This document shows positions 1 to 64,000 of a DNA stretch of 64,000 nt, one piece after another. The position numbers and the translations under genes were made by a program. Source of the DNA: Candidatus Hermodarchaeum yapensis (GTDB lineage: Archaea > Asgardarchaeota > Hermodarchaeia > Hermodarchaeales > Hermodarchaeaceae); contig JAEOSK010000005.1 of assembly GCA_016840405.1 (NCBI GenBank), forward strand, positions 1 through 64,000. Reading direction: 5' to 3'. The notes under the pieces are model-generated. The model searched no databases. It was not told the DNA's origin and worked only from the letters and a program-made list of their open reading frames with translations. Within the stretch, counting starts at the first letter, position 1. Each line of letters starts with the position of its first letter.

Positions 1-79
1 TAATGGTTCCCATCTTGATGTGTAAACGTCTAAATAGGAAAAGGATATCAGTATGCTAAAATTCGAAGAGGGGGTTTCA

Positions 80-560
80 ATGAACCGAAAAACAAAAGCG
101 GCTATAGCTGTTTTCGCTTGTGTAATTCCAATTAGTGCCGTATTCCTGGGTGTATTCAGGACCTATAGTTGTGTATACTCACCCCTTCGCTGTTGCTTAT
201 AATTGGACTTGTATTGATGAACAGGTTCTTCAATTTGAAATCAACTGGCCATATGTACAATGGAAATTGGAAGTTAATGTTGAAGAAATAACAGGGAACT
301 ATCCGGGTCCTGGGCTTACTAGAAACATTACTGTCTATGATTCAGTGGGTATAATTTGGGCCTATTTTGAAATTGACACTCCGGGCGTTTATTCGACGAT
401 TTGGATCCCACCAGATTCACCATTGTTCACTTTGGTCCCCGGCACATTTAACATTTCGATTCAGGGCATTGGATGGTATTATGGGGGTTTCCATGGTCAA
501 ATTACAGTGTATGCTAGAACCCAAATCCATGCTTTCATTTATGGAGAATCTGGCGGCTGA
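80..560 (+). pseudogene. Frameshifted membrane-anchored/secreted beta-rich protein (N-terminal anchor in frame 80..202, ectodomain in frame 135..560)
   Basis: ATG at 80 after GAGGGGG encodes MNRKTKAAIAVFACVIPISAVFLGVF (signal/anchor-like) and stops at 202; overlapping ORF 135..560 is beta-rich with sequons NWT, NIT, NIS. Confidence 0.5.
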
Positions 561-628
561 AGATGAATCTCAGTATTTGTGTTTATCGTGTGGAGCTTCA
601 CATAGTTTGAATGAACATCAATTAGGGA

Positions 629-1531
629 TTACTCTTTGCGATATTTTGGGATGACCTCACGACCAATGAAGTCGAATTTATGCAGTTGGTCTTTGCCATA
701 CCAAACGGGATAGTAGAAAATGAATTCTGTAATACCAATATCGCGGTATTGTTGAATGAAGTTCACAAAGTTTTCTTCTGAGTCGAAGACCGTTTCTGAG
801 TGGGGAGAGAAATAGAGAAATGAGCGGCGGAGGGTTTGTGGGTCTCGACCAATTTCTTTACAATACTTGTCGAGTAGTTGGTTCCGTTTCTTGGTATCTT
901 TCAGCAGTTGTTCTGGTGGAATGCCCCACTCGCCTCCGTAGGAATTCCAAGTATCAGCATATTTTGCCGTCACTTTGAGCATTGAAGGTCCCAGAGCCCC
1001 GATGGTGATGGGGGGACGTGGGGTTTGAATGGGTGCTGGTGCCATAGCTGCTTCTTTCATATTGTAGTATCGACCTTCAAATGAAGTGACGGGATTTTGG
1101 AGAGTCTGATCGATTATCTCTACTGCTTCCTTGAACCGATGAACGCGTTCAGGGGGAGCCCAGTCGTCAATCCCAGTCATATGATAAACTGGGTCGACAG
1201 CTCCGGATGCCCCAGCACCTAATCCTAGCTCTAAACGTCCTCCAGAGATATGATCCACGGTTAGCGCTTGCCGGGCAAGAATTGCAGGATTTCGTAGTGG
1301 ATTAGCAGTAACGAGGGTCCCTATGCGAATCCGTTTGGTGACTGTCGCAAGACCAGAAAGAAGTGTCCATGCTTCAAACCACGGATCATTTGGTGCCATG
1401 TAATTGACAAAATGATCTGCTACCCAGACACTATCAAAATTTAGTACTTCAATTGATTGCCAGAGCGCCACCATTTTCTCCCACGGTTCACTTTGAAGCG
1501 TCATTATGCCAAAACGAAGCTGATTAGTCAT
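629..1531 (-). CDS. LLM-class (luciferase-like) flavin/F420-dependent oxidoreductase
   Basis: FDSVWVADHF, EAWTLLSGLA, RIRIGTLV, TVDHISGGRLELGLGAG motifs. Confidence 0.9.
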   Translation of the reverse strand: MTNQLRFGIMTLQSEPWEKMVALWQSIEVLNFDSVWVADHFVNYMAPNDPWFEAWTLLSGLATVTKRIRIGTLVTANPLRNPAILARQALTVDHISGGRLELGLGAGASGAVDPVYHMTGIDDWAPPERVHRFKEAVEIIDQTLQNPVTSFEGRYYNMKEAAMAPAPIQTPRPPITIGALGPSMLKVTAKYADTWNSYGGEWGIPPEQLLKDTKKRNQLLDKYCKEIGRDPQTLRRSFLYFSPHSETVFDSEENFVNFIQQYRDIGITEFIFYYPVWYGKDQLHKFDFIGREVIPKYRKE

Positions 1532-1769
1532 GATTCGCCATCTCAGAGTGCTTTGTAGAGCCCTTAGACTTGCTCTAAATCGATTTCGGTTGGCTACATC
1601 TTTATTTCGTCCCTAATAAGGTGAACCCACAATCTGAGTTCACAGAATGTGACTTTTCTGGTTCACGAAAAAGAGTCGCTCGGAATCCTTGATTTTACAG
1701 AGTTCTGGTGAAATGGGCGATAGTTTAATTAGCGTAATTTGAAATGCCTTAGTTGGGGTAACCTAGAGA

Positions 1770-2618
1770 ATGATTCATCACGTCTTCATCATCGATGCAC
1801 GGCATGATATAGTCGTGCAGAAGAAGTTTTGGGTCATCGACGTGAATACCATTGAAGTTGAGGATTTTGCCACACGGATTAAAGAGAGCAAATCACTGTT
1901 TATCGAACAAATAGGTGAAACAAAATACATCGGACAGCCACTTGGACGGGGTGTTGTTATTTTATGTGCCGAGTCAGTCGATGAAGACACGACACTCTTG
2001 GAAAAACTCGAAAAAGTGACTGACGAATTCCGCCGTGTCATCAGCTACCAAGAAGAGTACGAAGACTTCATGCAAAAAGTTGACCAATACGTGACGACCA
2101 AGCTCAAGGTCAGCATCCTCGGTTACGGTGGAGTAGGAAAAACAACCATGGTCCATCTCCTTAATGGTGGAGGGATCCCCCAGACTTATATTCCCACTAT
2201 TGGTATTGATATTCAAAAAGTCGAAGGCGCCCGTATTGGCACCTATGAGATTCTGTGTTGGGACTTTGCGGGACAGGCGCGGTTTCGGAAGTTATGGAAA
2301 GCACTCTTTTCCCGAAGCCGAATTGTTTTCATTGTCACCGATTCAACCCTTGAAAATGTCCTGCAAAGTAAAGATATCATCACGTTTCTCCATGAGAACG
2401 GCGTTGGCAGTGAAATCGTCGCCATTGCAAATAAACAGGACTTGAAGGGAGCACTACAACCTCATCTCGTGCAACGGGTGCTAGGCGTTAAAACCTATGG
2501 GTTGACTGCTATTGACCCTGAGAATCGTGAGGTCGCTTTGGATATCATTCGTATGAGCTTGGAGAAGACGTTGGACTGGGAGAAGATGGAATTCGATACC
2601 ATCGACTTCACGCCTTAA
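1770..2618 (+). CDS. Arf/Rab-like small GTPase with N-terminal longin-like domain
   Basis: G1 GYGGVGKT, G2 PTIG, G3 WDFAGQ, G4 NKQD, G5 TAI; ~105-aa N-terminal alpha/beta domain starting MIHHVFIID. Confidence 0.88.
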   Translation: MIHHVFIIDARHDIVVQKKFWVIDVNTIEVEDFATRIKESKSLFIEQIGETKYIGQPLGRGVVILCAESVDEDTTLLEKLEKVTDEFRRVISYQEEYEDFMQKVDQYVTTKLKVSILGYGGVGKTTMVHLLNGGGIPQTYIPTIGIDIQKVEGARIGTYEILCWDFAGQARFRKLWKALFSRSRIVFIVTDSTLENVLQSKDIITFLHENGVGSEIVAIANKQDLKGALQPHLVQRVLGVKTYGLTAIDPENREVALDIIRMSLEKTLDWEKMEFDTIDFTP

Positions 2619-2692
2619 TAAATTGTTTTTCAGCATTGGAAAAGCCACGAAATTAATTAGGGCAAACCATTTCATGAAGACGTGGTAATAAC

Positions 2693-3562
2693 ATGGTGAG
2701 TCAAAGTGCATCCCAACCAACACAGAGAAATCCCCCATTTTTAGTGAGTAAGGTTCAAGCCAGTGACAATCTTAAAGCAGACATTAGGAAGGCCATTGAG
2801 CTCATTGGGGGATTAGACCAACTCATTCAGCCTGGAGATTTGGTCACAATCAAACCAAACATGAACACGGCTGATCCCTATCCAGCTTCAAGTGATGCTG
2901 ATTTCATTCAAGCCTTGGGTGAGATCTTGCTCGATGCTGGTGCTGGAAAACTCCAAATTATGGATGCATCCACCCAGCGGGTTTGCACACGCGATGTTGG
3001 TGAAGAGATTGGAATCTGTGATGTAGCTGTGGATCTAAATGCGGATTTCATCTCACTGGACGAACACTCTTGGATTAAACAATCATTTCCACTTGGGAAA
3101 TACTTGGAGAGCGGAAACATTGGGGAACCCGCGTTGAACCTTGGCAAACTGGTAATCGCACCATGCCTGAAAACCCATTTCATTGCTAAATTCACGGCGA
3201 GTATGAAAGTGATGATGGGGTTGCTGAAGCGGCAAGATCGATTGAAAATGCATATGCGAAAACTCGAATTCAAAATCGCTGATCTCGCGTCGTACTTCCA
3301 CCCCACACTGGTTGTAATGGATGCCCGGAAAGTCTTTGTGACGAAAGGACCCGCTTCTGGGCAACTGGAAACTCCGAATGTAATCTTCGCTAGCCATGAT
3401 ATGGTTGCCATAGATGTTGAGGGAGTCCGGCTTCTGCAGAGCTATAATGCAAAAAACAAACTCAATAAACCGGTTTGGGAATTAGGTCAAATCGCCCGAG
3501 CTAAAGAAATCGGATTTGGCGCAACTAGCGACGACGACATTAAACTTATTGAAGCCCTATGA
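2693..3562 (+). CDS. DUF362 domain protein
   Basis: GDLVTIKPN, PCLKTH, T.SMK, SHDMVAID motifs. Confidence 0.85.
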   Translation: MVSQSASQPTQRNPPFLVSKVQASDNLKADIRKAIELIGGLDQLIQPGDLVTIKPNMNTADPYPASSDADFIQALGEILLDAGAGKLQIMDASTQRVCTRDVGEEIGICDVAVDLNADFISLDEHSWIKQSFPLGKYLESGNIGEPALNLGKLVIAPCLKTHFIAKFTASMKVMMGLLKRQDRLKMHMRKLEFKIADLASYFHPTLVVMDARKVFVTKGPASGQLETPNVIFASHDMVAIDVEGVRLLQSYNAKNKLNKPVWELGQIARAKEIGFGATSDDDIKLIEAL

Positions 3563-3629
3563 CCGTCATCATTTCATACGGAACTATATGCTCTTTGCAT
3601 AACGGTAGGATTCCCACTGTGAGGCGTAA

Positions 3630-4100
3630 TTAATTTGATACTTTGATGATATCGTCGAAATGTCCATCTCGGATTTTGTTTAGGACGACAAAAGAACGAG
3701 TTTTTTCAATAAAATCTTGATTGCGAATCTGCTCGATAATATCCTCAAAGCAGGGGATATCCTCACAAATGATTTTGATAATGAGGTCGAACTCACCGGC
3801 CACTGTATAGATCTCGACAATATTTTCGATGTTCCGGAGTGCTTGGGCTACCGTTGGTCCGGGCATACGACCCACATTGACACCCACAAGGACTGTGATG
3901 GGGTTGTCGGCTTTCTCATAATCGATGTTGACAGTGAATCGTTGGATAACGCCAGTGTTGACTAGTCCGTCGATACGCCTACGAACTACGGATTCTGAAA
4001 GCCCAAGAGTTCGGGCTAGTCGCGTTATGGGTTGTCGAGCATCCCGCACAAGGTGTCGGAGAATGCGTCGATCCGTTTCGTCAAGGTGAACCTGAGTCAT
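3630..4100 (-). CDS. Lrp/AsnC family transcriptional regulator
   Basis: LDETDRRIL..L..DAR HTH and C-terminal RAM domain (VAGEFDLII); start placed at ATG 4100. Confidence 0.92.
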   Translation of the reverse strand: MTQVHLDETDRRILRHLVRDARQPITRLARTLGLSESVVRRRIDGLVNTGVIQRFTVNIDYEKADNPITVLVGVNVGRMPGPTVAQALRNIENIVEIYTVAGEFDLIIKIICEDIPCFEDIIEQIRNQDFIEKTRSFVVLNKIRDGHFDDIIKVSN

Positions 4101-4230
4101 GGTGTCACATCCGTAACATTTTAAGGGGAACTTTCTATCGCCCAAAATCTACAAGTTTTCAGGCTAAATCTAGCCTCTTTCTGTCAACCCCTTAAAAGAT
4201 ACTGGTGGTTTTAGAATTTTGCGAGGAAAA

Positions 4231-4261
4231 AAAACGCGTTTTCTTACGCTCTCTTATATAA
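4231..4261 (+). promoter_or_regulatory. Palindrome AAAACGCGTTTT plus TATA-like box upstream of ilvE
   Basis: Perfect 12-bp palindrome at 4231-4242, then TTATATAA shortly before ATG 4277, within the divergent Lrp/ilvE intergenic region. Confidence 0.4.
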
Positions 4262-4276
4262 TATTGGTGGATTCCA

Positions 4277-5167
4277 ATGACAAAGGATCCGTTTGTATAT
4301 GTTGATGGTGAATTTGTACCAAGCCAAGAGGCCAAAGTATCGGTGTTTGATCATGGACTCCTCTATGGCGATGGCATCTTTGAAGGCATCCGTGTTTATG
4401 ACCGGGTTGTTTTCAAATTGAATGCTCACTTGGATCGATTGTATCGAAGTGCTAAAGCGATTGAGCTGACGATTCCTCTGGACCAAGAAACGATGAAGGC
4501 AGCCCTTTTGGAGACATTACGTCGAAATGGGTATACTGATTCCTATATCCGCTTATTGGTTACTCGGGGAAAGGGAGACTTAGGTGTGAATCCGTTAAAA
4601 TGTCCAAAGGCTTCGGTAATTATCATTAATATTCAGGTAGAGCCGATGCATGGTCATGGATCAAAGGAGAAGGGCATTTCAACCATTGTTGCAAGTGTGC
4701 GTCGTCAGGCTCCTGACTCGAGTAGCCACGAGATTAAGTCATTAAATTATCTGAATAGCATTCTTGCTGTATTGGAAGCCAACAGGCAAGGTGCGGATGA
4801 TGCAATCATTTTAGATCACAGGGGGTTTGTTGCTGAGTCGACGGGTACGACTCTGGTTGCAGTGATTGATGGAGCGTTACATGCCCCGCCGTTAACCGCA
4901 AGTATTTTGGATAGCATTACACGGCGTTTTGTGTTAGATATGGCGCAGGATCTTGGTTTTGGGGTTAAGGAGAAGGATATGACATTGTTCCAGTTGTTGA
5001 TGGCAGAGGAAGTGTTTCTCTGTGGGACAATGGGAGAAATTACTCCAGTACGCAGTATCAACGGACAAGCAGTAGGAACCAAGACTCCTGGTCCAGTGAC
5101 GCAAAAATTGATTGCTGAATTTAAGAAACGACGTCGATTGCCCCAATACGGTACAAAGATTGCTTAG
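4277..5167 (+). CDS. ilvE: Branched-chain amino acid aminotransferase (class IV PLP enzyme)
   Basis: DHGLLYGDGIFEG, HLDRL, KSLNY, ILDSITR, AEEVFLCGT. Confidence 0.93.
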   Translation: MTKDPFVYVDGEFVPSQEAKVSVFDHGLLYGDGIFEGIRVYDRVVFKLNAHLDRLYRSAKAIELTIPLDQETMKAALLETLRRNGYTDSYIRLLVTRGKGDLGVNPLKCPKASVIIINIQVEPMHGHGSKEKGISTIVASVRRQAPDSSSHEIKSLNYLNSILAVLEANRQGADDAIILDHRGFVAESTGTTLVAVIDGALHAPPLTASILDSITRRFVLDMAQDLGFGVKEKDMTLFQLLMAEEVFLCGTMGEITPVRSINGQAVGTKTPGPVTQKLIAEFKKRRRLPQYGTKIA

Positions 5168-5203
5168 ACATGATTTTACAAAACGATAAGATAAGGTGTA
5201 TTA

Positions 5204-5749
5204 ATGTCTGAACAAGATTTAGGTGAAATGCGACCGTCAATTCGGATTGCCCTTTTTGCGGTACTGACCGCATTAACAGCCGTGTTAACAGTCATCATCG
5301 AAATTCCCGTCCCTGCTACCCAGGGCTACATCAACTTGGGTGATGTTGGAGTCTTGTTGGCGGGGCTTTTATTGGGTCCGTTTGGTGGTCTGGCGGGTGG
5401 TCTTGGTTCCGCATTGGCTGATGTGGCTTTGGGCTACTATCTTTATGCGCCCATCACCTTTGTAGTCAAGGGACTTGAAGGCACAATCGTTGGATTGATT
5501 ATGTGGACTTTCAAACCGTTTAGTCGATTTGAGGTTCGAATTGTGGTTGCTGTTCTCTTAGGTAGTTGTGTCATGGTCTTTGGCTATTTCACTGCAGAGG
5601 CAGTGCTTTTCGGTCCTGCTGCAGCGTTTGTTGAGGTCCCTGGGAACATCTTCCAAGTCGTGTTTGGGAGCATTGTTGCTGTAAGTGCTTTTCTTGCAAT
5701 CTTCAAAGGTTTGCCTTACTTCAGACAAAAACCATCTACGGATGGTTAA
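5204..5749 (+). CDS. ECF transporter substrate-binding S component
   Basis: IPVPATQGYINLGD, GSALAD, APITFVVKG, PGNIFQ; highly hydrophobic. Confidence 0.88.
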   Translation: MSEQDLGEMRPSIRIALFAVLTALTAVLTVIIEIPVPATQGYINLGDVGVLLAGLLLGPFGGLAGGLGSALADVALGYYLYAPITFVVKGLEGTIVGLIMWTFKPFSRFEVRIVVAVLLGSCVMVFGYFTAEAVLFGPAAAFVEVPGNIFQVVFGSIVAVSAFLAIFKGLPYFRQKPSTDG

Positions 5750-5771
5750 ATATTGGAGAATGAGTAGGATT

Positions 5772-7223
5772 TCAGATAGGCACTATGGTGCCTTTCAGGG
5801 TTGATGACACTGGACTATACTTTTTGAAGTACTCAGTTAGTGCATCGATGGCTTTCAGATTTTGAGTGCGATGGTTTTTCCCATAATGAACAGGTATCCC
5901 TTGCACCGTGAGATAGCAAGCTTGATAAGTTTTCGAGGGATTCAAAGGGTGTCCACCGATGAAGAATTCTTGAATGCGTTTTCGGTAAGGATTTTCGATG
6001 CGGAAGTAGATGTTGAGTCCAAGGCAACGTTTGACGTAGCCTCCGATTTGCCTGTAGGGATCGCGGGAAAAGGTGTTTTCGAGGTTATCTTCCATCATAT
6101 TCCACAGTTCTTTACCTGTGATGTCACAAACAGAGATTGGTGGATTGTCAGGGATGATGTTCCACAAGTCATTCATGGTGACATCACCGGGAGGGATGGG
6201 AGCTCCAAAGCGCCAACCGTTGGAAAATCCTAATTCTGTGTTACTCGCTTCGAGGCAAGCTTGGAGAAGAAGATTATCCATAGTAGATTCAAGTGTGCGC
6301 CATCTACTGAGCGTGCTCCGGGTTTGTCCTACGACTGTTTCCAACATTGATCGTTGTGACTTGGAAAAACTGCGATCAATCATATCTTTGATTGCTTGGT
6401 TGGGTTGGATGTGTTCCTCAACGGGAATGAGTTTATGGCGAAATGTTTTCACATGGTTGTTTACGATTTTCAAGTCAAGACGCCCAATGAAGGAACCGTG
6501 GCAACCAGATTGGATGATGACTGCCCGATTGACCACGACGGGTTGATTGAGTCGGTTGTGTGTGTGACCACTAAGGAGCACATCGATGCCATTAACTTCT
6601 GATGCGAGTTTCAGGTCTTGGGGATACCCGAGATGGGAAAGGACAATAATAAGGTCGACACGTTCTTTTTCGCGTAGATGTTTGATATAGTTGGGAAGTT
6701 CCTCATTACCGAGTGTGAAGTATACGCCTTCACTAAAGGAGGGCGGCATGGTCTTATCAATAACATTGGAAGCAACACCAATTACCCCAATATGTAACCC
6801 GTTTCGTTCAAGAATTGTGCCAGGGGAAAATAGGAGAGTTTTTGTGTCCTTTGCGAAGCAGTTGACTGCTAGCATGTGATGTTCTAGTTGATGGGAAAGT
6901 GATTGGAATTCAGACGGACCATAGGCGAACTCCCAGTGGGCTGTCATTGCATCAAATGCCATTGCGTTGAGGACAGGAACCATAGCTTTACCTTTGCTTT
7001 GGACGACTGGATAGGTGCCATGGAGGGTGTCTCCATTATCAAGTGTCAGTACGGAGTTCGGGTGTTCCACCTGAATTTGACCGAAGAGTGTGGCGATTTG
7101 TGCAAACCCTCCAACCTCTTGTGTGATTGTTCGTCCGCTTTTCCAGAAAAGTTCATGGTGGGATTCGAGGTAGCCGTGACTATCATTGAGTTGGAGGACT
7201 GTCAGATGTTTTTCTTCTGGCAT
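5772..7223 (-). CDS. 5'-nucleotidase-family bimetallic hydrolase, SoxB-like
   Basis: NDSHG, DNGDTLHG, AHWEF, LSHLG, SGHTH and a C-terminal 5'-nucleotidase domain; no signal peptide; start placed at ATG 7223. Confidence 0.85.
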   Translation of the reverse strand: MPEEKHLTVLQLNDSHGYLESHHELFWKSGRTITQEVGGFAQIATLFGQIQVEHPNSVLTLDNGDTLHGTYPVVQSKGKAMVPVLNAMAFDAMTAHWEFAYGPSEFQSLSHQLEHHMLAVNCFAKDTKTLLFSPGTILERNGLHIGVIGVASNVIDKTMPPSFSEGVYFTLGNEELPNYIKHLREKERVDLIIVLSHLGYPQDLKLASEVNGIDVLLSGHTHNRLNQPVVVNRAVIIQSGCHGSFIGRLDLKIVNNHVKTFRHKLIPVEEHIQPNQAIKDMIDRSFSKSQRSMLETVVGQTRSTLSRWRTLESTMDNLLLQACLEASNTELGFSNGWRFGAPIPPGDVTMNDLWNIIPDNPPISVCDITGKELWNMMEDNLENTFSRDPYRQIGGYVKRCLGLNIYFRIENPYRKRIQEFFIGGHPLNPSKTYQACYLTVQGIPVHYGKNHRTQNLKAIDALTEYFKKYSPVSSTLKGTIVPI

Positions 7224-7334
7224 ATTGACCACTCGCTACTCAGCCGAATTCCCAGGTAGAGAGAATATATTCCTACTTGCACTTGAGGATTCCTATTCAA
7301 TAGAAAAGAAGGAGGAACCTTTCAGGTTCTTATA

Positions 7335-7649
7335 TTAACTTGATTGTGACCCTTTGGGTTGATTGGCTTTGGATTGGGGGAATGGACAGGGTTCCATGGA
7401 GGCTTGTATGCTTTTCACGGATTCGTGGATTAGAAAGTTCCATGTAAGTGGTCCAAGATCAAGAAGAGCATTCAGGAAGTAGTCCCAAGTCTGGGGTCCA
7501 ATATTCAGGGATTTTTCAAAAGCATTTTTCATGGTCACAAATCGATCTTTAGTGCTGGCTGTGACACCAATTGCTGTCCACTTTTCCTTTGATGTGTTAG
7601 TCATTAGGTAACCTCCACTGGTTGGAATTTCCGAATTGAATATTATCAT
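7335..7649 (-). CDS. Small hypothetical protein, possibly ribbon-helix-helix-like DNA-binding
   Basis: Strand-helix-helix pattern WTAIGVTASTKDRF...TWDYFLNALLD; true start probably the internal MTNTSK after GGAGG. Confidence 0.45.
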   Translation of the reverse strand: MIIFNSEIPTSGGYLMTNTSKEKWTAIGVTASTKDRFVTMKNAFEKSLNIGPQTWDYFLNALLDLGPLTWNFLIHESVKSIQASMEPCPFPQSKANQPKGSQSS

Positions 7650-7804
7650 GACATATTCACATTGGTTTTTGAAGCTGTCGGCTGGAACACCGTTTTCAAG
7701 GTCAAAAGATGTGAAATGTTGACCGGGGTTCCGATGTAATCCTGTGTGGGCAGATTTATTTTAGGAAAACGAGGGAATGGAGGTGGAATAGGTGAATCCA
7801 CTGC

Positions 7805-8356
7805 ATGCGTGTTAAAGCCTTGGTTGCTGGACTCAAAGAGCTGGTTGAGGAGCTGGGTATAGAAGGGTGGCATGAGTTTCGGACCCCCGATCGGACTCGA
7901 ATCGATTTCGCCGTCACGCAGAGCTCAAATCGGCTCTTGGCAGTGGAGTTCGAGCGTTCGAGAAAATGGTTGTTTGCCCGGGTTCTGTATAATTCGGTGA
8001 AAGCTCAACGTGCCGAGTTTCCCGCGATTCTGTTTGTTTATCCTTTCTATGATCTTCCCCGTGCTGGTCGTTCATGGGTTCCCGATTATGTGGAGGATAC
8101 GTTGGGACTTCGGTTGGCGTTATGTCATCCTCGTGATTGCTTAATAGCGGCGCGTACACTTGTTTGTGAACAGCTAAAGCTTCCGGTTCCAACTGGTATT
8201 ACTGAGACGGATTGCGTCATCTCTTCAAACACACAACCTGACTCACTGAAAGTTGGTGCAGAGGCGTGGAAGTCCATGAAGCCTCGCTCTACTTCCAAAA
8301 AGGCGCGAAAACGTCAAGTAACGAAAACATCAGCAAAAACGAAGAAAACCAGTTAA
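7805..8356 (+). CDS. Putative PD-(D/E)XK restriction-endonuclease-like protein
   Basis: HEF...RIDFAV...LAVEFERS catalytic-type spacing; Lys-rich disordered C-tail. Confidence 0.6.
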   Translation: MRVKALVAGLKELVEELGIEGWHEFRTPDRTRIDFAVTQSSNRLLAVEFERSRKWLFARVLYNSVKAQRAEFPAILFVYPFYDLPRAGRSWVPDYVEDTLGLRLALCHPRDCLIAARTLVCEQLKLPVPTGITETDCVISSNTQPDSLKVGAEAWKSMKPRSTSKKARKRQVTKTSAKTKKTS

Positions 8357-8443
8357 CTGATTGAAAAGAATTCAATAATTTTGGCACGAAGCTTATAATC
8401 TCACAATACACAGTTCTGATAGTGTTTGAGCAGGGGAATACAC

Positions 8444-9433
8444 ATGTCTGAAACTATTGATCAAGTGATATCCGACCGGCTTGAAGTTCTTTCTCGGACG
8501 ACCTTTCCAATTAACTATGTGTTTTCGAAGACCTTTGAGTATGCCCGAAAACATCGAGATTGTGCCCTGACCATTGTAACAAAGTCAGGTACACAAGTAA
8601 ACTTTACAGAACCGGTCAAAGTGCATCCGAAATTATTGGATCGTGAAGGTGCATTTGTTTATCGAAGACGATTGTATTATGTGAAAGAACTGAAAATCCT
8701 TGATAGTTATTTGGTAATCACTCAGGACCAACTTGAACTGCCCAAAAGGAAAGACCCCAAAGAGAATGTGGGATTCTTCGTAAAGGCTGTAACACCGTAT
8801 GTTAAAGCTGTGGACGATATTATTCGCCGACGATTCGGTACGATAGTAATTCACATTTCAACTAAAGATAAGCCACTTGTGTTGCATCGTCAAACTGTGA
8901 AAGGTAAACAAAGCCTCACAGCAAATGAACTTCTAGCAGAAATTAGAATCCCGTTAGAACTTAGACTAGCAATTCGAGAGACTCTATTCAGAAGTAAACC
9001 GGGTCCAGAAATTCAGGAAAAAGGTCAGAAAAAAGAAACAACAGTGAAACCCTCTTCTTTGACATTAGAGGATGGGCGAGTTATTCTTTATTCTCCGGGT
9101 AGTATTCAAGCTCAGGAATTCATTGAATTGGGGAAAGTCCCTTACAGTTTCAAAAGCGAGGAGGGTCCGGTACCAGCGCGTGTTATCATTACCAGTTTTC
9201 TTCAATTTGAAAACAAGACTGTCGCCCAATTACTTGAGGCATATAGCGATTTAGCATTTCTACCCTTCTTCTTCGATCTCTACTTAGAGCAAGGTGGACC
9301 ACCAATTCGAAATGTTGCACTTTTTGATGAACAACTAATTATTGGTAGGACCCCAGAATCCAATATTCATGAAGGAGAATTCGAAATATTTCTAGCAAAA
9401 TCGGGAATTGACAAGCATCTCTTGAAAGGTTAA
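8444..9433 (+). CDS. Hypothetical protein
   Basis: 329-aa open frame with purine-rich RBS; no family recognised. Confidence 0.7.
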   Translation: MSETIDQVISDRLEVLSRTTFPINYVFSKTFEYARKHRDCALTIVTKSGTQVNFTEPVKVHPKLLDREGAFVYRRRLYYVKELKILDSYLVITQDQLELPKRKDPKENVGFFVKAVTPYVKAVDDIIRRRFGTIVIHISTKDKPLVLHRQTVKGKQSLTANELLAEIRIPLELRLAIRETLFRSKPGPEIQEKGQKKETTVKPSSLTLEDGRVILYSPGSIQAQEFIELGKVPYSFKSEEGPVPARVIITSFLQFENKTVAQLLEAYSDLAFLPFFFDLYLEQGGPPIRNVALFDEQLIIGRTPESNIHEGEFEIFLAKSGIDKHLLKG

Positions 9434-9463
9434 TTGCATGTGTCTAATATGAAGGAAGACTCT

Positions 9464-10078
9464 TCACAAATTTTTCTTAATCGCTTCGACACCAAGATTA
9501 AACGCGTTGAGATTGACTTCTTTTAATCGTCGTATTTTCGAGATTTCTTTTTCCAACATGTTCTCTTTCACGGGTGTGAGATTTGCTCCTGCAAGAGCTC
9601 CAACCATCACAGTATTCATCACTAAGGGATCCCCTGCTTGTTGGGCTAGATTTACTGCATCTAAAGTAAATAAGCGAGAACAAAGTGATCGAAGCCTATT
9701 CTCAACATCTTGGATTGGAGGATACTCAAGTTGACCTGTGAGCACTTCAATAGGATGAACGGGGTGCATGTTTACGATGGCAATGCTTTCAGGGTTCATG
9801 TAGAGAGAACCCACGCGAAGTGCCTCAATGGGTTCAAAACCAAGAAGTAAATGAGTGGAGTGCTTGGGGATAAGTGGGCCTACGTCATGCTTGCTTATTC
9901 GAATATGGGACATTACTGACCCGCCACGCTGGGCAGCTCCATATGTTTCTCCAATTGCCACGAAATAGCCTTTGGTTTTTGCCGCGTCTGCAATTAAACG
10001 TGATGAGAGAACGTTCCCTTGACCACCTACACCAGCAATCACAATGTTGAATGGATCATCATATGTCAAATTGCTCAC
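9464..10078 (-). CDS. iorB: Indolepyruvate:ferredoxin oxidoreductase beta subunit
   Basis: IAGVGGQG, ETYGAAQRGGSVMSHIR, GFEPIEALR; overlaps the iorA stop. Confidence 0.93.
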   Translation of the reverse strand: MSNLTYDDPFNIVIAGVGGQGNVLSSRLIADAAKTKGYFVAIGETYGAAQRGGSVMSHIRISKHDVGPLIPKHSTHLLLGFEPIEALRVGSLYMNPESIAIVNMHPVHPIEVLTGQLEYPPIQDVENRLRSLCSRLFTLDAVNLAQQAGDPLVMNTVMVGALAGANLTPVKENMLEKEISKIRRLKEVNLNAFNLGVEAIKKNL

Positions 10079-11985
10079 TTCTCAACTTGATAGATAGCAT
10101 TGTGCGGGCATATGTCGACACACACGCCACAGCCATTACATAACGTGACCTCGATTCGGGCTTTGTTGGATTCGTTGTCCCAAACACAAGCAGGACAGTT
10201 GAATTCCACCGAACAAATCTTGCATTTTTCTCCAAAGCATTTGTCAGTATCAACCTTGAATACTGGAGTGGGTTCTTGTCGTTGTCTCCTTTGGCGATTG
10301 GTGATTAATGCACATTCTCGCCGGAATACGATAGCTTGACTTTCCTCGGAGTTCAATGCCTTATAGACTGTATCGATTGAGTCCTTGATGTTGAATGGAT
10401 CGACTACTGAGACGGATTGAAATCCGATACCTTTGAGGACTCGTTCAATAGGAACTGTTGATGTCACATCTCCTGTTGCTGTCAAACCGGTCCCGGGATG
10501 GGGTTGAAATCCTGTCATCGCTGTTGCATTGTTATCTAGCACGCACACAACAGCTTTTGATTGATTATAGACAATGTTGACTAAGGCAGGTAGACAGGCA
10601 TGGAAGAAGGTTGAATCGCCAACCACTGAAATTATTGGGTCTGTGAGTCCAAATTGGTCTAACTTGCCAAGACCACTGGCAATTCCTACTCCAGCACCCA
10701 TTGAGTGTTGGTTGCGCATTACACCGTGGTAAAATACTCCAAGTGAATAACAGCCGATGTCTCCAGTAACGATGCCTTTGCCCTTGTTGCGTTTGATTGC
10801 GCGATAGATACTATAGTAAGCAGGTCGGTGGGGACAGCCAGGACAGAAAGTGAGGAGACGTCTTGGTACAATATCTGGGGCTTTACTAGCCGCATTGATG
10901 TATTCTTCTTGCGCGGTAGTATAGGTGAGTTTTTTCACAGCGGCGATTGATTTGATTGCCAAATTGATATCAACTTCGCCAAAATTCGGAATATGTCCAG
11001 TTAATTTTCCATAGAATTTGGGAATGGTTTTTGCTGGCATCTCTGATGCCAGACTTCGGATTTGTTCTTCCAGATAAGGGTCAACTTCTTCAAAGAAGAG
11101 CACCTCAGTCGTCGTCTTTAGGTGATCTAGAATCAATGCTTTGGGTAATGGAGAAATGGTGGCGATTCGCAGAATGCCAACATCCTGCAATTGGAGAGTT
11201 TCCACAGCTTCCCGGATATATTTCCAGGCAATGCCTGATGTGATAATCAATAGAGATGGTTTCGCGGGTCCATCATACCGATTCCAGGGTGATTTTTCGA
11301 ATTCCTCTTTGCGAACTTTTTCCAGGCGAGCATGTAATTCGCCATGACGTAAATGAGGGCGCGGGAGATTATGTAACGGGAGACCATAATCGAATTTCGC
11401 AGTTCTTAGAGTTCGGGAGATTTTTCCTAACTTAAAGGGAGCCCGGCTGTGTGCTAACCGTGTTGTTTCACGAACCATCACAATGACGCCATGTTTTTCA
11501 GATAACTCAAACGCGTAGGGGATAATATCCTTGGCTTCTTGGTGAGTTGACGGTTCAATGACCACAACATCAGAATAGAATCCTAGCGGTCTGGCATCGC
11601 CCTCTGCAGTTGAACTGTGAGCAAAGGGATCATCGGCCACTACCAGTACTAATCCACCGGGTCCATGACCGGTGTAGGCAATGTTGACGAGAGAGTCTAA
11701 TAACACGAAGAGTCCATTGAGCTTCATGGATGCCATGGCACGTAATCCAGTCCAGGCAGCAGCAGTAGCTGCTTCAAAGGCAACTTTTTCGTTAACACTC
11801 CATTCAACATAGATTCCAGATTCTTTTGAAATAGTAGCTAAATTTCCCAAAATCTCAGAAGACGGAGTACCAGGATATGCAGCTGCAAATTGGACACCCG
11901 CTTCAAGCGCACCACGCGCTATAGCATCATTGCCTAAGCCGATAACCGTGTCACCAGCTTTACCGGTCATTGGGGAATTACTCAT
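10075..11985 (-). CDS. iorA: Indolepyruvate:ferredoxin oxidoreductase alpha subunit
   Basis: GNDAIARG, YPGTPSSE, EWSVNEKVA, CPGCPHR, GDIGCY, TPP motif GDSTFFH...DN, C-terminal ferredoxin. Confidence 0.95.
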   Translation of the reverse strand: MSNSPMTGKAGDTVIGLGNDAIARGALEAGVQFAAAYPGTPSSEILGNLATISKESGIYVEWSVNEKVAFEAATAAAWTGLRAMASMKLNGLFVLLDSLVNIAYTGHGPGGLVLVVADDPFAHSSTAEGDARPLGFYSDVVVIEPSTHQEAKDIIPYAFELSEKHGVIVMVRETTRLAHSRAPFKLGKISRTLRTAKFDYGLPLHNLPRPHLRHGELHARLEKVRKEEFEKSPWNRYDGPAKPSLLIITSGIAWKYIREAVETLQLQDVGILRIATISPLPKALILDHLKTTTEVLFFEEVDPYLEEQIRSLASEMPAKTIPKFYGKLTGHIPNFGEVDINLAIKSIAAVKKLTYTTAQEEYINAASKAPDIVPRRLLTFCPGCPHRPAYYSIYRAIKRNKGKGIVTGDIGCYSLGVFYHGVMRNQHSMGAGVGIASGLGKLDQFGLTDPIISVVGDSTFFHACLPALVNIVYNQSKAVVCVLDNNATAMTGFQPHPGTGLTATGDVTSTVPIERVLKGIGFQSVSVVDPFNIKDSIDTVYKALNSEESQAIVFRRECALITNRQRRQRQEPTPVFKVDTDKCFGEKCKICSVEFNCPACVWDNESNKARIEVTLCNGCGVCVDICPHNAIYQVEK

Positions 11986-12135
11986 TACTATTCACATCAT
12001 TGTAAGAGGCATAAGCATAATGGAGTAACTACGTGAGAGTCCTGTAAAAATAAAACCTTTTAGCCACAACCAACATCCTTAGTAAAATTCATACTGACTG
12101 ACCTAATACCTCATTACTAAGACGGATGATACAGA

Positions 12136-13008
12136 ATGACCCGAAAATCAGATGAAAAAACGAAAGTAGTTGATTTTCATTTACATGTAGGAAAACGGAA
12201 ACACTGGAATCCGGCGATCCATGCCCTTTTCAAGGAACTCAATCCTGGGCTTTATGAGATTCAAGATGAGGTTATGACACCTGAAAATATCATTGCAATG
12301 CTTGATAACTGTGGTGTAGATTGGGCAGTGGTGTTAGCAGAAATATCACCAAAAGTCACTGGCGTGGTATCCAACGAGTTCATTGCCGAGTTTTGTGAAA
12401 ACCACTTGGACCGCCTTATTCCCTTTTGTTCTGTTGACCCCCCCAAAGATCCTAATCCCGCCAGAACACTAGAACATGCTGTTGAAACCCTTGGAATGCG
12501 AGGATTGAAGCTCTATCCGACATATCAGCACTTCTATCCGAATGCATATGTATCCTCCCAAACGGGAGAAAAACTAAGAAAATTATACCAAATGGCAGAG
12601 ATTCTCGGTGTTCCCGTTATGTTTCATACAGGGACTAGTGTTTTTCCTGGGGCTCGGTTGAAGTATGGTAACCCGTTATTCTTAGATGATGTCGCCACTG
12701 ATTTTCCAAAAATGCCAGTAATTGTCGTTCACGGTGGAAGAGGTCCTTGGTTTGATATGGCGTTCTATTTGACGCGCCTTCATTCTAATGTGTATCTTGA
12801 GATTTCTGGGTTACCTCCGAAGAATCTGTTACAATATTTCCCCCGAATTGATGTTATCGCTGACAGGGTGATTTTTGGTAGTGACTGGCCAGGTGTTCTG
12901 AATATTGCTGAGAATATTGAAGCAATCAGAAACCTCGATATCATCGAGGAAGCAAAGTCGCAGATTCTTGGTGAAAATGCCATTAAATTACTCAACCTGG
13001 AATCATAA
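12136..13008 (+). CDS. Amidohydrolase_2 family metal-dependent hydrolase associated with the benzoyl-CoA cluster
   Basis: DFHLH, GLKLYP, FHTG, VHGG, FGSDWP. Confidence 0.88.
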   Translation: MTRKSDEKTKVVDFHLHVGKRKHWNPAIHALFKELNPGLYEIQDEVMTPENIIAMLDNCGVDWAVVLAEISPKVTGVVSNEFIAEFCENHLDRLIPFCSVDPPKDPNPARTLEHAVETLGMRGLKLYPTYQHFYPNAYVSSQTGEKLRKLYQMAEILGVPVMFHTGTSVFPGARLKYGNPLFLDDVATDFPKMPVIVVHGGRGPWFDMAFYLTRLHSNVYLEISGLPPKNLLQYFPRIDVIADRVIFGSDWPGVLNIAENIEAIRNLDIIEEAKSQILGENAIKLLNLES

Positions 13009-13027
13009 ACCCAGTATTGTTCCCAGT

Positions 13028-13255
13028 TTATTTTGGTCGTGTAAAGATTGTGACGAGAGAACAGGTGTCAGCCTGGATGCATTCATCACAAGTTCTATCC
13101 GTCTCAACTTCAACTGTAGGTAATATCAACACTTCAAAACCCAGTTCTTCATAATTCGATTTGTATTCTTCAGCACGATGTTCTTCGATGCTAAACCGTT
13201 TCTCCCAGCCCTGTTCTGCTAACTCTTTGTCTGTTTGCTTACCCATGGAAATCAC
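13028..13255 (-). CDS. Small CxxC protein, last gene of the bzd operon
   Basis: GWEKRF...YEELGFEV...CDEC...IFTRP; co-oriented just after bzdV. Confidence 0.7.
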   Translation of the reverse strand: MISMGKQTDKELAEQGWEKRFSIEEHRAEEYKSNYEELGFEVLILPTVEVETDRTCDECIQADTCSLVTIFTRPK

Positions 13256-13281
13256 CAGAATTTCTCGTTAATCGATTTCGT

Positions 13282-15792
13282 TTAGAACAGGTCATCAAGT
13301 TCATCTTCTCCGGGCATTTTGCCATGATCCTGTACATACTGTTGGAGGAGTTCGGTTTCACGTTTAGTATACATTGGGTCTTCTTCATATTGAAAGAATT
13401 TCGCATTGGGCTGAATGGATAATTGTTCTTTCAATGTTGCTTGAAGGGTGTCTGTTCCTTTGATAATTAAGACCGTTTTCTCAGAATCAGCAAGTGTGAA
13501 TACACCGGGTCCTAGTGGAACAGATTCGATTTGTTCTTCTACAAAGACGAGCCAGGCTTCGGGTGGTAAGGTTGATGGAGTCATTTTAAGCCGCAAGTCG
13601 CATTGAAGACAGCGTTTAGCTTCTTTTTGTGCTGTGTCAAGTGGAAGTGCTAATTCCACCTCTTCAAAGGAAGAGACGCGCTTTTCTGAAGAAATCATTG
13701 GCAAGTCTGCTCGTCCCCATGTATGGAAGTCTTCGTCACGTCCTAAACTATGAGTGATTGCTGGTTCATCTGCAAGCTTTTCCAGAAGTGTTCCAGTCCC
13801 TCCAAGGAAAGTATCAATTTGTGACGCTGCTTGACGGCCAGTTGCCATCGCTTCGACAACCGATGTGGGTCCGGTTACAACATCCCCAGCAGCAAATATC
13901 CCATTAGATTGAGTTTCCCAAATGTTGTCCTTTGTGGCCAATGTTCCATTCTCTGTTTGCTGGAATTCCAACCCTTTACTGATTTTCGAAAGGTCGACTG
14001 ATTGACCAACGGCAAGGAAAATGGTATCTGCAGTGATATTCTGAGTGGTTTCTTCGTCAAAACTGGGATTGAAACAACCGTCCTCATCAAAGACACAGGT
14101 ACACCTGACTAATTCCACTCCAACGACTTTGCCATCTTCACCTAAAATTCGTTGAGGTCCCCAAGCGGTATGGAGCTCGATACCTTCGTCAACGGCCTCC
14201 GCAATTTCCCATTCATGCGCAGGCATTTCATCACCGGTTTCTAAACAGGTGAGCATCACCTTGTTGGCACCCAACCGGATGGAGGTTCGTGCAACATCAA
14301 TAGCTACGCTTCCACCACCAACGACAACGACCTCTTCACCAAATTCGGGTTTTTCTCCAGCATTAACTTTTTTTAGAAAATCTAATCCCCCATACACACC
14401 GAGGAGATCATGTCCCTCGATCGGAAGGCGTTTTCCTACTTGAGTGCCGATGGCAAGCAGAACAGCATCAAAGTCGTCTTTAAGCTGAGTAACAGTAATT
14501 TTGTCACCGATTGGTGTATCGGTTTGAATTTTTACACCCAGCTGTGTAAGAAGTTTAATGTCGGATTCTAGAACTTCCCTGGGAAGGCGGTAGGATGGAA
14601 TTCCGGAACGTAACATTCCGCCGGGTTCTTTGAGTTCCTCAAAGATGGTTACTTCGTGTCCTAATCGCCTAAGATAAAATCCTGCACTTAATCCAGCAGG
14701 ACCCGACCCGACAATGGCTACTCGCTTTCCAGTTGAGGGGGCATTCGTTAAATTCGATTGCCATTGACCTGTATCATTCTCAACAGCTGTGCGTTTAAGG
14801 CTCATGATGCACAGCGCCCCATTGAGATCTGTTCGACGACAGTCCGCTTCACAGGGATGATGACACACATGGGCTAGAACGGATGGCAGAGCGGCTTTCT
14901 CTCGGATAACGGCTGTGGCTTGAGAGTAATCACCAGTGGCTACTAGTCGGAGGTATCGTGGAATATCAATCTCTAACGGGCAATTATTGACACAGGGTAA
15001 CAGGACAGCTTCGCGATCAGCCCAGATTACTTCCTGATCTAATAAAGCGCCAGTGGGACATACTTCAACGCAAGCACCACAAAATTTGCAGCCTGACTCG
15101 CCAAGGCTTTGGGCTGTTGTTCCTACGATAAATTGCTTCCCATCAAAAGCCATTCCTAACGCATCAATCCCACGAAGATCACTACATACCCTGATGCATC
15201 GTGTGCATCCGATGCACTGATTAGAATCTCGAATTATTAGTGGTTCATCTTCGATTTTTGGAAATTTTTGAGGAATGTAACGAGGAGTGTCGTCCTTGAT
15301 GCCTACATATTCTGCGACTTTTTGTAGCTCACATCGTCCGAATTTCTCGCAGCAACGTTCATCAACAGGAACATTGGGTGGACACGGTTCACGACTGCAA
15401 CCTTCCCGTTGTGCACAAGTCAAACATGCATGGGGGTGTGAGGCGAGTATTGACGAAAGCTTCTCCTGCCGGTGGGTAATAATTTCTGGCGTTTCAGTGA
15501 GAACAACCATTCCTTCCTCAACCAGCGTATCACAAGCTTGTTGAATTCCCTCTCGTCCTTCAATTTGGACTGCACAGATGCCACACCCCTCATATTCCCT
15601 TTCCTGTCCAACATGCTTTATCTCTTGATTACCCCGAAAGACATTCCCCGTAGTTTTGGTTCCCACTCCTGAGGGTAAATCTGGATGATAACATAAGCGA
15701 GGAATGTATACATCCAAAGATTCGGCAGCGATTAGAATATTGGATCCCTTTTCTGCTTCGACTTTAATGCCATTTATCGTAAGTTTCACCAT
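13282..15792 (-). CDS. bzdV: BzdV-like NAD(P)H:ferredoxin oxidoreductase (Fe-S domains, GltD-like FAD domain, GIY-YIG-like C-terminus)
   Basis: N-terminal YIPRLCYH Fe-S domain, 2x[4Fe-4S], GSGPAG and GGGSVA dinucleotide motifs, C-terminal EEDPMYTKRETELLQ; follows bzdM. Confidence 0.82.
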   Translation of the reverse strand: MVKLTINGIKVEAEKGSNILIAAESLDVYIPRLCYHPDLPSGVGTKTTGNVFRGNQEIKHVGQEREYEGCGICAVQIEGREGIQQACDTLVEEGMVVLTETPEIITHRQEKLSSILASHPHACLTCAQREGCSREPCPPNVPVDERCCEKFGRCELQKVAEYVGIKDDTPRYIPQKFPKIEDEPLIIRDSNQCIGCTRCIRVCSDLRGIDALGMAFDGKQFIVGTTAQSLGESGCKFCGACVEVCPTGALLDQEVIWADREAVLLPCVNNCPLEIDIPRYLRLVATGDYSQATAVIREKAALPSVLAHVCHHPCEADCRRTDLNGALCIMSLKRTAVENDTGQWQSNLTNAPSTGKRVAIVGSGPAGLSAGFYLRRLGHEVTIFEELKEPGGMLRSGIPSYRLPREVLESDIKLLTQLGVKIQTDTPIGDKITVTQLKDDFDAVLLAIGTQVGKRLPIEGHDLLGVYGGLDFLKKVNAGEKPEFGEEVVVVGGGSVAIDVARTSIRLGANKVMLTCLETGDEMPAHEWEIAEAVDEGIELHTAWGPQRILGEDGKVVGVELVRCTCVFDEDGCFNPSFDEETTQNITADTIFLAVGQSVDLSKISKGLEFQQTENGTLATKDNIWETQSNGIFAAGDVVTGPTSVVEAMATGRQAASQIDTFLGGTGTLLEKLADEPAITHSLGRDEDFHTWGRADLPMISSEKRVSSFEEVELALPLDTAQKEAKRCLQCDLRLKMTPSTLPPEAWLVFVEEQIESVPLGPGVFTLADSEKTVLIIKGTDTLQATLKEQLSIQPNAKFFQYEEDPMYTKRETELLQQYVQDHGKMPGEDELDDLF

Positions 15793-15861
15793 CAGGGGTT
15801 TCACCTTCCAATTGGCTCTCAAGGAACGGGAAGGATGTGTTCAGTGGTAAGTGTATCGTAA

Positions 15862-16179
15862 TTATAGGACTTGTCCTTTCGCTTCGCTCAGGAAATGAAT
15901 GATAGCACGAGTAGGACAGGCAAGAACACAAGGAGGTTCAACGTCCCCGCTAGTAGCTTTACACGGAGCACAACTGTATTTGAGTTTATGTCGATGCTCT
16001 TCCCGGACACCCATGATATCGCCATCTTCAATATCATACTCATTTGGAATTACTTCCAACACGGAAGCCGGGCAGACTTCAACACATTTCCCACATCCGT
16101 CACATTTGTCCGTGTCTAAAGTTATGAAATATTCCCCGGAACCATCTTTGTATCCGTAATTTGCTATCAACACCTTCAC
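15862..16179 (-). CDS. bzdM: Benzoyl-CoA reductase-associated ferredoxin
   Basis: ANYGYKDGSGEYFIT.DTDKCDGCGKCVEVCP; directly after bzdQ; likely TTG start at 16170. Confidence 0.85.
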   Translation of the reverse strand: MKVLIANYGYKDGSGEYFITLDTDKCDGCGKCVEVCPASVLEVIPNEYDIEDGDIMGVREEHRHKLKYSCAPCKATSGDVEPPCVLACPTRAIIHFLSEAKGQVL

Positions 16180-16194
16180 CTAGATGATTTTCTT

Positions 16195-17094
16195 CTAACC
16201 TTTGGAGCGTTCATAGAGGACTTTGGCAAACAGTGCAGCACCGGCAGCTCCCGCCAGCATCGGATCAAACCGCGGGTCATCACGCCATTGATCTGGTTTA
16301 AGCGCTCGGATTCTCAGTTCCTTTTCAACGCGCTTAACAATTCCAATGTTTTTAGCGATTCCTCCGGTAATCACGAACTCTTTCTCAACGCCAACTCGAT
16401 TGAGCAGGTCTACTACACGATGGGCCATGGCCTGGCAGTAAGCGGCAAGCACCTCATCCTTTGACCAACCGCTTCGAAGGAGCCCCACCGCTTCTGATTT
16501 TGCAAAGACTACACAGGTACTACTCACGGATTGCGGTTCTTCTTTTACTGCAAAGGATCGGTCTCCGACTTCTTGGATTGGAACTGATAAGAGGTCAGCA
16601 AAGACTTCCATGCCACGACCGGTTCCAGCTGCACACTTATCATTCATGAGGAAATTTTGGACCTTTCCTTTTTCATCAACACGAATGGCTTTGCAGTCTT
16701 GACCACCCATATCCAAGACCGTTCGAACGGTAGGTCCCCACATGAAGTTTGCTCCGCGTCCATGACAAGCAATCTCTGTTATCGCTTTTTGGGCAAAGGG
16801 AATATTGACTCGCCCATAACCGGTCCCAACAACATATTGAACGTCCTTGAGCGTAAGTCCGGTGTCTTCCAGAGCCCAATTCATCGTTCGCTCAGCACTA
16901 TCAGGACTACTGGACCCGGTTCGCATAACACTCTGTGCAAAAACTTCGCCATCAACCATAATCACAGTCTTCGAACTCACCGACCCGATGTCGACCCCTC
17001 CACTAATCACCTTCCCATTTTTGGGGTCGATACCTTCCACTGTATGACGATATTCTGGCCATCTCCAAAATTCCTTCTTTGTCATTTTCATCAC
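16195..17094 (-). CDS. bzdQ: Benzoyl-CoA reductase, Bzd-type, ASKHA ATPase subunit Q
   Basis: GVDIGSVSSK, TGYGRV, TEIACH, DMGGQDCK, MNDKCAAGTGR, STCVVFAKSE. Confidence 0.93.
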   Translation of the reverse strand: MMKMTKKEFWRWPEYRHTVEGIDPKNGKVISGGVDIGSVSSKTVIMVDGEVFAQSVMRTGSSSPDSAERTMNWALEDTGLTLKDVQYVVGTGYGRVNIPFAQKAITEIACHGRGANFMWGPTVRTVLDMGGQDCKAIRVDEKGKVQNFLMNDKCAAGTGRGMEVFADLLSVPIQEVGDRSFAVKEEPQSVSSTCVVFAKSEAVGLLRSGWSKDEVLAAYCQAMAHRVVDLLNRVGVEKEFVITGGIAKNIGIVKRVEKELRIRALKPDQWRDDPRFDPMLAGAAGAALFAKVLYERSKG

Positions 17095-17867
17095 TCCTTA
17101 GCCCTTTCTTGGGCTACCAAGGCAGCACCATAAGCACTCACATATTCAGGAAGCTCAGGCACGTGAACCTCCACACCTAATCCACGTTTCATCGAATCGA
17201 CATATCCAACATCATAAGCTAATCCTCCAACCAAGAGAACATCTTCCGTGATCCCCAACCTTCGAACCATTGATATCACTCGTTCAGCAATAGCGTCGTG
17301 TATTGCACGGGCGATGTTCGCTTTTGGTGTCTGAGCATGAATTAATGACACTACCTCTGATTCAGCAAAAACAGTACATTGAGCGTTCATAGGAACTGCT
17401 TCAGTAGCTTTCAATGACATAGGACCCATTTGCCCTAGTTCGACTTCGAGTGCACGAGCCATGGCTTCAACAAATGCGCCTGCCCCAGCAGCACACCGTT
17501 CATTAACGACAAAATCTTCCATACTTCCTGATTCATCACATTTGACAGCACGAGCTTCCTCAGCACCCACATCAATGATAGTCCTAGCGGAAGGTAATAA
17601 CTTGACTCCAGCTTTTGCATTCGCTCCTACTTCGCTGACGCTATCCGCTGCAAACGCTACTGACCCTTGACCAATTCCGGTTTCTGTGATGTGTGTAATT
17701 TCATCGAGCTTCAATCCCGCTGCTTTTAGAGCCATCTCAGAAGCATCTTTAACTGCAATTTTAAGATCAAATCCTGTCAGGGCAGAGCCTCGGGCAACTA
17801 TTTTTTCATCATCGAGGATGACAACCTTTACATTCTTAGCGCCAAAGTCTATTCCTGCAGTAATCAA
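17091..17867 (-). CDS. bzdP: Benzoyl-CoA reductase, Bzd-type, ASKHA ATPase subunit P
   Basis: MITAGID.G, DVGAEEARA, NERCAAGAG, NAQCTVFAESE. Confidence 0.92.
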   Translation of the reverse strand: MITAGIDFGAKNVKVVILDDEKIVARGSALTGFDLKIAVKDASEMALKAAGLKLDEITHITETGIGQGSVAFAADSVSEVGANAKAGVKLLPSARTIIDVGAEEARAVKCDESGSMEDFVVNERCAAGAGAFVEAMARALEVELGQMGPMSLKATEAVPMNAQCTVFAESEVVSLIHAQTPKANIARAIHDAIAERVISMVRRLGITEDVLLVGGLAYDVGYVDSMKRGLGVEVHVPELPEYVSAYGAALVAQERAKE

Positions 17868-17880
17868 ATTTATTTACCTC

Positions 17881-19179
17881 CTATTTTACCCCCAACAATT
17901 CCAAGAAGGAATCTACCGCCTTCTTTGTACGTTCTAAGTCGAACTCTCGTTCATCACCCATATTCCCTTCAAAAGGAAGGACGGGGATACCAGCATCTTT
18001 GAAAGCTAGACGGTTTTCCGCGATATTAAGCGACAACCCTTCACATCCCCGATTATAATGGAGCATAACGCCATCAACTTTCCATTCCCGCACAATGCGA
18101 AGCATCATATCACTTTTCTTCTGAGCGGAATAGAAATGCTGCCATTCAGGTCGAGCATGTGTCCAATCAGCTAAGACTTCCAGTGCCTGCTTTCGGGTAG
18201 TAATATCGATACCTTGCTCTTGAGGAGTTGTTCTTGGACCCCAAGTTCCATCGTCTTTAACTTCCCACGCCCCAATTAGTGAAAATGTATAAAGAGAGCC
18301 AACAGACACCACACCAAATGTTTCGAGATACCGGAAAATCTCGAGAAACCCCCAAGGGGGTTGAGTATCAGTAATGACTCGACGTTGTTCATTACCCACT
18401 GCTGCGATTTTGTTATCAACTCGCTCTTGAACTTCGTCACGAAGTTTTCGATAGAAATCAACAATCTCAGGACGATGTTTTATGATGGTTCCAAACACAT
18501 AGAGCGAATACATCGTCTTTTCATCAAGTGGTGCAGGAATAGTCCTATTCAAAGCACAGATTTCCGCCCACAGAGACGTGGCTTCACATTCGTTATAGAC
18601 AGCTTGGATTAGTTTTTGATCATCATAGTCTCGGCCTGTTGTTTGCTCGAGCCAATCGATGCCATCTAGCAGTTGATTGACCACGTATTCTCGACGGCGC
18701 TCGTTGAAATCCTCAATGAGTCCTGTACTCACGTCAATACAGAAGTAAGGCACACCACCTTCCAAGTCGCTAGCGATTTGGTACCATTTCGCATGACTAC
18801 AACAAATGTGAGTTGTCCACATGAAATCTGGTTTGGGAAACTTGCCACCAAACACGTATTCGTCTAACACAACTGAACCAAGATAATTTCGTAAATATGC
18901 ACATAAATCTCGGGCAAATCCTTTTGCTTCAATAGCTTCCTGGCATCTCGCTGCAAATTCCTTGTTGAACGCGACTGAAGCCCCATACGGCTCCCCGGTT
19001 AGACTCCACACATCGTCACCTAGACCCGCAGGAACCGCACTATAAGCCCAAGCACCGCCTGCCCACCGGATTCCCCCCTTCTCATGGGCTTTAGCATAAT
19101 TCTCATAATATTGCTGCCGTAACGCCTTCCCTTCATTCCAGATATCCAAAGGTTTCGTTTGATACTTCATCTCAGTCAT
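17881..19179 (-). CDS. bzdO: Benzoyl-CoA reductase, Bzd-type, subunit O
   Basis: LTGEPYGA, RDLCAYLRNY, HICCSHAKW, NRGCEG, EGNMGDERE; HGD-D family. Confidence 0.92.
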   Translation of the reverse strand: MTEMKYQTKPLDIWNEGKALRQQYYENYAKAHEKGGIRWAGGAWAYSAVPAGLGDDVWSLTGEPYGASVAFNKEFAARCQEAIEAKGFARDLCAYLRNYLGSVVLDEYVFGGKFPKPDFMWTTHICCSHAKWYQIASDLEGGVPYFCIDVSTGLIEDFNERRREYVVNQLLDGIDWLEQTTGRDYDDQKLIQAVYNECEATSLWAEICALNRTIPAPLDEKTMYSLYVFGTIIKHRPEIVDFYRKLRDEVQERVDNKIAAVGNEQRRVITDTQPPWGFLEIFRYLETFGVVSVGSLYTFSLIGAWEVKDDGTWGPRTTPQEQGIDITTRKQALEVLADWTHARPEWQHFYSAQKKSDMMLRIVREWKVDGVMLHYNRGCEGLSLNIAENRLAFKDAGIPVLPFEGNMGDEREFDLERTKKAVDSFLELLGVK

Positions 19180-19188
19180 TTTAATCAC

Positions 19189-20313
19189 CTAAAACAGGTC
19201 GGGTAATGCAAAGGTTTCCAGAAACGCTTCAACACGGGTTTTAAATTGCCCAATTGGGACTGTCACATCAAACTCTAAGAAATAAGTGGGAATGCCATTC
19301 TCTTCAAGCATTTGCCTCAAAGCAGGCATGTCCAATTCATGTGGATCACAGAATTTCTGTTGGATAACTAAGGCTCCCTCGACGTTGTAATCTTTTGCCA
19401 GTTGTAAAATATGGGGGAACCGTTTTCGCTCTGGCCAATCTTTACTGGGACAAGGAGGTCGATCGATATACCGGGCAGCAATTGCCGCCAATCGATCTTT
19501 TTGGGGTTCAACTTCGTTCCAGAAGTAGCGGGTGCCCGTACAATGTTCATCAACGACTAGCGTTGAATCCAATGACTCCACCATTTCAACGAATTCTGTG
19601 TCATCATCTTCACTCCCAATGATCATTAACCGAGTTCCGGTATTTCTGTCAAGTTTCCGGTTGGGAAGTTCTTTGAGCACGGCTTCAAGTGCTTGATTAT
19701 GTTCCTCCTTCTCGACCATTTGACTCGAAACAACCATGTACATCGCCTCTAACCCTGTTAGTGGAGGATTGTCTTGTTTCCGAAACTCATACACTTGTTT
19801 CATCAATTGGCGATTCTTGTTCATCACTTCAATGCCCCGATCTATGTCTTTATCCGAGATGGAGCGTCCAATCCATTTTTCCAACGCCTTCTTGAACACT
19901 TCGAGTTCGCCGCGTAAATAGGGATAGGCATGTGGGGTTTGGACTCCATGGGGCATATACATGTAATAGCTGAATTCTTGTGGAATATGTTTTACCCAGC
20001 TATTGTAGGTTTGGCGGATATGGAGACACGATTGGGAAATCATGATGCCGTTGAGATAATCGAAGCGACCTTTCAACCCTTGAGCGAGACAGTCACGGCA
20101 AAAGGGACAAAACATCCCAAAGATGTGAGGTTCAGTAACGTCCTGTGCTTCGTGGCTTCCAAGGATTCGAAGGGGAAGAATATCTGCAGCGATAAGGAGT
20201 TCTTCAGGGACATAAGTGCAAAAGTAGCCGAGAACTTTTCCGCCGGTTTGCTTTTTCCAAGCTTGAGCATAGTCGTGGCGGTTTTCATACCATTCTTTGA
20301 ATTTATCAAACAT
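19189..20313 (-). CDS. bzdN: Benzoyl-CoA reductase, Bzd-type, subunit N
   Basis: GYFCTYVPEE, MFCPFCRDCLAQGL, EHCTGTRY, QKFCDPH, TRVEAF; start placed at ATG 20313. Confidence 0.92.
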   Translation of the reverse strand: MFDKFKEWYENRHDYAQAWKKQTGGKVLGYFCTYVPEELLIAADILPLRILGSHEAQDVTEPHIFGMFCPFCRDCLAQGLKGRFDYLNGIMISQSCLHIRQTYNSWVKHIPQEFSYYMYMPHGVQTPHAYPYLRGELEVFKKALEKWIGRSISDKDIDRGIEVMNKNRQLMKQVYEFRKQDNPPLTGLEAMYMVVSSQMVEKEEHNQALEAVLKELPNRKLDRNTGTRLMIIGSEDDDTEFVEMVESLDSTLVVDEHCTGTRYFWNEVEPQKDRLAAIAARYIDRPPCPSKDWPERKRFPHILQLAKDYNVEGALVIQQKFCDPHELDMPALRQMLEENGIPTYFLEFDVTVPIGQFKTRVEAFLETFALPDLF

Positions 20314-20484
20314 AGAGATCTTCCTTCCCTGAAACACACTATGAAGGGAGTGTTTACTTCGAGCAGTACGAGGATGAAATTCCTTAAGAGTTTTTGCAAA
20401 ACTGTTTTATAATGATGGTTCAATATTCAATGTTAATTAAAGAGATTTGGATATCTATGCACAGAGAAAAACGGAGTTCATCAC

Positions 20485-20820
20485 ATGACCAATTGGCATA
20501 CCGATAGGATTCGAAACTTGCTTTCAGCAATCACCCACCCATCTCGAGTAGCAATACTAGAATTCCTGTCCGATCGTGATTTCGGTACGAATAAATCATT
20601 ACGGCAACATCTCAAATCAATACAACCTCAAACTGGAGGAAATTCACCAGCCGTAGTAACCCACCATGTCTCCTTGCTAGAAAAAAACGGGCTAGTCAAA
20701 CATTCAGAGGAAGATGCACGGGTGATTGTTGCTACAGTCATGGGACGCAGAATAACACGTATGCTACGGCAAATGGTTTCAGATTCTGACCTGGATGAAT
20801 CCTGGGACCGTTCCCTCTAG
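20485..20820 (+). CDS. ArsR-like winged-helix transcriptional regulator, divergent from bzdN
   Basis: AITHPSRVAILEFL...VTHHVSLLEKNGLV...T..G. Confidence 0.8.
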   Translation: MTNWHTDRIRNLLSAITHPSRVAILEFLSDRDFGTNKSLRQHLKSIQPQTGGNSPAVVTHHVSLLEKNGLVKHSEEDARVIVATVMGRRITRMLRQMVSDSDLDESWDRSL

Positions 20821-21494
20821 AGGTTGAAACCTTGTTCTCGGAGAACTTGCGTAAGATTCTTTCCTTGGTCACGAGCGCGTTGTAAGAAAAATCGAAGATA
20901 ACGATCAAAGAAGGGATTGCTGCCCTTAGCGGCGAGAGGGATTCCGAGCACCAAATCGCCTCGTATTAGATCTAGTCTTTGAGCCGCCATCCCGACGGAC
21001 CACATCATTCGATTATCAATGAAGTGTTGAGCAGCAACAGTTGTTGCAGAGGAGAGAGCAATACCTAGGTCCAGAATTTTGAAAGCACAAAGTGCTGTGG
21101 TTTTGTTTTGACGAATGGCTTCTTCGTAATCAGCGCAGGTTTCGAAGCCACAGGCATGACAATCGAGGGCAAGCGGAGGGCGTTTGGCTCGAATTCCAAC
21201 AAGGAAAATTGCAGTACTATCTTTTACGGCTTCAGCGTCGGGTTCTAAAAACCAGAAGGTTTGGTTGGTAAGGTCTTCATGTCGCATTCTTTGGATTTCT
21301 TTAGCAATTTGCTTAATCGTTTTTCCTGAGACAATTTCAATGGTAAGATCATCGAAGCCTTTGGATTTCGGTGCGGTTGTTGCTGCAGCGGCCATTAAAT
21401 TCGCAACGTGTTTCACGGCTGCGTCGGTGTGCTTCTGTCTTTTTGTTGGTATTTCATTCACCTTTTTCCTAGAATTTTTCCGCCTAACTGACAA
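20817..21494 (-). CDS. DUF2148 ferredoxin-like/nitroreductase-fold protein
   Basis: AA.TAPKSKG.D, DCHACGFETC, C..KILDLGIA, DNRMMWSVG, NPFFDR. Confidence 0.8.
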   Translation of the reverse strand: MSVRRKNSRKKVNEIPTKRQKHTDAAVKHVANLMAAAATTAPKSKGFDDLTIEIVSGKTIKQIAKEIQRMRHEDLTNQTFWFLEPDAEAVKDSTAIFLVGIRAKRPPLALDCHACGFETCADYEEAIRQNKTTALCAFKILDLGIALSSATTVAAQHFIDNRMMWSVGMAAQRLDLIRGDLVLGIPLAAKGSNPFFDRYLRFFLQRARDQGKNLTQVLREQGFNL

Positions 21495-21506
21495 TTTTTT
21501 GTGGGG

Positions 21507-22796
21507 TTACTTCTTGGGTTTTTTACCCGTAACAGCGTTTACGATATTCCAGAATTCGTCTTCTTTCAGACCTAAACGGGTTTCTCGAAGAAGTTCTGCA
21601 GCACTTTGTAATTGACGAAGCATTTCAACTTTATCTCTGAGTTTGTGCGTCTCTTTCACTTGTAATACAATTTGCTTGATTTGTTCATCGGTGGCCTCGA
21701 TGTTTTCTTGTTCGAGTTTTGTTTTCACGATTTGACTTCCGGTGTGTTTTCCCATGTAGAATTCAGTTTTACGCCCTACAGTTTCAGCAGGGATGGGTTC
21801 GTATGTTAGCCGATGGGAGAGGATGCCATGAACATGGATGCCTGCTTCATGTGAAAAGGCATTTTCTCCTGTGATAGCTTTGTGTACTGGAAGGAGGATG
21901 GCAAAAGATTGACTCACTAAATCAGCAAGTTCTTGAATTCTTTCAGTTTTGATCCCTGTTCGAACATCATACAGGAACTCTAGTGCCATGACTACTTCTT
22001 CGAGAGGTGCATTACCTGCACGTTCTCCAAATCCCGCGACACACACGTGGGGAACCGTGACGCCTTCTTCGATTGCAGCTAGTGTAGTGGCGGTGGCTAA
22101 TCCAAAGTCATTGTGATTATGAATCGACAGGGGCACTTTCTTTTTGACCTCGTCGTGAAGACGGTCTCGGATTTGAGAGACTAAATATCGCATTGATTCA
22201 GGTCTCAAGAAGCCCACGGTATCTGTAATTACGACTCGATCAGCACCAGCTTCAATTGCTGTTTTGAAAATCTTCACGGTGTTCTCAATGCTAGTGCGAG
22301 AAGTGTCTTCGGTGACGAAATCAACAATGACTCCATGCTTCTTTGCATATTCAACACAGTCGGTTACGATGGCGAGAGCTTCTTCGGGGGTTTTCTTTAG
22401 CTTGAACTTCAGGTGAAGATTGCTGAATGCAATGAAGATGGGGACTTCTTCTGCTCCAGATTGGATGGCAACATCAATGTCCGATTTGATGGCGCGAGCT
22501 GGAGCACATATCTTAGCTTGTTTGAAACCCTCAGCAGCAATTCGTCGAACGACTTCTTGTTCATCTTTTGAAACTGCAGGAAAACCGACGTTGATAATGG
22601 CAATACCCATTTCATCCATTATCTTGGCGATTTGGATTTTTTCGTCAATTAATAGACTAGTTCCAGGAGTTTGTTCGCCATCGCGGAGGGTTTCATCCCA
22701 GATAAGAACTTCTTTGGGCAGATGCTTGGGTTTGGTTTGTGGAACTTTGTTGAAGTTCACAATTAAGCCATCTGCTTCTAATTCGTCAAGCAGCAT
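21507..22796 (-). CDS. DRE-TIM acyltransferase of the homocitrate/isopropylmalate/citramalate synthase family (no regulatory domain)
   Basis: DETLRDGEQTPG, HNHNDFG, GERAGNA, HEAGIHVHG, GKHTG. Confidence 0.9.
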   Translation of the reverse strand: MLLDELEADGLIVNFNKVPQTKPKHLPKEVLIWDETLRDGEQTPGTSLLIDEKIQIAKIMDEMGIAIINVGFPAVSKDEQEVVRRIAAEGFKQAKICAPARAIKSDIDVAIQSGAEEVPIFIAFSNLHLKFKLKKTPEEALAIVTDCVEYAKKHGVIVDFVTEDTSRTSIENTVKIFKTAIEAGADRVVITDTVGFLRPESMRYLVSQIRDRLHDEVKKKVPLSIHNHNDFGLATATTLAAIEEGVTVPHVCVAGFGERAGNAPLEEVVMALEFLYDVRTGIKTERIQELADLVSQSFAILLPVHKAITGENAFSHEAGIHVHGILSHRLTYEPIPAETVGRKTEFYMGKHTGSQIVKTKLEQENIEATDEQIKQIVLQVKETHKLRDKVEMLRQLQSAAELLRETRLGLKEDEFWNIVNAVTGKKPKK

Positions 22797-22901
22797 TGTT
22801 CTCAGGCAACCTGATTAATCAATATTGATAGTATAGACTTAAGTCTCTTTCTTGTGTATAGTGCAGGCATTAACGAATACGGACTTGGAAGGAGAAAAAT
22901 C

Positions 22902-23678
22902 ATGACTCCGGGATATTCAAACATCAAGGTTGAAATTTCTGATGGGGTCGGAACCATTTTGGTGAACCGACCACCCTTGAATATTCTTGATCAACAAACA
23001 CTTACAGAGCTTCAAAAGGCATTTCAAGAGATGAAGACCCACTCTGATGCTAATCTCATTCTTTTAAAAACAGCTGGCGACCGTTTCTTTTCAGTTGGGG
23101 TTGATGTAGAACAACACCTCCCGAAACATGCACCTAAGACGTTAAAGGCGTTCAATAATGTCTTTGAAACACTCATAGATGTTGATAAACCCGTCATCGC
23201 CGTGGTTCAAGGAGCTGCATTGGGTGGAGGATGTGAGCTAGCCTTCGCTTGTGATGTGGTCATTGCAGCAGATTCAGCAAAGTTTGGTCAACCAGAAATC
23301 CAAGTTGGTGCAGTGCCAACAGTTGCAGCAGCTGCAATGCATCATCTCATTGGTCAAAAACGAACCTTTGAGCTGCTTTATACTGGCGATAGTATTTCGG
23401 CTGAAGAGGCTGTGAAGATTGGGCTTATCAACCATGCTGTACCTGCTGACCAGCTAGATTCCACCGTTAACGAATTAGTTTCAAAACTCAAAGAACACAG
23501 CCCGATTATGCTCAGCTACGTTCGACGCGCTATTTACGAGAGTATGCACCTTGACTTCATGCAGGCAGTCGAAAAATCCACCGAAATTTACCTAGATTCG
23601 TTAAAGAACACAGAGGATGCTTCAGAGGGACTCAAAGCGTTCTTAGAAAAGCGGAAACCAGAATGGAAAGGAAAATAG
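22902..23678 (+). CDS. dch: Cyclohexa-1,5-diene-1-carbonyl-CoA hydratase-like crotonase
   Basis: PPLNILD, FSVGVDVEQH, ALGGGCEL, GQPEI, Y..L..TEDA.EG; bzd context. Confidence 0.75.
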   Translation: MTPGYSNIKVEISDGVGTILVNRPPLNILDQQTLTELQKAFQEMKTHSDANLILLKTAGDRFFSVGVDVEQHLPKHAPKTLKAFNNVFETLIDVDKPVIAVVQGAALGGGCELAFACDVVIAADSAKFGQPEIQVGAVPTVAAAAMHHLIGQKRTFELLYTGDSISAEEAVKIGLINHAVPADQLDSTVNELVSKLKEHSPIMLSYVRRAIYESMHLDFMQAVEKSTEIYLDSLKNTEDASEGLKAFLEKRKPEWKGK

Positions 23679-23693
23679 ATTCGGGTGGGTGGC

Positions 23694-24725
23694 CTAGGGG
23701 ATAACGATAATCCGACCCAGAACCTTTCCTTCTTCAAGGAGTTTGAAAGCCTCATTAATTTCTTCTAGCGGACGTTTACTATCAATTATTGGTTCAATCT
23801 GAATGATACCTTGCTCCACCATTCGCAGTAGTGGAGGATAGTCAACTGGACGACAGCCAAGAGACCCACGAATTTCTACTTCTCGGTACATAATTCGTGA
23901 AGCCGAAACGGTCCAATCGGATTCAGCATAGCCAACTACAACCATCCGACCACCCCATTTCACAACGGCTAATGCTTGACTCATAACGTCAGGAATTCCA
24001 ATGGCTTCAAAGGAGATATCGACACCGCGCTTGTTTGTCATGGCCCGAATCTGTTTGACAGGGTTTTCATCTTTTGAGTTAATAGTGAAGGTTGCACCGA
24101 GTTTTTTCGCTAATTTCAGTTTCGTATCATCGATATCGATGGCATAAACGATGCCACCTGCTGCTGCAGCGATTTGAACCACATTGATACCAACACCACC
24201 ACATCCAAACACAGCTACTAAATCTCCTGGTCGAACTTCTCCCCGGTTCTTCACTGCATGGTAGGGTGTTGAAATTGCATCAGCTACGATGCTCGTTTCT
24301 TCCAATGGTAATGAATCAGGAATTCGTAATACATCCTTAACCGGTACACGGATGTATTCAGCGTAGGCGCCATCAATGTTGTTTCCCACCATTTCTTGTC
24401 GTTGACATACGTTTTCGCGACCCAACCGACAGTTATCACAATATCCACAGGTCAGAACAGCAGGAATTAAAACGCGATCTCCCTTGGCCCAATTTTCTAC
24501 AGCTGAACCCATTTCAGTAATTGTACCAGAAGCCTCATGTCCAAGGATCAACGGGGGTTTTTTGAAAGTGGGAGTTCCATGCAGATAATGCAAGTCGGTT
24601 CTGCACACACCACATGCTGCCACTTTAATCAGAACGTCTTCAGGTCCAACTTCTGGTGTCGGAACATCTTCGATTTTGAGGGGTTTTCCGGCTTCATAAA
24701 ACACTGCGGCTTTCATTGTGAGCAC
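23694..24725 (-). CDS. had: Zn-dependent dehydrogenase, likely 6-hydroxycyclohex-1-ene-1-carbonyl-CoA dehydrogenase
   Basis: CGVCRTDL, LILGHE, PAVLTCGYCDNC, VADAISTPY, GCGGVG; bzd context. Confidence 0.75.
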   Translation of the reverse strand: MLTMKAAVFYEAGKPLKIEDVPTPEVGPEDVLIKVAACGVCRTDLHYLHGTPTFKKPPLILGHEASGTITEMGSAVENWAKGDRVLIPAVLTCGYCDNCRLGRENVCQRQEMVGNNIDGAYAEYIRVPVKDVLRIPDSLPLEETSIVADAISTPYHAVKNRGEVRPGDLVAVFGCGGVGINVVQIAAAAGGIVYAIDIDDTKLKLAKKLGATFTINSKDENPVKQIRAMTNKRGVDISFEAIGIPDVMSQALAVVKWGGRMVVVGYAESDWTVSASRIMYREVEIRGSLGCRPVDYPPLLRMVEQGIIQIEPIIDSKRPLEEINEAFKLLEEGKVLGRIIVIP

Positions 24726-24816
24726 CGAGGCGCATATCTGACTTTGAACCTTATATCCTTTAGGAAGCTGGGAGAACTGGAGGAAAGTAAAGATTTTTGA
24801 TTTCTGTTGATGGAGG

Positions 24817-25128
24817 TTGTGGAGAGAATCGATGAAAAAAGCGACTTATGGTGTTACTATTCGTTTGGTTGGTGTATTGAAGATTACAACAGGAATCGAA
24901 AAAGTACACCTAGACCTAGAAGGTAACGATACTATCGGGACCGTTCTTACACGGTTAGTTGGAGTGCATCCAGTGCTAGGTCAAGAACTGTTCAACAAGT
25001 CTGGCGAGATCCACAAGTATCTCAACATTTTTGTTGACAACCAACCTGTTCTTCAGGAAAATCTTAATGATATCCCGATTCAGCATTCTACGACATTAAC
25101 GCTAGTGATGGCAGTTGGCGGTGGATAA
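24817..25128 (+). CDS. MoaD/ThiS/SAMP-type ubiquitin-like sulfur carrier
   Basis: Beta-grasp pattern, NIFVD, C-terminal AVGGG; precedes aor. Confidence 0.85.
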   Translation: MWRESMKKATYGVTIRLVGVLKITTGIEKVHLDLEGNDTIGTVLTRLVGVHPVLGQELFNKSGEIHKYLNIFVDNQPVLQENLNDIPIQHSTTLTLVMAVGGG

Positions 25129-26983
25129 CAAACCCCCGGAAGAACTCAAAATGACAGCAAACCAATATGCGATTGTTAATCTTAGTAAAGGTTCAGTGAA
25201 AATAGGGGAGACTTCAGCAAGCATTATTCGAAGTTACTTGGGTGGTCGAGGGACGAACGTCTATTATCTGAATAAATTGCTCAGGAAAGATGTGGATCCG
25301 CTCTCCCCGGAAAATGTGCTGATTTTTGGTTCTGGTTTGCTGACCGGGTTCCTGATCCCGAACGCGTCGCGGTTCAATGTTACAGCGAAATCCCCTGAAT
25401 CTGGTTTTTTGGGTGACACTAATTGTGGAGGCTATTTTGCTCCGGAGATGCGTTATGCTGGTTTTGACCGGGTCATCATTCTTGGTAAAGCGAAGAAGCC
25501 GAGTTACATTTTCCTTCAGGATGGCTCTGTGGAGATTCGAGATGCGTCGGCTTATTGGGGTCTCGATACGTATGATGTTCAAACTGAGTTGCGGAAGGAT
25601 TTGGGGGATGTTCAGGCTGCTGTCACTGGAGAAGCGGGTGAAAAACTCGTCCGATTTGCGAACATTCGAAACGGTGTAAAAAATGCCGGAGGACGGGGTG
25701 GGCTTGGTGCGGTCATGGGATCGAAGAACCTGAAGGCCTTGGTCGCTTATGGAACTCGAGGGTTGAAGGTTGCTCATCCAGAACAGCTTCTGGAGCTTAC
25801 TAGGCGTGTTAATGATTATGTTATGAATTCGAAGGTCATCTCAGTCATGGGCAAACTGGGTTCTCCGTATCTGTACGATGTTAGTAATGAATTAGGAGCG
25901 ATTCGCACGAAGAACAGCCAGCTGAATGCCTGGTCGGATTCATTAAACGCAGAGTATTTCGAAGAATATGCTGAGAAAATGGTATCCTGTGCTTCTTGTA
26001 TTGTACATTGTCGACATCGGAATACCATGAACGGTGAAGGCCCTGAATACACGACGATTGGATTACTGGGAGCCAACATAGGTATCTCGGACCCAAAACA
26101 GGTTATTGAGTTGAATAACCTCTGCAACCGTCTTGGATTAGACACGGCATCTGCAGGGAGTATTCTTGCCTGGGTTTTCGAGCTCTACGAAAAAGGAATT
26201 GTTGATAGAACGAAATTCCATGGGGAGAAACTAGAATTCGAAAACTTTGAACTTGCCAAATCCCTCCTCGAAAAGACGGCCCGCCGTGAGGGACTTGGGG
26301 ACGTCTTGGCTGAGAGTAGTCAAGCCGTTCAGTACTTTGGACCAAAATCTGCTGATTATCTCATTGCGGTAAAGAACTTACCTCAAAGCGATCCACATGA
26401 TGTTCGTTACATCAAAGCATTTGCACTTGGGATAGCGACTGCGTCAAGAGGAGCAGATCATTTGCGTAGTCGACCCACCCTTGAAATCTTTCTGCGACTG
26501 CCCCAAGAAGTAAAGGAAAAAATCTATGGTACAGGAATCTCGCCGGATCCCACTTCATACGAGGGGAAGGAAAAAACCGTTTTTTGGTCAGATAACATGT
26601 ACGCCGTAATTGATGCAGTGGGAATCTGTAAATTCATCTGCCATGGTTTCAACAGCCCACACCTCATCGGATATGAACAGGTTCGCGAATTCTTACAAGC
26701 AGCAGTTGGCCTTGATTTCGAGGTTCAAGAACTAAAAGAAATTGGGCAGCGAATAATTGACACAGAACGCATCCTCAACCTGCGGTTTGGACTCACCCGG
26801 GCAGATGATTCATTACCTAAACGCTATTTTGATGACCCAGCCCCATTGAAAACCGCCCAAGGCCATCATATAGATCGCCAACAATTCCAAACCATGTTGA
26901 ATCGATACTACCAACTACGTGGCTGGAACGACCAAGGGATGGTAACACACAAACGGATCACCGAATTGGAGGCGATTGAATGA
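25115..26983 (+). CDS. aor: Tungsten-dependent aldehyde:ferredoxin oxidoreductase, catalytic subunit
   Basis: YLGGRG, DPLSPEN, KSP, GRGGLGAVMGSKNLKA, EGPEY, GLDT, RGADH, YY.LRGW. Confidence 0.92.
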   Translation: MAVDNKPPEELKMTANQYAIVNLSKGSVKIGETSASIIRSYLGGRGTNVYYLNKLLRKDVDPLSPENVLIFGSGLLTGFLIPNASRFNVTAKSPESGFLGDTNCGGYFAPEMRYAGFDRVIILGKAKKPSYIFLQDGSVEIRDASAYWGLDTYDVQTELRKDLGDVQAAVTGEAGEKLVRFANIRNGVKNAGGRGGLGAVMGSKNLKALVAYGTRGLKVAHPEQLLELTRRVNDYVMNSKVISVMGKLGSPYLYDVSNELGAIRTKNSQLNAWSDSLNAEYFEEYAEKMVSCASCIVHCRHRNTMNGEGPEYTTIGLLGANIGISDPKQVIELNNLCNRLGLDTASAGSILAWVFELYEKGIVDRTKFHGEKLEFENFELAKSLLEKTARREGLGDVLAESSQAVQYFGPKSADYLIAVKNLPQSDPHDVRYIKAFALGIATASRGADHLRSRPTLEIFLRLPQEVKEKIYGTGISPDPTSYEGKEKTVFWSDNMYAVIDAVGICKFICHGFNSPHLIGYEQVREFLQAAVGLDFEVQELKEIGQRIIDTERILNLRFGLTRADDSLPKRYFDDPAPLKTAQGHHIDRQQFQTMLNRYYQLRGWNDQGMVTHKRITELEAIE

Positions 26984-27435
26984 AGTACATCTTCGTTTAC
27001 CCAGAGCGTTGCACTGGGTGTCGATTATGTTCACTTGCCTGTTCATTGACCAAATATGGTGAATGCAACCCACGTAAAGCTGCGATTAGTGTCGTTCGAG
27101 ATGAATTTGAACGGTTCGAATTTCCGGTTGTTTGCTTTCAATGTCAGGATGCGCCCTGTGTTTCAGCTTGTCCACAAAACGCCATTACAAAGGATGAAGG
27201 CGTTGTGACACGCGACGATGACCGGTGTATTGGTTGCCGGTTATGTGCAGTGGTCTGTCCCTTCTCCGCAATTACAACTCATGGTAAGGAACTGATCCAT
27301 TGTGACCTTTGTGGGGGTGACCCACAATGTGTCAAATACTGTTCCACAAAAGCCATCGAATATGCAGAAGAAACCCAAGAAGCAATGCAACGACGAAAAG
27401 AACAGCTAGCCCGAGTCCTTATCATAGAGAAATAA
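26980..27435 (+). CDS. Polyferredoxin (4x[4Fe-4S]) subunit of AOR
   Basis: CTGCRLCSLAC, CFQCQDAPCVSACP, CIGCRLCAVVCP, CDLCGGDPQCVKYC; overlaps the aor stop. Confidence 0.9.
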   Translation: MKYIFVYPERCTGCRLCSLACSLTKYGECNPRKAAISVVRDEFERFEFPVVCFQCQDAPCVSACPQNAITKDEGVVTRDDDRCIGCRLCAVVCPFSAITTHGKELIHCDLCGGDPQCVKYCSTKAIEYAEETQEAMQRRKEQLARVLIIEK

Positions 27436-27599
27436 TTCCAGAAGCCCTTATTATGACAGGTTTGTGTGTATCATGAAACGATGTAGACATAGTTTCTATG
27501 CTTCCTGATTATTCCAATTCGGACCCAACCCACTAGTTCTCTTTCTACTAGCCCAATTGATTTAATAAAGAACAGCCGGGAATAATTAAGTAATTTTGT

Positions 27600-28055
27600 T
27601 TGGTGAGAGCTTTGCCTACACCTAGGGACATTTCAGACTATCAAAGACATCTATCAAATGTGATGGCATACTGTGCACTCCTTACTGGGTTCATCCTCAC
27701 TGTGTTCACGCTATTACTCACCCTCCTTCCATACAGTTTTCTCTCTAGCCTCTGGGGTCAGATCGCATTATTCTTCGTCGCAATCCTGTTCTACTTGTTT
27801 TTATTATATGGTTTACTCTTTAGATTATGGGGGTTTCGATGGGTAAAATGGAAACCACCTATAAGTTGGCAAACACATTTCTTGAAAGGGTTCTTTATTC
27901 TGGCAATCTTACTCTTTGGGTTTCTCATTCCATTGCTATTCCTTATTTGGGGATTTTTCCTTCTAGCGATAATAATGGGGATTATTTGGGTGGTATTTTT
28001 TGCCTTCTACGTGGTATACGATAAAATTACTATAGGATCGCCTGAGAGAACCTGA
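27600..28055 (+). CDS. Hypothetical membrane protein (~4 TM)
   Basis: Four long hydrophobic segments. Confidence 0.65.
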   Translation: MVRALPTPRDISDYQRHLSNVMAYCALLTGFILTVFTLLLTLLPYSFLSSLWGQIALFFVAILFYLFLLYGLLFRLWGFRWVKWKPPISWQTHFLKGFFILAILLFGFLIPLLFLIWGFFLLAIIMGIIWVVFFAFYVVYDKITIGSPERT

Positions 28056-28276
28056 CTCTTTTTCTTAACTTCTCTTCCACAGATTGGGGGTATTCGGGAG
28101 TTTATGAAGTTATATTCAAATGTATAGCAATACCTAAGATTCCAGAAAAAAAACAACCGTTAATTCTCTAACTCAGCAAACCTGGCACAATCCCTAAAAA
28201 GAGTAAGTATTCAAGAGCAACATCAGCTTTTTCTAAAGATTCACAGTAAGATAGTAATGAAATCGAGTGGAGAAAG

Positions 28277-28738
28277 ATGGAGCCAAAAACTACTACATGG
28301 AGAGAATTGAGTAGGGTAATGAATATCATATTCGTTGTTGCTTCTGTATTATTCTTCATTTGTGTGAGCGGAATTTTTCTGGCAACTAAATTTGGTAACG
28401 TGGAACTCCGGTGGTTGTTGGGAATTCTTGTGATGTGTTTAATAGTTCCCTACACGGTCGTTTTAATAGGATATGTGAAGGAGAAGCCGGAGAAACCGGT
28501 AATCATTTCTCTTAGCCTTATTCTTTTCTATCTCATTCTAGAATTGATTTGGGATTATATTCTCCGAATTCCATTCCGAGAAATACTGACACTTCACATC
28601 GTCTACATAATTGTTCTTTACATAGCCTCCTTCACTATGATTGGTGTGTCCTTCAGAATAAATAGAAAAATGGGTTGGTTGGTAACCATCACATTCTGGA
28701 TATCCTTGGGATGTCTCATATACCTGTATCTATTTTAG
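28277..28738 (+). CDS. Hypothetical membrane protein (~5 TM)
   Basis: Five hydrophobic segments; ELIWDYILRIPFR loop. Confidence 0.7.
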   Translation: MEPKTTTWRELSRVMNIIFVVASVLFFICVSGIFLATKFGNVELRWLLGILVMCLIVPYTVVLIGYVKEKPEKPVIISLSLILFYLILELIWDYILRIPFREILTLHIVYIIVLYIASFTMIGVSFRINRKMGWLVTITFWISLGCLIYLYLF

Positions 28739-28819
28739 AAGCTCTGATATGCAGGGAAAATTCATTTTCTAGTTGTTGATGCAGAATGAAAGACCGTTAT
28801 CCATGGAGCATTACAAGGT

Positions 28820-30055
28820 TTATGTTCGTTTCTCCTCTGAACGCCAATAGTGTTGACCAATGAGATTATCTTTTTTCAAAGAATTGAGAACATCGGTTAC
28901 GTCAGTGCCCATTCGATGAGCATGTAGGATAAATCCGGCGTTTCGAAGATCTCCAATTGTCTGGTATCCCATGACTTTTCCATCACAAAGGAGAAGTTTC
29001 CTGTAAACCTTGTTTCGGTGTATACGGATAACTTCACACTCTCCTATCTCTTTCAAAGTCTGACCGATGCTGAGTACTGGTGTCTCAAAGATGTTAATCA
29101 GATTGATGGCATCAGACCCTTGATATGAAATCTGTTGACCCAGCATATTTTGTGCGGCGATTCGACCTTGAGAAATGGCGTTTGGCCATATTGCATTGAT
29201 CTTTAGTTCATTCGTTGCACGATCTAGTGCTTCAGCAACATCGCCTGCGGCGTATACGTTTGCAACACTGGTTTGCATGTATTCGTTGACAAGAATTCCT
29301 TCATTTGTTTTGATTTGAGTGCCTTTGATGATGTCGAGATTTGGACGAACTCCCACGGCTACGACGACCAGATCACATTTAATTTGCTTTCGACCAACTT
29401 GCACACCTTCGACATGCTTCTCACCAAGAAGTTTGTTTACGCTTGCTGAAGTATGAATTTCTATGTCCTGTTCTTGTAAGAGTTGGTTCACGATTTCTGC
29501 TGTGTCTTCATCTAGCATTCGGGGGAGAAGATGATTTTCTTGTTCAATGATTGCAACTTGGGCACCAAGTCTATGGAGTGCGGTGGCGCTTTCAATACCA
29601 ACAAACCCTCCGCCAATAACAACTGCATGTTTTATCTTTCGTTTTGCTCGTGTTAGGATGGCTTGGCTGTCTCCTAAATTTACCAGGGTTACTACGCCTT
29701 CTTTGTCAAGGCCTTCGATGGGAGGTTTGATTGCAGATGCCCCAGTGGCGATGAGAAGCTTATCGTACGGAACTTCTTTTCCGGATTCGAGGTGGACTGA
29801 GTTGGATTTAGGATTCACAGCTGTAACAGAAGTGTCCAGTTTCATTTTGATTCCAGCGTCTTCGAAATACTGGAGGTCAAATCGGTCGAGGTATTTGTCA
29901 TCAATTTCTCCAGCGACAAAGGATGGAAGAGAGAACAAAGCGTAGAATCGCGTATCCTTTGTAATTAAAACGACATCAACGGAGTTCTCATGTTCTATTA
30001 TCGTTTGTACTGCACTTAATCCAGCAGCTCCACTTCCAATAATCACCAGGCGCAC
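28820..30055 (-). CDS. FAD-dependent pyridine nucleotide-disulfide oxidoreductase (AorC/NirB N-terminal-like)
   Basis: IIGSGAAG, YDKLLIATG, IGGGFVG.E, VYAAGD, WPNA..QG; GTG start at 30055. Confidence 0.88.
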   Translation of the reverse strand: MRLVIIGSGAAGLSAVQTIIEHENSVDVVLITKDTRFYALFSLPSFVAGEIDDKYLDRFDLQYFEDAGIKMKLDTSVTAVNPKSNSVHLESGKEVPYDKLLIATGASAIKPPIEGLDKEGVVTLVNLGDSQAILTRAKRKIKHAVVIGGGFVGIESATALHRLGAQVAIIEQENHLLPRMLDEDTAEIVNQLLQEQDIEIHTSASVNKLLGEKHVEGVQVGRKQIKCDLVVVAVGVRPNLDIIKGTQIKTNEGILVNEYMQTSVANVYAAGDVAEALDRATNELKINAIWPNAISQGRIAAQNMLGQQISYQGSDAINLINIFETPVLSIGQTLKEIGECEVIRIHRNKVYRKLLLCDGKVMGYQTIGDLRNAGFILHAHRMGTDVTDVLNSLKKDNLIGQHYWRSEEKRT

Positions 30056-30180
30056 AAGAATCCACTCAATAACCACAGATAACATAGTACTCATAAAAAT
30101 ACACTTGGAAGCGACTCGGATTTTTGATGAATAACAGGTTTTTTAGTAACATCTTGCATAGCCTCTGCGAGGTGACGCTT

Positions 30181-31044
30181 TTGGAAGTCAAAAAAGTCTC
30201 AGTCATTGGTGCTGGACTCATGGGTCACGGCATAACACAAGTTCTAGCCCAGGTCGCTGGATATGAAGTGTACCTGAAAGATATCAAACAAGAATTCATT
30301 GACACAGGCATGGGTCGAATTAAATGGAGCCTTGGCAAGCTTGTTGAAAAAGAGAAACTCGCTCAAACCGATGCAGATGCAGTGCTCAAACGCATCCACC
30401 CTACCCTCGACATGAAAAAGGCAATGAGTGACACGGATTTTGTCATCGAAGCTGTTCCTGAAAACTTAGATCTCAAAAAGAAGATTTTCGCCGAGATGGA
30501 TGAACTCGCTCCATCACATGCCATTCTTTCATCGAATACATCCTCTATCAGTATTAGTCGCATAGCCTCAGCTACAAAACGCCCAGATAAAGTCGTGGGT
30601 ATGCACTTCTTCAATCCCGTTCAAATTATGAAACTGGTCGAAATTATTCGGGGAGAGAACACTTCGGATGAGACAGTCAAAATCGTTGAACTAGTGTCAC
30701 AGAAAATGGGTAAGGAAACCGTGCTTTGCAAGAAAGATTCACCCGGTTTTATCGTCAACCGCGTTCTAGTTCCTGCACTTAACGAAGCCATCTGGTTGCT
30801 CCAAGAAGATGTTGCTGAACCAGAAGATATTGACAAGGCCATCAAGCTAGGTCTAAACTGGCCAATGGGACCAATTACACTCTTGGATTATGTTGGATTA
30901 GACACCACTCTGTCAATCACTAAGGTGTTTCAGAAAGAGATGGACGAACACAAATACGCTGCAGCTCCACTACTTGGAAAGATGGTTAAGGAAGGCAAAT
31001 TGGGGAGAAAGACAAAGCAAGGATTCTACGACTGGAACAAATAA
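30181..31044 (+). CDS. 3-hydroxyacyl-CoA dehydrogenase
   Basis: GAGLMGHGI, IEAVPE, SNTSS, GMHFFNP, PGFIVNR, PMGP; TTG start after GAGGTGA. Confidence 0.95.
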   Translation: MEVKKVSVIGAGLMGHGITQVLAQVAGYEVYLKDIKQEFIDTGMGRIKWSLGKLVEKEKLAQTDADAVLKRIHPTLDMKKAMSDTDFVIEAVPENLDLKKKIFAEMDELAPSHAILSSNTSSISISRIASATKRPDKVVGMHFFNPVQIMKLVEIIRGENTSDETVKIVELVSQKMGKETVLCKKDSPGFIVNRVLVPALNEAIWLLQEDVAEPEDIDKAIKLGLNWPMGPITLLDYVGLDTTLSITKVFQKEMDEHKYAAAPLLGKMVKEGKLGRKTKQGFYDWNK

Positions 31045-31128
31045 ACCCCAACACTATCATGAACCCGTAATCGGTTCAAAACCTCGCAACGAGGAGATAT
31101 TAAGGGATATTTGAGAAGTGGAACCGGA

Positions 31129-32076
31129 TTACTTGTCTAGCTTTGCGCCACATTTTCCGCAGTGAGTAAACTCACTAGGTAAGTATTTTGTGCCACAGCT
31201 GGGGCAGTTCTTTTCCCAAGGTCCCCATTTGAATTCAGGTGATTTGCCATCAGCGGCTTCCTGTCGAAGGCGTATATATGCTGGAGGTCGTTTCTCGACG
31301 AAAGCCCACATACCTTCATGGGGTTCTTGGGAACTGAAGTGGACACTAAGCCAGTCTCGTACGCTTGGCCAAGTTAAAGACCAGACAAGATCCTTCCAGA
31401 AGTTCACCTGAGCTTTGGTAAAGCGAAGACATTCGGGGAATTTTTCGAGGATTTTCTTGGACCATTCTGCGATGGTGTCATCGAGCTTGTCATAGGGGAC
31501 AACTTCGTTGACGAGTCCCCAATCCTTGGCTTTTTCGGCACTAATTCGATCGCAAGTGAAGAGCATTTCCCGAGCTCGCCGGTCACCTATAATGATTGGT
31601 AACCATTGAGTGGCGCCGCCTGCGGCGACACTACCGACACGTGTTCCGACCTGTAATATTTCCACGTGGTCTGCAGCTATCGCTAGGTCGCATGCCATTT
31701 GGACTTCATTTCCTCCACCAGCAACAATACCATTCAGCCTTGCTATCACTGGCTTTCCACAATGCCGTAACAAATGTAGGGCACGTTCAAAAATTTCGCA
31801 CCATTTCCAGAAGTCTCGAGGTTTCTTAGTATACTTTGTTGCATACTCTTTGACGTCACCTCCAGTGCAGAATGCTTTTTTGCCTGCACCGGTTAGGACA
31901 ATGACTCCAACCTCATCATCCCACGAAGCGGTATGAAGGGCGTCACACATTTCGTCAAGCGTCAGAAGAGTATATGCATTGAATTTTTCTGGACGGTTGA
32001 TTGTGAGGGTGGCGACCCAGTCTTTCTTCTCGTAAAGAATTTCCTTGTATTTGGGTTTTGCCAACTTAACCACCAA
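31129..32076 (-). CDS. oah: 6-oxocyclohex-1-ene-1-carbonyl-CoA hydrolase-like crotonase with C-terminal zinc ribbon
   Basis: FCTGGDVKEYA..Y...P, GGGNE.QMACD, GS...GGAT; C-terminal CPSC...CGKC. Confidence 0.7.
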   Translation of the reverse strand: MVVKLAKPKYKEILYEKKDWVATLTINRPEKFNAYTLLTLDEMCDALHTASWDDEVGVIVLTGAGKKAFCTGGDVKEYATKYTKKPRDFWKWCEIFERALHLLRHCGKPVIARLNGIVAGGGNEVQMACDLAIAADHVEILQVGTRVGSVAAGGATQWLPIIIGDRRAREMLFTCDRISAEKAKDWGLVNEVVPYDKLDDTIAEWSKKILEKFPECLRFTKAQVNFWKDLVWSLTWPSVRDWLSVHFSSQEPHEGMWAFVEKRPPAYIRLRQEAADGKSPEFKWGPWEKNCPSCGTKYLPSEFTHCGKCGAKLDK

Positions 32077-32230
32077 AGTAAGTGGGTTAATACCGGATTC
32101 TCTTATTTGAAGTTTCTACTTGATACCACAATTTTCGATGGACACCAAAAAAATTTGATGACACCGCTTGGTGAACGATGTGAATTATGAATGGAAAGGC
32201 TTCCGACACTTTTTCGTTGCTCCCTGCCAT

Positions 32231-32249
32231 AAGTTATAAGGTATAACTT
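32231..32249. promoter_or_regulatory. Inverted repeat AAGTTATA-N3-TATAACTT over a TATA-like box
   Basis: Perfect 8-bp arms 14-32 nt upstream of ATG 32263. Confidence 0.45.
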
Positions 32250-32262
32250 GAAAGGCAATTCT

Positions 32263-32619
32263 ATGACTGATCCAATGATCGCTTATTGTAGTCTTAACTG
32301 CATTGAATGCCCTGCCTATATTGCCTATCAAACCGATGATGAAGCACTAAGGAAAGAAACGGCGAAAAAATGGTCAACACCGGATCACCCTGTTTCTGTT
32401 GAAGACATAGATTGCACTGGATGCAAATCAACGAAACCTCCTATCTTTAATTGGTGTTCAAAATGTGAAGTCCGAAGTTGTGCTATTGAACATGAGGCCG
32501 TAACTTGCGCCCACTGCGCCGATTATTCTTGTGAGAAAATCGATAAACTAATCAAAATGCTTGGTGACGAAGTAAGAAATCAACTCGAAAGCATACGAAA
32601 CCAGTTGGCAAATCGTTAG
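32263..32619 (+). CDS. DUF3795 Cys-rich protein
   Basis: IAYCSLNCIECPAY, CTGC, C..CEVRSC, CAHC..Y.C. Confidence 0.85.
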   Translation: MTDPMIAYCSLNCIECPAYIAYQTDDEALRKETAKKWSTPDHPVSVEDIDCTGCKSTKPPIFNWCSKCEVRSCAIEHEAVTCAHCADYSCEKIDKLIKMLGDEVRNQLESIRNQLANR

Positions 32620-32685
32620 ATCTGTAATGATAGGTCCAAAGAGTGTACAATAACACCTTCTAGAATAGTTGCAAAATGAAGCAAA

Positions 32686-33096
32686 TCAGGCAGGAATGAA
32701 CACGTAGGAATCAAGGCCAAATGATTTCTTGATTTCAATTTTAATTGGCGTGCCAATTTTGAGATCTTCGTATTTCGCTTTTTCAACCCGAGCAACGACT
32801 AATATTCCTTCATCGAGTTTCCCAACGGCGAGGATATAGGGTAACAATTCCTTGTATGCAGGAGGAGCAGCACCGACAAGGGTTTTTGCGTAGATTTCAC
32901 CTGTACCTTTCAGGTCAATCCATTCTGCGGCTTTGTCACCGCAGTTTGGACAGGTTGATTTTGGTGGCCATAGTACTCCGCATTTGGGACATTTGGTTGT
33001 TGTGAATTTGTTTTGTGCGAGGTTGTCCCAGAATTGTTTGATTTGAGTTTGTGGATAGACAAGAGTGTAGGGCAGATCCGTGGGTTGTTCAGTCAT
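32686..33096 (-). CDS. DUF35 Zn-ribbon/OB-fold thiolase partner
   Basis: CPKCG.LWPP..TCPNC followed by an OB fold; directly after a thiolase. Confidence 0.9.
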   Translation of the reverse strand: MTEQPTDLPYTLVYPQTQIKQFWDNLAQNKFTTTKCPKCGVLWPPKSTCPNCGDKAAEWIDLKGTGEIYAKTLVGAAPPAYKELLPYILAVGKLDEGILVVARVEKAKYEDLKIGTPIKIEIKKSFGLDSYVFIPA

Positions 33097-33097
33097 C

Positions 33098-34267
33098 TTA
33101 GTTCTGCCTCCGTAGAATATGGACAACGTGATGTGTGGCGAAGCCACTTAGGTTCTGTGTGATACCTGTTGTTGCACCATCGACTTGGCGAGGTCCGCCT
33201 TCACCTCGAAGTTGTTCTGTGACTTCAGCGATTTGGGCAACACCGGTGGCACCAACTGGATGTCCTTTCGATTTGAGACCTCCGGAAGGATTGACAGGGA
33301 TTCGACCTCCGATTTCTGTATCCCCACTATCAACGAGTTTTGGCCCTTCACCCTTTTTACAAAATCCAAGGTCTTCATATTCGATGAGCTCAGCGATGGT
33401 GAAGCAATCGTGGGTTTCAGCGAGATCCATATCTTTAGGTTTGAGTTTTGCCATGGAATAGGCATTGTTCGCAGCATTTACTAATGCTCGCCAAGTCGTT
33501 AGACTCTGCATATTCGAGCAATTGAAGGAAGGTTCCATGAACTGTCCTGAACCGATCACATCAACTGGAGTGTCGTTGTATTTTCTAGCCTCTTTAGCGG
33601 GGACAAGAATTGCAGCGGCGGATCCATCTGAAATTGGACTGCAGTCGAAGAGATTCAGAGGGTGAGCAATCATCGGTGATTCAAGAACGGTTTCAATGGT
33701 GATTTCTTTTCGAAATTGGGCAATGGGATTTTTACTGCCATTCTTATGATTTTTCACGGCAATCTTAGCGAGTTGTTCTTGGGTCACGCCATACTCATGC
33801 ATATATCGTGATGCAATGAGAGCAAATCCTGAGGGAGGGATCATTCCATGAAAACTTTCCCAGGTCAGGTCTTCGACTAAGCATAGATTGCGCATAGCTT
33901 CAGGGGAAGGCACATTGCACATTTTTTCAACGCCGATAACTAGAGCAGAGTCTGCTTGTCCTGATGTGATAGCAAAGAAGGCATTGCGAATGGCGGCGCC
34001 TCCGCTTGCACAGGCCATTTCAATTCGGGAAGCCACCTTAGGAGACATACCCAGAAATTCAGCAACAAGGTTTGCTGGATGAGCTTGTTCCGTGAACCGT
34101 TCTGACTGGGCATTGGCAAGATACAATGCTTCAATATCTTTGGGTTCTAATCCCTTTGTGTCTTTGAAGGCATGTTCTGCTGATTCTACAATAAGTTCAC
34201 CCAAGGAAACGTCATTGCGTTTACCCCATTGGGTGAGCCCAACTCCAACAACAGATACAGGTCTCAT
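33098..34267 (-). CDS. SCP2-type (archaeal) thiolase
   Basis: EMACASG, CSPISDG, ETHDCF, NPSGGL, GHPVGATG. Confidence 0.93.
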   Translation of the reverse strand: MRPVSVVGVGLTQWGKRNDVSLGELIVESAEHAFKDTKGLEPKDIEALYLANAQSERFTEQAHPANLVAEFLGMSPKVASRIEMACASGGAAIRNAFFAITSGQADSALVIGVEKMCNVPSPEAMRNLCLVEDLTWESFHGMIPPSGFALIASRYMHEYGVTQEQLAKIAVKNHKNGSKNPIAQFRKEITIETVLESPMIAHPLNLFDCSPISDGSAAAILVPAKEARKYNDTPVDVIGSGQFMEPSFNCSNMQSLTTWRALVNAANNAYSMAKLKPKDMDLAETHDCFTIAELIEYEDLGFCKKGEGPKLVDSGDTEIGGRIPVNPSGGLKSKGHPVGATGVAQIAEVTEQLRGEGGPRQVDGATTGITQNLSGFATHHVVHILRRQN

Positions 34268-34359
34268 TCTAATTCACCATTCAAACAGAAATGTGCGATT
34301 CATCATCTTTGCACCGTGCATTCTTTTAAGTGCATTCAAAAGGCTACTTCATCTTGATG

Positions 34360-36294
34360 TTATTTTGAATCACGAATGGAATCAAAGGCTTCGGGATTTT
34401 CAACAGAAGACAAATCCCCGACTTCGTGACCAAGATATACACGTTTAATTAATCGCCGGACGATTTTGCCGGATCGGGTTTTGGGTAATGCAGAGACAAA
34501 TCGGACCTCTTCAGGGAGGAAGGGTTTGCCCATGGTTTTTCCGACATATTGTCTCAATTCTTCTCGAAGGTCCTCGCTGATATCAAATCCAGATTTGAGT
34601 ACAACATAGGCGATGATTCCAGCCCCTTTGATTTCATGGGGAACCCCTATGGCAGCGACCTCGGAAACCGCTTTATGACTAATTAGTGCTGTTTCTATTT
34701 CAGAGGGACCAACTCGTTGGCTAGATACCTTGATGACATCATCTGCCCGACCCAGAAGAAACCAGAATCCATCTTCATCAACTTGAGCCAGATCTCCATG
34801 CCACCATATTCCAGGAAATGTTGACCAATAGGTTTCGATATAACGTTCGGGTGCATTCCAAAAGCCTCGTGTCATGGAAGGAGCCGGCTTGCGGCAAATG
34901 AGTGTACCAATATCTCCGCGAATACTCTTTCCAGTGTCATCAATGCAATCTATGTCCATTCCCAACCCGGGACCGCGCAGGGTTCGGGGTTTGAGATCAT
35001 TGATTGGCATGGGGCTTAAGAAACAACCAAAAATCTCAGTTCCTCCAGACAGGTTGATAATTGGGAGTTTGCCTTTCCCGACCGTGTTGAAATACCACAA
35101 CCAGCTGGTATCATCCCACGGTTCGCCAGTCGATCCCAAAATGCGGAGAGTGCTCATCTTATGTTTGTTGACCCATTCATCACCTAATCGAATGAGATAG
35201 CGAATAGCTGTTGGTGAAATACCGAATGCTGTTACTTTGTACTTATCTATGGTTTTCCATAGCTGGTCGGGTTGAGGAAAATCGATTGCACCTTCATAGA
35301 TAAGATGAGCCGCGCCTTGATGTTGTGCTCCGACGATTTGCCATGGGCCCATCATCCAGCCGAGGTCACTCAGCCAAAACAAAGTGTCAGTTTCTTTGAC
35401 ATCACAATAGTATGCGACTTCTTTTGCTGCCTGTGCTAAAGCCCCAGCATGAGAATGAACCGTGCCTTTTGGTTTCCCAGTTGTCCCCGAGCTGTATAAT
35501 ACCATTGCAGGATCTTCCGATTCCATCTGAGAGGTAGGCGCAGAAAGATCCATTCCATCAACGACATCATGCCACCATAGATCCACACCCTTATTCCAGG
35601 GGATTTTAAGACCTAGCCGTTTGAACAGAATCAAATGTTTGATTGATTTCACACCATCAACGCTTGCGTCTGCATTTTTCTTGAGTGGGATTTGTTTTCC
35701 ACGCCGAATAGAGCCATCTGCTGTGAAGAGAATTTTCGCTCCGACATCTTGGATTCGCATTTTCACTGCATCTGGACTAAATCCTGAAAAAATTGGGACA
35801 CCGATAGCGCCAATTTTATAGCTAGCTAGCAAGGCCATGACGGTTTCGGGAACCATTGGCATATAGATTGCACAGGGATCACCCTTCCCAATCCCTAATT
35901 CCTGTAGGGCATTTGCGAGTTTACATACGCCTTCATTGAGTTGTGCATAAGTTAGAATTCGATCTTCGCCGGTTTCGCTGACCCAGATGAGTGCTGTTTT
36001 GTTTGCTCGAGTTGATTGTACATGGCGATCAAGGATGTTGTGAACGATATTGAGTTTGCCACCCACAAACCATTTGGTCCATTCAATTCCTTTTGAGTCA
36101 TCTAACACCTGTGAATAGGGTTGATACCATTCAACGCCAATGTCTTTGAGTGCAGCGTCCCAAAACCATTCAATATCTTCAGTGCTACGACTAATTAGTT
36201 CATCGTAAGTGTTGATATTGTGTTTATTCATGAAGTGGCGTATGTTGCTGTTGGTTTGATAGTCACCCGAAGAACGCCAGATAATTTCACTCAT
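34360..36294 (-). CDS. AMP-forming acyl-CoA synthetase (acetate/acetoacetate-CoA ligase-like)
   Basis: YSSGTTGKPKG, STGEPW, SGGTE, HGD, GRADD, LPKTRSGK. Confidence 0.92.
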   Translation of the reverse strand: MSEIIWRSSGDYQTNSNIRHFMNKHNINTYDELISRSTEDIEWFWDAALKDIGVEWYQPYSQVLDDSKGIEWTKWFVGGKLNIVHNILDRHVQSTRANKTALIWVSETGEDRILTYAQLNEGVCKLANALQELGIGKGDPCAIYMPMVPETVMALLASYKIGAIGVPIFSGFSPDAVKMRIQDVGAKILFTADGSIRRGKQIPLKKNADASVDGVKSIKHLILFKRLGLKIPWNKGVDLWWHDVVDGMDLSAPTSQMESEDPAMVLYSSGTTGKPKGTVHSHAGALAQAAKEVAYYCDVKETDTLFWLSDLGWMMGPWQIVGAQHQGAAHLIYEGAIDFPQPDQLWKTIDKYKVTAFGISPTAIRYLIRLGDEWVNKHKMSTLRILGSTGEPWDDTSWLWYFNTVGKGKLPIINLSGGTEIFGCFLSPMPINDLKPRTLRGPGLGMDIDCIDDTGKSIRGDIGTLICRKPAPSMTRGFWNAPERYIETYWSTFPGIWWHGDLAQVDEDGFWFLLGRADDVIKVSSQRVGPSEIETALISHKAVSEVAAIGVPHEIKGAGIIAYVVLKSGFDISEDLREELRQYVGKTMGKPFLPEEVRFVSALPKTRSGKIVRRLIKRVYLGHEVGDLSSVENPEAFDSIRDSK

Positions 36295-36426
36295 AGCTTG
36301 ACACTCCTGGGAGTCCTTACAGTCTTATCGTTCGGTCTTTGTTCATATTTGTTTTTACTTAGGTTTCAATAACAGTGAAACACTTTTTACAGTTGATGCC
36401 TGTATTCGTGGAAAAGGTGGTCGATT

Positions 36427-37587
36427 GTGACAAACCGTGTCGCCATTATTGGTGTGGGTCAAAGTAGTTTTGGAAAACGCCCAGACTCGTCTATCCGTGA
36501 TTTGACGTTTGAAGCATTTCACGAAGCCATCGAGGACACCAAGAATTTAGAGAGAGATGAGATCGATGCGTCTTTGGTTGCTTCTTCATCTGGTTATGAC
36601 AAGCAGAGGTCACCTGCTGCGGTAATTGCCGGATATTTAGAATTAAATCCCCAACCGACTTTTCTCACTGAGGCCGCTTGTGCATCAAGTACTGTTGCTC
36701 TTCGCACTGCGTGGTCGTTTGTCAAGTCGGGTCTTCATGATGTTGTTGCTGTGATTGGTTATCAGAAAATGACAGATATGACATCTGAAGCGATTCAAGA
36801 GGTCATGGGCCGTGCTGGAGATGTTATGTTTGAATCACCCTTTGGCACTAGCATGCCAGCCTATTATGCCATGTTTGCTCGAGCACACATGGATGCTTAT
36901 GGTACAACTGAAGAAGATCTTGCGAAGGTTTCGGTGAAAAATCACTATTACAGTCAGTATAATCCAAAGGCTATGTTTCAGAAGGAGTTCACTTTAGAGA
37001 AAGTGCTGTCCTCTCGAGTAATCGCTAGCCCCTTGAAGAGTCTCGACTGCTGTGCTAATTCAGATGGCGCATCATGCCTAATTGTAGCCAATGAAGCAAA
37101 AGCGAAGAAGTTTGCCGAACAACCCGTTTGGATCAAAGGGTTGGGCCTTGGTTCAACAGCTATGTCTCTTGCTAGCCGTAACCCGCCTTTCACAGGTTTT
37201 GAAAGTGCGAAGGAAGCAGCTCGACAAGCCTACGCCATGGCAAGCATCAAACCCACAGATATCGATGTTGCAGAAGTTCATGACTGCTTCACAATTGCCG
37301 AACTCATTGCTTATGGGGATCTTGAATTCTGTAAACGTGAAGACAGCCCCAAAATGATACGTAATGAAGAAACACACCTTGGGGGACGTATACCTGTGAA
37401 TATTGATGGGGGCCTCCTATCAAAGGGTCATCCCGTAGGTGCAACTGGTGGTTCACAGATTCGAACTCTGGTGCATCAACTTCGTGGTGAAGGGGGAAAG
37501 ATGCAAGTGGATGGAGCAAAAATTGCTTTGGGTCACAATGTTGGTGGAATCGGGATGTATACGAATGTGACCATTCTGGAGGCCTAG
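36427..37587 (+). CDS. SCP2-type (archaeal) thiolase, second copy
   Basis: EAACASS, EVHDCF, GGLLSKGHPVGATG, HNVGG. Confidence 0.93.
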   Translation: MTNRVAIIGVGQSSFGKRPDSSIRDLTFEAFHEAIEDTKNLERDEIDASLVASSSGYDKQRSPAAVIAGYLELNPQPTFLTEAACASSTVALRTAWSFVKSGLHDVVAVIGYQKMTDMTSEAIQEVMGRAGDVMFESPFGTSMPAYYAMFARAHMDAYGTTEEDLAKVSVKNHYYSQYNPKAMFQKEFTLEKVLSSRVIASPLKSLDCCANSDGASCLIVANEAKAKKFAEQPVWIKGLGLGSTAMSLASRNPPFTGFESAKEAARQAYAMASIKPTDIDVAEVHDCFTIAELIAYGDLEFCKREDSPKMIRNEETHLGGRIPVNIDGGLLSKGHPVGATGGSQIRTLVHQLRGEGGKMQVDGAKIALGHNVGGIGMYTNVTILEA

Positions 37588-37601
37588 TATGGAGGTTTGA
37601 G

Positions 37602-38024
37602 GTGAATAGGATGGGATTTGAACGGTTTGGTTTTGTCAGTTATGTTTCGCAGGCAAAAATTGGTGAGTTTACCGAATACCTGAAAAACAATCAGCTAATG
37701 GGTACAAAGTGTAAAAAATGTGGGAAAGTCTATTTCCCACCACGTGGTGATTGCACCTCATGCCTTGGAGAGGAAATTGAATGGGTTGAAATCCAGGGTG
37801 AAGGTAAACTTGTTACCTTCACTCAAGTTAACTTTGCTCCAACGGGATTTCAAAAAGACGTCCCATATATTCTTGCACTTGGACAATTAAACAGTGGACA
37901 ATATGTTTTTGCTCGATTTTCCAAAGATGTGTCATTGGAACAGTTGAAAATCGGAATGGCGTTACAACTTGTACCGTGCAAAATCGATGAAGAACGAGTA
38001 ACATATGAGTTTCAGGTGCTTTAA
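37602..38024 (+). CDS. DUF35 Zn-ribbon/OB-fold thiolase partner, second copy
   Basis: CKKCGKVYFPPRGDCTSC followed by an OB fold. Confidence 0.9.
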   Translation: MNRMGFERFGFVSYVSQAKIGEFTEYLKNNQLMGTKCKKCGKVYFPPRGDCTSCLGEEIEWVEIQGEGKLVTFTQVNFAPTGFQKDVPYILALGQLNSGQYVFARFSKDVSLEQLKIGMALQLVPCKIDEERVTYEFQVL

Positions 38025-38029
38025 AGGGT

Positions 38030-39079
38030 TCACCGGAATTCTGGGATAACCTCAGTAGCAAAGAGCTTCAAGGTGTCCTTAAGCATCTTTGGGGGAACAA
38101 AGAAGTTGACAACCATATGTCGGACACCCGCCTTCTGATATTCCTTGATCCCTTTGATTACATCATCAGGTGTACCAAAGAAAACTGGGGCTTTGTCGAG
38201 AACGTCATCAGGAATCTCTTTTGCCATCGCCAGTAGTTTTTCAGTAACCTCTAAGTTCATAACCAAATGCCAAGTCATGTCGAACTCGTCGGTAACGTCA
38301 TCATATCCTAATCGACGAAGAATTCGTGGACGAGTTAGGAAGTAGATCTTTGCCCCGAGTCCCACATTTTTCCGAGCGGTTTCGTATTCATCAGCGACAA
38401 CTGTAAACACAAAGGCTGCAGGTTCAATTACATTCGGATCACGTCCAGCTTTCTTTGCGTGATCTCGGACAATCTGTAATTTCTCTGCATATTCATCAGG
38501 AAACATACTTGCTGGAACCCAACCATCACCCAACTCTCCAGCCATCTTCATAGTTTTGGGCGAATTTGCTGCAATCCATACCGGTGGGTTTGGTTCTTGA
38601 ATTGGTCGTGGTTGGAGAAATGCGTTATCTAATTTGTAGTACTTTCCGTCATAATTGGCAACCTCTTCTGTCCACAGCATCCGCATGACTTTTACGGCTT
38701 CACGTGTGCGTCCAAGAGGCTTTTTGAGATCAATTCCAAAAGGAAAGAGATTCATGGCTTCACCTAACCCGACGCCTACAATCGCTCTTCCATTTGAGAT
38801 GTGATCACAAGTAGTAATCATCTGTGCTAGCGCCGCCGGATGGTGACGATAGGTATCACCAACACAAGTGCCTAATTTCACATTCTTTGTTTGTGTGGCT
38901 ACAGCTGAGAGCGCTGACCAAGCTTCCAAGGCATCCCACCGTCGAATGCCAAATCCAACCGTATGATCGGGCATCCAAAAGGAATCGAATCCCATTTTTT
39001 CGATATATGTCGCCGTATCAAGGATTCGGTCCCAAGCTGAAGGAGTACTAACAACTCCAAATTTTAGTGTGTCTGACAT
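38030..39079 (-). CDS. LLM-class F420/flavin-dependent oxidoreductase
   Basis: GFDSFWMPDH, DHISNGR..VG.GLGE..N, PVWIAA, GDGW. Confidence 0.9.
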   Translation of the reverse strand: MSDTLKFGVVSTPSAWDRILDTATYIEKMGFDSFWMPDHTVGFGIRRWDALEAWSALSAVATQTKNVKLGTCVGDTYRHHPAALAQMITTCDHISNGRAIVGVGLGEAMNLFPFGIDLKKPLGRTREAVKVMRMLWTEEVANYDGKYYKLDNAFLQPRPIQEPNPPVWIAANSPKTMKMAGELGDGWVPASMFPDEYAEKLQIVRDHAKKAGRDPNVIEPAAFVFTVVADEYETARKNVGLGAKIYFLTRPRILRRLGYDDVTDEFDMTWHLVMNLEVTEKLLAMAKEIPDDVLDKAPVFFGTPDDVIKGIKEYQKAGVRHMVVNFFVPPKMLKDTLKLFATEVIPEFR

Positions 39080-39090
39080 TCTCTTGCCTC

Positions 39091-39855
39091 CTATTTATCC
39101 ACAACTTTGGGTTCACGCTTTTCTAAGAAAGCTCTAACGCCTTCTTTGGCATCTTCAGTTTCAAGGAGTTTTCTCATGTACTGAGCTTCAATAAACAAGC
39201 CTTCTTCAAGAGTGCGCTGAGTGGCTTCTTTCAGAGCCCGTTTAGCATATTTTAACGCAACAAGGCCCCGCTTTGCGATTCGTTCTGCAAGAGCCATTGC
39301 GGTAGGGATTAGCTGATCTGGTGGGACGATTTTGTACACAAAGTCTCCCATTTGAGATGCTGGTACAATGTCACCGGTAAAAATGAGTTCACGGGCTAAT
39401 TGGGGGTTCATCCACCGTTGTATACGTTGGGTACCACCCCATCCTGGAATGACGCCTAGCTTGATTTCGGGTTGCCCGAATTTCGCTGTTTCCGAGGCGA
39501 TAACAAAATCACAGGCCATGGTAATTTCCATGCCTCCACCCAAGCAAAATCCATTGACAGCAACAATAATTGGCTTTGAAGTCCTTTCCAAAGATAAGGT
39601 AAAATTCTGACCCGTTCTAGTCAGCTGGTCAGCCCTGTCTGCATCTTGACCCTCAAACTGTTTGATGTCTGCACCACCAACAAAGAACCTATCACCAGCT
39701 CCCGTAAGAATTACAACCTTGGTGTCATCCTCATCAAGTTCTGAAAATACTATTTCAAGTGTTTGAAAGACTTCCGGGGTTAGGGCATTTGCGGGAGGAT
39801 TGTTTATTGTGACTGTTACCACCTGTTTCTTTTTTTCAACTTCGACTAATGGCAT
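39091..39855 (-). CDS. Enoyl-CoA hydratase (crotonase)
   Basis: PPANAL, GADI, LGGGME, GQPEI.LG..PGWGGTQR. Confidence 0.93.
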   Translation of the reverse strand: MPLVEVEKKKQVVTVTINNPPANALTPEVFQTLEIVFSELDEDDTKVVILTGAGDRFFVGGADIKQFEGQDADRADQLTRTGQNFTLSLERTSKPIIVAVNGFCLGGGMEITMACDFVIASETAKFGQPEIKLGVIPGWGGTQRIQRWMNPQLARELIFTGDIVPASQMGDFVYKIVPPDQLIPTAMALAERIAKRGLVALKYAKRALKEATQRTLEEGLFIEAQYMRKLLETEDAKEGVRAFLEKREPKVVDK

Positions 39856-39980
39856 TACTTTCTAGCTCCCACGACAAATTACGAGACATCCCATAAAGTT
39901 TCGAGGTTCCTTTTACAGTTTGTTGTATTTGATATTTCAATTCAAATTTCCAGTTGAAATTAAGAAATCATGAAAAACAG

Positions 39981-39996
39981 AGATGTAACTACATCT
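39981..39996. promoter_or_regulatory. Palindrome AGATGTA-AC-TACATCT, candidate operator
   Basis: Perfect 7-bp arms just upstream of a TTTAAG TATA-like box of the 40083 gene. Confidence 0.45.
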
Positions 39997-40082
39997 GGTT
40001 TCGGAATAATTTAAGCCCCTGGATGCCAATTATAATTCTGTTCCAATAAGGGATTCAGGTTTTACCCTGGATTTGGGACGGA

Positions 40083-40559
40083 GTGTGTGGCTATTTGAGT
40101 TCTACTGTTAAAAGTAGACAACCAAAAAGAAAACCGTCCAGACGACGGGTTATTGTTTCTGACACTCCAGAAGAGTTACCTGAAGCCATTGCTTGGTTAC
40201 GCAAGCTAGTAACCACAATTATTACGATGAACTTAGAAGGGATCATGCGATTGAAAGATCAGTTTGACCAGATTTACGATGATCACGTTGATGAGTTTGA
40301 CCGGAAACTTCGCAAGATAGATTTTGAAAAAGCCGAAGATATCCAAGGTCATTCCGATGCAAAAGTGGTCCTTGGTTATTTGTTAGCAGTCTGTAAATAT
40401 CTCGAACGCCTTGCGGATATCAAGAAGCAAAATCAACATTCGTCTTCGCGAAAACAAGAATCGGATTCATTAGCGAATGCACTACAGAAAGACCTAACAA
40501 AAGAACTGCGTGCCTTCTCCCGTGAATTAGAACAAACCCATGGAATCAAACCCAAGTAA
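40083..40559 (+). CDS. Hypothetical all-alpha protein with basic N-terminal tail
   Basis: KSRQPKRKPSRRR followed by amphipathic helices; likely TTG start at 40095. Confidence 0.7.
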   Translation: MCGYLSSTVKSRQPKRKPSRRRVIVSDTPEELPEAIAWLRKLVTTIITMNLEGIMRLKDQFDQIYDDHVDEFDRKLRKIDFEKAEDIQGHSDAKVVLGYLLAVCKYLERLADIKKQNQHSSSRKQESDSLANALQKDLTKELRAFSRELEQTHGIKPK

Positions 40560-40677
40560 TTCCAAAATAGCACTTTTGAAGCCGCCTTAATAGTTCCATT
40601 ACGTTTAGACGTTGCAGCAAAACCCTTTTGGAATTTAACACACCAATATCCTGCATAATTCAAGTTGGTTATGGAAA

Positions 40678-41424
40678 ATGACTGGAATTTCTTCGCTTAC
40701 TGCTTCTTTGAAAAAGAATCAATCTATTATTGATGAACTTGCAGCAACAACTCAAAAGGCATTGGCTTCACTTTTGAATCAAATCGACCGTCTCCTTGAA
40801 TTATCCGCTCACTTACAGGAATCGTGGGAAGATCGACAGGCAACTGAAGAGGAATTATCTCATGATTCTTCCTCTTTGGCTGGTGAGCTTGAAGCGGAAA
40901 CCCGGGAGAAGTCGAAGCTTGAAACAACAGATTCCACTCAAAGGCAGGTATTAGCAGAGGCAAAAGCAGAACGTGGGAAATTACAAGAAGAAGTAACAAC
41001 GGCGGAGAAAACTCTTGAAGACTTAGAAGATCAACTTCGCACCCTTGATCGGACCCTTCGAGAACAGGATAAAGCGCTGGTTAAGGTTGAGGAGCAACTC
41101 AATAAGGTTGATGAGAAACACACTCACCAATTAGAGGACCTTGAAACAAAAGCAAATGAGGCGTTAAATGAAGCTGAATTATTGGAGGCAAAATACAAAG
41201 CGCTTCGGTATCTTGTTCAAGAAAAAATCATAACCTCGCCTGAAGCAAAAGTGGCTCTTGAACTGAAAGGAAAAGAAACCGCGACTATTGATCATCTCCA
41301 AAAAACAACGTTCATAGGTCGATTCAAAGTCAGGGAAATTCTCGAGCAAATGACCGAACACAAAATTGTCAAGTTTGATCGTGGTTCAGGACAGGTGAAA
41401 GTGCTGAAACCCATTGATTTGTGA
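40678..41424 (+). CDS. Long coiled-coil protein with C-terminal winged-helix domain (paralog A)
   Basis: ~180 aa E/Q/L/K heptad region, then PEAKVALEL...TIDHLQK...VREILEQM.EHKIVKFD...VKV. Confidence 0.8.
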   Translation: MTGISSLTASLKKNQSIIDELAATTQKALASLLNQIDRLLELSAHLQESWEDRQATEEELSHDSSSLAGELEAETREKSKLETTDSTQRQVLAEAKAERGKLQEEVTTAEKTLEDLEDQLRTLDRTLREQDKALVKVEEQLNKVDEKHTHQLEDLETKANEALNEAELLEAKYKALRYLVQEKIITSPEAKVALELKGKETATIDHLQKTTFIGRFKVREILEQMTEHKIVKFDRGSGQVKVLKPIDL

Positions 41425-41444
41425 AATGCGTGAGGATGATATTG

Positions 41445-42182
41445 ATGGCTGAAATGAAAGAACTCCAACAAGGAATGGAAAAGAACCAAGCACAAATGAA
41501 GGCTTTACGTGAAGCGTTTCACTCTCAAATGTCGGTCCTAGTTAACGAAGTTACCACGAGCTTACAAACCCTGACCCGTATTGAACGTGAATTTCAACTC
41601 TCTGAAACTCGAATGCAAGAACAGCGAGAGACGATTAACCACCTTCAGGAACAATTGACCCAACTTCGAGAAACAGGAAGTGAGATGGAAGCTAAGATTG
41701 CTAGTATCTTCAACGAACTTAACGAACATCAGCAAAAAATTGCAGCATATAATGCCACACTTATGGAAACCCAAGGTCGTATTGAAATCGTCGAAAACGA
41801 TGTCAACCAACGCAAGGCAGAAAGTGACGTGAAGCAGCGACAATTAGAGGAAAAACAACGTGAACTTGGACGCCGTAATGCTGAGAAGGATCAAGAAGTA
41901 ACCAAATACAGAGAGGATTTTTCAAAAGCGAAGAAACAGGCAGGTCAAGTGAAGAAAGACAATCCCATGGCCAATTACTTATTGACTGAAGGCTTAGAAC
42001 CCCCTGAACTCGATATTCTTGCAGTATTGATTCACAAGAAAGAAGTTACAGTAGCAGATCTCAAACGGACTGCTAAAACTCCCCCCGCAATCACGACCCG
42101 CGTTTTGAAAGAAATGGAAAATAAGGGAATCCTTGAACTCACCAGTGATGATAAAGCCCGCTTAGCAATTTCCATAGAGTGA
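41445..42182 (+). CDS. Long coiled-coil protein with C-terminal winged-helix domain (paralog B)
   Basis: ~175 aa heptad region, then PELDILAVL...TVADLKR...TRVLKEMENKGILEL...ARL; ATG 41445 after GAGGATGA. Confidence 0.8.
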   Translation: MAEMKELQQGMEKNQAQMKALREAFHSQMSVLVNEVTTSLQTLTRIEREFQLSETRMQEQRETINHLQEQLTQLRETGSEMEAKIASIFNELNEHQQKIAAYNATLMETQGRIEIVENDVNQRKAESDVKQRQLEEKQRELGRRNAEKDQEVTKYREDFSKAKKQAGQVKKDNPMANYLLTEGLEPPELDILAVLIHKKEVTVADLKRTAKTPPAITTRVLKEMENKGILELTSDDKARLAISIE

Positions 42183-42241
42183 ACCGACTTTACCATTTTT
42201 GATAGCAAAGGATAAAGAGTGAAAGAGCGTTAAAGGGTGGG

Positions 42242-43228
42242 GTGGATGGTGCGACTTTGCACAGTGATCTAGATAAGAAGGCATTACGTGCTAAGAAGAA
42301 AGCAAAGTCCACATCATATCCTGAAAGACAATTAGAAGAACTTCTCAAGAATCAATCCTTGGAAATCCCGCACACCAAACATCATCTGGTTATAGGTGAC
42401 AGCCGGGACATGCCCGAAATCGCTGATACTTCCGTCCATCTTGTTGTGACTTCACCACCCTACCCCATGATTGACATATGGAACGAGCTCTTCGAAGAAA
42501 TGGGATGCCCCAATTTTAACACAATGCACGCCTATCTCGCTCAAGTTTGGAAAGAATGCTATCGGGTATTAGTCGATGGCGGTATTGCCTGCATCAATAT
42601 TGGAGATGCCCTACGCAAAATTGATGGAAAATTTCAATTGTATTCTAATCACGTTAAGGTTACCCAAGAGTGCGAAGCTCTAGGATTTACAAGCCTTCCA
42701 TATATTCTGTGGAAGAAACCTACGACACGACCAAATGCATTCCTTGGATCTGGTCTACTCCCCCCTAATGCATATATTACCCAAGATTGTGAATTCATTC
42801 TAATTTTCCGGAAAGGTCGTCCACGACGCTTTCCTCCAAAGGATTTGTATCGGTACGCAAGCCACTACAAGCTAGATGAACGCAACGCCTGGTTTACTCA
42901 GATTTGGCAGCTTCCGGGTGCTCGCCAAGAGAATCATTATCTATCTCGTCGAGTGGCCGCTTTTCCAGAAGAAATTGCGTATCGACTCATTCGAATGTTT
43001 TCAATAATTGGTGATACAGTTCTTGATCCCTTTCTGGGTTCGGGAACCACAATGAAGGTCGCAATAAACACTCATCGTAACAGTGTTGGCTATGAAATAG
43101 ATACTAAGCTAATTCCCACTATCAAAGAACGACTCTCAATTGAAGATGATATGTTCAACAAGTACTCAGTGGAAGCATTCGATATTTATCACCGTGAAGA
43201 TGACTCGAAGGAATCATACAAAGGGTAA
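42242..43228 (+). CDS. Beta-class N4-cytosine DNA methyltransferase (CTAG/Zim-like), orphan
   Basis: Motif IV TSPPY precedes motif I DPFLGSGTT; PPYPMI..W and W.KPT...F.GSG..PP.AY. Confidence 0.85.
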   Translation: MDGATLHSDLDKKALRAKKKAKSTSYPERQLEELLKNQSLEIPHTKHHLVIGDSRDMPEIADTSVHLVVTSPPYPMIDIWNELFEEMGCPNFNTMHAYLAQVWKECYRVLVDGGIACINIGDALRKIDGKFQLYSNHVKVTQECEALGFTSLPYILWKKPTTRPNAFLGSGLLPPNAYITQDCEFILIFRKGRPRRFPPKDLYRYASHYKLDERNAWFTQIWQLPGARQENHYLSRRVAAFPEEIAYRLIRMFSIIGDTVLDPFLGSGTTMKVAINTHRNSVGYEIDTKLIPTIKERLSIEDDMFNKYSVEAFDIYHREDDSKESYKG

Positions 43229-43275
43229 ACACATATTACCCCCGAAGATATGAGTCTTGGACATAGGGCTAGCCC

Positions 43276-44193
43276 ATGATTTTAGCAATAGGAAATATTA
43301 ACCTAGATTGGATTTGCACACTTCCCCGTCTTCCCGAACCAGATGAGAAACTCAATATCCAGCAGTTGGATATTCACCCTGGTGGTGCAGCAAGTAATTT
43401 TGCTGTAAGTCTTGCTCGACTCGGATCTGATGCCACAATATTTGCTCATGTTGGCAATGATGCTGAGGGAACTGAAGCGCTTCGATCCTTAAAGGAAGAA
43501 AAAGTGGATACATCTAGGGTCATTATTGAAGACACTCTATCAACTGGTTTTGTCATTATTTTGGTGGGTGGGAATGGGCAGACGATGAAACTTCGATTCC
43601 GAGGAGCAAACACCAAACTATCACCAAAAGACATCACACCAACACTTCTGGAAGATATCGAAATCGCCCATGCTGCAAGTGTTCCAATCCCTATAGCGAA
43701 AAAACTCGCTACAACCTCTGCCAAGGTTGGTACACGTTCATCCATTGATGTAGGTGAGGAATTGATCACCCCATATCTCGAGGAAGTGCGGGCGATGATT
43801 TGCAGTTTTTCCATCGTCTTCATGAACAAACTTGTCTTCGAGCGTATCTTCAATGAGGAACCAACACCCCAGAAGGTCCAAAAGGAACTTGGAGGAAACC
43901 TCGAAGTGCTAAACGTTACATTAGGTGCAAAAGGTTCAATTACAGCAACAGCAGACACCGCTTTTCAGACACCAGCTTTCAACGTTACATCCGTTGATAC
44001 CACCGGAGCAGGTGATGCGTATGGGGCAGGGTTCATTCACTTTTTTAACCAACACTATCCCATCGAAAAAACGGCTGAGAGAGCAACCGCAGCAGCAGCG
44101 ATGCAGATTACCCAACCTGGTGCTCGTGCCGGCTTACCCACTGCTTATGAAATCGAGGAGTTCATAAAAACTTACAAGCAAACAATGGATTAG
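43276..44193 (+). CDS. PfkB-family carbohydrate/nucleoside kinase
   Basis: GNINLD, PGGAASN, VTLGAKG, VDTTGAGD. Confidence 0.92.
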   Translation: MILAIGNINLDWICTLPRLPEPDEKLNIQQLDIHPGGAASNFAVSLARLGSDATIFAHVGNDAEGTEALRSLKEEKVDTSRVIIEDTLSTGFVIILVGGNGQTMKLRFRGANTKLSPKDITPTLLEDIEIAHAASVPIPIAKKLATTSAKVGTRSSIDVGEELITPYLEEVRAMICSFSIVFMNKLVFERIFNEEPTPQKVQKELGGNLEVLNVTLGAKGSITATADTAFQTPAFNVTSVDTTGAGDAYGAGFIHFFNQHYPIEKTAERATAAAAMQITQPGARAGLPTAYEIEEFIKTYKQTMD

Positions 44194-45083
44194 GTAAAGG
44201 TTATGACTACTGCCGTTTGGGATTCCATGGCAATCTGATGAGAAACACTACCCAGAATCCCCCTAAACCGTCCATCTCTTAACCGGCCGGGTTTTCGGTG
44301 ACTACCCAAGATAATGAGGTCCACGTTCTCTTTTTCTGCAATATCAAGTGCTGCATCACCCACCTTTGGGACAGCAACATGCTTAGGAATGACTTCAAGT
44401 CCGGTTTGTTCAGTGAAAATACTAAGATCATCCATGAACAATTCCTTTCCAAGCTTCACTTCCGGTGTGTCTATTGCCTTTTGACTTGTCACAAAGGGTA
44501 GTCTAGTTAGATTCAATGCAATTAACTCTGCATCCTTTGCCACTGAACTTTTCTTCAATGCGGCCGCAACCCGAAGCGCCGCAATATCCTTTTTCGTGTC
44601 CCGAATTGGAAGAAGAATCTTCCGAAGAACTGGCTTAGAGAGCTTTTCCATGTTTTCAACCCATGAAGCCACCACTAAAACAGGAGCCTTACTTTTCCGT
44701 GCAACACGACGTGTAGTTGCCCCCAGCAAATGCCGATGCTTAGGTCGTTGAGCGACACCCATGATTATCAAATCGCATCCGTTTTCTTTTTCATTCTTGA
44801 GAATCGCAACGGATGCTCGTCGCCGTTTCACTCGCTCATATGTAAATGGAACCCCAAGCTGTTTGGAAAGAGATCTTGCATGCTTTTGCAGACGATCAAT
44901 CCATTCATCTTGCACTTTGGACGCTTTCTCTTCACAGTGAAAGAGGACCACATTTGCCTTTGAATATTCTGCGAGACAAAAGGCCAAGTTGACGACATTC
45001 ACCTCTCCGGGATATCCTTGCAATGGAGTGAGGATCTGCTTCATTTGGGGCTCTTCCCAGTCCTCGGAAATTAGAAAGGTCAT
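44190..45083 (-). CDS. Tandem-domain universal stress protein
   Basis: Two USP domains: DLIIMG...LLGATT and DLIILGS...ILGSVS. Confidence 0.9.
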   Translation of the reverse strand: MTFLISEDWEEPQMKQILTPLQGYPGEVNVVNLAFCLAEYSKANVVLFHCEEKASKVQDEWIDRLQKHARSLSKQLGVPFTYERVKRRRASVAILKNEKENGCDLIIMGVAQRPKHRHLLGATTRRVARKSKAPVLVVASWVENMEKLSKPVLRKILLPIRDTKKDIAALRVAAALKKSSVAKDAELIALNLTRLPFVTSQKAIDTPEVKLGKELFMDDLSIFTEQTGLEVIPKHVAVPKVGDAALDIAEKENVDLIILGSHRKPGRLRDGRFRGILGSVSHQIAMESQTAVVITFT

Positions 45084-45180
45084 GTATTATCGACTCCGAC
45101 TTAACCAGCAAAAGACGTATGACGTTTAACAAAAGTGTATTGGTAGTTTGGTACCGATAAAATTAGTTAAAAAGTAAACG

Positions 45181-45594
45181 CTATTGGGTGATCCGGTGAG
45201 TGGCGCTTTTGATTGCAGATTCTAATTCAGAAAAAGTCAATTCATCTGGAAAGACTGGAACGGTATCCATGTCTTCCAAACTGATTGACAATAAAAACCA
45301 CAGGGCTTTGACTAGGATCTGTTGTAATTCGGCAGGTGAGGCTTGGATTACTTCCTGATTTAGTTCATCCAATGTTTTGCTTGCATGTGCTGTTTTTTTC
45401 TGTCCGTGGAGCTCCAAGTAAACGGGAGTCCAGCGATCGTAGAAGAATTTCATTGCGTCACGGATGTTGTAGTTGAACAGGTTACGGAGTTGTTGGGCAT
45501 CTACCCCATTGGTTGCAGCATCCATTACCTCGTCAATCCGTGGTAAGAGGACATCAGCAACGAAACTCTCAAGTTGATCATTGGGATTGGCCAT
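45181..45594 (-). CDS. Hypothetical alpha-helical protein
   Basis: 137-aa ORF, no recognised family; transcribed away from the AT-rich element. Confidence 0.65.
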   Translation of the reverse strand: MANPNDQLESFVADVLLPRIDEVMDAATNGVDAQQLRNLFNYNIRDAMKFFYDRWTPVYLELHGQKKTAHASKTLDELNQEVIQASPAELQQILVKALWFLLSISLEDMDTVPVFPDELTFSELESAIKSATHRITQ

Positions 45595-46050
45595 TAGTTA
45601 ACATCCGTATTGTGTTTTCTGATTGGAAAAGTAGAAAATGGTTACATAAAAATCCATATGTAATACCCTAAATGTTCAAATTTAGTATTAGCCAAAAACT
45701 TCGAAGAATCGTTCAAATCATTGTAATTAGTAACGTTATCCTATCTGATTTTATATTATATGAACTTTTTATATTATTTTTTATATTTATATTATTATAG
45801 TCTTTTCATAACTACCCTATTACTAATCACGTACGCATTTTTATCAAATTAATAACTTATATCTTTTAGTAATCTATGCGACCATTACGACGCGAATTTT
45901 ATCATACTAACTCTTTTAATGTGACACATATAATTTAATAGAACCAGAATTTAACCAATTTCATTGAATATTTGAACAAATCATTGTATATAAGATACTG
46001 TTTCGGTTTAATTTGTATTGCTCTTGGATAGTGAAATAACCAATAAGACC
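45595..46050. other. Extremely AT-rich non-coding element with internal repeats (origin/DUE-like)
   Basis: TTTTATATTAT-type repeats in 45749-45799; TGTTCAAAT (45673-81) inverted at 45970-78; CAAATCATTGTA at 45714-25 and 45977-88. Confidence 0.5.
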
Positions 46051-46656
46051 TCATTTGAGGGAGTCAAGAAACTCTTTGGTTTCTTCACCCTCTTCAACTA
46101 ACACAATATCCTGAGCACCCGCACGTTCATAGTCATATCGTCGAGCAATTAACATCGCATGGAATTTTTCACGTCCCGTTGAAGAACCACCACGCCAAAT
46201 GTAGATCTTATCAAAGGTGTCAAGGATAAACACATCATCAGATTTCAGGCTCTCCTTACTGCGAGGCACATCAACGAAGAGGTGTACTCCACCCACGATG
46301 TTGAGCCGAAAGAGTTTGAACTCGTGTTTTTCGAGAATCACCTTCTTCAAGATCCCCTCGGTATCCTGGTCGTTGATATTGATACGACCACCAAAAAGGT
46401 CAAGGAAGGCTGGAGGTTCACTTCGGGCTTCAACGGTGACAAGACGTGCTACGCCTTTACGATCTTGATCCCGCCATACGGAGGTTACCGCGCCGATGAA
46501 GCGTTCATCAACTGTGGCTCGACTTCCACACCAGAGATAGATGATGGGACCTGTATCGATTAGGTAGCAATCGCCATCACCAAAATCATTTACCATGTCT
46601 TCGGGAACGCGGAGTACATGCCCCCGTTGGATATGGTATTTTCGAAAATCTGTCAC
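46051..46656 (-). CDS. Two-domain gelsolin-like protein
   Basis: Two gelsolin repeats: F.DGDCYLID...IYLWCGS...EP..FL.LF and SL.SDDVFILD...IYIWRG...EG.E..EF. Confidence 0.92.
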   Translation of the reverse strand: MTDFRKYHIQRGHVLRVPEDMVNDFGDGDCYLIDTGPIIYLWCGSRATVDERFIGAVTSVWRDQDRKGVARLVTVEARSEPPAFLDLFGGRININDQDTEGILKKVILEKHEFKLFRLNIVGGVHLFVDVPRSKESLKSDDVFILDTFDKIYIWRGGSSTGREKFHAMLIARRYDYERAGAQDIVLVEEGEETKEFLDSLK

Positions 46657-46813
46657 GTTTCATTCCACCATAGACTGTTATCAAAGGGTGTTGAAAGCTT
46701 TCTATCCTAGCCTTGATGTGAACTTCCGTTTTTAATCTTCTTGAGCAAATTGAATTCTAAATGAATTGGTTAGAGTCAACCAAGCCTTGCCAATAAAGGA
46801 AGAAATTTAAGAT

Positions 46814-48231
46814 TTGATTGATGAAAAACTCGATGGAGATTTCTCTAACAGGAATCTTGAGTTGGATGGAATGGGCTCAAACACTCGGTTAGGGATTTGC
46901 AGTGTTGTCAGCGTCTTAATACTGCTGATGATTTCTCCTACGGTATATAACATTGATACTATGTTGCAAGCCCAAGTCATTACTGACCGTCTGGTATCTG
47001 CCTATTGGTTTATGAATACAAGCTGTGTCGATTTCACTTATGGAGGACACTTCAATGAGCATGATCGTTTCGGCACACCCACAACAAGGGCTAAACGTCT
47101 AAAAACAGAATCGAAAATCATCATTGGAACCTTAGATTTTTACAACATTACTCGGGATCCCGAAGTGTTGAGCCATGCTATTGACACATTCTATACTATA
47201 GAGTCCAATATGCGTAATCTGAATCATACCTATAATCCAAGAATGGCTGAGGACTGGTCCAGTGCAATTATTAGTAATTCTCGCACGATAGATAACTCAT
47301 TCTTCATCCGTGCTCTCGTTCTTTTGTACGAGCATACTGGGAACCGAACCTATTATCAAACTGCTGTTTGGCTGATGTCCTTCATTTCGTATTTTCATCG
47401 TAATGCGGCTTATGGAGGATATCACATAGAAGTTGATGAGTTCGGTAATCCAAATTTTTACTACTATCCCTATGGCATGCTTCCTGGTCTTGTTGCACTA
47501 GCAGCGGGATCTCTACCCAGCGTTGAACCCAGAAATACGAGCTTTTTAGATGAATTGAATTATGCTCTAAACTTCGCCTACGATGAGTATTGGGAATTAC
47601 CAAGGGGGGTTATTGTTATGGCTACACACCCCAAACAACAATCTATCAAGGTTGGAAATCCCTCTGGTTTCAATCGATTATGATGAAGGCGTTCATTACT
47701 GGATACTTCTATACGGGTGATATTCTTTTCCGAGATCATTCAATTGAGATTGCCGATTTTATTATTAGACACTACACGGATTCAAATTCCGGGTTGGTTT
47801 CTGAGGTTACACAAGATCTATCTGTCCGTGATTCCATTAGGAACTCCGGAGCCCTAGCCAATATTGCCTCGGCATTTCTTGACATGTACATCTTCACAGG
47901 GAATTACACATATTTGAACTATGGTTGGGATGCCATTAATTTTGTAAAGCAGTATCATTTCGATCCTGATCATTTGGGCTTTTTCAAGTTGTGTATTGCT
48001 TCTGGAACTCCAGTTAATACGGAGAAGTGGTCGGAATTTCAGTATGAAATCATGATGACTTTAACCCGATATGAGTTTGGTGATTATCCCCCTCCCACCA
48101 CGACTGAGCCTTCGCTAGGGTTTTTGCTCCCTTTGATTATAATCGGTGGAACAATCATAGTCGTGCAAGTTCTCATATTAGCCATATTGCTAATCCAGAG
48201 AGGACAAAAATCCGTGAAACATCCTCGATGA
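46814..48231 (+). pseudogene. Frameshifted secreted, C-terminally anchored (alpha/alpha)6-barrel protein (AGE/GH76-like)
   Basis: ORF1 has a signal-like segment and LYEHTGNRTY; ORF2 has Y..TGD/TGN repeats, HFDP..LGF, a Pro/Thr linker and a TM; one extra G in the G6 run at 47604-47609 fuses them. Confidence 0.7.
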
Positions 48232-48366
48232 ATTTCATCTAGCGATTCATTCGATCCCCAGAGGGTTCGATTATGCATTTTTTGTGGTGATCGAATCAAG
48301 CCAAGTGACAGTTTTTTGGGCAGGCTGTGGTAATGAGGTTTAATAACGCCTAAGGGCAATTTTGAA

Positions 48367-49563
48367 TCAGATGATGTTGAGTTCTTTCCCTACTTTATCA
48401 AAAGCGGTAATGGCCCCGTTTAAATCATCCTTTGTGAGTGCGGCATTCATCATTACTCGGATTCGAGCTGTGCCACGGGCAACCATAGGATATACAATGG
48501 GTAATGCAAATACACCCTCTTCGAAGAGACGGACGCTAAACTTCTGAGCTGCATCACTTTCTCCAATCATTACAGGAATGATTGGTGTTTCACTCATACC
48601 CGTGTTGAAGCCCAAGTCGCTCATAGCGCCAATGAAGTAGGCACGGTTCTTCCAGAGATTTTCTACATGTTTGGGTTCATTTTCAAGAATATCAATGGCA
48701 GCAATACATGCCGCTGCAACGGGTGGAGGGTGAGATCCACTAAGGAGCCAAGTTCGGGACTTATTGTAGGCAAATTTTCGGAGGTACTCACTTCCGGAAA
48801 CGTGACCTCCAACCACACCAAATGCTTTGGAGAATGTGCCCATTTCGACGTGAACATCTTTATGGGTTAGCTTGAAGTGGGAGACTATCCCTCGACCACC
48901 TTCACCGAGGACCGCTTCGCCGTGGGCATCATCGACATAAATCATTGCACCGTGGGGTTTGCAGATTTTGACAATCTGGTCAAGGGGAGCAATGTCCCCA
49001 TCCATGCTGAACACGCCGTCCGTGATGACGAGGATGCGTCGGTATTCCTTTTTCTTCGCCTCATCGAGAACCCGTCCTAAGTCCGGTGTATCAGCGTGTT
49101 TGAAGATAGCACGTTCGGCGCGGGTTAAGCGAACACCATCGATGATGGAACCGTGATTGAGTTCATCACTAATGATGAGATCTCCCTTACCCACTAGCTG
49201 GGGGATTAGACCAGCATTAGCGGCAAACCCGGTTTGATAGACCAGGCTAGCTTCCGCTCCTTTGAATTGTGCGAGACGGCGTTCGAGTTCTTCATGGAGA
49301 TCCATGTTGCCCGCGATGGGGCGGACGCTGCCACTGCCAACACCGTGAGTTTTGATGGCGTCGATGGCGGCTTGTTTGAGTTTGGGGTGGTTGCTTAAAC
49401 CGAGGTAATTGTTACTGCAGAGCATGATGACTTCCTTGTTGTCAACCATGGCTCTGGGAGAGCTGGGACCTTGGAGTTCGCGGAGCCTCCAGTCGAGGGC
49501 TTGTTTGACCAGCTCATTGTATTCGTCTTTGAGAAAAGCCGTTGGGTCACGTTTTGAAGACAT
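48367..49563 (-). CDS. kbl: 2-amino-3-ketobutyrate CoA ligase (glycine C-acetyltransferase)
   Basis: CSNNYLGL, SDELNHGSIIDG, TDGVFSMDG, DDAH, GTFSKA; tdh nearby. Confidence 0.88.
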   Translation of the reverse strand: MSSKRDPTAFLKDEYNELVKQALDWRLRELQGPSSPRAMVDNKEVIMLCSNNYLGLSNHPKLKQAAIDAIKTHGVGSGSVRPIAGNMDLHEELERRLAQFKGAEASLVYQTGFAANAGLIPQLVGKGDLIISDELNHGSIIDGVRLTRAERAIFKHADTPDLGRVLDEAKKKEYRRILVITDGVFSMDGDIAPLDQIVKICKPHGAMIYVDDAHGEAVLGEGGRGIVSHFKLTHKDVHVEMGTFSKAFGVVGGHVSGSEYLRKFAYNKSRTWLLSGSHPPPVAAACIAAIDILENEPKHVENLWKNRAYFIGAMSDLGFNTGMSETPIIPVMIGESDAAQKFSVRLFEEGVFALPIVYPMVARGTARIRVMMNAALTKDDLNGAITAFDKVGKELNII

Positions 49564-49653
49564 AAGGGACTCACCTTTGCCTGCATTCAGACGTTGGAGC
49601 TTTTAAATGGTTTCCGAATTCGAAGAACGGGGGTGGTCAAGAGTAAACCCTGT

Positions 49654-49693
49654 ATCGCAGAAATGAATCCAAACTTTTTAAAAATCGCAGAAA
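49654..49693 (+). repeat. Direct repeat ATCGCAGAAA x2 (30-bp period) around palindrome TTTTTAAAAA
   Basis: Copies at 49654-63 and 49684-93 in the divergent kbl/paralog intergenic region. Confidence 0.55.
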
Positions 49694-49764
49694 ATCGAAC
49701 CATTCAGTTACCATGTATTAATATTCGCGATTACAAGTAATTTGAAGCGCGGAGATGGTTTCAT

Positions 49765-50151
49765 TTGCCGACTGACCGAATCACTATTGTGCTGTATGTA
49801 CGATCTTTCACGGCTTCAATGAGAGCTATGACTGATAGAGGTGCTGGGTCATTTTCTTGTGTTTCGGAATCTTCTCATGGTGCGCGGTCTCAATGGGATT
49901 CTAGTAAAAGTGAGATAGCGGGATCAGCAGGGAAGTTTCTCTCTGAGGCCGATAGGAATGCCACGAGTATTGCCATTAGAGTTGCTGAACAAGCAGAGAT
50001 CGATATGAAAGTCATGGATGCGGGCAGAAGTTTATGGACTCGAATGAAATACCTATTCAAGGGTATCCTTCGAACACCACGATTTTATGTGGATGACAAA
50101 GCGGTCCCAAAAGTCAGCAGTGTTGATTATCTGCTAGCACATATTCAATAG
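49765..50151 (+). CDS. Hypothetical thioredoxin/glutaredoxin-fold-like protein, paralog 1
   Basis: IVLYVRS strand, long insert, helix, strand VMD, GILRTP (cis-Pro-like) then FYVD; no CxxC. Confidence 0.65.
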   Translation: MPTDRITIVLYVRSFTASMRAMTDRGAGSFSCVSESSHGARSQWDSSKSEIAGSAGKFLSEADRNATSIAIRVAEQAEIDMKVMDAGRSLWTRMKYLFKGILRTPRFYVDDKAVPKVSSVDYLLAHIQ

Positions 50152-50152
50152 A

Positions 50153-50536
50153 GTGGTGGTGTCTTTACTGACGAATCGAATTAGTATCGTGTTGTATGTG
50201 CGATCCTTTAAGGCGTCGATGGGAACGATGATTGACAGAGAAACAGCTCATTTTTCCTGCCATTGTGTCCGCTCTCATTGGGAAGCCCTCAAAAACGAAG
50301 CAGCAGGTTCTGCAGGCAAATTCCATTCGGAAGCAGACAGGAAGGCTTTGCAAATTGCGGACCGTGTTTCATCGCAGGCAGAATGTGATATTGAAATCAT
50401 TGATGTGGGCAGAAGTTTATGGACCCGAATGAAATACCTATTCAAGGGCATACTACGAACCCCCCGTTTCTTCGTTTCGGGAAAACCAATCCCATCAGTT
50501 AGCAGTGCTGATCAATTACTTACTCAAATCCGATAA
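50153..50536 (+). CDS. Hypothetical thioredoxin/glutaredoxin-fold-like protein, paralog 2
   Basis: Clear tandem paralog sharing IVLYVRSF, AGSAGKF and GRSLWTRMKYLFKGILRTPRF. Confidence 0.65.
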   Translation: MVVSLLTNRISIVLYVRSFKASMGTMIDRETAHFSCHCVRSHWEALKNEAAGSAGKFHSEADRKALQIADRVSSQAECDIEIIDVGRSLWTRMKYLFKGILRTPRFFVSGKPIPSVSSADQLLTQIR

Positions 50537-50684
50537 ACCCACATCAACCATTGCTTATCAGCCAGAGACAATTTGACATATTGCCATGCTCCTTGATAGA
50601 AAGGAAAACACGAGGATTTACTTTAACGCAAGCTTCTAAACACAAGGCTTTAGACAACAAAGGCAACTTCATTCTAGGACGAGT

Positions 50685-51491
50685 ATGAGTGACCCAGCGG
50701 GACAACAGCCTGAGCGAATTGGCTTCGGTCGGGTTGCCGAAGACTATGAAACCACCAGAGGAATACCAGACCATTTTATGAAAGAATTACTCGAAGACAT
50801 CATCTCGACTTGTGGATTGACAGCTAACACTCTTGTGCTAGATTTGGGATGCGGAGCAGGACGATTCTTACGCGAGCTCACATGTCGAAAAATCCCGGCA
50901 GTAGGTATTGATATCTCAAAGGGAATGCTAGAGAAGGCTTGTCTCAATCAACAATCAAGAATATTTCTCCACTCATACTTTGTCTCAGGTGATGCTGTGG
51001 CTTTACCTTTTCAACAGGGTTTATTCACAGGAATTCTTGCCATTCATTTATTTCACCTTTTATCCGATTGGCAGGAAGCCCTCTCTGAAACATTACGTGT
51101 GCTCAAACCTGGTGGTACACTCCTTACAGGATATGTTGAAGGAGTAACTCATGGATCGTTCCTTACTCGATTATATCGTCGACGACGAGTAGAACTGGGA
51201 TATGTATACGAACATCCAGGAGTACATCCGAGTGAAATCATTGCATCACTCCGAGATGAAGGTGCAACAATAGAAACTCATCAATTTAGCACCTCTATTG
51301 GTGTTCCAGTCCGTCAAACCTTGACTTTTCTTGATCAGCGTGTTTTTTCATCCATGTGGCGAAACCTCCCGGATGTAGTTCATCGACAAATTATGCAGGA
51401 AGTCCGTGCTAGTGCCACCAGTCAGTTCAAGAATCTAGAAGATACAGAGCATGTGCGAATTCATGCCGATTTGCAATTTGTATCGTTTTGA
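50685..51491 (+). CDS. Class I SAM-dependent methyltransferase
   Basis: VLDLGCGAG, GIDIS..ML, GDA..LPF, RVLKPGG. Confidence 0.92.
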   Translation: MSDPAGQQPERIGFGRVAEDYETTRGIPDHFMKELLEDIISTCGLTANTLVLDLGCGAGRFLRELTCRKIPAVGIDISKGMLEKACLNQQSRIFLHSYFVSGDAVALPFQQGLFTGILAIHLFHLLSDWQEALSETLRVLKPGGTLLTGYVEGVTHGSFLTRLYRRRRVELGYVYEHPGVHPSEIIASLRDEGATIETHQFSTSIGVPVRQTLTFLDQRVFSSMWRNLPDVVHRQIMQEVRASATSQFKNLEDTEHVRIHADLQFVSF

Positions 51492-51506
51492 TGAAATTTG
51501 TAAGGG

Positions 51507-52580
51507 TTACCAGTCAGGTGTCAATCCAACTTTTGCAGCTTGTTTAGATAGTATCAGGTCAAAGCCTTTCTCAAGCTCTCGCATGGTGAGGCGGTGTGTG
51601 ACAACCTTGCGGACTTTTTCTCGAAGTTGAGGTCGTCGTAGTAATCCCCGCAATTGGAACCAGGTTCGAAACATTAGTCGACCACTAATACCATAGACAG
51701 TTGCAGCTTTGAAGATCATGAGACGATTTAGATCAACTTCGAAGGGTTTGGGAAACACGCCTAAAAGACTCACCCGCCCACCAATTGTTAGTGTTTCGAA
51801 GGCTGTTACAAGCCCATCAGGGTGACCGCTCATTTCCACGGCAACATCAACACCGTTGCCATCAGTAGCTTCATGAATGTGTTTCACAATGGCTTCTCGT
51901 CCCATTTCTCGGGCACTAAACACCTCATCGGCACCCATGGCTTTTGCTAGCTCCATTCTAGTTTTATTCCGTCCACCCGCCGTGGCAAAGACTTTGTCAG
52001 CACCCAATTCCTTTGCAACAGCTACTGCCATTAATCCAATGGGCCCCATTCCAATAACCGCAACATTTCGTCCTGCAATATCTTCAACGTGGTTGATAGG
52101 TAGAAGCGTTTGAACTGCATTACCTAAAGGTTCTTGAATTGCCCCAATAATTGGGTCAAGGGTAGCATCATTTTTCCATGCATTATGAGCTGGGACGGAT
52201 ACATACTCTGCGAAGACGCCATCACGGTCTACACCAAGAATAGTCATATTTTGGCAAACATGTTCCCGTCCAGTGAGGCATTGTAGACAATTCTGGTCAA
52301 CGATATGGGTTTCTGCTGAAACCATATCACCCACCGCGATATGATCAACATCTTTACCCACTTCAACGACTTTGCCAGACATTTCATGGCCAACGATTAA
52401 TGGCGGTTTGATGCGATTTGCCGCCCAAGCATCCCATTCATAGATATGGACGTCAGTCCCACAAATAGCAGCGCCTTTCACCTCAACGAGGACATCGGTC
52501 TCACCGATTGTTGGCGTATCGACCGAACCGCGTTCTACACCAGGACCAGGTTTCTTCTTCAAGAATGCTTCCATTGTCAC
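51507..52580 (-). CDS. tdh: L-threonine 3-dehydrogenase
   Basis: AICGTDVHIYEWD.WA, GHE, VSAETHI, QEPLGNAV, GISGR.MF.TW. Confidence 0.9.
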   Translation of the reverse strand: MTMEAFLKKKPGPGVERGSVDTPTIGETDVLVEVKGAAICGTDVHIYEWDAWAANRIKPPLIVGHEMSGKVVEVGKDVDHIAVGDMVSAETHIVDQNCLQCLTGREHVCQNMTILGVDRDGVFAEYVSVPAHNAWKNDATLDPIIGAIQEPLGNAVQTLLPINHVEDIAGRNVAVIGMGPIGLMAVAVAKELGADKVFATAGGRNKTRMELAKAMGADEVFSAREMGREAIVKHIHEATDGNGVDVAVEMSGHPDGLVTAFETLTIGGRVSLLGVFPKPFEVDLNRLMIFKAATVYGISGRLMFRTWFQLRGLLRRPQLREKVRKVVTHRLTMRELEKGFDLILSKQAAKVGLTPDW

Positions 52581-52681
52581 CAGCTTCTTTGACCGCTAAG
52601 ACTGGTTTTTCGTTTAATCTGGAGTGCTATTTGTTTCTTTGCATTGGTTCAAATCGCGAAAAATTGTTGAAAAAAGAGTGT

Positions 52682-53230
52682 CTAGCGTCTGATGCTTAAT
52701 TCCACACCGTCATCATCGATGAGGATGAACCGACTAGTGTACAACCCAGATTCACGTACATGGTTGAGGTAATCTTGCATCTGATCTTCTCGTCTTCTCA
52801 CATTATCAGCAACAATCATGCTTCCCCGAAATAGATTCGGTTCAAGAGCCTTCAAATACGCATAGTATTGGGTTTTAAGGGCATCAATAAACACGAAGTC
52901 ATATTCATCTTTCAAAGTGGGAATAATCTCTAACGCATCTCCCACTAAGACTTCGATGGTGGGTTCAAGATTTGCCCGTTTGAGGTTTTCTTTAGCTTGT
53001 TCAGCGTATTCAGGGTTGATTTCAATTGTCGTAATCCGGGCACGTGGGGGGAGTTCTTTAGCCATTAGAATGGTGGAATATCCAACATTGGTGCCAATTT
53101 CAAGAATTCGTTGAGGATGGAATTCACTGGCGATTCGAACGAGGATATGTCCTCGTTTGGGTCCGATGATGTAGTGGTTATTCGAGGCTTCAATTTCTCG
53201 AAGAACCAGTTCAGCTTCAGCTGTACCCAC
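52682..53230 (-). CDS. O-methyltransferase (Methyltransf_3-like)
   Basis: ILEIGTNVGYS, GDALE, DFVFIDA.K, IVADN. Confidence 0.9.
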   Translation of the reverse strand: MGTAEAELVLREIEASNNHYIIGPKRGHILVRIASEFHPQRILEIGTNVGYSTILMAKELPPRARITTIEINPEYAEQAKENLKRANLEPTIEVLVGDALEIIPTLKDEYDFVFIDALKTQYYAYLKALEPNLFRGSMIVADNVRRREDQMQDYLNHVRESGLYTSRFILIDDDGVELSIRR

Positions 53231-53277
53231 GATTCAAACCCCAGTTATTCTAGAACTCGCCTTTCCTAAAATGGGCT

Positions 53278-53940
53278 TTAATCTTTCCGTGATTCAATCT
53301 CCGACCGTTTGACCATTGAGATTGCTTCAACCGGGCAGGTACTTACGCACACACCACAGCCAAAGCACTTCGAAGGCTCATAATTGAGTGTCCCATTTTC
53401 CATGCTGCGAGCGTTAAAGTGACACCGATCAACACAAGCACCACAATGAATGCAATCATCTTCATTTTGGAAGGCAACATGGTCAGATTCAACCACTAAT
53501 TCTGGAAAATCAAATCGCATTAGGCCCGCCAGAGAGTGACAACAGCAGGCGCAGCAGCTACAAATGATAAATGGCTCAGCTTCCCCTTTATCAGTATAGG
53601 ACATGTGAACGAGTCCCGCATCATGAGATTGTTTAAGAGCAAATAAAGCCTCATTCAGTGTAACTTTACGCCCCTTACCTTTTGAAATCATTATTTCAGC
53701 CTCTTTATCAATACCGAGGCACACATCTATCGGTCCATCACACGCCTGAACCTTGTTTCGACAAATACAATCTCCTAAAGAGATGAGATTTGCCTTCTTG
53801 AGAATAGCTTCTGCCTGATTGAAATCAAAAATCCGGTTGGTTCCCTCCATCTTAATCTCGACGGGAAGAGTTACAGCTGTCATTTGGCCAACGTAGTCGC
53901 GTTGTAGTTCTTCGCGTGTCCAATCTCTTTTCTCGGGCAT
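53278..53940 (-). CDS. 4Fe-4S binding protein
   Basis: CICR, GLVH, ICSCCACCC and C-terminal 2x[4Fe-4S] motifs. Confidence 0.85.
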   Translation of the reverse strand: MPEKRDWTREELQRDYVGQMTAVTLPVEIKMEGTNRIFDFNQAEAILKKANLISLGDCICRNKVQACDGPIDVCLGIDKEAEIMISKGKGRKVTLNEALFALKQSHDAGLVHMSYTDKGEAEPFIICSCCACCCHSLAGLMRFDFPELVVESDHVAFQNEDDCIHCGACVDRCHFNARSMENGTLNYEPSKCFGCGVCVSTCPVEAISMVKRSEIESRKD

Positions 53941-54053
53941 GACTCAACTTCACCCGTGGAGAACCACATTGTGTCTGGCTTATTAATTCAACGCCGTCAC
54001 CTGATGTAAAAAGTCTTAAGGACTTTATCTTTTCAATCTGTAACTTAGAGAAT

Positions 54054-54671
54054 GTGAGAACAATGAACGCATTTCAGATTTTAGCAATTTGTGGAATGCT
54101 TAGTCCAATCCTGTATACTGTAATGTGGATTCTTGGTGGTGTGCTTCGACCAGAATACAGTCATATTCGAGATGACATAAGCTCATTACTTTCAGTTGGA
54201 GCTCCCAAGAAACGAGTATTTGATGTGTTCCTCATTCTTTCGAGTACCTTATTGTTTGTATTTTATCTTGGATTACTGTGGGGGATCAACAATGGACAGA
54301 TTCCAATTGTGGGACCCATTTTATTCATAATCAGCGGGTTTATGGGCGTCCTTGTAGCGTTCTTTTTCCCCCTTGATGCAGGGGGTGAAATCATAACATA
54401 CCGGGGAAAAATGCATCTGATTCTTGTGTTTACATCAGGATTGTTAACATTTGCCGGGATGGTAGCACTTTGGTTTGGATTAGCAGGAGTAGGAGAATGG
54501 AGTGCCTTTGCCACATTTTCACTCATTTCAGCGATCGTTGCATTGGTTCTTATGATCATCTCCGGGATTTTCATGAAAAGTAAGTACAGGGGCCTACTCG
54601 AAAGATTCGGAGTGAGTGCCTTTATGATCTACTATTTTGTCCTTGCCCTGATGGTATTTCTGACAAATTGA
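54054..54671 (+). CDS. DUF998 membrane protein
   Basis: PEYSH....ISSL...GAP, FP.D, GKMH, GLLER; multiple TM. Confidence 0.8.
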   Translation: MRTMNAFQILAICGMLSPILYTVMWILGGVLRPEYSHIRDDISSLLSVGAPKKRVFDVFLILSSTLLFVFYLGLLWGINNGQIPIVGPILFIISGFMGVLVAFFFPLDAGGEIITYRGKMHLILVFTSGLLTFAGMVALWFGLAGVGEWSAFATFSLISAIVALVLMIISGIFMKSKYRGLLERFGVSAFMIYYFVLALMVFLTN

Positions 54672-54721
54672 TGTGACTACTTCTTTTATTTAGGAAGGTC
54701 GTAATTACAAAGCCGAGAAGA

Positions 54722-55114
54722 GTGTTGATTATGTTTGTACGGAACCTAAACGACTGCAAGGTCATCACCGCAATTGATGGAACCATTCTCCGGGAATTAC
54801 TTAATCCCCTTCGTGACGGTACTGATTTGAAACTCCGTTACAGCATCGCCCACGCCAGTATTCCAGTAGGTGAAGCCTCCTTTCCCCATCGATTGACAAA
54901 AGCTTCGGAAGTCTACTATATCCTACAAGGTAAGGGTGTGATGCATATTGATGGAGAAACCCACGAAGTTCATTCCGGCTCTTTGATTTATGTTCCACCG
55001 ATGGCAACACAGCACCTTGAGAACACTGGGGAGGAGCTTATCACATTTCTTTGCATCGTTGATCCCTATTGGCAACCCGAAGATGAAGAACTAGTAGGCG
55101 ACCAATACGAATGA
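54722..55114 (+). CDS. Cupin domain protein
   Basis: PH.L..SEVYYILQGKG, IYVPP...H.EN.G. Confidence 0.9.
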   Translation: MLIMFVRNLNDCKVITAIDGTILRELLNPLRDGTDLKLRYSIAHASIPVGEASFPHRLTKASEVYYILQGKGVMHIDGETHEVHSGSLIYVPPMATQHLENTGEELITFLCIVDPYWQPEDEELVGDQYE

Positions 55115-55183
55115 TGCTCTTTGCCGAAGCCCAAACGGTTTTATCTTTCCTATCACCCATTCTATCACGGGAGTGGAATAGGT

Positions 55184-56056
55184 TTGAAATGCGCTGTTCA
55201 TAATGATCTCGAAGCGATTGCTGTATGCCAATCCTGTGGCAACGCACTCTGTCCTGATTGTCGAATCACTATAGCAGGGATTGCATATTGTCAATCCTGT
55301 CTTGATGCAGGACGCATTCGTCGACCTGCCCATATTGCTGCAGAATCTGAAGACCACATGCCAACCCCCCTAGGCAATGTCACTTCAACAAGTCGTCGGA
55401 ACTTAATGATCGGATTCTTTGGCATGATTCTCATTGCGATATTCATCCATGCTCAATGGATATTCCCATTAAGCTATTATCCACCTCTCGGAGCTCAAAC
55501 TCACATACTAAATGTTTGCCGAACCGTTGGGACCGTTCTGGTGGCCGTAGGAATAGGCCTCAGTGCTTTTGCCTGGAATGAATTCAAGTATTATTTCAGC
55601 TTTCGTTGGGCATTCTTTATTGCATTGGTCACGCTCCTGACTCCGTGGTGGGGCGTTTTGGCAGAAATTCTCATCTTCTCAGGTTTAGTATTTGTCGAAA
55701 CAGGACCTTACGGCTTTTTGGGACCAGGTCCACTCGCCCCCGTTTTTAACAATCTAGTTATGGTAAGCAGTTTATGCTTAGGAATCCTAATGCTTCTGTG
55801 GGCAATTGTGCTCCTATACGTAAGAAAGAATTCTCGGGCTCCGAAACTTACCCTTGGATCGAGCATTATCTACATTATCCTAGCACATTTGGCACTCCTG
55901 ACACTTGGCCTTTTCCTTCCTTCTCTCATCTTTTATCCATCTTTTGGCATTATATATGGAATTTATGCCATTATTCCTGCAATCATTATTGAGGCAGGAG
56001 TCATTCTAAATGCTGTATTCTTCTACCGTTTAGCCGCTAGCCTCAAACCCTACTAG
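55184..56056 (+). CDS. B-box-like zinc finger fused to multi-pass membrane domain
   Basis: CAVH...CQSC...LCPDC...YCQSC then ~6 TM; TTG start at 55184. Confidence 0.75.
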   Translation: MKCAVHNDLEAIAVCQSCGNALCPDCRITIAGIAYCQSCLDAGRIRRPAHIAAESEDHMPTPLGNVTSTSRRNLMIGFFGMILIAIFIHAQWIFPLSYYPPLGAQTHILNVCRTVGTVLVAVGIGLSAFAWNEFKYYFSFRWAFFIALVTLLTPWWGVLAEILIFSGLVFVETGPYGFLGPGPLAPVFNNLVMVSSLCLGILMLLWAIVLLYVRKNSRAPKLTLGSSIIYIILAHLALLTLGLFLPSLIFYPSFGIIYGIYAIIPAIIIEAGVILNAVFFYRLAASLKPY

Positions 56057-56146
56057 TGATCAATATCTTATTGAAGAATTAGTTCCCCTACTTGCTGCGT
56101 TCATCCGATGAGGGGAAAGATTATTTCATCTAAGGAGGGCTTGTGA

Positions 56147-57316
56147 GTGGAAGGATGTTCAGTGACACCATCACCTGATAAGTCTCGTCGCATTGGTTTT
56201 CTAATTAATCCAATCGCTGGAATGGGTGGTCGAGTTGGATTAAAGGGGACAGATGGTGTTGTGGAGAAGGCACAACAGCTAGGTGCACAGCCCGTTTCAC
56301 CAGACCGTGCAGTACAGTTCTTGAGGGCATTTCTAAGATTGCATTTTAATGGTAGTGAGTTGGAGTGGGTTACATGTCCTGAGCCAATGGGAGCGAGGGT
56401 GCTGCTTGAGGCGGGGATTACACCTGAAGTGGTGCCCATGGAGTTGGATACTGAAACGCAGGCAGAGGATACGCGAAGAGGAATAGAGTTGTTTTGTGAA
56501 CGGGAGGTTGAACTCATTGTCTTCGTGGGTGGAGATGGAACAGCCAGGGATATTCTGGATGCGTTGGGTGAGTCGAAAAATGTGCTAGTTCTTGGTGTCC
56601 CTGCAGGCGTAAAGATGTATAGCGGGATTTTCGCCGTATCCCCGGAAGCTGCAGCGGGTGTGGTGATTGATTGGCTAAAAGGAGAAACAACGGCGGAACC
56701 CTTTGAAATTATGGATGCCAATGAAGAAGCCATTCGAAGTGATCAGTTTGCAATTGAACTGTATGGATATCTCCATGGTCCTTTAGTTCCTACACGAATG
56801 CCAGGTGCGAAATTTACTTCGCCAACGACCGTCAATGAGCGGGAGAATCAGGAGGCAGTGGCCCGTACGATTATTGAAGACATGGTTGAAGGAGACACGT
56901 ACATTCTTGGACCAGGCTCGACTGTGCGAGCAGTCACTAAGCAATTGGGAATAGAGAAAACCTTGTTGGGTGTGGATCTCTATCAGAAGGGGAAGATCCA
57001 TTTGGATGTGAATGAGCAACAGCTGCTAGAGCTTGTTCCAGATTTCTTGCAGACTTGGATCATTGTGTCACCTATAGGAAATCAGGGGATACTATTCGGT
57101 CGTGGGAATCAACAAATAAGTCCAAATATCATCCGTCGTATTCCACCAGAGCAAATATTGGTCGTCGCCACACACAGTAAAATCGGAAGCTTAGCAGAAA
57201 GAGGTCTGCATGTGGATACGGGGGATTCTGATATCGACAAACTGCTAAGCGGATATATTCGGGTGCTAGTCGATTATCGAACCTGGCGAATGGTCAAGAT
57301 AACCAGAAACATATGA
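56147..57316 (+). CDS. ATP-NAD kinase family protein (AcoX-like)
   Basis: NPIAGMGGRVGLKGTDG, GGDGTARD, GVKMYS, GRGNQQ. Confidence 0.88.
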   Translation: MEGCSVTPSPDKSRRIGFLINPIAGMGGRVGLKGTDGVVEKAQQLGAQPVSPDRAVQFLRAFLRLHFNGSELEWVTCPEPMGARVLLEAGITPEVVPMELDTETQAEDTRRGIELFCEREVELIVFVGGDGTARDILDALGESKNVLVLGVPAGVKMYSGIFAVSPEAAAGVVIDWLKGETTAEPFEIMDANEEAIRSDQFAIELYGYLHGPLVPTRMPGAKFTSPTTVNERENQEAVARTIIEDMVEGDTYILGPGSTVRAVTKQLGIEKTLLGVDLYQKGKIHLDVNEQQLLELVPDFLQTWIIVSPIGNQGILFGRGNQQISPNIIRRIPPEQILVVATHSKIGSLAERGLHVDTGDSDIDKLLSGYIRVLVDYRTWRMVKITRNI

Positions 57317-57383
57317 CATCCAGGAAAACTTTTTTCACCGAATTCATCTACTTCAGAATATAAACCGAAGAAAGGCGATCAAT

Positions 57384-57752
57384 ATGCCTAAAGGTAAAAA
57401 GAAAAAACAGCCTAAAAACAAAGAACCGGCTCCAGAACCGAAAATTGAAGATCCGTCTACTGAAGAAAAAGCAGAATCTGAACCAGTAATGGTAGACATC
57501 GCCGCACTCCCGGTTTGGCAACTCATACCCCTCTTCATTAATATCCTGGAACGGGTCGCTTGGCAAAAAATGGGACTAGTTGTGAACCCCCAAACCCAAG
57601 AAATCGAAAAAGACCTACAGCAAGCACGAGTGGCTATTGATTCCTACACATCTCTCCTCGAGCATTTGGGGGACCATGTTGAACCGGATATGAAAACCGT
57701 ACTTAAGGCAAGGTTAACGGACTTAAAACTCAATTTTGCAAAACAGGCTTAA
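57384..57752 (+). CDS. DUF1844 family protein
   Basis: AWQKMGLVVNP...DLQQAR.AID...L..LKLNF. Confidence 0.8.
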   Translation: MPKGKKKKQPKNKEPAPEPKIEDPSTEEKAESEPVMVDIAALPVWQLIPLFINILERVAWQKMGLVVNPQTQEIEKDLQQARVAIDSYTSLLEHLGDHVEPDMKTVLKARLTDLKLNFAKQA

Positions 57753-57855
57753 CTCCCTTCTCAGCCTCCCACTCAAGAATTTAGGTGGATAGTCCTAAAG
57801 AAAACTCCTTCAGCCATTGAAGAGATTTTTCTTATTAGAACTTTGAACTAGACAG

Positions 57856-58305
57856 CTACTTAGCATCTTCTGGAAAGAGTTTCTTTCCTATTTTTGTATA
57901 TTCAACAATACCTAATTGTTTGAAAAAAGCCAAATCAGGAGTGGGGATGCGTCGTCCCTCTACGATTTTGCCATCAACTACGCGATAGATGTCAATAGCT
58001 TTACATTTTATCTTCTTGCCAGTAGGGGCTAGTCCAAGCCATTCGCCTTTATGAGTCCCTGTATAGGTAAAAAGAACCCACACCTTATCCCCTTCAGCAA
58101 TGATATCTTCAATAGTTTCATGAAAATCGGGGAAAGCTTTGTAAAACATGTTCATCATTTGTTTGAGGGCTTCCAGACCTTGCAGTTGAGGATAGTCTGG
58201 GTCAACATAATCTGGTGCAACAAAATTGTCTGCTAATTCCAAGTTTTGTTTGTTATAGACTTCAACATACCTACGAACAATCGCTTTATTCTCTTCCGAT
58301 GACAT
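57856..58305 (-). CDS. SnoaL-like ester cyclase family protein
   Basis: EENKAIVRR, AFPD, IAEGDKV, GTH.G...G..PTGK. Confidence 0.9.
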   Translation of the reverse strand: MSSEENKAIVRRYVEVYNKQNLELADNFVAPDYVDPDYPQLQGLEALKQMMNMFYKAFPDFHETIEDIIAEGDKVWVLFTYTGTHKGEWLGLAPTGKKIKCKAIDIYRVVDGKIVEGRRIPTPDLAFFKQLGIVEYTKIGKKLFPEDAK

Positions 58306-58441
58306 GAAGAATCACCTCTCCTTCATTCTCTTCATTAAACATTTAACCTTTTTTCACTAAATAGAGCTAATCTGTATAGAAGAACGGTTTAATAGTAAAG
58401 AATGGATACCTATTCTAACTGCGATATTGAGAGGATAACCT

Positions 58442-59506
58442 ATGCCAGATGAACCAAAGGCTCACCGGATGCAGCTCCCTGGCGAAGTTGTTATTGGATC
58501 AGGTGTTGTTCATCAATTGGGGGAAGTTGTCCAACGGGTTGTCCCCTCACGACGCGTAATTCTCATCACCAATAAGGACCTGATGAGCGTCGTCGGGAAC
58601 GATGCTGTAACAGCCCTGGAACAGGCACAATATGATGTTGAAGTTATTTACATCAAAAAAGCCACCGATGAAGAAGTGGATAAATCCTGTGAACAACTGC
58701 GTAAGCAAAGTGCGGGTGTTGTTGTTGCTGTGGGTGGAGGTTCCGTCATTGATACGGCAAAATTGTGTTCAACCAAAGAGGGACAACCATTTGTAAGTGT
58801 CCCCACCTCAGCTGCCCATGACGGCATTTCGAGTCCCAGGGCATCTATCAAAAAGGATGGAACCTCTGTCTCCGTTGAGGGACAATCACCAATTGCGATA
58901 GTGGCTGACACACGAGTCGTTACTCAGGCGCCCTTCCGGTTCACTGCTGCCGGTTGTGGAGACTTAATATCAAAAATTACAGCAGTTCGAGACTGGAAAC
59001 TAGCGCATACTCTTGGCTACGAGTATTATGGAGAATATGCAGCATCCATGTCGCTTATGGGATCTCAAATAATCATCGAAAATGCAGCCACAATAAAACC
59101 AGGTAATGAACAAAGTGTTCGCATGGTCCTTGAAGCCCTTATCGCTAGCGGCATCGCGATGGGTATTGCTGGGTCAAGTCGACCAGCAAGTGGATCTGAA
59201 CACAAGTTCAGCCATGCTCTTGACCGAATCGCCCCCAATCCAGCTCTTCATGGTGAACAGTGTGGTGTTGGAACGATTATGATGGGATATCTCCACGCCA
59301 TTAACTGGGAAGAAATTCGTGATGCACTAGCAACCGTTGGTGCCCCTACAACCGCAAAGGAACTTGGGATGAAAGATGAACATATAATTGAAGCGCTAAA
59401 GATTGCTCACACTATCAATCCTAATCGTTATACTATTCTGGGTGAAAAAGGGCTCACGGAAAAGGCTGCGAAACGCCTTGCACGAATCACAGGCGTCATT
59501 AAATAA
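58442..59506 (+). CDS. egsA: sn-glycerol-1-phosphate dehydrogenase
   Basis: GGGSVIDTAK, PTSAAHDGISSP, SSRPASGSEHKFSHALD, LHGEQCG, RYTILG. Confidence 0.95.
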   Translation: MPDEPKAHRMQLPGEVVIGSGVVHQLGEVVQRVVPSRRVILITNKDLMSVVGNDAVTALEQAQYDVEVIYIKKATDEEVDKSCEQLRKQSAGVVVAVGGGSVIDTAKLCSTKEGQPFVSVPTSAAHDGISSPRASIKKDGTSVSVEGQSPIAIVADTRVVTQAPFRFTAAGCGDLISKITAVRDWKLAHTLGYEYYGEYAASMSLMGSQIIIENAATIKPGNEQSVRMVLEALIASGIAMGIAGSSRPASGSEHKFSHALDRIAPNPALHGEQCGVGTIMMGYLHAINWEEIRDALATVGAPTTAKELGMKDEHIIEALKIAHTINPNRYTILGEKGLTEKAAKRLARITGVIK

Positions 59507-59587
59507 TAATCAGACTCACGGCAGATTTTTGAACCCTCTTCGAGAGGGATATTGTAAGGCTAGAGATTTCTACTCTTTGACTATGGG

Positions 59588-60679
59588 GTGAAAGACCTGA
59601 TCCACCAACTCTATGTTATCAGTAAAAATGGACCACTTCTCTTCGAAAAGACGTACATCAAAGGGGCAACATCAACTGATCCTGATTTATCCTCCGGCCT
59701 CATAACCGCCCTCTATCATTTTACCAAAGACACTCACGCTGAGATAATTCAAAAATTCGAAATGGAAGACCTCAAACTCATCTTCGATGAGAGCGAAACG
59801 CTACTATTTGCAGCGACTGTTGATAACAAACTTCCAGACAAGGATGCCATTGATGTCATCGAACGAATCCGTGACTATTGGATTCTCCACTATGGCGAAC
59901 AAAAAGGAACCAAAATTGAACGGACAAAATACGAACCCTTTGCCATCGATGCTGAACGAATCATCGTTGAGAACTTATGGTGGTTGGGTGAAGGAAAAAA
60001 ATTCAGTTTACGGAATCAGGGACGCTATCTGAAAGAAACTATCACACGCCCAAGCCGATGTGTCGGAGCCCGTTATCTTAGTAAAAGCTTCCTGCTTACA
60101 CCGATTCTCATTCTACTCGCAACAGTTGTAATCTCATTCATCTTACAGGGTCAAGTCATGGGATTCGGGATGATGTTCTTTGAAACCCAGGCACTCGAAT
60201 ACCTCATCACGATGACGTTCAACATCGTTGCTTTTTGGCTCATTCTAGCGGTCATGACGACAGCCATTAATAGTCGTCGAGATACCCTTCGAGAAACAAT
60301 CCTCTCATCCGGCTATGTCATGATCTTTATGCTAGCCCTTTTCTTCGTGGCGTCCAAATTCTATGTCGATTTTGTCTATTCGTTGATTTTTCCAGGATTC
60401 TCATCTCTACCCTTTGATGCTCGAATCAATATCACCAATGACCCCAATTTACAGGTGATTAACTACCTCCTCTGGACAGGTCCAGGTACGATTCTCCTCT
60501 TCACTTGGTTAATTCTGTTTGCTTATGTCACCTACAATCTTCAACGACCCAAACCACTACAACATGTCCTTGCTATCGCCGTTGCTTTTGTGTTTGTCAT
60601 CCTAGTGCAAACCGCCTTCTATTACTTCATCTTTGGAGTACCAGTTCTAACACCAATACCATTAACTCCTGCACCTTAA
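59588..60679 (+). CDS. Longin domain fused to a five-TM (Yip1-like) membrane domain
   Basis: LYVISKNG.LLF...DPDL.SGLITALYHF longin pattern; then ITRPS and five TM segments. Confidence 0.72.
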   Translation: MKDLIHQLYVISKNGPLLFEKTYIKGATSTDPDLSSGLITALYHFTKDTHAEIIQKFEMEDLKLIFDESETLLFAATVDNKLPDKDAIDVIERIRDYWILHYGEQKGTKIERTKYEPFAIDAERIIVENLWWLGEGKKFSLRNQGRYLKETITRPSRCVGARYLSKSFLLTPILILLATVVISFILQGQVMGFGMMFFETQALEYLITMTFNIVAFWLILAVMTTAINSRRDTLRETILSSGYVMIFMLALFFVASKFYVDFVYSLIFPGFSSLPFDARINITNDPNLQVINYLLWTGPGTILLFTWLILFAYVTYNLQRPKPLQHVLAIAVAFVFVILVQTAFYYFIFGVPVLTPIPLTPAP

Positions 60680-60680
60680 G

Positions 60681-60770
60681 TAGAAAGAAAAAAGGTCGAA
60701 GAAAAAAGAGGGGAGGGAGGGGACCAGTAGTCCCCCATATTTTGATTAGGGAGAGCAGAGGCTCCTAATC
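60681..60770 (-). terminator. Two hairpins plus T-tracts downstream of the large surface-protein gene
   Basis: GATTAGG(G)AG/CTCCTAATC (60744-70) and GGGGAC/GTCCCC (60719-35), followed on the minus strand by T-rich runs. Confidence 0.6.
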
Positions 60771-63700
60771 TAGCGGTCGGCCCAATAATCGCTTGTTGCC
60801 TTGCGAGTTGCCTTGGAGGGCCCAGAACCGCGACGACGAACATTCATAATACCAACAACTACCAAGATGACAAGGATGGCGACGCCAATCGCAATTATTC
60901 CAACATTTTGAAGTAGCCAGTCTAGCCCGTCTCCGGGTGGTGGACCGGGTGGAATCATGTTTAGTGCGCTGGTGTAGATGCCGAAGTAGGGATCGTTGTC
61001 AATGGAATAGCCGTCCCAGTTGGTAAAGCCAGAAAGCATGAAGAAGAAGGTGCTTTCCATTTCCCAATGGGTCACGCTCTTTCCAGTTTCTGAATGGAAC
61101 ATCGCGCTAAAGGCGCCCATTGGAACTGTGGCGGCAGAGCAGTTGTAGGTTTGACCGTCTTTGCCCCAGTCATAGAGTTGGCCGCCCATTTGCACGGATG
61201 CGAACGTACGTCCTTCGGAGCCAAAAAGGTACATGTCACCGATTTCGGTGTTCTCATTATTACTAGCGACTTGTTTGTTGTCAACGCTGAATTCAGAGAA
61301 GGTGTCAGTGCTGAGTGCACCGAAGTAGCTGATAGCAAGTCCACGCCCTTCAAGAACTCGGTTGTCGAAGTGATGGAGGGTCCAATCCCCGATGTATTGA
61401 TCAACCTTGATGTCTACGAGGTTATTGTTTGGTTCAGGGTTCTCTGCTGTGTTCGCAAGTAAGACTTGGAAGTGAACATCAAATCCGATTTCATCGATAG
61501 TGGCTTGGGAAACCATGTAGTCAAAGTCTGTGGCATTAAGACCAACTAGACCAGCACCAGTACCATGGTAGTCCCAGCAGCTTTTGAGTCCTGTTCCGAG
61601 TTCAGTATGGGTTGGAAAGAGGGTTCCAGTGATATCATAGATTCGGACACCATAATCAACCCATTCGCTGGTAGAGATTTGTCGTTGACCATCTGATTCA
61701 GTAGAGTTGAAAGGTAAGGTGAAACTGATGCTTCCGACATCTTCCATTAGGAAGTAGTGGGTTACTTCGTCAGTATCAATAAACCCTTCAGTGACGTAAA
61801 AATCGGGAACTCCATTACCTCCAAGTGTTTGGTTATCAGTAAACAGGAGGAGGCCAGAGAAGGCAGTGTGGAAGTTTGCGTGAGTTGTAGAATTGTCATC
61901 AAAGGCGAGTACAAAGCCTTGGGTGGTGTCAAAACCAAACCAGGAAAATTCCCAAGTGTTATCATCAAGCCACCACCATTCAGCTTGGATGTCGTCCCAG
62001 CTTCGGTTGAGGGTCATCCAAGCGATGCCATGATAACCCGGAGCAGGTATCTGTTCAGTCATATTCAGCCAGACGGTATCGAGGATCGATGCCATTTCAG
62101 GTGCACTGACGAGAGATAAGTCGTTGCTGTGATACCAGTAGAAGGATTCGTTCCATTGGTAGGTTACTCGGTCAGTGTGCAACCCCATCCAGCTGGAGGA
62201 CATAAATTCGTCGCCTTGATGCTCAAACATTGGTGTTGGATCAAAGGTGATATGAACAAAGAGCGAATCATCCGTCCATTCATGATCGTCGTGCCAATTG
62301 TAAACCCGCTTCACATAGTACTGGTCAGCGATTGTTTCGAGGTCACCGTCTAAATCGAGTGCACCGTCTTCAGTAACCGCCCATAACTCAGGAATATAGG
62401 ACCAGGTGTTGCCTAGGGTGAACCATGAGGGAGTCCATTGGGTTCGTCCACCAAAGTAGAGAAACTCTATGTTCCACCATTGGGGTTCCCAGGTGCCAGT
62501 CGTATTCCAGTAGATAGTGCGGTTTTGTTGTGCTTGGAACTCAAACCAGTAGTCGCCATGAGGCGCTCCATTTAAGAATTTCATTTCTACGTTAAACTTC
62601 GTCAACTGTTCAGCAATGTCAATTTCAACGCCAAAAACCTGAATAAGGTTTGAGAGACCAACTGTGGTGTTCGTTTCAACCCGGCTTACCAAGAAACCAT
62701 CCATGCTAAACCAAGTTTCATTGACTATACTACAGTATTGGTCAATCACTGTCAAAGTATCAGCATCAATGAGCAGATTGATGCTAGAATAGGCATTCCA
62801 ATTATGCGTGTCATTCCATCCCCAAGCATTCCCGCCAATCCAAAGGGTTATAGTCTCCAATGTGAGCTCCTCACGTTCCCATTGTCCAGCAGAATTGTCT
62901 GGATCACTAAAGTGTTCAAAGAGTTCAGAGGATGCATGTACATCCAAGGAAATGTTAACGTGCTCCAGGGGATCTGCTTGTGTGCGGATTTCTCCGGTAA
63001 AAGCGTCACGAATGAAGCCATCGGCAAGGAAGTCATTGTATCCAAATCGAAAACCATCTGTCTCACAGAAGCTCATGCTGGGCTCGGCTCGTTTTCCATC
63101 AAGTGTGGAAGTGCCATGCTCTCGGGGTTGTCCAGCCCAGACATGGAAGAATCCGCCATAATTATCGTTACCGTGATTCAATACTGCCTCGGTTAACGAA
63201 AACTTCCAGTGGATAGTCTGAGGATCTAAATCACCGCTCGAAGGATCAAAGACGATGAAATCAGGAAGGATAGAGGCATTGACAACCATCTCTGGTTGAT
63301 ACATCCAATTACCCATTCCACTACCGTAATCTTCCCAGACATAGGATTCATACTTGTAAAACGCAAAGGCTTCAGCAACATCTGTTGTTGCATTATAAGA
63401 GAAGCCAAGGCTAGGATACAGCCACGCTTCATACTCGTACCACGCCGTGTTAAAGTCCGAATAATCTTCAGGATATGAGACATTCATGCGAATAACGTAT
63501 TCTGGTTGCCAGCCTCCATCAATAATCCAGTCAAGGGAGAAACCGGCAAAACCGACTGGTTCAGTCATAGTAAGTTCGACAATAAGGGGATCTCCAGCTT
63601 CAGCGTACTGAATGGGCATTAAAGATGTCCCGTTCAATAGTCGTAATTCGTATTCGGGCATTGGCATGAAACCATGGTGGAAGTCCAGTTCACATTCAAG

Positions 63701-64000
63701 AGCAATGGGGGGCATGGGCATATCGCCAGTGTAGCCTAGATTGAACCAACTAGGATAGATGAAGTTGTTTGCGTCGTCCATAGCATGAGCATAGCTATGA
63801 TACACACCAATGGGTGCGAAAGAGTTGAAAACTCCAGTGAAGGTGATATTGAGCATTGTCGTGTCTTCCGTGATGAATCCACCCTGAAAGTCAAAGAATT
63901 CCACAGGGTCTCGTGGGTCGCTGGGCATCATGTCATGAAGAGCACTGAATACATTCCAGTCACCTGTCTTTGTGAAATAATCCATCCAGATGCCAGCAGA
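60770..64000 (-). CDS. Very large acidic cell-surface glycoprotein with C-terminal TM anchor (5' partial)
   Basis: Frame stays open to the window end; many NxS/T sequons, W/Y/F/D-rich, DLDGD motif, PPGPPP linker, TM, basic tail. Confidence 0.8.
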   Translation of the reverse strand, partial: SAGIWMDYFTKTGDWNVFSALHDMMPSDPRDPVEFFDFQGGFITEDTTMLNITFTGVFNSFAPIGVYHSYAHAMDDANNFIYPSWFNLGYTGDMPMPPIALECELDFHHGFMPMPEYELRLLNGTSLMPIQYAEAGDPLIVELTMTEPVGFAGFSLDWIIDGGWQPEYVIRMNVSYPEDYSDFNTAWYEYEAWLYPSLGFSYNATTDVAEAFAFYKYESYVWEDYGSGMGNWMYQPEMVVNASILPDFIVFDPSSGDLDPQTIHWKFSLTEAVLNHGNDNYGGFFHVWAGQPREHGTSTLDGKRAEPSMSFCETDGFRFGYNDFLADGFIRDAFTGEIRTQADPLEHVNISLDVHASSELFEHFSDPDNSAGQWEREELTLETITLWIGGNAWGWNDTHNWNAYSSINLLIDADTLTVIDQYCSIVNETWFSMDGFLVSRVETNTTVGLSNLIQVFGVEIDIAEQLTKFNVEMKFLNGAPHGDYWFEFQAQQNRTIYWNTTGTWEPQWWNIEFLYFGGRTQWTPSWFTLGNTWSYIPELWAVTEDGALDLDGDLETIADQYYVKRVYNWHDDHEWTDDSLFVHITFDPTPMFEHQGDEFMSSSWMGLHTDRVTYQWNESFYWYHSNDLSLVSAPEMASILDTVWLNMTEQIPAPGYHGIAWMTLNRSWDDIQAEWWWLDDNTWEFSWFGFDTTQGFVLAFDDNSTTHANFHTAFSGLLLFTDNQTLGGNGVPDFYVTEGFIDTDEVTHYFLMEDVGSISFTLPFNSTESDGQRQISTSEWVDYGVRIYDITGTLFPTHTELGTGLKSCWDYHGTGAGLVGLNATDFDYMVSQATIDEIGFDVHFQVLLANTAENPEPNNNLVDIKVDQYIGDWTLHHFDNRVLEGRGLAISYFGALSTDTFSEFSVDNKQVASNNENTEIGDMYLFGSEGRTFASVQMGGQLYDWGKDGQTYNCSAATVPMGAFSAMFHSETGKSVTHWEMESTFFFMLSGFTNWDGYSIDNDPYFGIYTSALNMIPPGPPPGDGLDWLLQNVGIIAIGVAILVILVVVGIMNVRRRGSGPSKATRKATSDYWADR

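Follow-up and report, generated by a model that had tools for sequence, protein, structure and literature searches.

In the 64 000-nucleotide stretch of the 'Candidatus Hermodarchaeum yapensis' genome analyzed here (the window), we identified two adjacent genes, A and B, whose products are most likely a real, widespread and uncharacterized heterodimeric rod of Asgard archaea, as predicted from sequence comparisons and structural models. A preliminary description of this DNA had reported neighbouring proteins of 248 and 245 aa, and both open reading frames were found where it had placed them (Table 1). The start of gene B was set at the ATG at 41445, in agreement with the N-termini of all homologues; an alternative GTG at 41421 would give a protein of 253 aa. 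Homologues of A are 247–250 aa long. Searches retrieved around 38 close homologues for each of the two proteins, and the B family contains at least 569 clusters at E ≤ 1e-5; given these numbers, A and B are real genes and not chance open reading frames. The architecture had been called undescribed, and indeed it matched no family in Pfam or NCBIfam, and neither a solved structure nor a paper was found that covers it. Likewise, Pfam and NCBIfam revealed no ATPase domain in A, in B or in the upstream gene U, as had been claimed.

Table 1. Coordinates, in the window, of the A/B gene pair, its predicted domains and the upstream gene U.
Feature	Position	Strand	Description and basis
Gene U	40083..40559	+	158 aa, GTG start, helical, basic N-terminal tail
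Gene A (P0001)	40678..41424	+	248 aa, coiled coil and C-terminal winged helix (wH); open reading frame, homologues, AlphaFold2 (AF2), tree
A rod	40681..41220	+	Residues 2-181, one continuous helix, pLDDT 90-96 (AF2)
A wH	41239..41403	+	Residues 188-242, preceded by SPE hinge; AF2 topology H-E-H-H-E-E
A-B spacer	41425..41444	+	20 nt; A and B co-oriented and closely linked
Gene B (P0002)	41445..42182	+	245 aa, coiled coil and C-terminal wH; open reading frame, AF2, tree
B rod	41448..41987	+	Helix 2-172, break at N173-P174, short helix 174-181 (AF2)
B wH	42000..42164	+	Residues 186-240; Pfam MarR_2, VIA, conservation

The AF2 models were built with family alignments, one chain each, and oligomeric state lies beyond such monomer models. 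They folded A into a helix (residues 2–181) followed by a wH domain (188–242, H-E-H-H-E-E) with a mean pLDDT of 88.9, and B into a helix (2–172), a short helix (174–181) and a wH domain (186–240) with a mean pLDDT of 86.3. The long helix of around 175 residues in each chain agrees with the ~180 aa of coiled coil read earlier from the sequence of each protein. At 0.1485 nm per residue the rod of A measures about 26.7 nm; its heptad frame runs unbroken from residue 8 to around residue 150, and its net charge is −16. In B, the short helix that follows the break aligns with the rod end of A (hhalign), and within the close family N173 is invariant and P174 nearly so. The proposed PE hinge was recovered as SPEAKV in A and PPELDI in B, segments that can be aligned with each other, and E188 of B shows no variation throughout the phylum. 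Conservation reaches its maximum at residues 171–245 of A-family and B-family proteins alike; that of the rods is generic only, with the N-terminal 20 residues of A slightly more conserved than the rest of its rod.

The C-terminal wH domains attributed to both proteins are folded as such by AF2, and that of B also exceeds the Pfam cut-off for MarR_2 (33.4 bits against 27), as well as that for MarR (25.0 bits against 24.6), and gives VIA Z-scores of 9–10.5 against many wH families. B retains a PP motif (P213 and P214) throughout the phylum, together with R219, which lies where helix 3 begins. The wH of A had no MarR match in Pfam and was visible by fold only: Foldseek matched it to the wH domains of MarR, FtsK-gamma, TrmBL2 and Rpn6, and profile searches to one MarR chain (E 3e-4) and a cullin-2 segment (E 2.6e-3). 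Neither Foldseek against the PDB (A and B), VIA wide (B) nor an ESM Atlas shape search retrieved a model that combines a rod with a C-terminal wH; these searches matched the wH alone, or the rod and the wH separately. Sequence-profile searches of the PDB yielded only coiled-coil noise and generic wH matches.

The two proteins, described beforehand as length-matched (248 versus 245 aa) yet diverged, proved to be paralogues, hhalign giving a probability of 91% (E 1e-6) over their full length and of 97.5% (E 5e-12) over the hinge and wH only. In the phylogenetic tree an A clade and a B clade separate at 99/99, and their internal topologies mirror each other, from which it follows that the duplication is older than the sampled families and that the two have diverged together since. 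As judged from their sequences, then, the two genes are paralogues of ancient origin.

The expectation that the pair would be conserved across Asgard genomes was borne out. All 12 loci compared from distant Asgard families have gene A immediately upstream of B. The same adjacency and order recur wherever a locus is long enough to hold both genes (>40 loci, at least 10 Asgard families), and throughout the loci examined the two are separated by −4 to about +25 nt. Pairs come in a short form (A 248–250 aa, B 242–249 aa) and a long form (A 283–284 aa, B 285–289 aa), in which insertions of around 33 residues fall in the C-terminal third of both rods; two genomes (G099 and G221) carry one pair of each form. 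In the largest family sampled the pair was matched in 86 of 89 genomes. It is also present in Hodarchaeales and Heimdallarchaeota records, and every named match is an Asgard archaeon. By lineage, it occurs in f9 and f21 but went largely undetected in f6 and f18. Three closed genomes of the phylum gave no match to the pair, which is therefore not essential Asgard-wide. As for scope, the locus search with a close alignment gave Hermodarchaeial relatives only and says nothing on the range outside Asgard, and from the full-library HMM search we kept only full-length matches of 246–254 and 283–284 aa, the remainder being giant coiled-coil proteins that matched rod columns alone and were set aside. 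Feature look-alikes with MarR/TrmB domains were seen in Bathyarchaeota in the Atlas, at scores of 0.77–0.86, which are under the reliable range; they may offer a lead to a homodimeric ancestor outside Asgard.

The preliminary description had proposed a parallel heterodimeric rod with twin wH heads, and charges, lengths, trees and a complex score together favour such a rod, of ~26 nm. We summed g–e′ charge pairs for each heptad shift over 13 cognate pairs, which are related rather than independent. In the parallel arrangement at shift 0, A:B showed 141 attractive versus 56 repulsive pairs, a net +0.122 per position, compared with −0.055 to +0.038 at the other heptad shifts; the same test found no charge complementarity in antiparallel A:B arrangements. 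Over 20 pairs, A:A homodimers were net repulsive (94 attractive versus 172 repulsive) and B:B homodimers about neutral (182 versus 158). For the window's own proteins a crude count was unfavourable for A:B (5 attractive versus 7 repulsive) and acceptable for B:B (10 versus 4), and the preference for the heterodimer depends on the family-wide sum over related pairs. A prediction of the A+B complex returned an ipSAE of 0.57 against 0.00 for the best of three controls and was graded 'weak support'; of 80 solved complexes 58 pass the same mark, as do 2 of 110 mismatched pairs, but at values up to 0.60 only 7 of those 80 do so, together with both of the passing mismatches. The runs shared at least 97% of contacts, with a partner pLDDT of at least 84. 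From these results we infer that A and B form a complex. Common heptad frames and equal lengths are partly to be expected from common ancestry, and tetramers or filaments may also be compatible with the monomer models.

Among known systems, the closest analogue of A/B is Hop2-Mnd1, which consists of an N-terminal wH, three short kinked leucine zippers and a C-terminal helical-bundle cap (PMC4402518). With it A/B share paralogous subunits and, as predicted, would share a parallel heterodimeric coiled-coil rod with two juxtaposed wH domains at one end (PMC4402518); the subunits are alike in size, at roughly 200–250 aa. However, the wH is C-terminal in A/B, a single helix of ~175 residues per chain is modelled in place of zippers that are kinked and capped, and the A/B heads are not consistently basic. 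Neither A nor B matched Pfam TBPIP or Mnd1 at E ≤ 1. CdvB and arCOG09748, like A/B, place a wH at the C-terminal end of a helical segment, and in those systems the wH mediates protein–protein contacts. The latter, encoded in Thermococcal ESCRT loci, combines a coiled coil and a C-terminal wH (PMC10936438) with an extra central globular domain that A/B lack. Membership of ESCRT-III/CdvB was rejected, there being no Pfam Snf7 match and no alpha1–alpha2 hairpin in the AF2 models (pLDDT 90–96). Furthermore, linkage to Vps4/CdvC, CdvA or ESCRT genes was seen in none of 15 neighbourhoods, and 0 of 10 annotated flanking genes belonged to ESCRT.

The kinetochore protein Ska1, ~255 aa long, resembles A and B in that its N-terminal coiled coil links paralogous subunits and its C-terminus carries a wH-like head, which in Ska1 is a microtubule-binding domain. 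In the Ska core, three chains make up a short bundle and the dimer is W-shaped, unlike the predicted 26-nm two-chain rod of A/B. Membership of Ska1 was rejected, given that there was no sequence similarity and no Pfam SKA1 match and that the sole PDB match (2lyc, E 0.26) fell inside the rod. Many orthologues have been auto-labelled 'chromosome segregation ATPase' by JGI. Although SMC/Rad50 and A/B both have a long heptad-repeat region, A/B lack the ATPase head, the hinge (or zinc hook) and the antiparallel fold-back of those proteins; Pfam detected no SMC_N or AAA domain, and NCBIfam SMC models scored 18–30 bits against cut-offs of 567–729, over the coil only. SMC/Rad50 was thus rejected as well, and the label arises artificially from coiled-coil composition.

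The wH core fold itself is common to A/B and MarR, TrmB and IclR, which were the top Foldseek and VIA matches, and the question raised beforehand of a match to a known regulator family has a divided answer: B does match MarR over its 55-residue wH core, but the MarR dimerization helices are absent. MarR proteins are ~140–150 aa long and recognize a palindromic operator sequence-specifically, and helices N- and C-terminal to their wH form the homodimer interface and the ligand pocket. In the A/B models, by comparison, nothing follows wH strand 3 and a single helix of 170–180 residues precedes the wH, so that both a MarR dimerization domain and a ligand-binding domain are missing, and the subunits are paired and heterologous. 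TrmB proteins carry an N-terminal wH, then a coiled-coil dimerizer and then a C-terminal sensor domain; membership of TrmB was rejected, as the domain order is reversed, the third domain is absent and the TrmB HTH model matches the wH core only. A reading of the two proteins as ordinary MarR/TrmB-type transcription factors, each a long-zipper homodimer, with the genes adjacent through tandem duplication, is accordingly very unlikely. Such a reading could draw on the 'MarR family transcriptional regulator' label given to one orthologue by NCBI, on the matches of B-family heads to Pfam MarR, MarR_2, TrmB and IclR HTH models, and on the roughly neutral B:B charge balance, with which a B homodimer would be possible. 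It is opposed by the net repulsion in A:A (94 versus 172), by the position of the wH at the extreme C-terminus and by a fixed rod of ~175 residues, far in excess of what dimerization needs. Moreover, a phylum-wide A-then-B order, mirror trees and co-varying lengths would not be expected of independent regulators, and no conserved target gene was found beside the pair in the 15 neighbourhoods. The suggestion that U, A and B act together as a three-gene module we regard as extremely improbable. U is indeed helical and basic (pI 9.2) with a basic tail, as described beforehand, the tail being N-terminal; it lies 118 nt upstream of A on the same strand, and in 10 of 13 genomes of the same genus it was matched just upstream of the pair on the same contig. 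However, it was not found in other genera except for three marginal matches at E ~1e-3, it is absent upstream of the pair at L003 (from the same genus), at L016 and at 12 of 12 distant loci, and it evolves faster (51–85% identity within the genus versus about 55–92% for A/B). The claim of a conserved trio thus fell: the conserved unit is the A-then-B pair, of which U and the methyltransferase gene downstream are neighbours at genus level rather than components. A methyltransferase–PfkB–Usp–gelsolin block is conserved among close relatives only, and elsewhere the flanking genes vary by family (P-type ATPase, ABC ATPase, VIT1/rubrerythrin, MFS transporter, ThyX and TnpB). Comparison of the 15 neighbourhoods revealed no conserved flanking gene cluster, and since the neighbouring genes are unrelated, context yields no function. 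The gelsolin gene, 4 kb downstream of the pair in this genus, bears on a further proposal, that the heterodimers are protomers of an intermediate-filament-like or tropomyosin-like cytoskeletal polymer, assembled for example head-to-tail (the wH head of one dimer docking onto the conserved N-terminus of the one that follows) or along lokiactin. A rod length held constant through deep divergence, with the long variant as a discrete step of ~35 residues, and the slightly raised conservation of the A N-terminus would suit a polymer, but the gelsolin linkage is at genus level only, and the Pfam 'Filament' matches of some members, at 17–22 bits against a cut-off of 40, are typical coiled-coil noise; we consider this proposal improbable. 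A tropomyosin-like periodicity was rejected: Fourier spectra of 32 rods, computed for acidic, basic and hydrophobic residues, showed no signal near 19.7 or 39 residues (mean z < 1).

Were the twin wH head to bind DNA, the rod would be a scaffold for chromosome organization or segregation, as suggested beforehand, or for anchoring, analogous to Hop2-Mnd1 or Bacillus RacA, a possibility that we consider rather unlikely. In its favour, the wH of B is above the Pfam MarR_2 cut-off, and the top fold matches include DNA-bound wH proteins (MarR, IclR, ArsR and Zalpha). The conserved R219 of B helix 3, and the residue at 222, usually Lys, occupy DNA-contacting positions of MarR-type wH domains, so that the head may bind DNA or RNA; the wH of A in this genome is basic (net +3, pI 9.5). 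Hop2-Mnd1 binds dsDNA by two adjoining wH domains at one zipper end (PMC4402518). Across the phylum, however, the net charge of the wH ranges only from −2 to +4 in A and from −5 to +2 in B, both heads are acidic in one lineage (f9), helix 3 of A lacks conservation and in some lineages is acidic, and the pI of the whole proteins is 5.1 and 5.65. DNA-binding wH domains are typically not net neutral to acidic. Heads that are about neutral, and acidic in some lineages, speak against DNA binding of a generic kind and favour a head that binds protein. In addition, protein-binding wH domains (cullin WHB and RPA32) scored equal to DNA-binding ones, and SMC, ParA, Orc or other chromosome genes were linked to the pair in none of the 15 neighbourhoods. 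With heads neutral to acidic in many lineages, the partner of the head seems more likely to be a protein than DNA.

Taking these lines of evidence together, we think it likely that A and B are an ancient, co-inherited pair forming a 1:1 parallel, in-register heterodimeric rod that serves as a fixed-length adaptor or tether. A and B would assemble through ~175 residues of coiled coil into a rod of ~26 nm, whose C-terminal end would bear a composite head, built from both paralogous wH domains together with the conserved rod-end and hinge segments. The rod would be a poorly conserved dimerizer and spacer of fixed length, and the head would be the conserved functional end, binding a conserved partner.

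Taken further, A:B could be an Asgard-wide fixed-length ruler or tether (26 nm, or 31 nm for the long paralogue), with its head docked on a conserved polymer or complex and its N-terminus on a second partner, an extension that we regard as doubtful. If it were true, the ruler might dock onto chromatin, ESCRT, or filaments of lokiactin or tubulin. In eukaryotes, the machinery of chromosomes and cytoskeleton is characterized by paralogous coiled-coil heterodimers of fixed length that bear small globular heads, Hop2-Mnd1, Ska and the Ndc80 complex among them. The ruler would then be a prokaryotic counterpart, by analogy or undetected ancestry, of the Hop2-Mnd1, Ska and Ndc80/Spc24-25 adaptors. 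Two database labels that mislead, 'chromosome segregation ATPase' and 'MarR family regulator', can meanwhile be corrected. The pair is phylum-wide, was duplicated before the sampled families arose and has held its length within a few residues; knowing what its head binds would either add an element to the Asgard chromatin or cytoskeleton or establish a new kind of protein adaptor that works through wH domains.

U, A and B lie in one orientation, with an enoyl-CoA hydratase gene (minus strand) on one side and a gene for a DNA methyltransferase on the other. An alternative GTG start of B at 41421 overlaps the stop of A and would make a 253-aa protein; the ATG listed below agrees with the N-termini of all homologues. 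In Pfam, the final 55 residues of B passed MarR_2 at 33.4 bits (cut-off 27), the C-terminus of A had only a weak FtsK-gamma match, and the remaining matches were coiled-coil noise below threshold. NCBIfam returned only SMC and Rad50 coil matches (18-30 bits, cut-offs >560). No ATPase domain was detected in U, A or B with either library, as the preliminary description had stated.

Features at the locus and at compared loci carrying the A-B pair
Feature	Coordinates	Strand	Remarks
U	40083-40559	+	158 aa, GTG start
A	40678-41424	+	248-aa ORF
B	ATG at 41445	+	245 aa
Fatty-acid or acyl-CoA metabolism cluster	34360-39855		upstream of U-A-B; syntenic in L001
N6_N4 DNA methyltransferase	42242-43228	+	Pfam, E 1.8e-41; 59 nt downstream of B
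137-aa protein	45181-45594	-	no Pfam family
Gelsolin protein, 201 aa, two repeats	46051-46656	-	Pfam Gelsolin, E 2.6e-26, two stretches
TnpB/Cas12f-like transposon nuclease	L028:3962-5104	+	Pfam Cas12f1-like_TNB, E 7.7e-21
Tandem A-B-A-B, L045	G043:C27:68000-76000		same-genus genome
Tandem A-B-A-B, L046	G110:C8:1-7000		same-genus genome

AlphaFold2 models built with family alignments agree with the earlier view of A and B as paired proteins with a coiled coil and a C-terminal winged helix (wH). The A model has an uninterrupted helix at residues 2-181 (pLDDT 90-96), followed by H-E-H-H-E-E at 188-242; that of B has a helix at 2-172, a conserved Asn-Pro break, a short helix at 174-181 and an A-like wH topology at 186-240. 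The PE hinge also proposed is real, SPEAKV in A aligning with PPELDI in B. Structure matches (Foldseek, VIA-align) covered the wH part only and formed a flat list (MarR, IclR, ArsR, Zalpha, FtsK-gamma, cullin WHB, RPA32 and Rpn6; Z 9-10.5), so that both heads are canonical wH domains with no signal for one specific family. The complete architecture of rod plus C-terminal wH was not found among solved or Atlas structures.

A and B constitute a real, ancient, Asgard-wide two-gene unit. All 12 loci sampled from distant families, as well as each further locus long enough to hold both genes, had an A-type gene directly upstream of a B-type gene, with -4 to about +25 nt between the two. The conserved unit is A-B and not the three-gene module first envisaged: U, which evolves faster than A and B, was found only in the window's genus, in 10 of the 13 genomes, where it was always immediately upstream of A, and was not upstream of the pair in loci L003 and L016. 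Genes flanking the pair had nothing in common across the loci of distant families, and the gene context compared gives no hint of function.

A downstream methyltransferase-PfkB-Usp-gelsolin block was common to close relatives only; the N6_N4 methyltransferase is retained beside the pair in loci L001 and L003, a linkage at genus level only. Gelsolin is a eukaryotic-signature actin regulator of Asgard archaea; its gene, ~4 kb downstream of the pair, keeps its position in the same two relatives and not in other families. The 137-aa protein (cluster c8) lies between the tandem-Usp and gelsolin genes in all three related loci. The upstream metabolic cluster encodes an acyl-CoA synthetase (644 aa), a thiolase with a DUF35-type OB/zinc-ribbon partner, a luciferase-like monooxygenase and an enoyl-CoA hydratase. 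In genome G044, the TnpB/Cas12f-like gene directly adjoins the pair.

Close homologues (55-92% identity; 247-250 aa for A, 244-245 aa for B) were retrieved from Hermodarchaeial-type MAGs only, on the same contigs with consecutive locus tags. A profile of diverse B proteins retrieved 569 or more 90%-identity clusters, all named ones from Asgard archaea, labelled hypothetical, 'MarR family' or 'chromosome segregation ATPase' (JGI automatic). When 1.84 billion representatives were searched exhaustively by HMM, the only full-length matches measured 246-254 or 283-284 aa, and the farthest named ones were Hodarchaeales and Heimdallarchaeota. Among the 190 phylum genomes at least 90% complete, 135 had a match (E <= 1e-8), including 86/89 in the largest family and 11/11 in another; family f6 matched weakly in 4/40, and three closed genomes of the phylum yielded no match to the head domain. 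The pair is widespread in Asgard archaea, not universal. ESM Atlas look-alikes of B in Bathyarchaeota clusters (hypothetical proteins of 209-251 aa with MarR/TrmB domains) resemble it by language-model features at scores of 0.77-0.86, below the reliable range, and may be single-gene relatives outside Asgard.

Profile-profile comparison aligned A with B at full length (probability 91%, E 1e-6) and, without the rod to rule out a coiled-coil composition artefact, over hinge and wH alone (97.5%, E 5e-12, 70 columns). In a maximum-likelihood tree covering eight Asgard families with 16 cognate pairs, every A was split from every B (support 99/99) and the two halves had mirrored topologies, which indicates that the duplication is older than the sampled families and that the genes have co-diverged since. 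Short pairs measure 248-250 (A) and 242-249 aa (B), and long pairs, found in family f9 (L025, L029, L031, L033 and L034), 283-284 and 285-289 aa. Two genomes (G099 and G221) carry one of each, the long pair being the product of a whole-unit duplication within one family. In the tandem arrangements of same-genus genomes the second pair is far more diverged (~120-145 versus ~206-260 bits); the window's genome has a single pair.

A and B most likely pair in parallel and in register as a heterodimeric rod, 26 nm long, that carries a twin-wH head, an arrangement suggested earlier and favoured here by length co-variation, heptad frame, charge complementarity and a weak complex score. Insertions of ~33 residues (about five heptads) lengthen both rods in their C-terminal third, near the head, as expected for parallel and not antiparallel pairing, and the absolute heptad frame is identical from residue 8 onward. 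Across 13 cognate pairs, which are related and not independent, g-e' charge pairs at zero shift were 141 attractive versus 56 repulsive; other heptad shifts gave no excess (-0.055 to +0.038 per position), and antiparallel arrangements of these pairs showed no complementarity. A:A pairing was net repulsive (94 versus 172) and B:B about neutral; by crude charge count the window's own A:B pair does not come out favourable by itself (5 versus 7). Complex prediction gave A:B an ipSAE of 0.57 (best control 0.00), graded 'weak support' by the tool, whose mark is reached by 58/80 solved complexes and 2/110 mismatches, with seven of those 80 and both passing mismatches at <=0.60. At least 97% of contacts agreed between runs, with partner pLDDT of at least 84.

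The closest architectural analogue is Hop2-Mnd1, a parallel heterodimer of paralogues whose wH domains sit side by side (PMC4402518). Its domain order is opposite, the kinked zippers and helical cap are its own, and no sequence relationship to A or B was detectable. Membership of MarR/TrmB fails on dimerisation and sensor domains, of SMC/Rad50 on the ATPase head and antiparallel coil, and of ESCRT-III/CdvB on the hairpin and gene linkage; Ska1 has no similarity to A or B. An ESCRT survey describes another coiled coil plus wH family, arCOG09748, different from A/B (PMC10936438). A full-text literature search found no paper describing the family, and neither the papers nor the family libraries searched describe the A-B unit.

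Conservation in both chains centres on residues 171-245 (rod end, hinge and wH), and the rod is only generically conserved and fixed in length, the signature of what would be a spacer or dimeriser bearing a functional head. A periodicity test found no tropomyosin-like pattern. DNA binding by the twin-wH head seems rather improbable, given that net head charge is about neutral (A -2 to +4, B -5 to +2) and acidic for both in the f9 lineage, that the whole proteins are acidic, and that helix 3 of A is variable; in B, a PP motif is retained, as is an Arg where helix 3 begins. A specific role in chromosome segregation, as initially proposed, is not supported by the evidence available. Because of the same charge properties and the variability of helix 3 in A, we favour a composite A:B head that would bind a protein partner, with the rod serving as a fixed-length adaptor.

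Follow-up and report, generated by a model that had tools for sequence, protein, structure and literature searches.

A single gene in the window, the 64,000-nucleotide stretch of Candidatus Hermodarchaeum yapensis DNA analysed here, joins a longin domain to a predicted membrane domain of Yip1 type. The fusion is a new domain architecture made of two known trafficking-related domains, and it is conserved well beyond the window's genome; no description of it was found in the literature searched on Asgard longins and Yip1. Eukaryotes keep a longin and a Yip1-type domain as separate vesicle-traffic proteins, whereas this Asgard gene carries both.

The fusion gene and its two domains

The gene itself is confirmed in the Hermodarchaeia genome (Table 1). 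It is co-oriented with egsA, from which 81 bp separate it, and homologues at 53–85% identity share an identical first residue with the 363-aa ORF. The GTG start is further supported by a relative that has lost the gene, since the stub that remains there retains the same GTG and the first 22 codons. In a second Hermodarchaeia genus ~46 codons of open frame precede the first ATG and encode a match to the longin N-terminus (L003:6001-7071, L004:2260-3351), which implies a non-standard start codon in that genus and database entries that lack the N-terminus. The hairpin 3′ of the stop codon may be a terminator between the fusion gene and a convergent gene of 1071+ aa. The latter (60770-64000, minus strand) encodes a large, S-layer-like secreted protein with a C-terminal TM anchor; Pfam gave no match for this protein, which is conserved and, in one relative, tandemly duplicated. 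One sediment metatranscriptome contained two identical 151-nt contigs within the fusion gene (59994-60293, depth 4); these possibly derive from DNA and are too little for showing expression.

Table 1. Coordinates of the fusion gene, its domains and adjacent features in the window.
Feature	Position	Strand	Basis or remark
egsA-like glycerol-1-phosphate dehydrogenase (Fe-ADH_2)	58442..59506	+	5′ neighbour in Hermodarchaeia only
Longin–Yip1-fold fusion gene	59588..60679	+	363 aa, GTG start; ORF, homologue comparison and AF2
Longin domain, aa 1-132, predicted cytoplasmic	59588..59983	+	AF2, Foldseek, VIA, family alignment
Amphipathic helix ending R154-P155, aa 141-155	60008..60052	+	Matches pre-TM1 helix-Pro of Yip1 domains
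Five TM helices, aa 166-185, 203-227, 231-254, 286-319, 323-349	60083..60634	+	Predicted Yip1-like fold, probably N-in/C-out
GC hairpin then T-run 3′ of stop codon	60719..60735	+	Consensus match only

The preliminary description had called the N-terminal domain a longin, and structure prediction bore this out. The AF2 model built from 62 sequences reached pLDDT 90.6 and pTM 0.86 and has five strands and three helices over aa 5-129 (strands aa 5-12, 17-22, 56-58, 62-68 and 72-79; helices aa 32-50, 84-102 and 118-129). As in longins, alpha1 lies on one face of a five-stranded sheet in the model and the two C-terminal helices on the opposite face, and, unlike a roadblock domain, aa 1-132 carry no N-terminal helix. 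The best Foldseek matches were AP sigma/mu, TRAPP, Mon1-Ccz1 and zeta-COP, with E down to 2.5e-4 for AP sigma subunits. VIA placed CPLANE (Fuzzy) highest (Z 15.2, rmsd 2.6, 125 aligned), followed by VAMP7 and Sec22 (both Z 13.9), BLOC-3 (13.3), TRAPP and Mon1 (both 13.2), and longins (Z 15.2-11.4) ranked above roadblocks (at most 11.4). Fuz_longin_1 matched 28 of the 62 family members (best E 1.8e-4), below the curated cut-off among the matches listed; no Pfam longin family was matched above that cut-off, and the sub-threshold matches were to Fuz_longin_1 and Clat_adaptor_s only. An AF2 model built from 19 sequences did not resolve the longin part and had no Foldseek match in the PDB, a BFVD search returned only weak matches, to giant-virus longin SNAREs, ESM Atlas feature searches gave no usable match and an NCBIfam search nothing meaningful. 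On the predicted structure, the assignment of aa 1-132 as a longin domain is firm.

The amphipathic helix ending in RP and the five subsequent TMs of the preliminary description are likewise present. The helix (aa 141-153, hydrophobic moment ~1.6) leads into R154-P155, hydrophobic segments are centred near aa 177, 215, 246, 303 and 336, and a positive-inside charge bias suggests an N-in/C-out topology for the TM domain. The GY of TM3 and the W of TM4, put forward as Yip1 features, were found (G242-Y243, W296), but they are invariant only in a Hermodarchaeia/Ranarchaeia subfamily and are missing from the Heimdallarchaeia forms; Pro299 in TM4 is conserved.

The likeness to Yip1 that had been claimed for the TM region rests on structure: it held for predicted models (TM 0.66-0.73) but not for sequence (Pfam E at least 0.02). 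In an atlas structure search, with predicted models on both sides of the comparison, TM by target was 0.73 for a cluster that is 14% PF04893 (184/189 aligned), 0.66 for a 'Yip1 domain-containing' entry and 0.49 for GYF-Yip1 (60% PF04893), while unrelated rows stayed at or below 0.30. No solved Yip1 structure was found for comparison, and no solved structure clearly matched the TM domain, the best by VIA (Z 5.8) being a designed bundle. PF04893 did not exceed threshold (best E 0.022, in 3 of the 62 members), and HHalign against 32 Asgard Yip1 sequences gave E 0.015-0.06, with the register kept between the pre-TM1 Pro and TM5. Judging from the models, aa 140-350 very probably adopt the Yip1 fold, and the TM domain is likely a divergent Yip1-fold family outside the eukaryotic YIPF subfamilies. 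When the TM-only profile of the fusion family was run against the protein collection, no stand-alone relatives emerged, and the Yip1 genes of the window's genome were not ranked by it.

The window's genome also carries two over-threshold Yip1 genes, in one of which a Zn-ribbon-like N-terminus takes the place of the longin. This Zn-ribbon-Yip1 gene (L005:390-2229) converges on an E1/ThiF-like gene, called E1-like solely from the look of its sequence, with a slight overlap between the two, an arrangement that agrees with published ubiquitin/ESCRT neighbourhoods of Asgard Yip1. In many genomes of family f31 (f31 and relatives, L044-L063), stand-alone Yip1 adjoins a UbiA prenyltransferase gene, possibly a lipid-synthesis link for ordinary Asgard Yip1.

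Distribution, forms and loss of the gene

The family was surveyed in 400 Asgard genomes with the TM-only profile, scoring 5-7 candidates per genome. Strong matches were obtained in 48 genomes, from Hermodarchaeia (f1, 6/19) and four Heimdallarchaeia families (f6, 1/1; f7, 30/31; f8, 3/3; f9, 8/12), and the full-length profile returned the same genomes; among the candidates scored, no other Asgard family, f10-f12 of 'Ca. Heimdallarchaeota' included, had a match below E 5e-5. The f7 genomes include those of Ca. Heimdallarchaeum aukensis and endolithica, and f9 groups with Heimdallarchaeota LC_2 in the tree, a group that we take to be Kariarchaeaceae. A Ranarchaeia member also exists and, as judged from sequence, the fusion is kept across three Asgard classes.

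Three forms were distinguished: a 5-TM form in Hermodarchaeia and Ranarchaeia; a 7-TM form in Heimdallarchaeia, with an extra helix pair between the longin and the Yip1 part; and a divergent paralogue with 5 TMs, which two f9 genomes carry alongside the 7-TM form. Because the added TMs come as a pair, the longin would stay cytoplasmic in the 7-TM form. One divergent member (P0023, L106:1480-2763) has extra hydrophobic helices inserted inside the Yip1-like region. Long-form subclades follow family lines in the tree, a quick, unrooted search with long branches that fixes neither the donor nor the order of events.

The preliminary description implied a link to egsA, which did not survive the comparison of relatives. 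egsA lies directly 5′ of the fusion gene only in Hermodarchaeia, and most of the Hermodarchaeia sampled have lost the fusion gene. Seven of these genomes keep the NAD kinase-DUF1844-egsA order with other genes downstream in place of the fusion gene, which was not found elsewhere in the five of the seven that were checked. In one of the seven genomes (G106), an 82-aa ORF after egsA (L146:2643-2891) begins with 22 codons that are 86% identical to those of the fusion gene and continues into unrelated sequence; to judge by these codons, the stub is a direct trace of a recent deletion. The fusion gene can thus be dispensed with, and it is not bound to egsA. A link between the two is not supported, and egsA is not a functional part of the fusion system on present evidence.

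Lipid genes adjoin the fusion gene in four or five lineages. Direct neighbours are egsA in Hermodarchaeia, HMG-CoA reductase in Ranarchaeia and CDP-alcohol phosphatidyltransferase in f8, to which can be added DegV beside one short paralogue and a convergent geranylgeranyl-reductase-like gene. Such neighbours would suit a protein that reads the state of the membrane and regulates ether-lipid synthesis through egsA or other lipid enzymes. This idea arose after the data were seen, however; ~10 neighbourhoods read later contained no clear lipid case beyond the weak, convergent reductase-like gene, and the seven Hermodarchaeia that keep the egsA cassette do so without the fusion gene. We regard it as highly improbable.

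Transporter neighbours and possible non-GTPase roles

The most conserved neighbour link in the family is to a MacB/FtsX permease pair. The long form lies directly 5′ of orthologous permease genes (~380 and ~1400 aa) in 20 of the 21 f7 genomes examined and at four f9-type loci, and the pair is downstream even though the upstream genes differ between f7 and f9. In Bacillus subtilis, the Yip1-family subunit YknW modulates the MacAB-like transporter YknXYZ (PMC4338810). The fusion could likewise help to assemble a MacB/FtsX-type ABC transporter or serve it as a regulated accessory subunit, the longin providing the regulatory input. In that case the copy in Hermodarchaeia would be an orphan in the course of being lost; such a role would be compatible with GTPase recruitment. 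Co-encoding is present for most Heimdallarchaeia long forms but absent for the window's gene. No adjacent permease pair accompanies the fusion in f8, four other f9 genomes, Ranarchaeia, the short paralogues or Hermodarchaeia, the only FtsX gene near it in f6 is a different one at a greater distance, and no orthologue of the large permease was found in the window's genome. The permease synteny may also equal inherited inertia, and we consider an accessory role of this kind unlikely. One permease of the conserved Heimdallarchaeia pair at L041:7354-12706 has an extracellular region of ~1200 aa.

Yip1 proteins occur in all three domains of life, their prokaryotic function is unknown (PMC10307638 SI 4.3.2), and transporter, receptor and chaperone roles have been proposed for YIPF (PMC6682643). 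Asgard longins, for their part, occur in fusions with many unrelated partners, two-component modules among them (10.1101/2020.10.19.343400). This breadth of longin fusion weakens the Rosetta-stone argument by which the gene had been taken to connect two trafficking modules. The architecture would also accord with a membrane sensor, transporter or chaperone like prokaryotic Yip1, in which the longin relays to non-GTPase partners and the fusion is one more product of longin shuffling, such fusions being many and lineage-specific. The TM helices contain conserved polar and Pro residues (W217, P299, N/T301, Q341) and the extracellular loops vary across the family, as such a role might predict. However, no conserved charged residues such as a transport path would typically have were seen, a conserved two-component or transporter-regulator neighbour was not found in the neighbourhoods examined, and a role of this kind seems rather unlikely.

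Small GTPases as candidate partners, and comparison with known systems

By analogy with known longin systems, we tentatively favour, with a confidence a little short of evenly balanced, a dispensable membrane scaffold whose longin would recruit a GTPase or a longin partner. The five-helix bundle of predicted Yip1 fold would lie in the cell membrane with its N-terminus inside, as the charge bias suggests, and would hold the longin at the cytoplasmic face just above the amphipathic helix, in an arrangement that the pTM suggests is fixed. Longin alpha1 would pair with another longin or with a roadblock domain, the simplest partner being one of the genome's longin-GTPase fusions, such as that at 1770..2618 of the window. 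The paired longin could then dock a small-GTPase switch at a membrane site or complex, as in Mon1-Ccz1, TRAPP and SRalpha-SRbeta, and docking would substitute for the prenyl anchors absent from Asgard Rab-like proteins.

The genome encodes 28 small-GTPase-like proteins, five of them in an extended group that includes 1770..2618 and of which two are matched by the longin profile. The product of 1770-2618 is an Arf/Rag-like GTPase with an N-terminal longin-like extension of ~100 aa and has four paralogues in the genome. Among the 15 longin-profile matches in the genome, the fusion is the sole polytopic protein. Another membrane-anchored longin, by its predicted features, is the 1422-aa product of G000:C51:9826-14094: it has a signal peptide and a single TM near 1148, and its longin-like domain, at ~1209-1326, is cytoplasmic.

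Several observations argue for docking: the longin fold is nearest to GTPase-platform longins by VIA (CPLANE, BLOC-3, TRAPP, Mon1), alpha1 residues L34, G37 and A41 are 100% conserved in all three subfamilies of the family alignment, the 7-TM form keeps a cytoplasmic longin, and the fusion persists in three classes. Others argue against it. The best structural matches also include SNARE and adaptor longins, which are not GEF platforms; the alpha1 motif is generic, the full-length profile picking up Asgard longins in most genomes; most sampled Hermodarchaeia are without the gene; and YIPF motifs 1 and 2 are not satisfied. GTPase genes were not conserved neighbours: apart from f8 and a single f9 genome, none lay three genes away or closer, and Hermodarchaeia and f7 had no such case. 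The binding of Rab GTPases by YIPF proteins, on which the preliminary description drew, has its main basis in yeast two-hybrid experiments and was not confirmed for mammalian proteins (PMC6682643). By analogy, the membrane receptor for small GTPases proposed there is still plausible.

Asgard Rab-like proteins have no C-terminal cysteines or prenylation sites and were not membrane-localised in HeLa cells, and the literature has yet to settle how, lacking prenyl anchors, they get to membranes (PMC10933270). An anchor would be useful because these sites are missing, and the fusion suggests, by analogy, how small GTPases might be kept at the membrane in the absence of lipid anchors. Any GTPase binding by the Asgard fusion would differ from that of yeast Yip1, which has a preference for doubly prenylated Rabs. 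It is doubtful, though conceivable, that a receptor capturing unprenylated small GTPases through a longin-on-Yip1 platform came down from the ancestor shared by Hermod-, Ran- and Heimdallarchaeia; if it did, the Yip1-GTPase link of the eukaryotic Golgi would be older than prenylation and internal membranes. There is no agreed mechanism for eukaryotic YIPF (PMC6682643) or prokaryotic Yip1 (PMC10307638 SI), and the fusion offers one concrete, expressible test object for both the GTPase-anchoring and the Yip1-mechanism questions. Its value is limited, as the distribution is patchy, the gene has been lost repeatedly and Asgard longins are promiscuous in general.

Eukaryotic YIPF proteins (Yip1p/Yif1p, YIPF1-7; PF04893, CL0112) resemble the fusion in their five TMs, cytoplasmic N-terminus, short external C-terminus and helix ending in Pro before TM1. 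Of their motifs, K/R-phi-x-x-phi-phi-x-P, D-L/F-x-G/I-P and phi-phi-G-Y (PMC6682643), the fusion has the first only loosely (a helix ending R-P), lacks the second and shares the Gly-Tyr of the third, in TM3, in the Hermodarchaeia/Ranarchaeia subfamily only. It differs further in that its N-terminal region is a folded longin and that it falls below the Pfam threshold, and the Heimdallarchaeia form has two extra TMs and no Gly-Tyr. Stand-alone Asgard and prokaryotic Yip1 proteins (arCOG02054/COG2881; Eme et al. 2023; YknW), the Asgard homologues of which are already published (PMC10307638 SI 4.3.2), share the predicted fold and a weak, in-register profile match, and YknW also shares MacB/FtsX neighbours with the Heimdallarchaeia forms, but the fusion is a separate, divergent family. 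The longin GTPase platforms (Mon1-Ccz1, BLOC-3, CPLANE/Fuzzy, TRAPP Bet5-Trs23, SRalpha SRX) and longin SNAREs (VAMP7, Sec22) have the longin fold in common with it (Z 11-15, rmsd ~2.6-3.3 Å over ~120 residues by VIA); in contrast to these, it is a single longin on a polytopic membrane domain, with no SNARE motif and no tri-longin repeat. Other Asgard longin fusions (longin-GTPase, -TRAPPC3, -DENN and -two-component) are alike in longin type, alpha1 motif and patchy distribution, and differ in the partner domain, which in the fusion family is Yip1.
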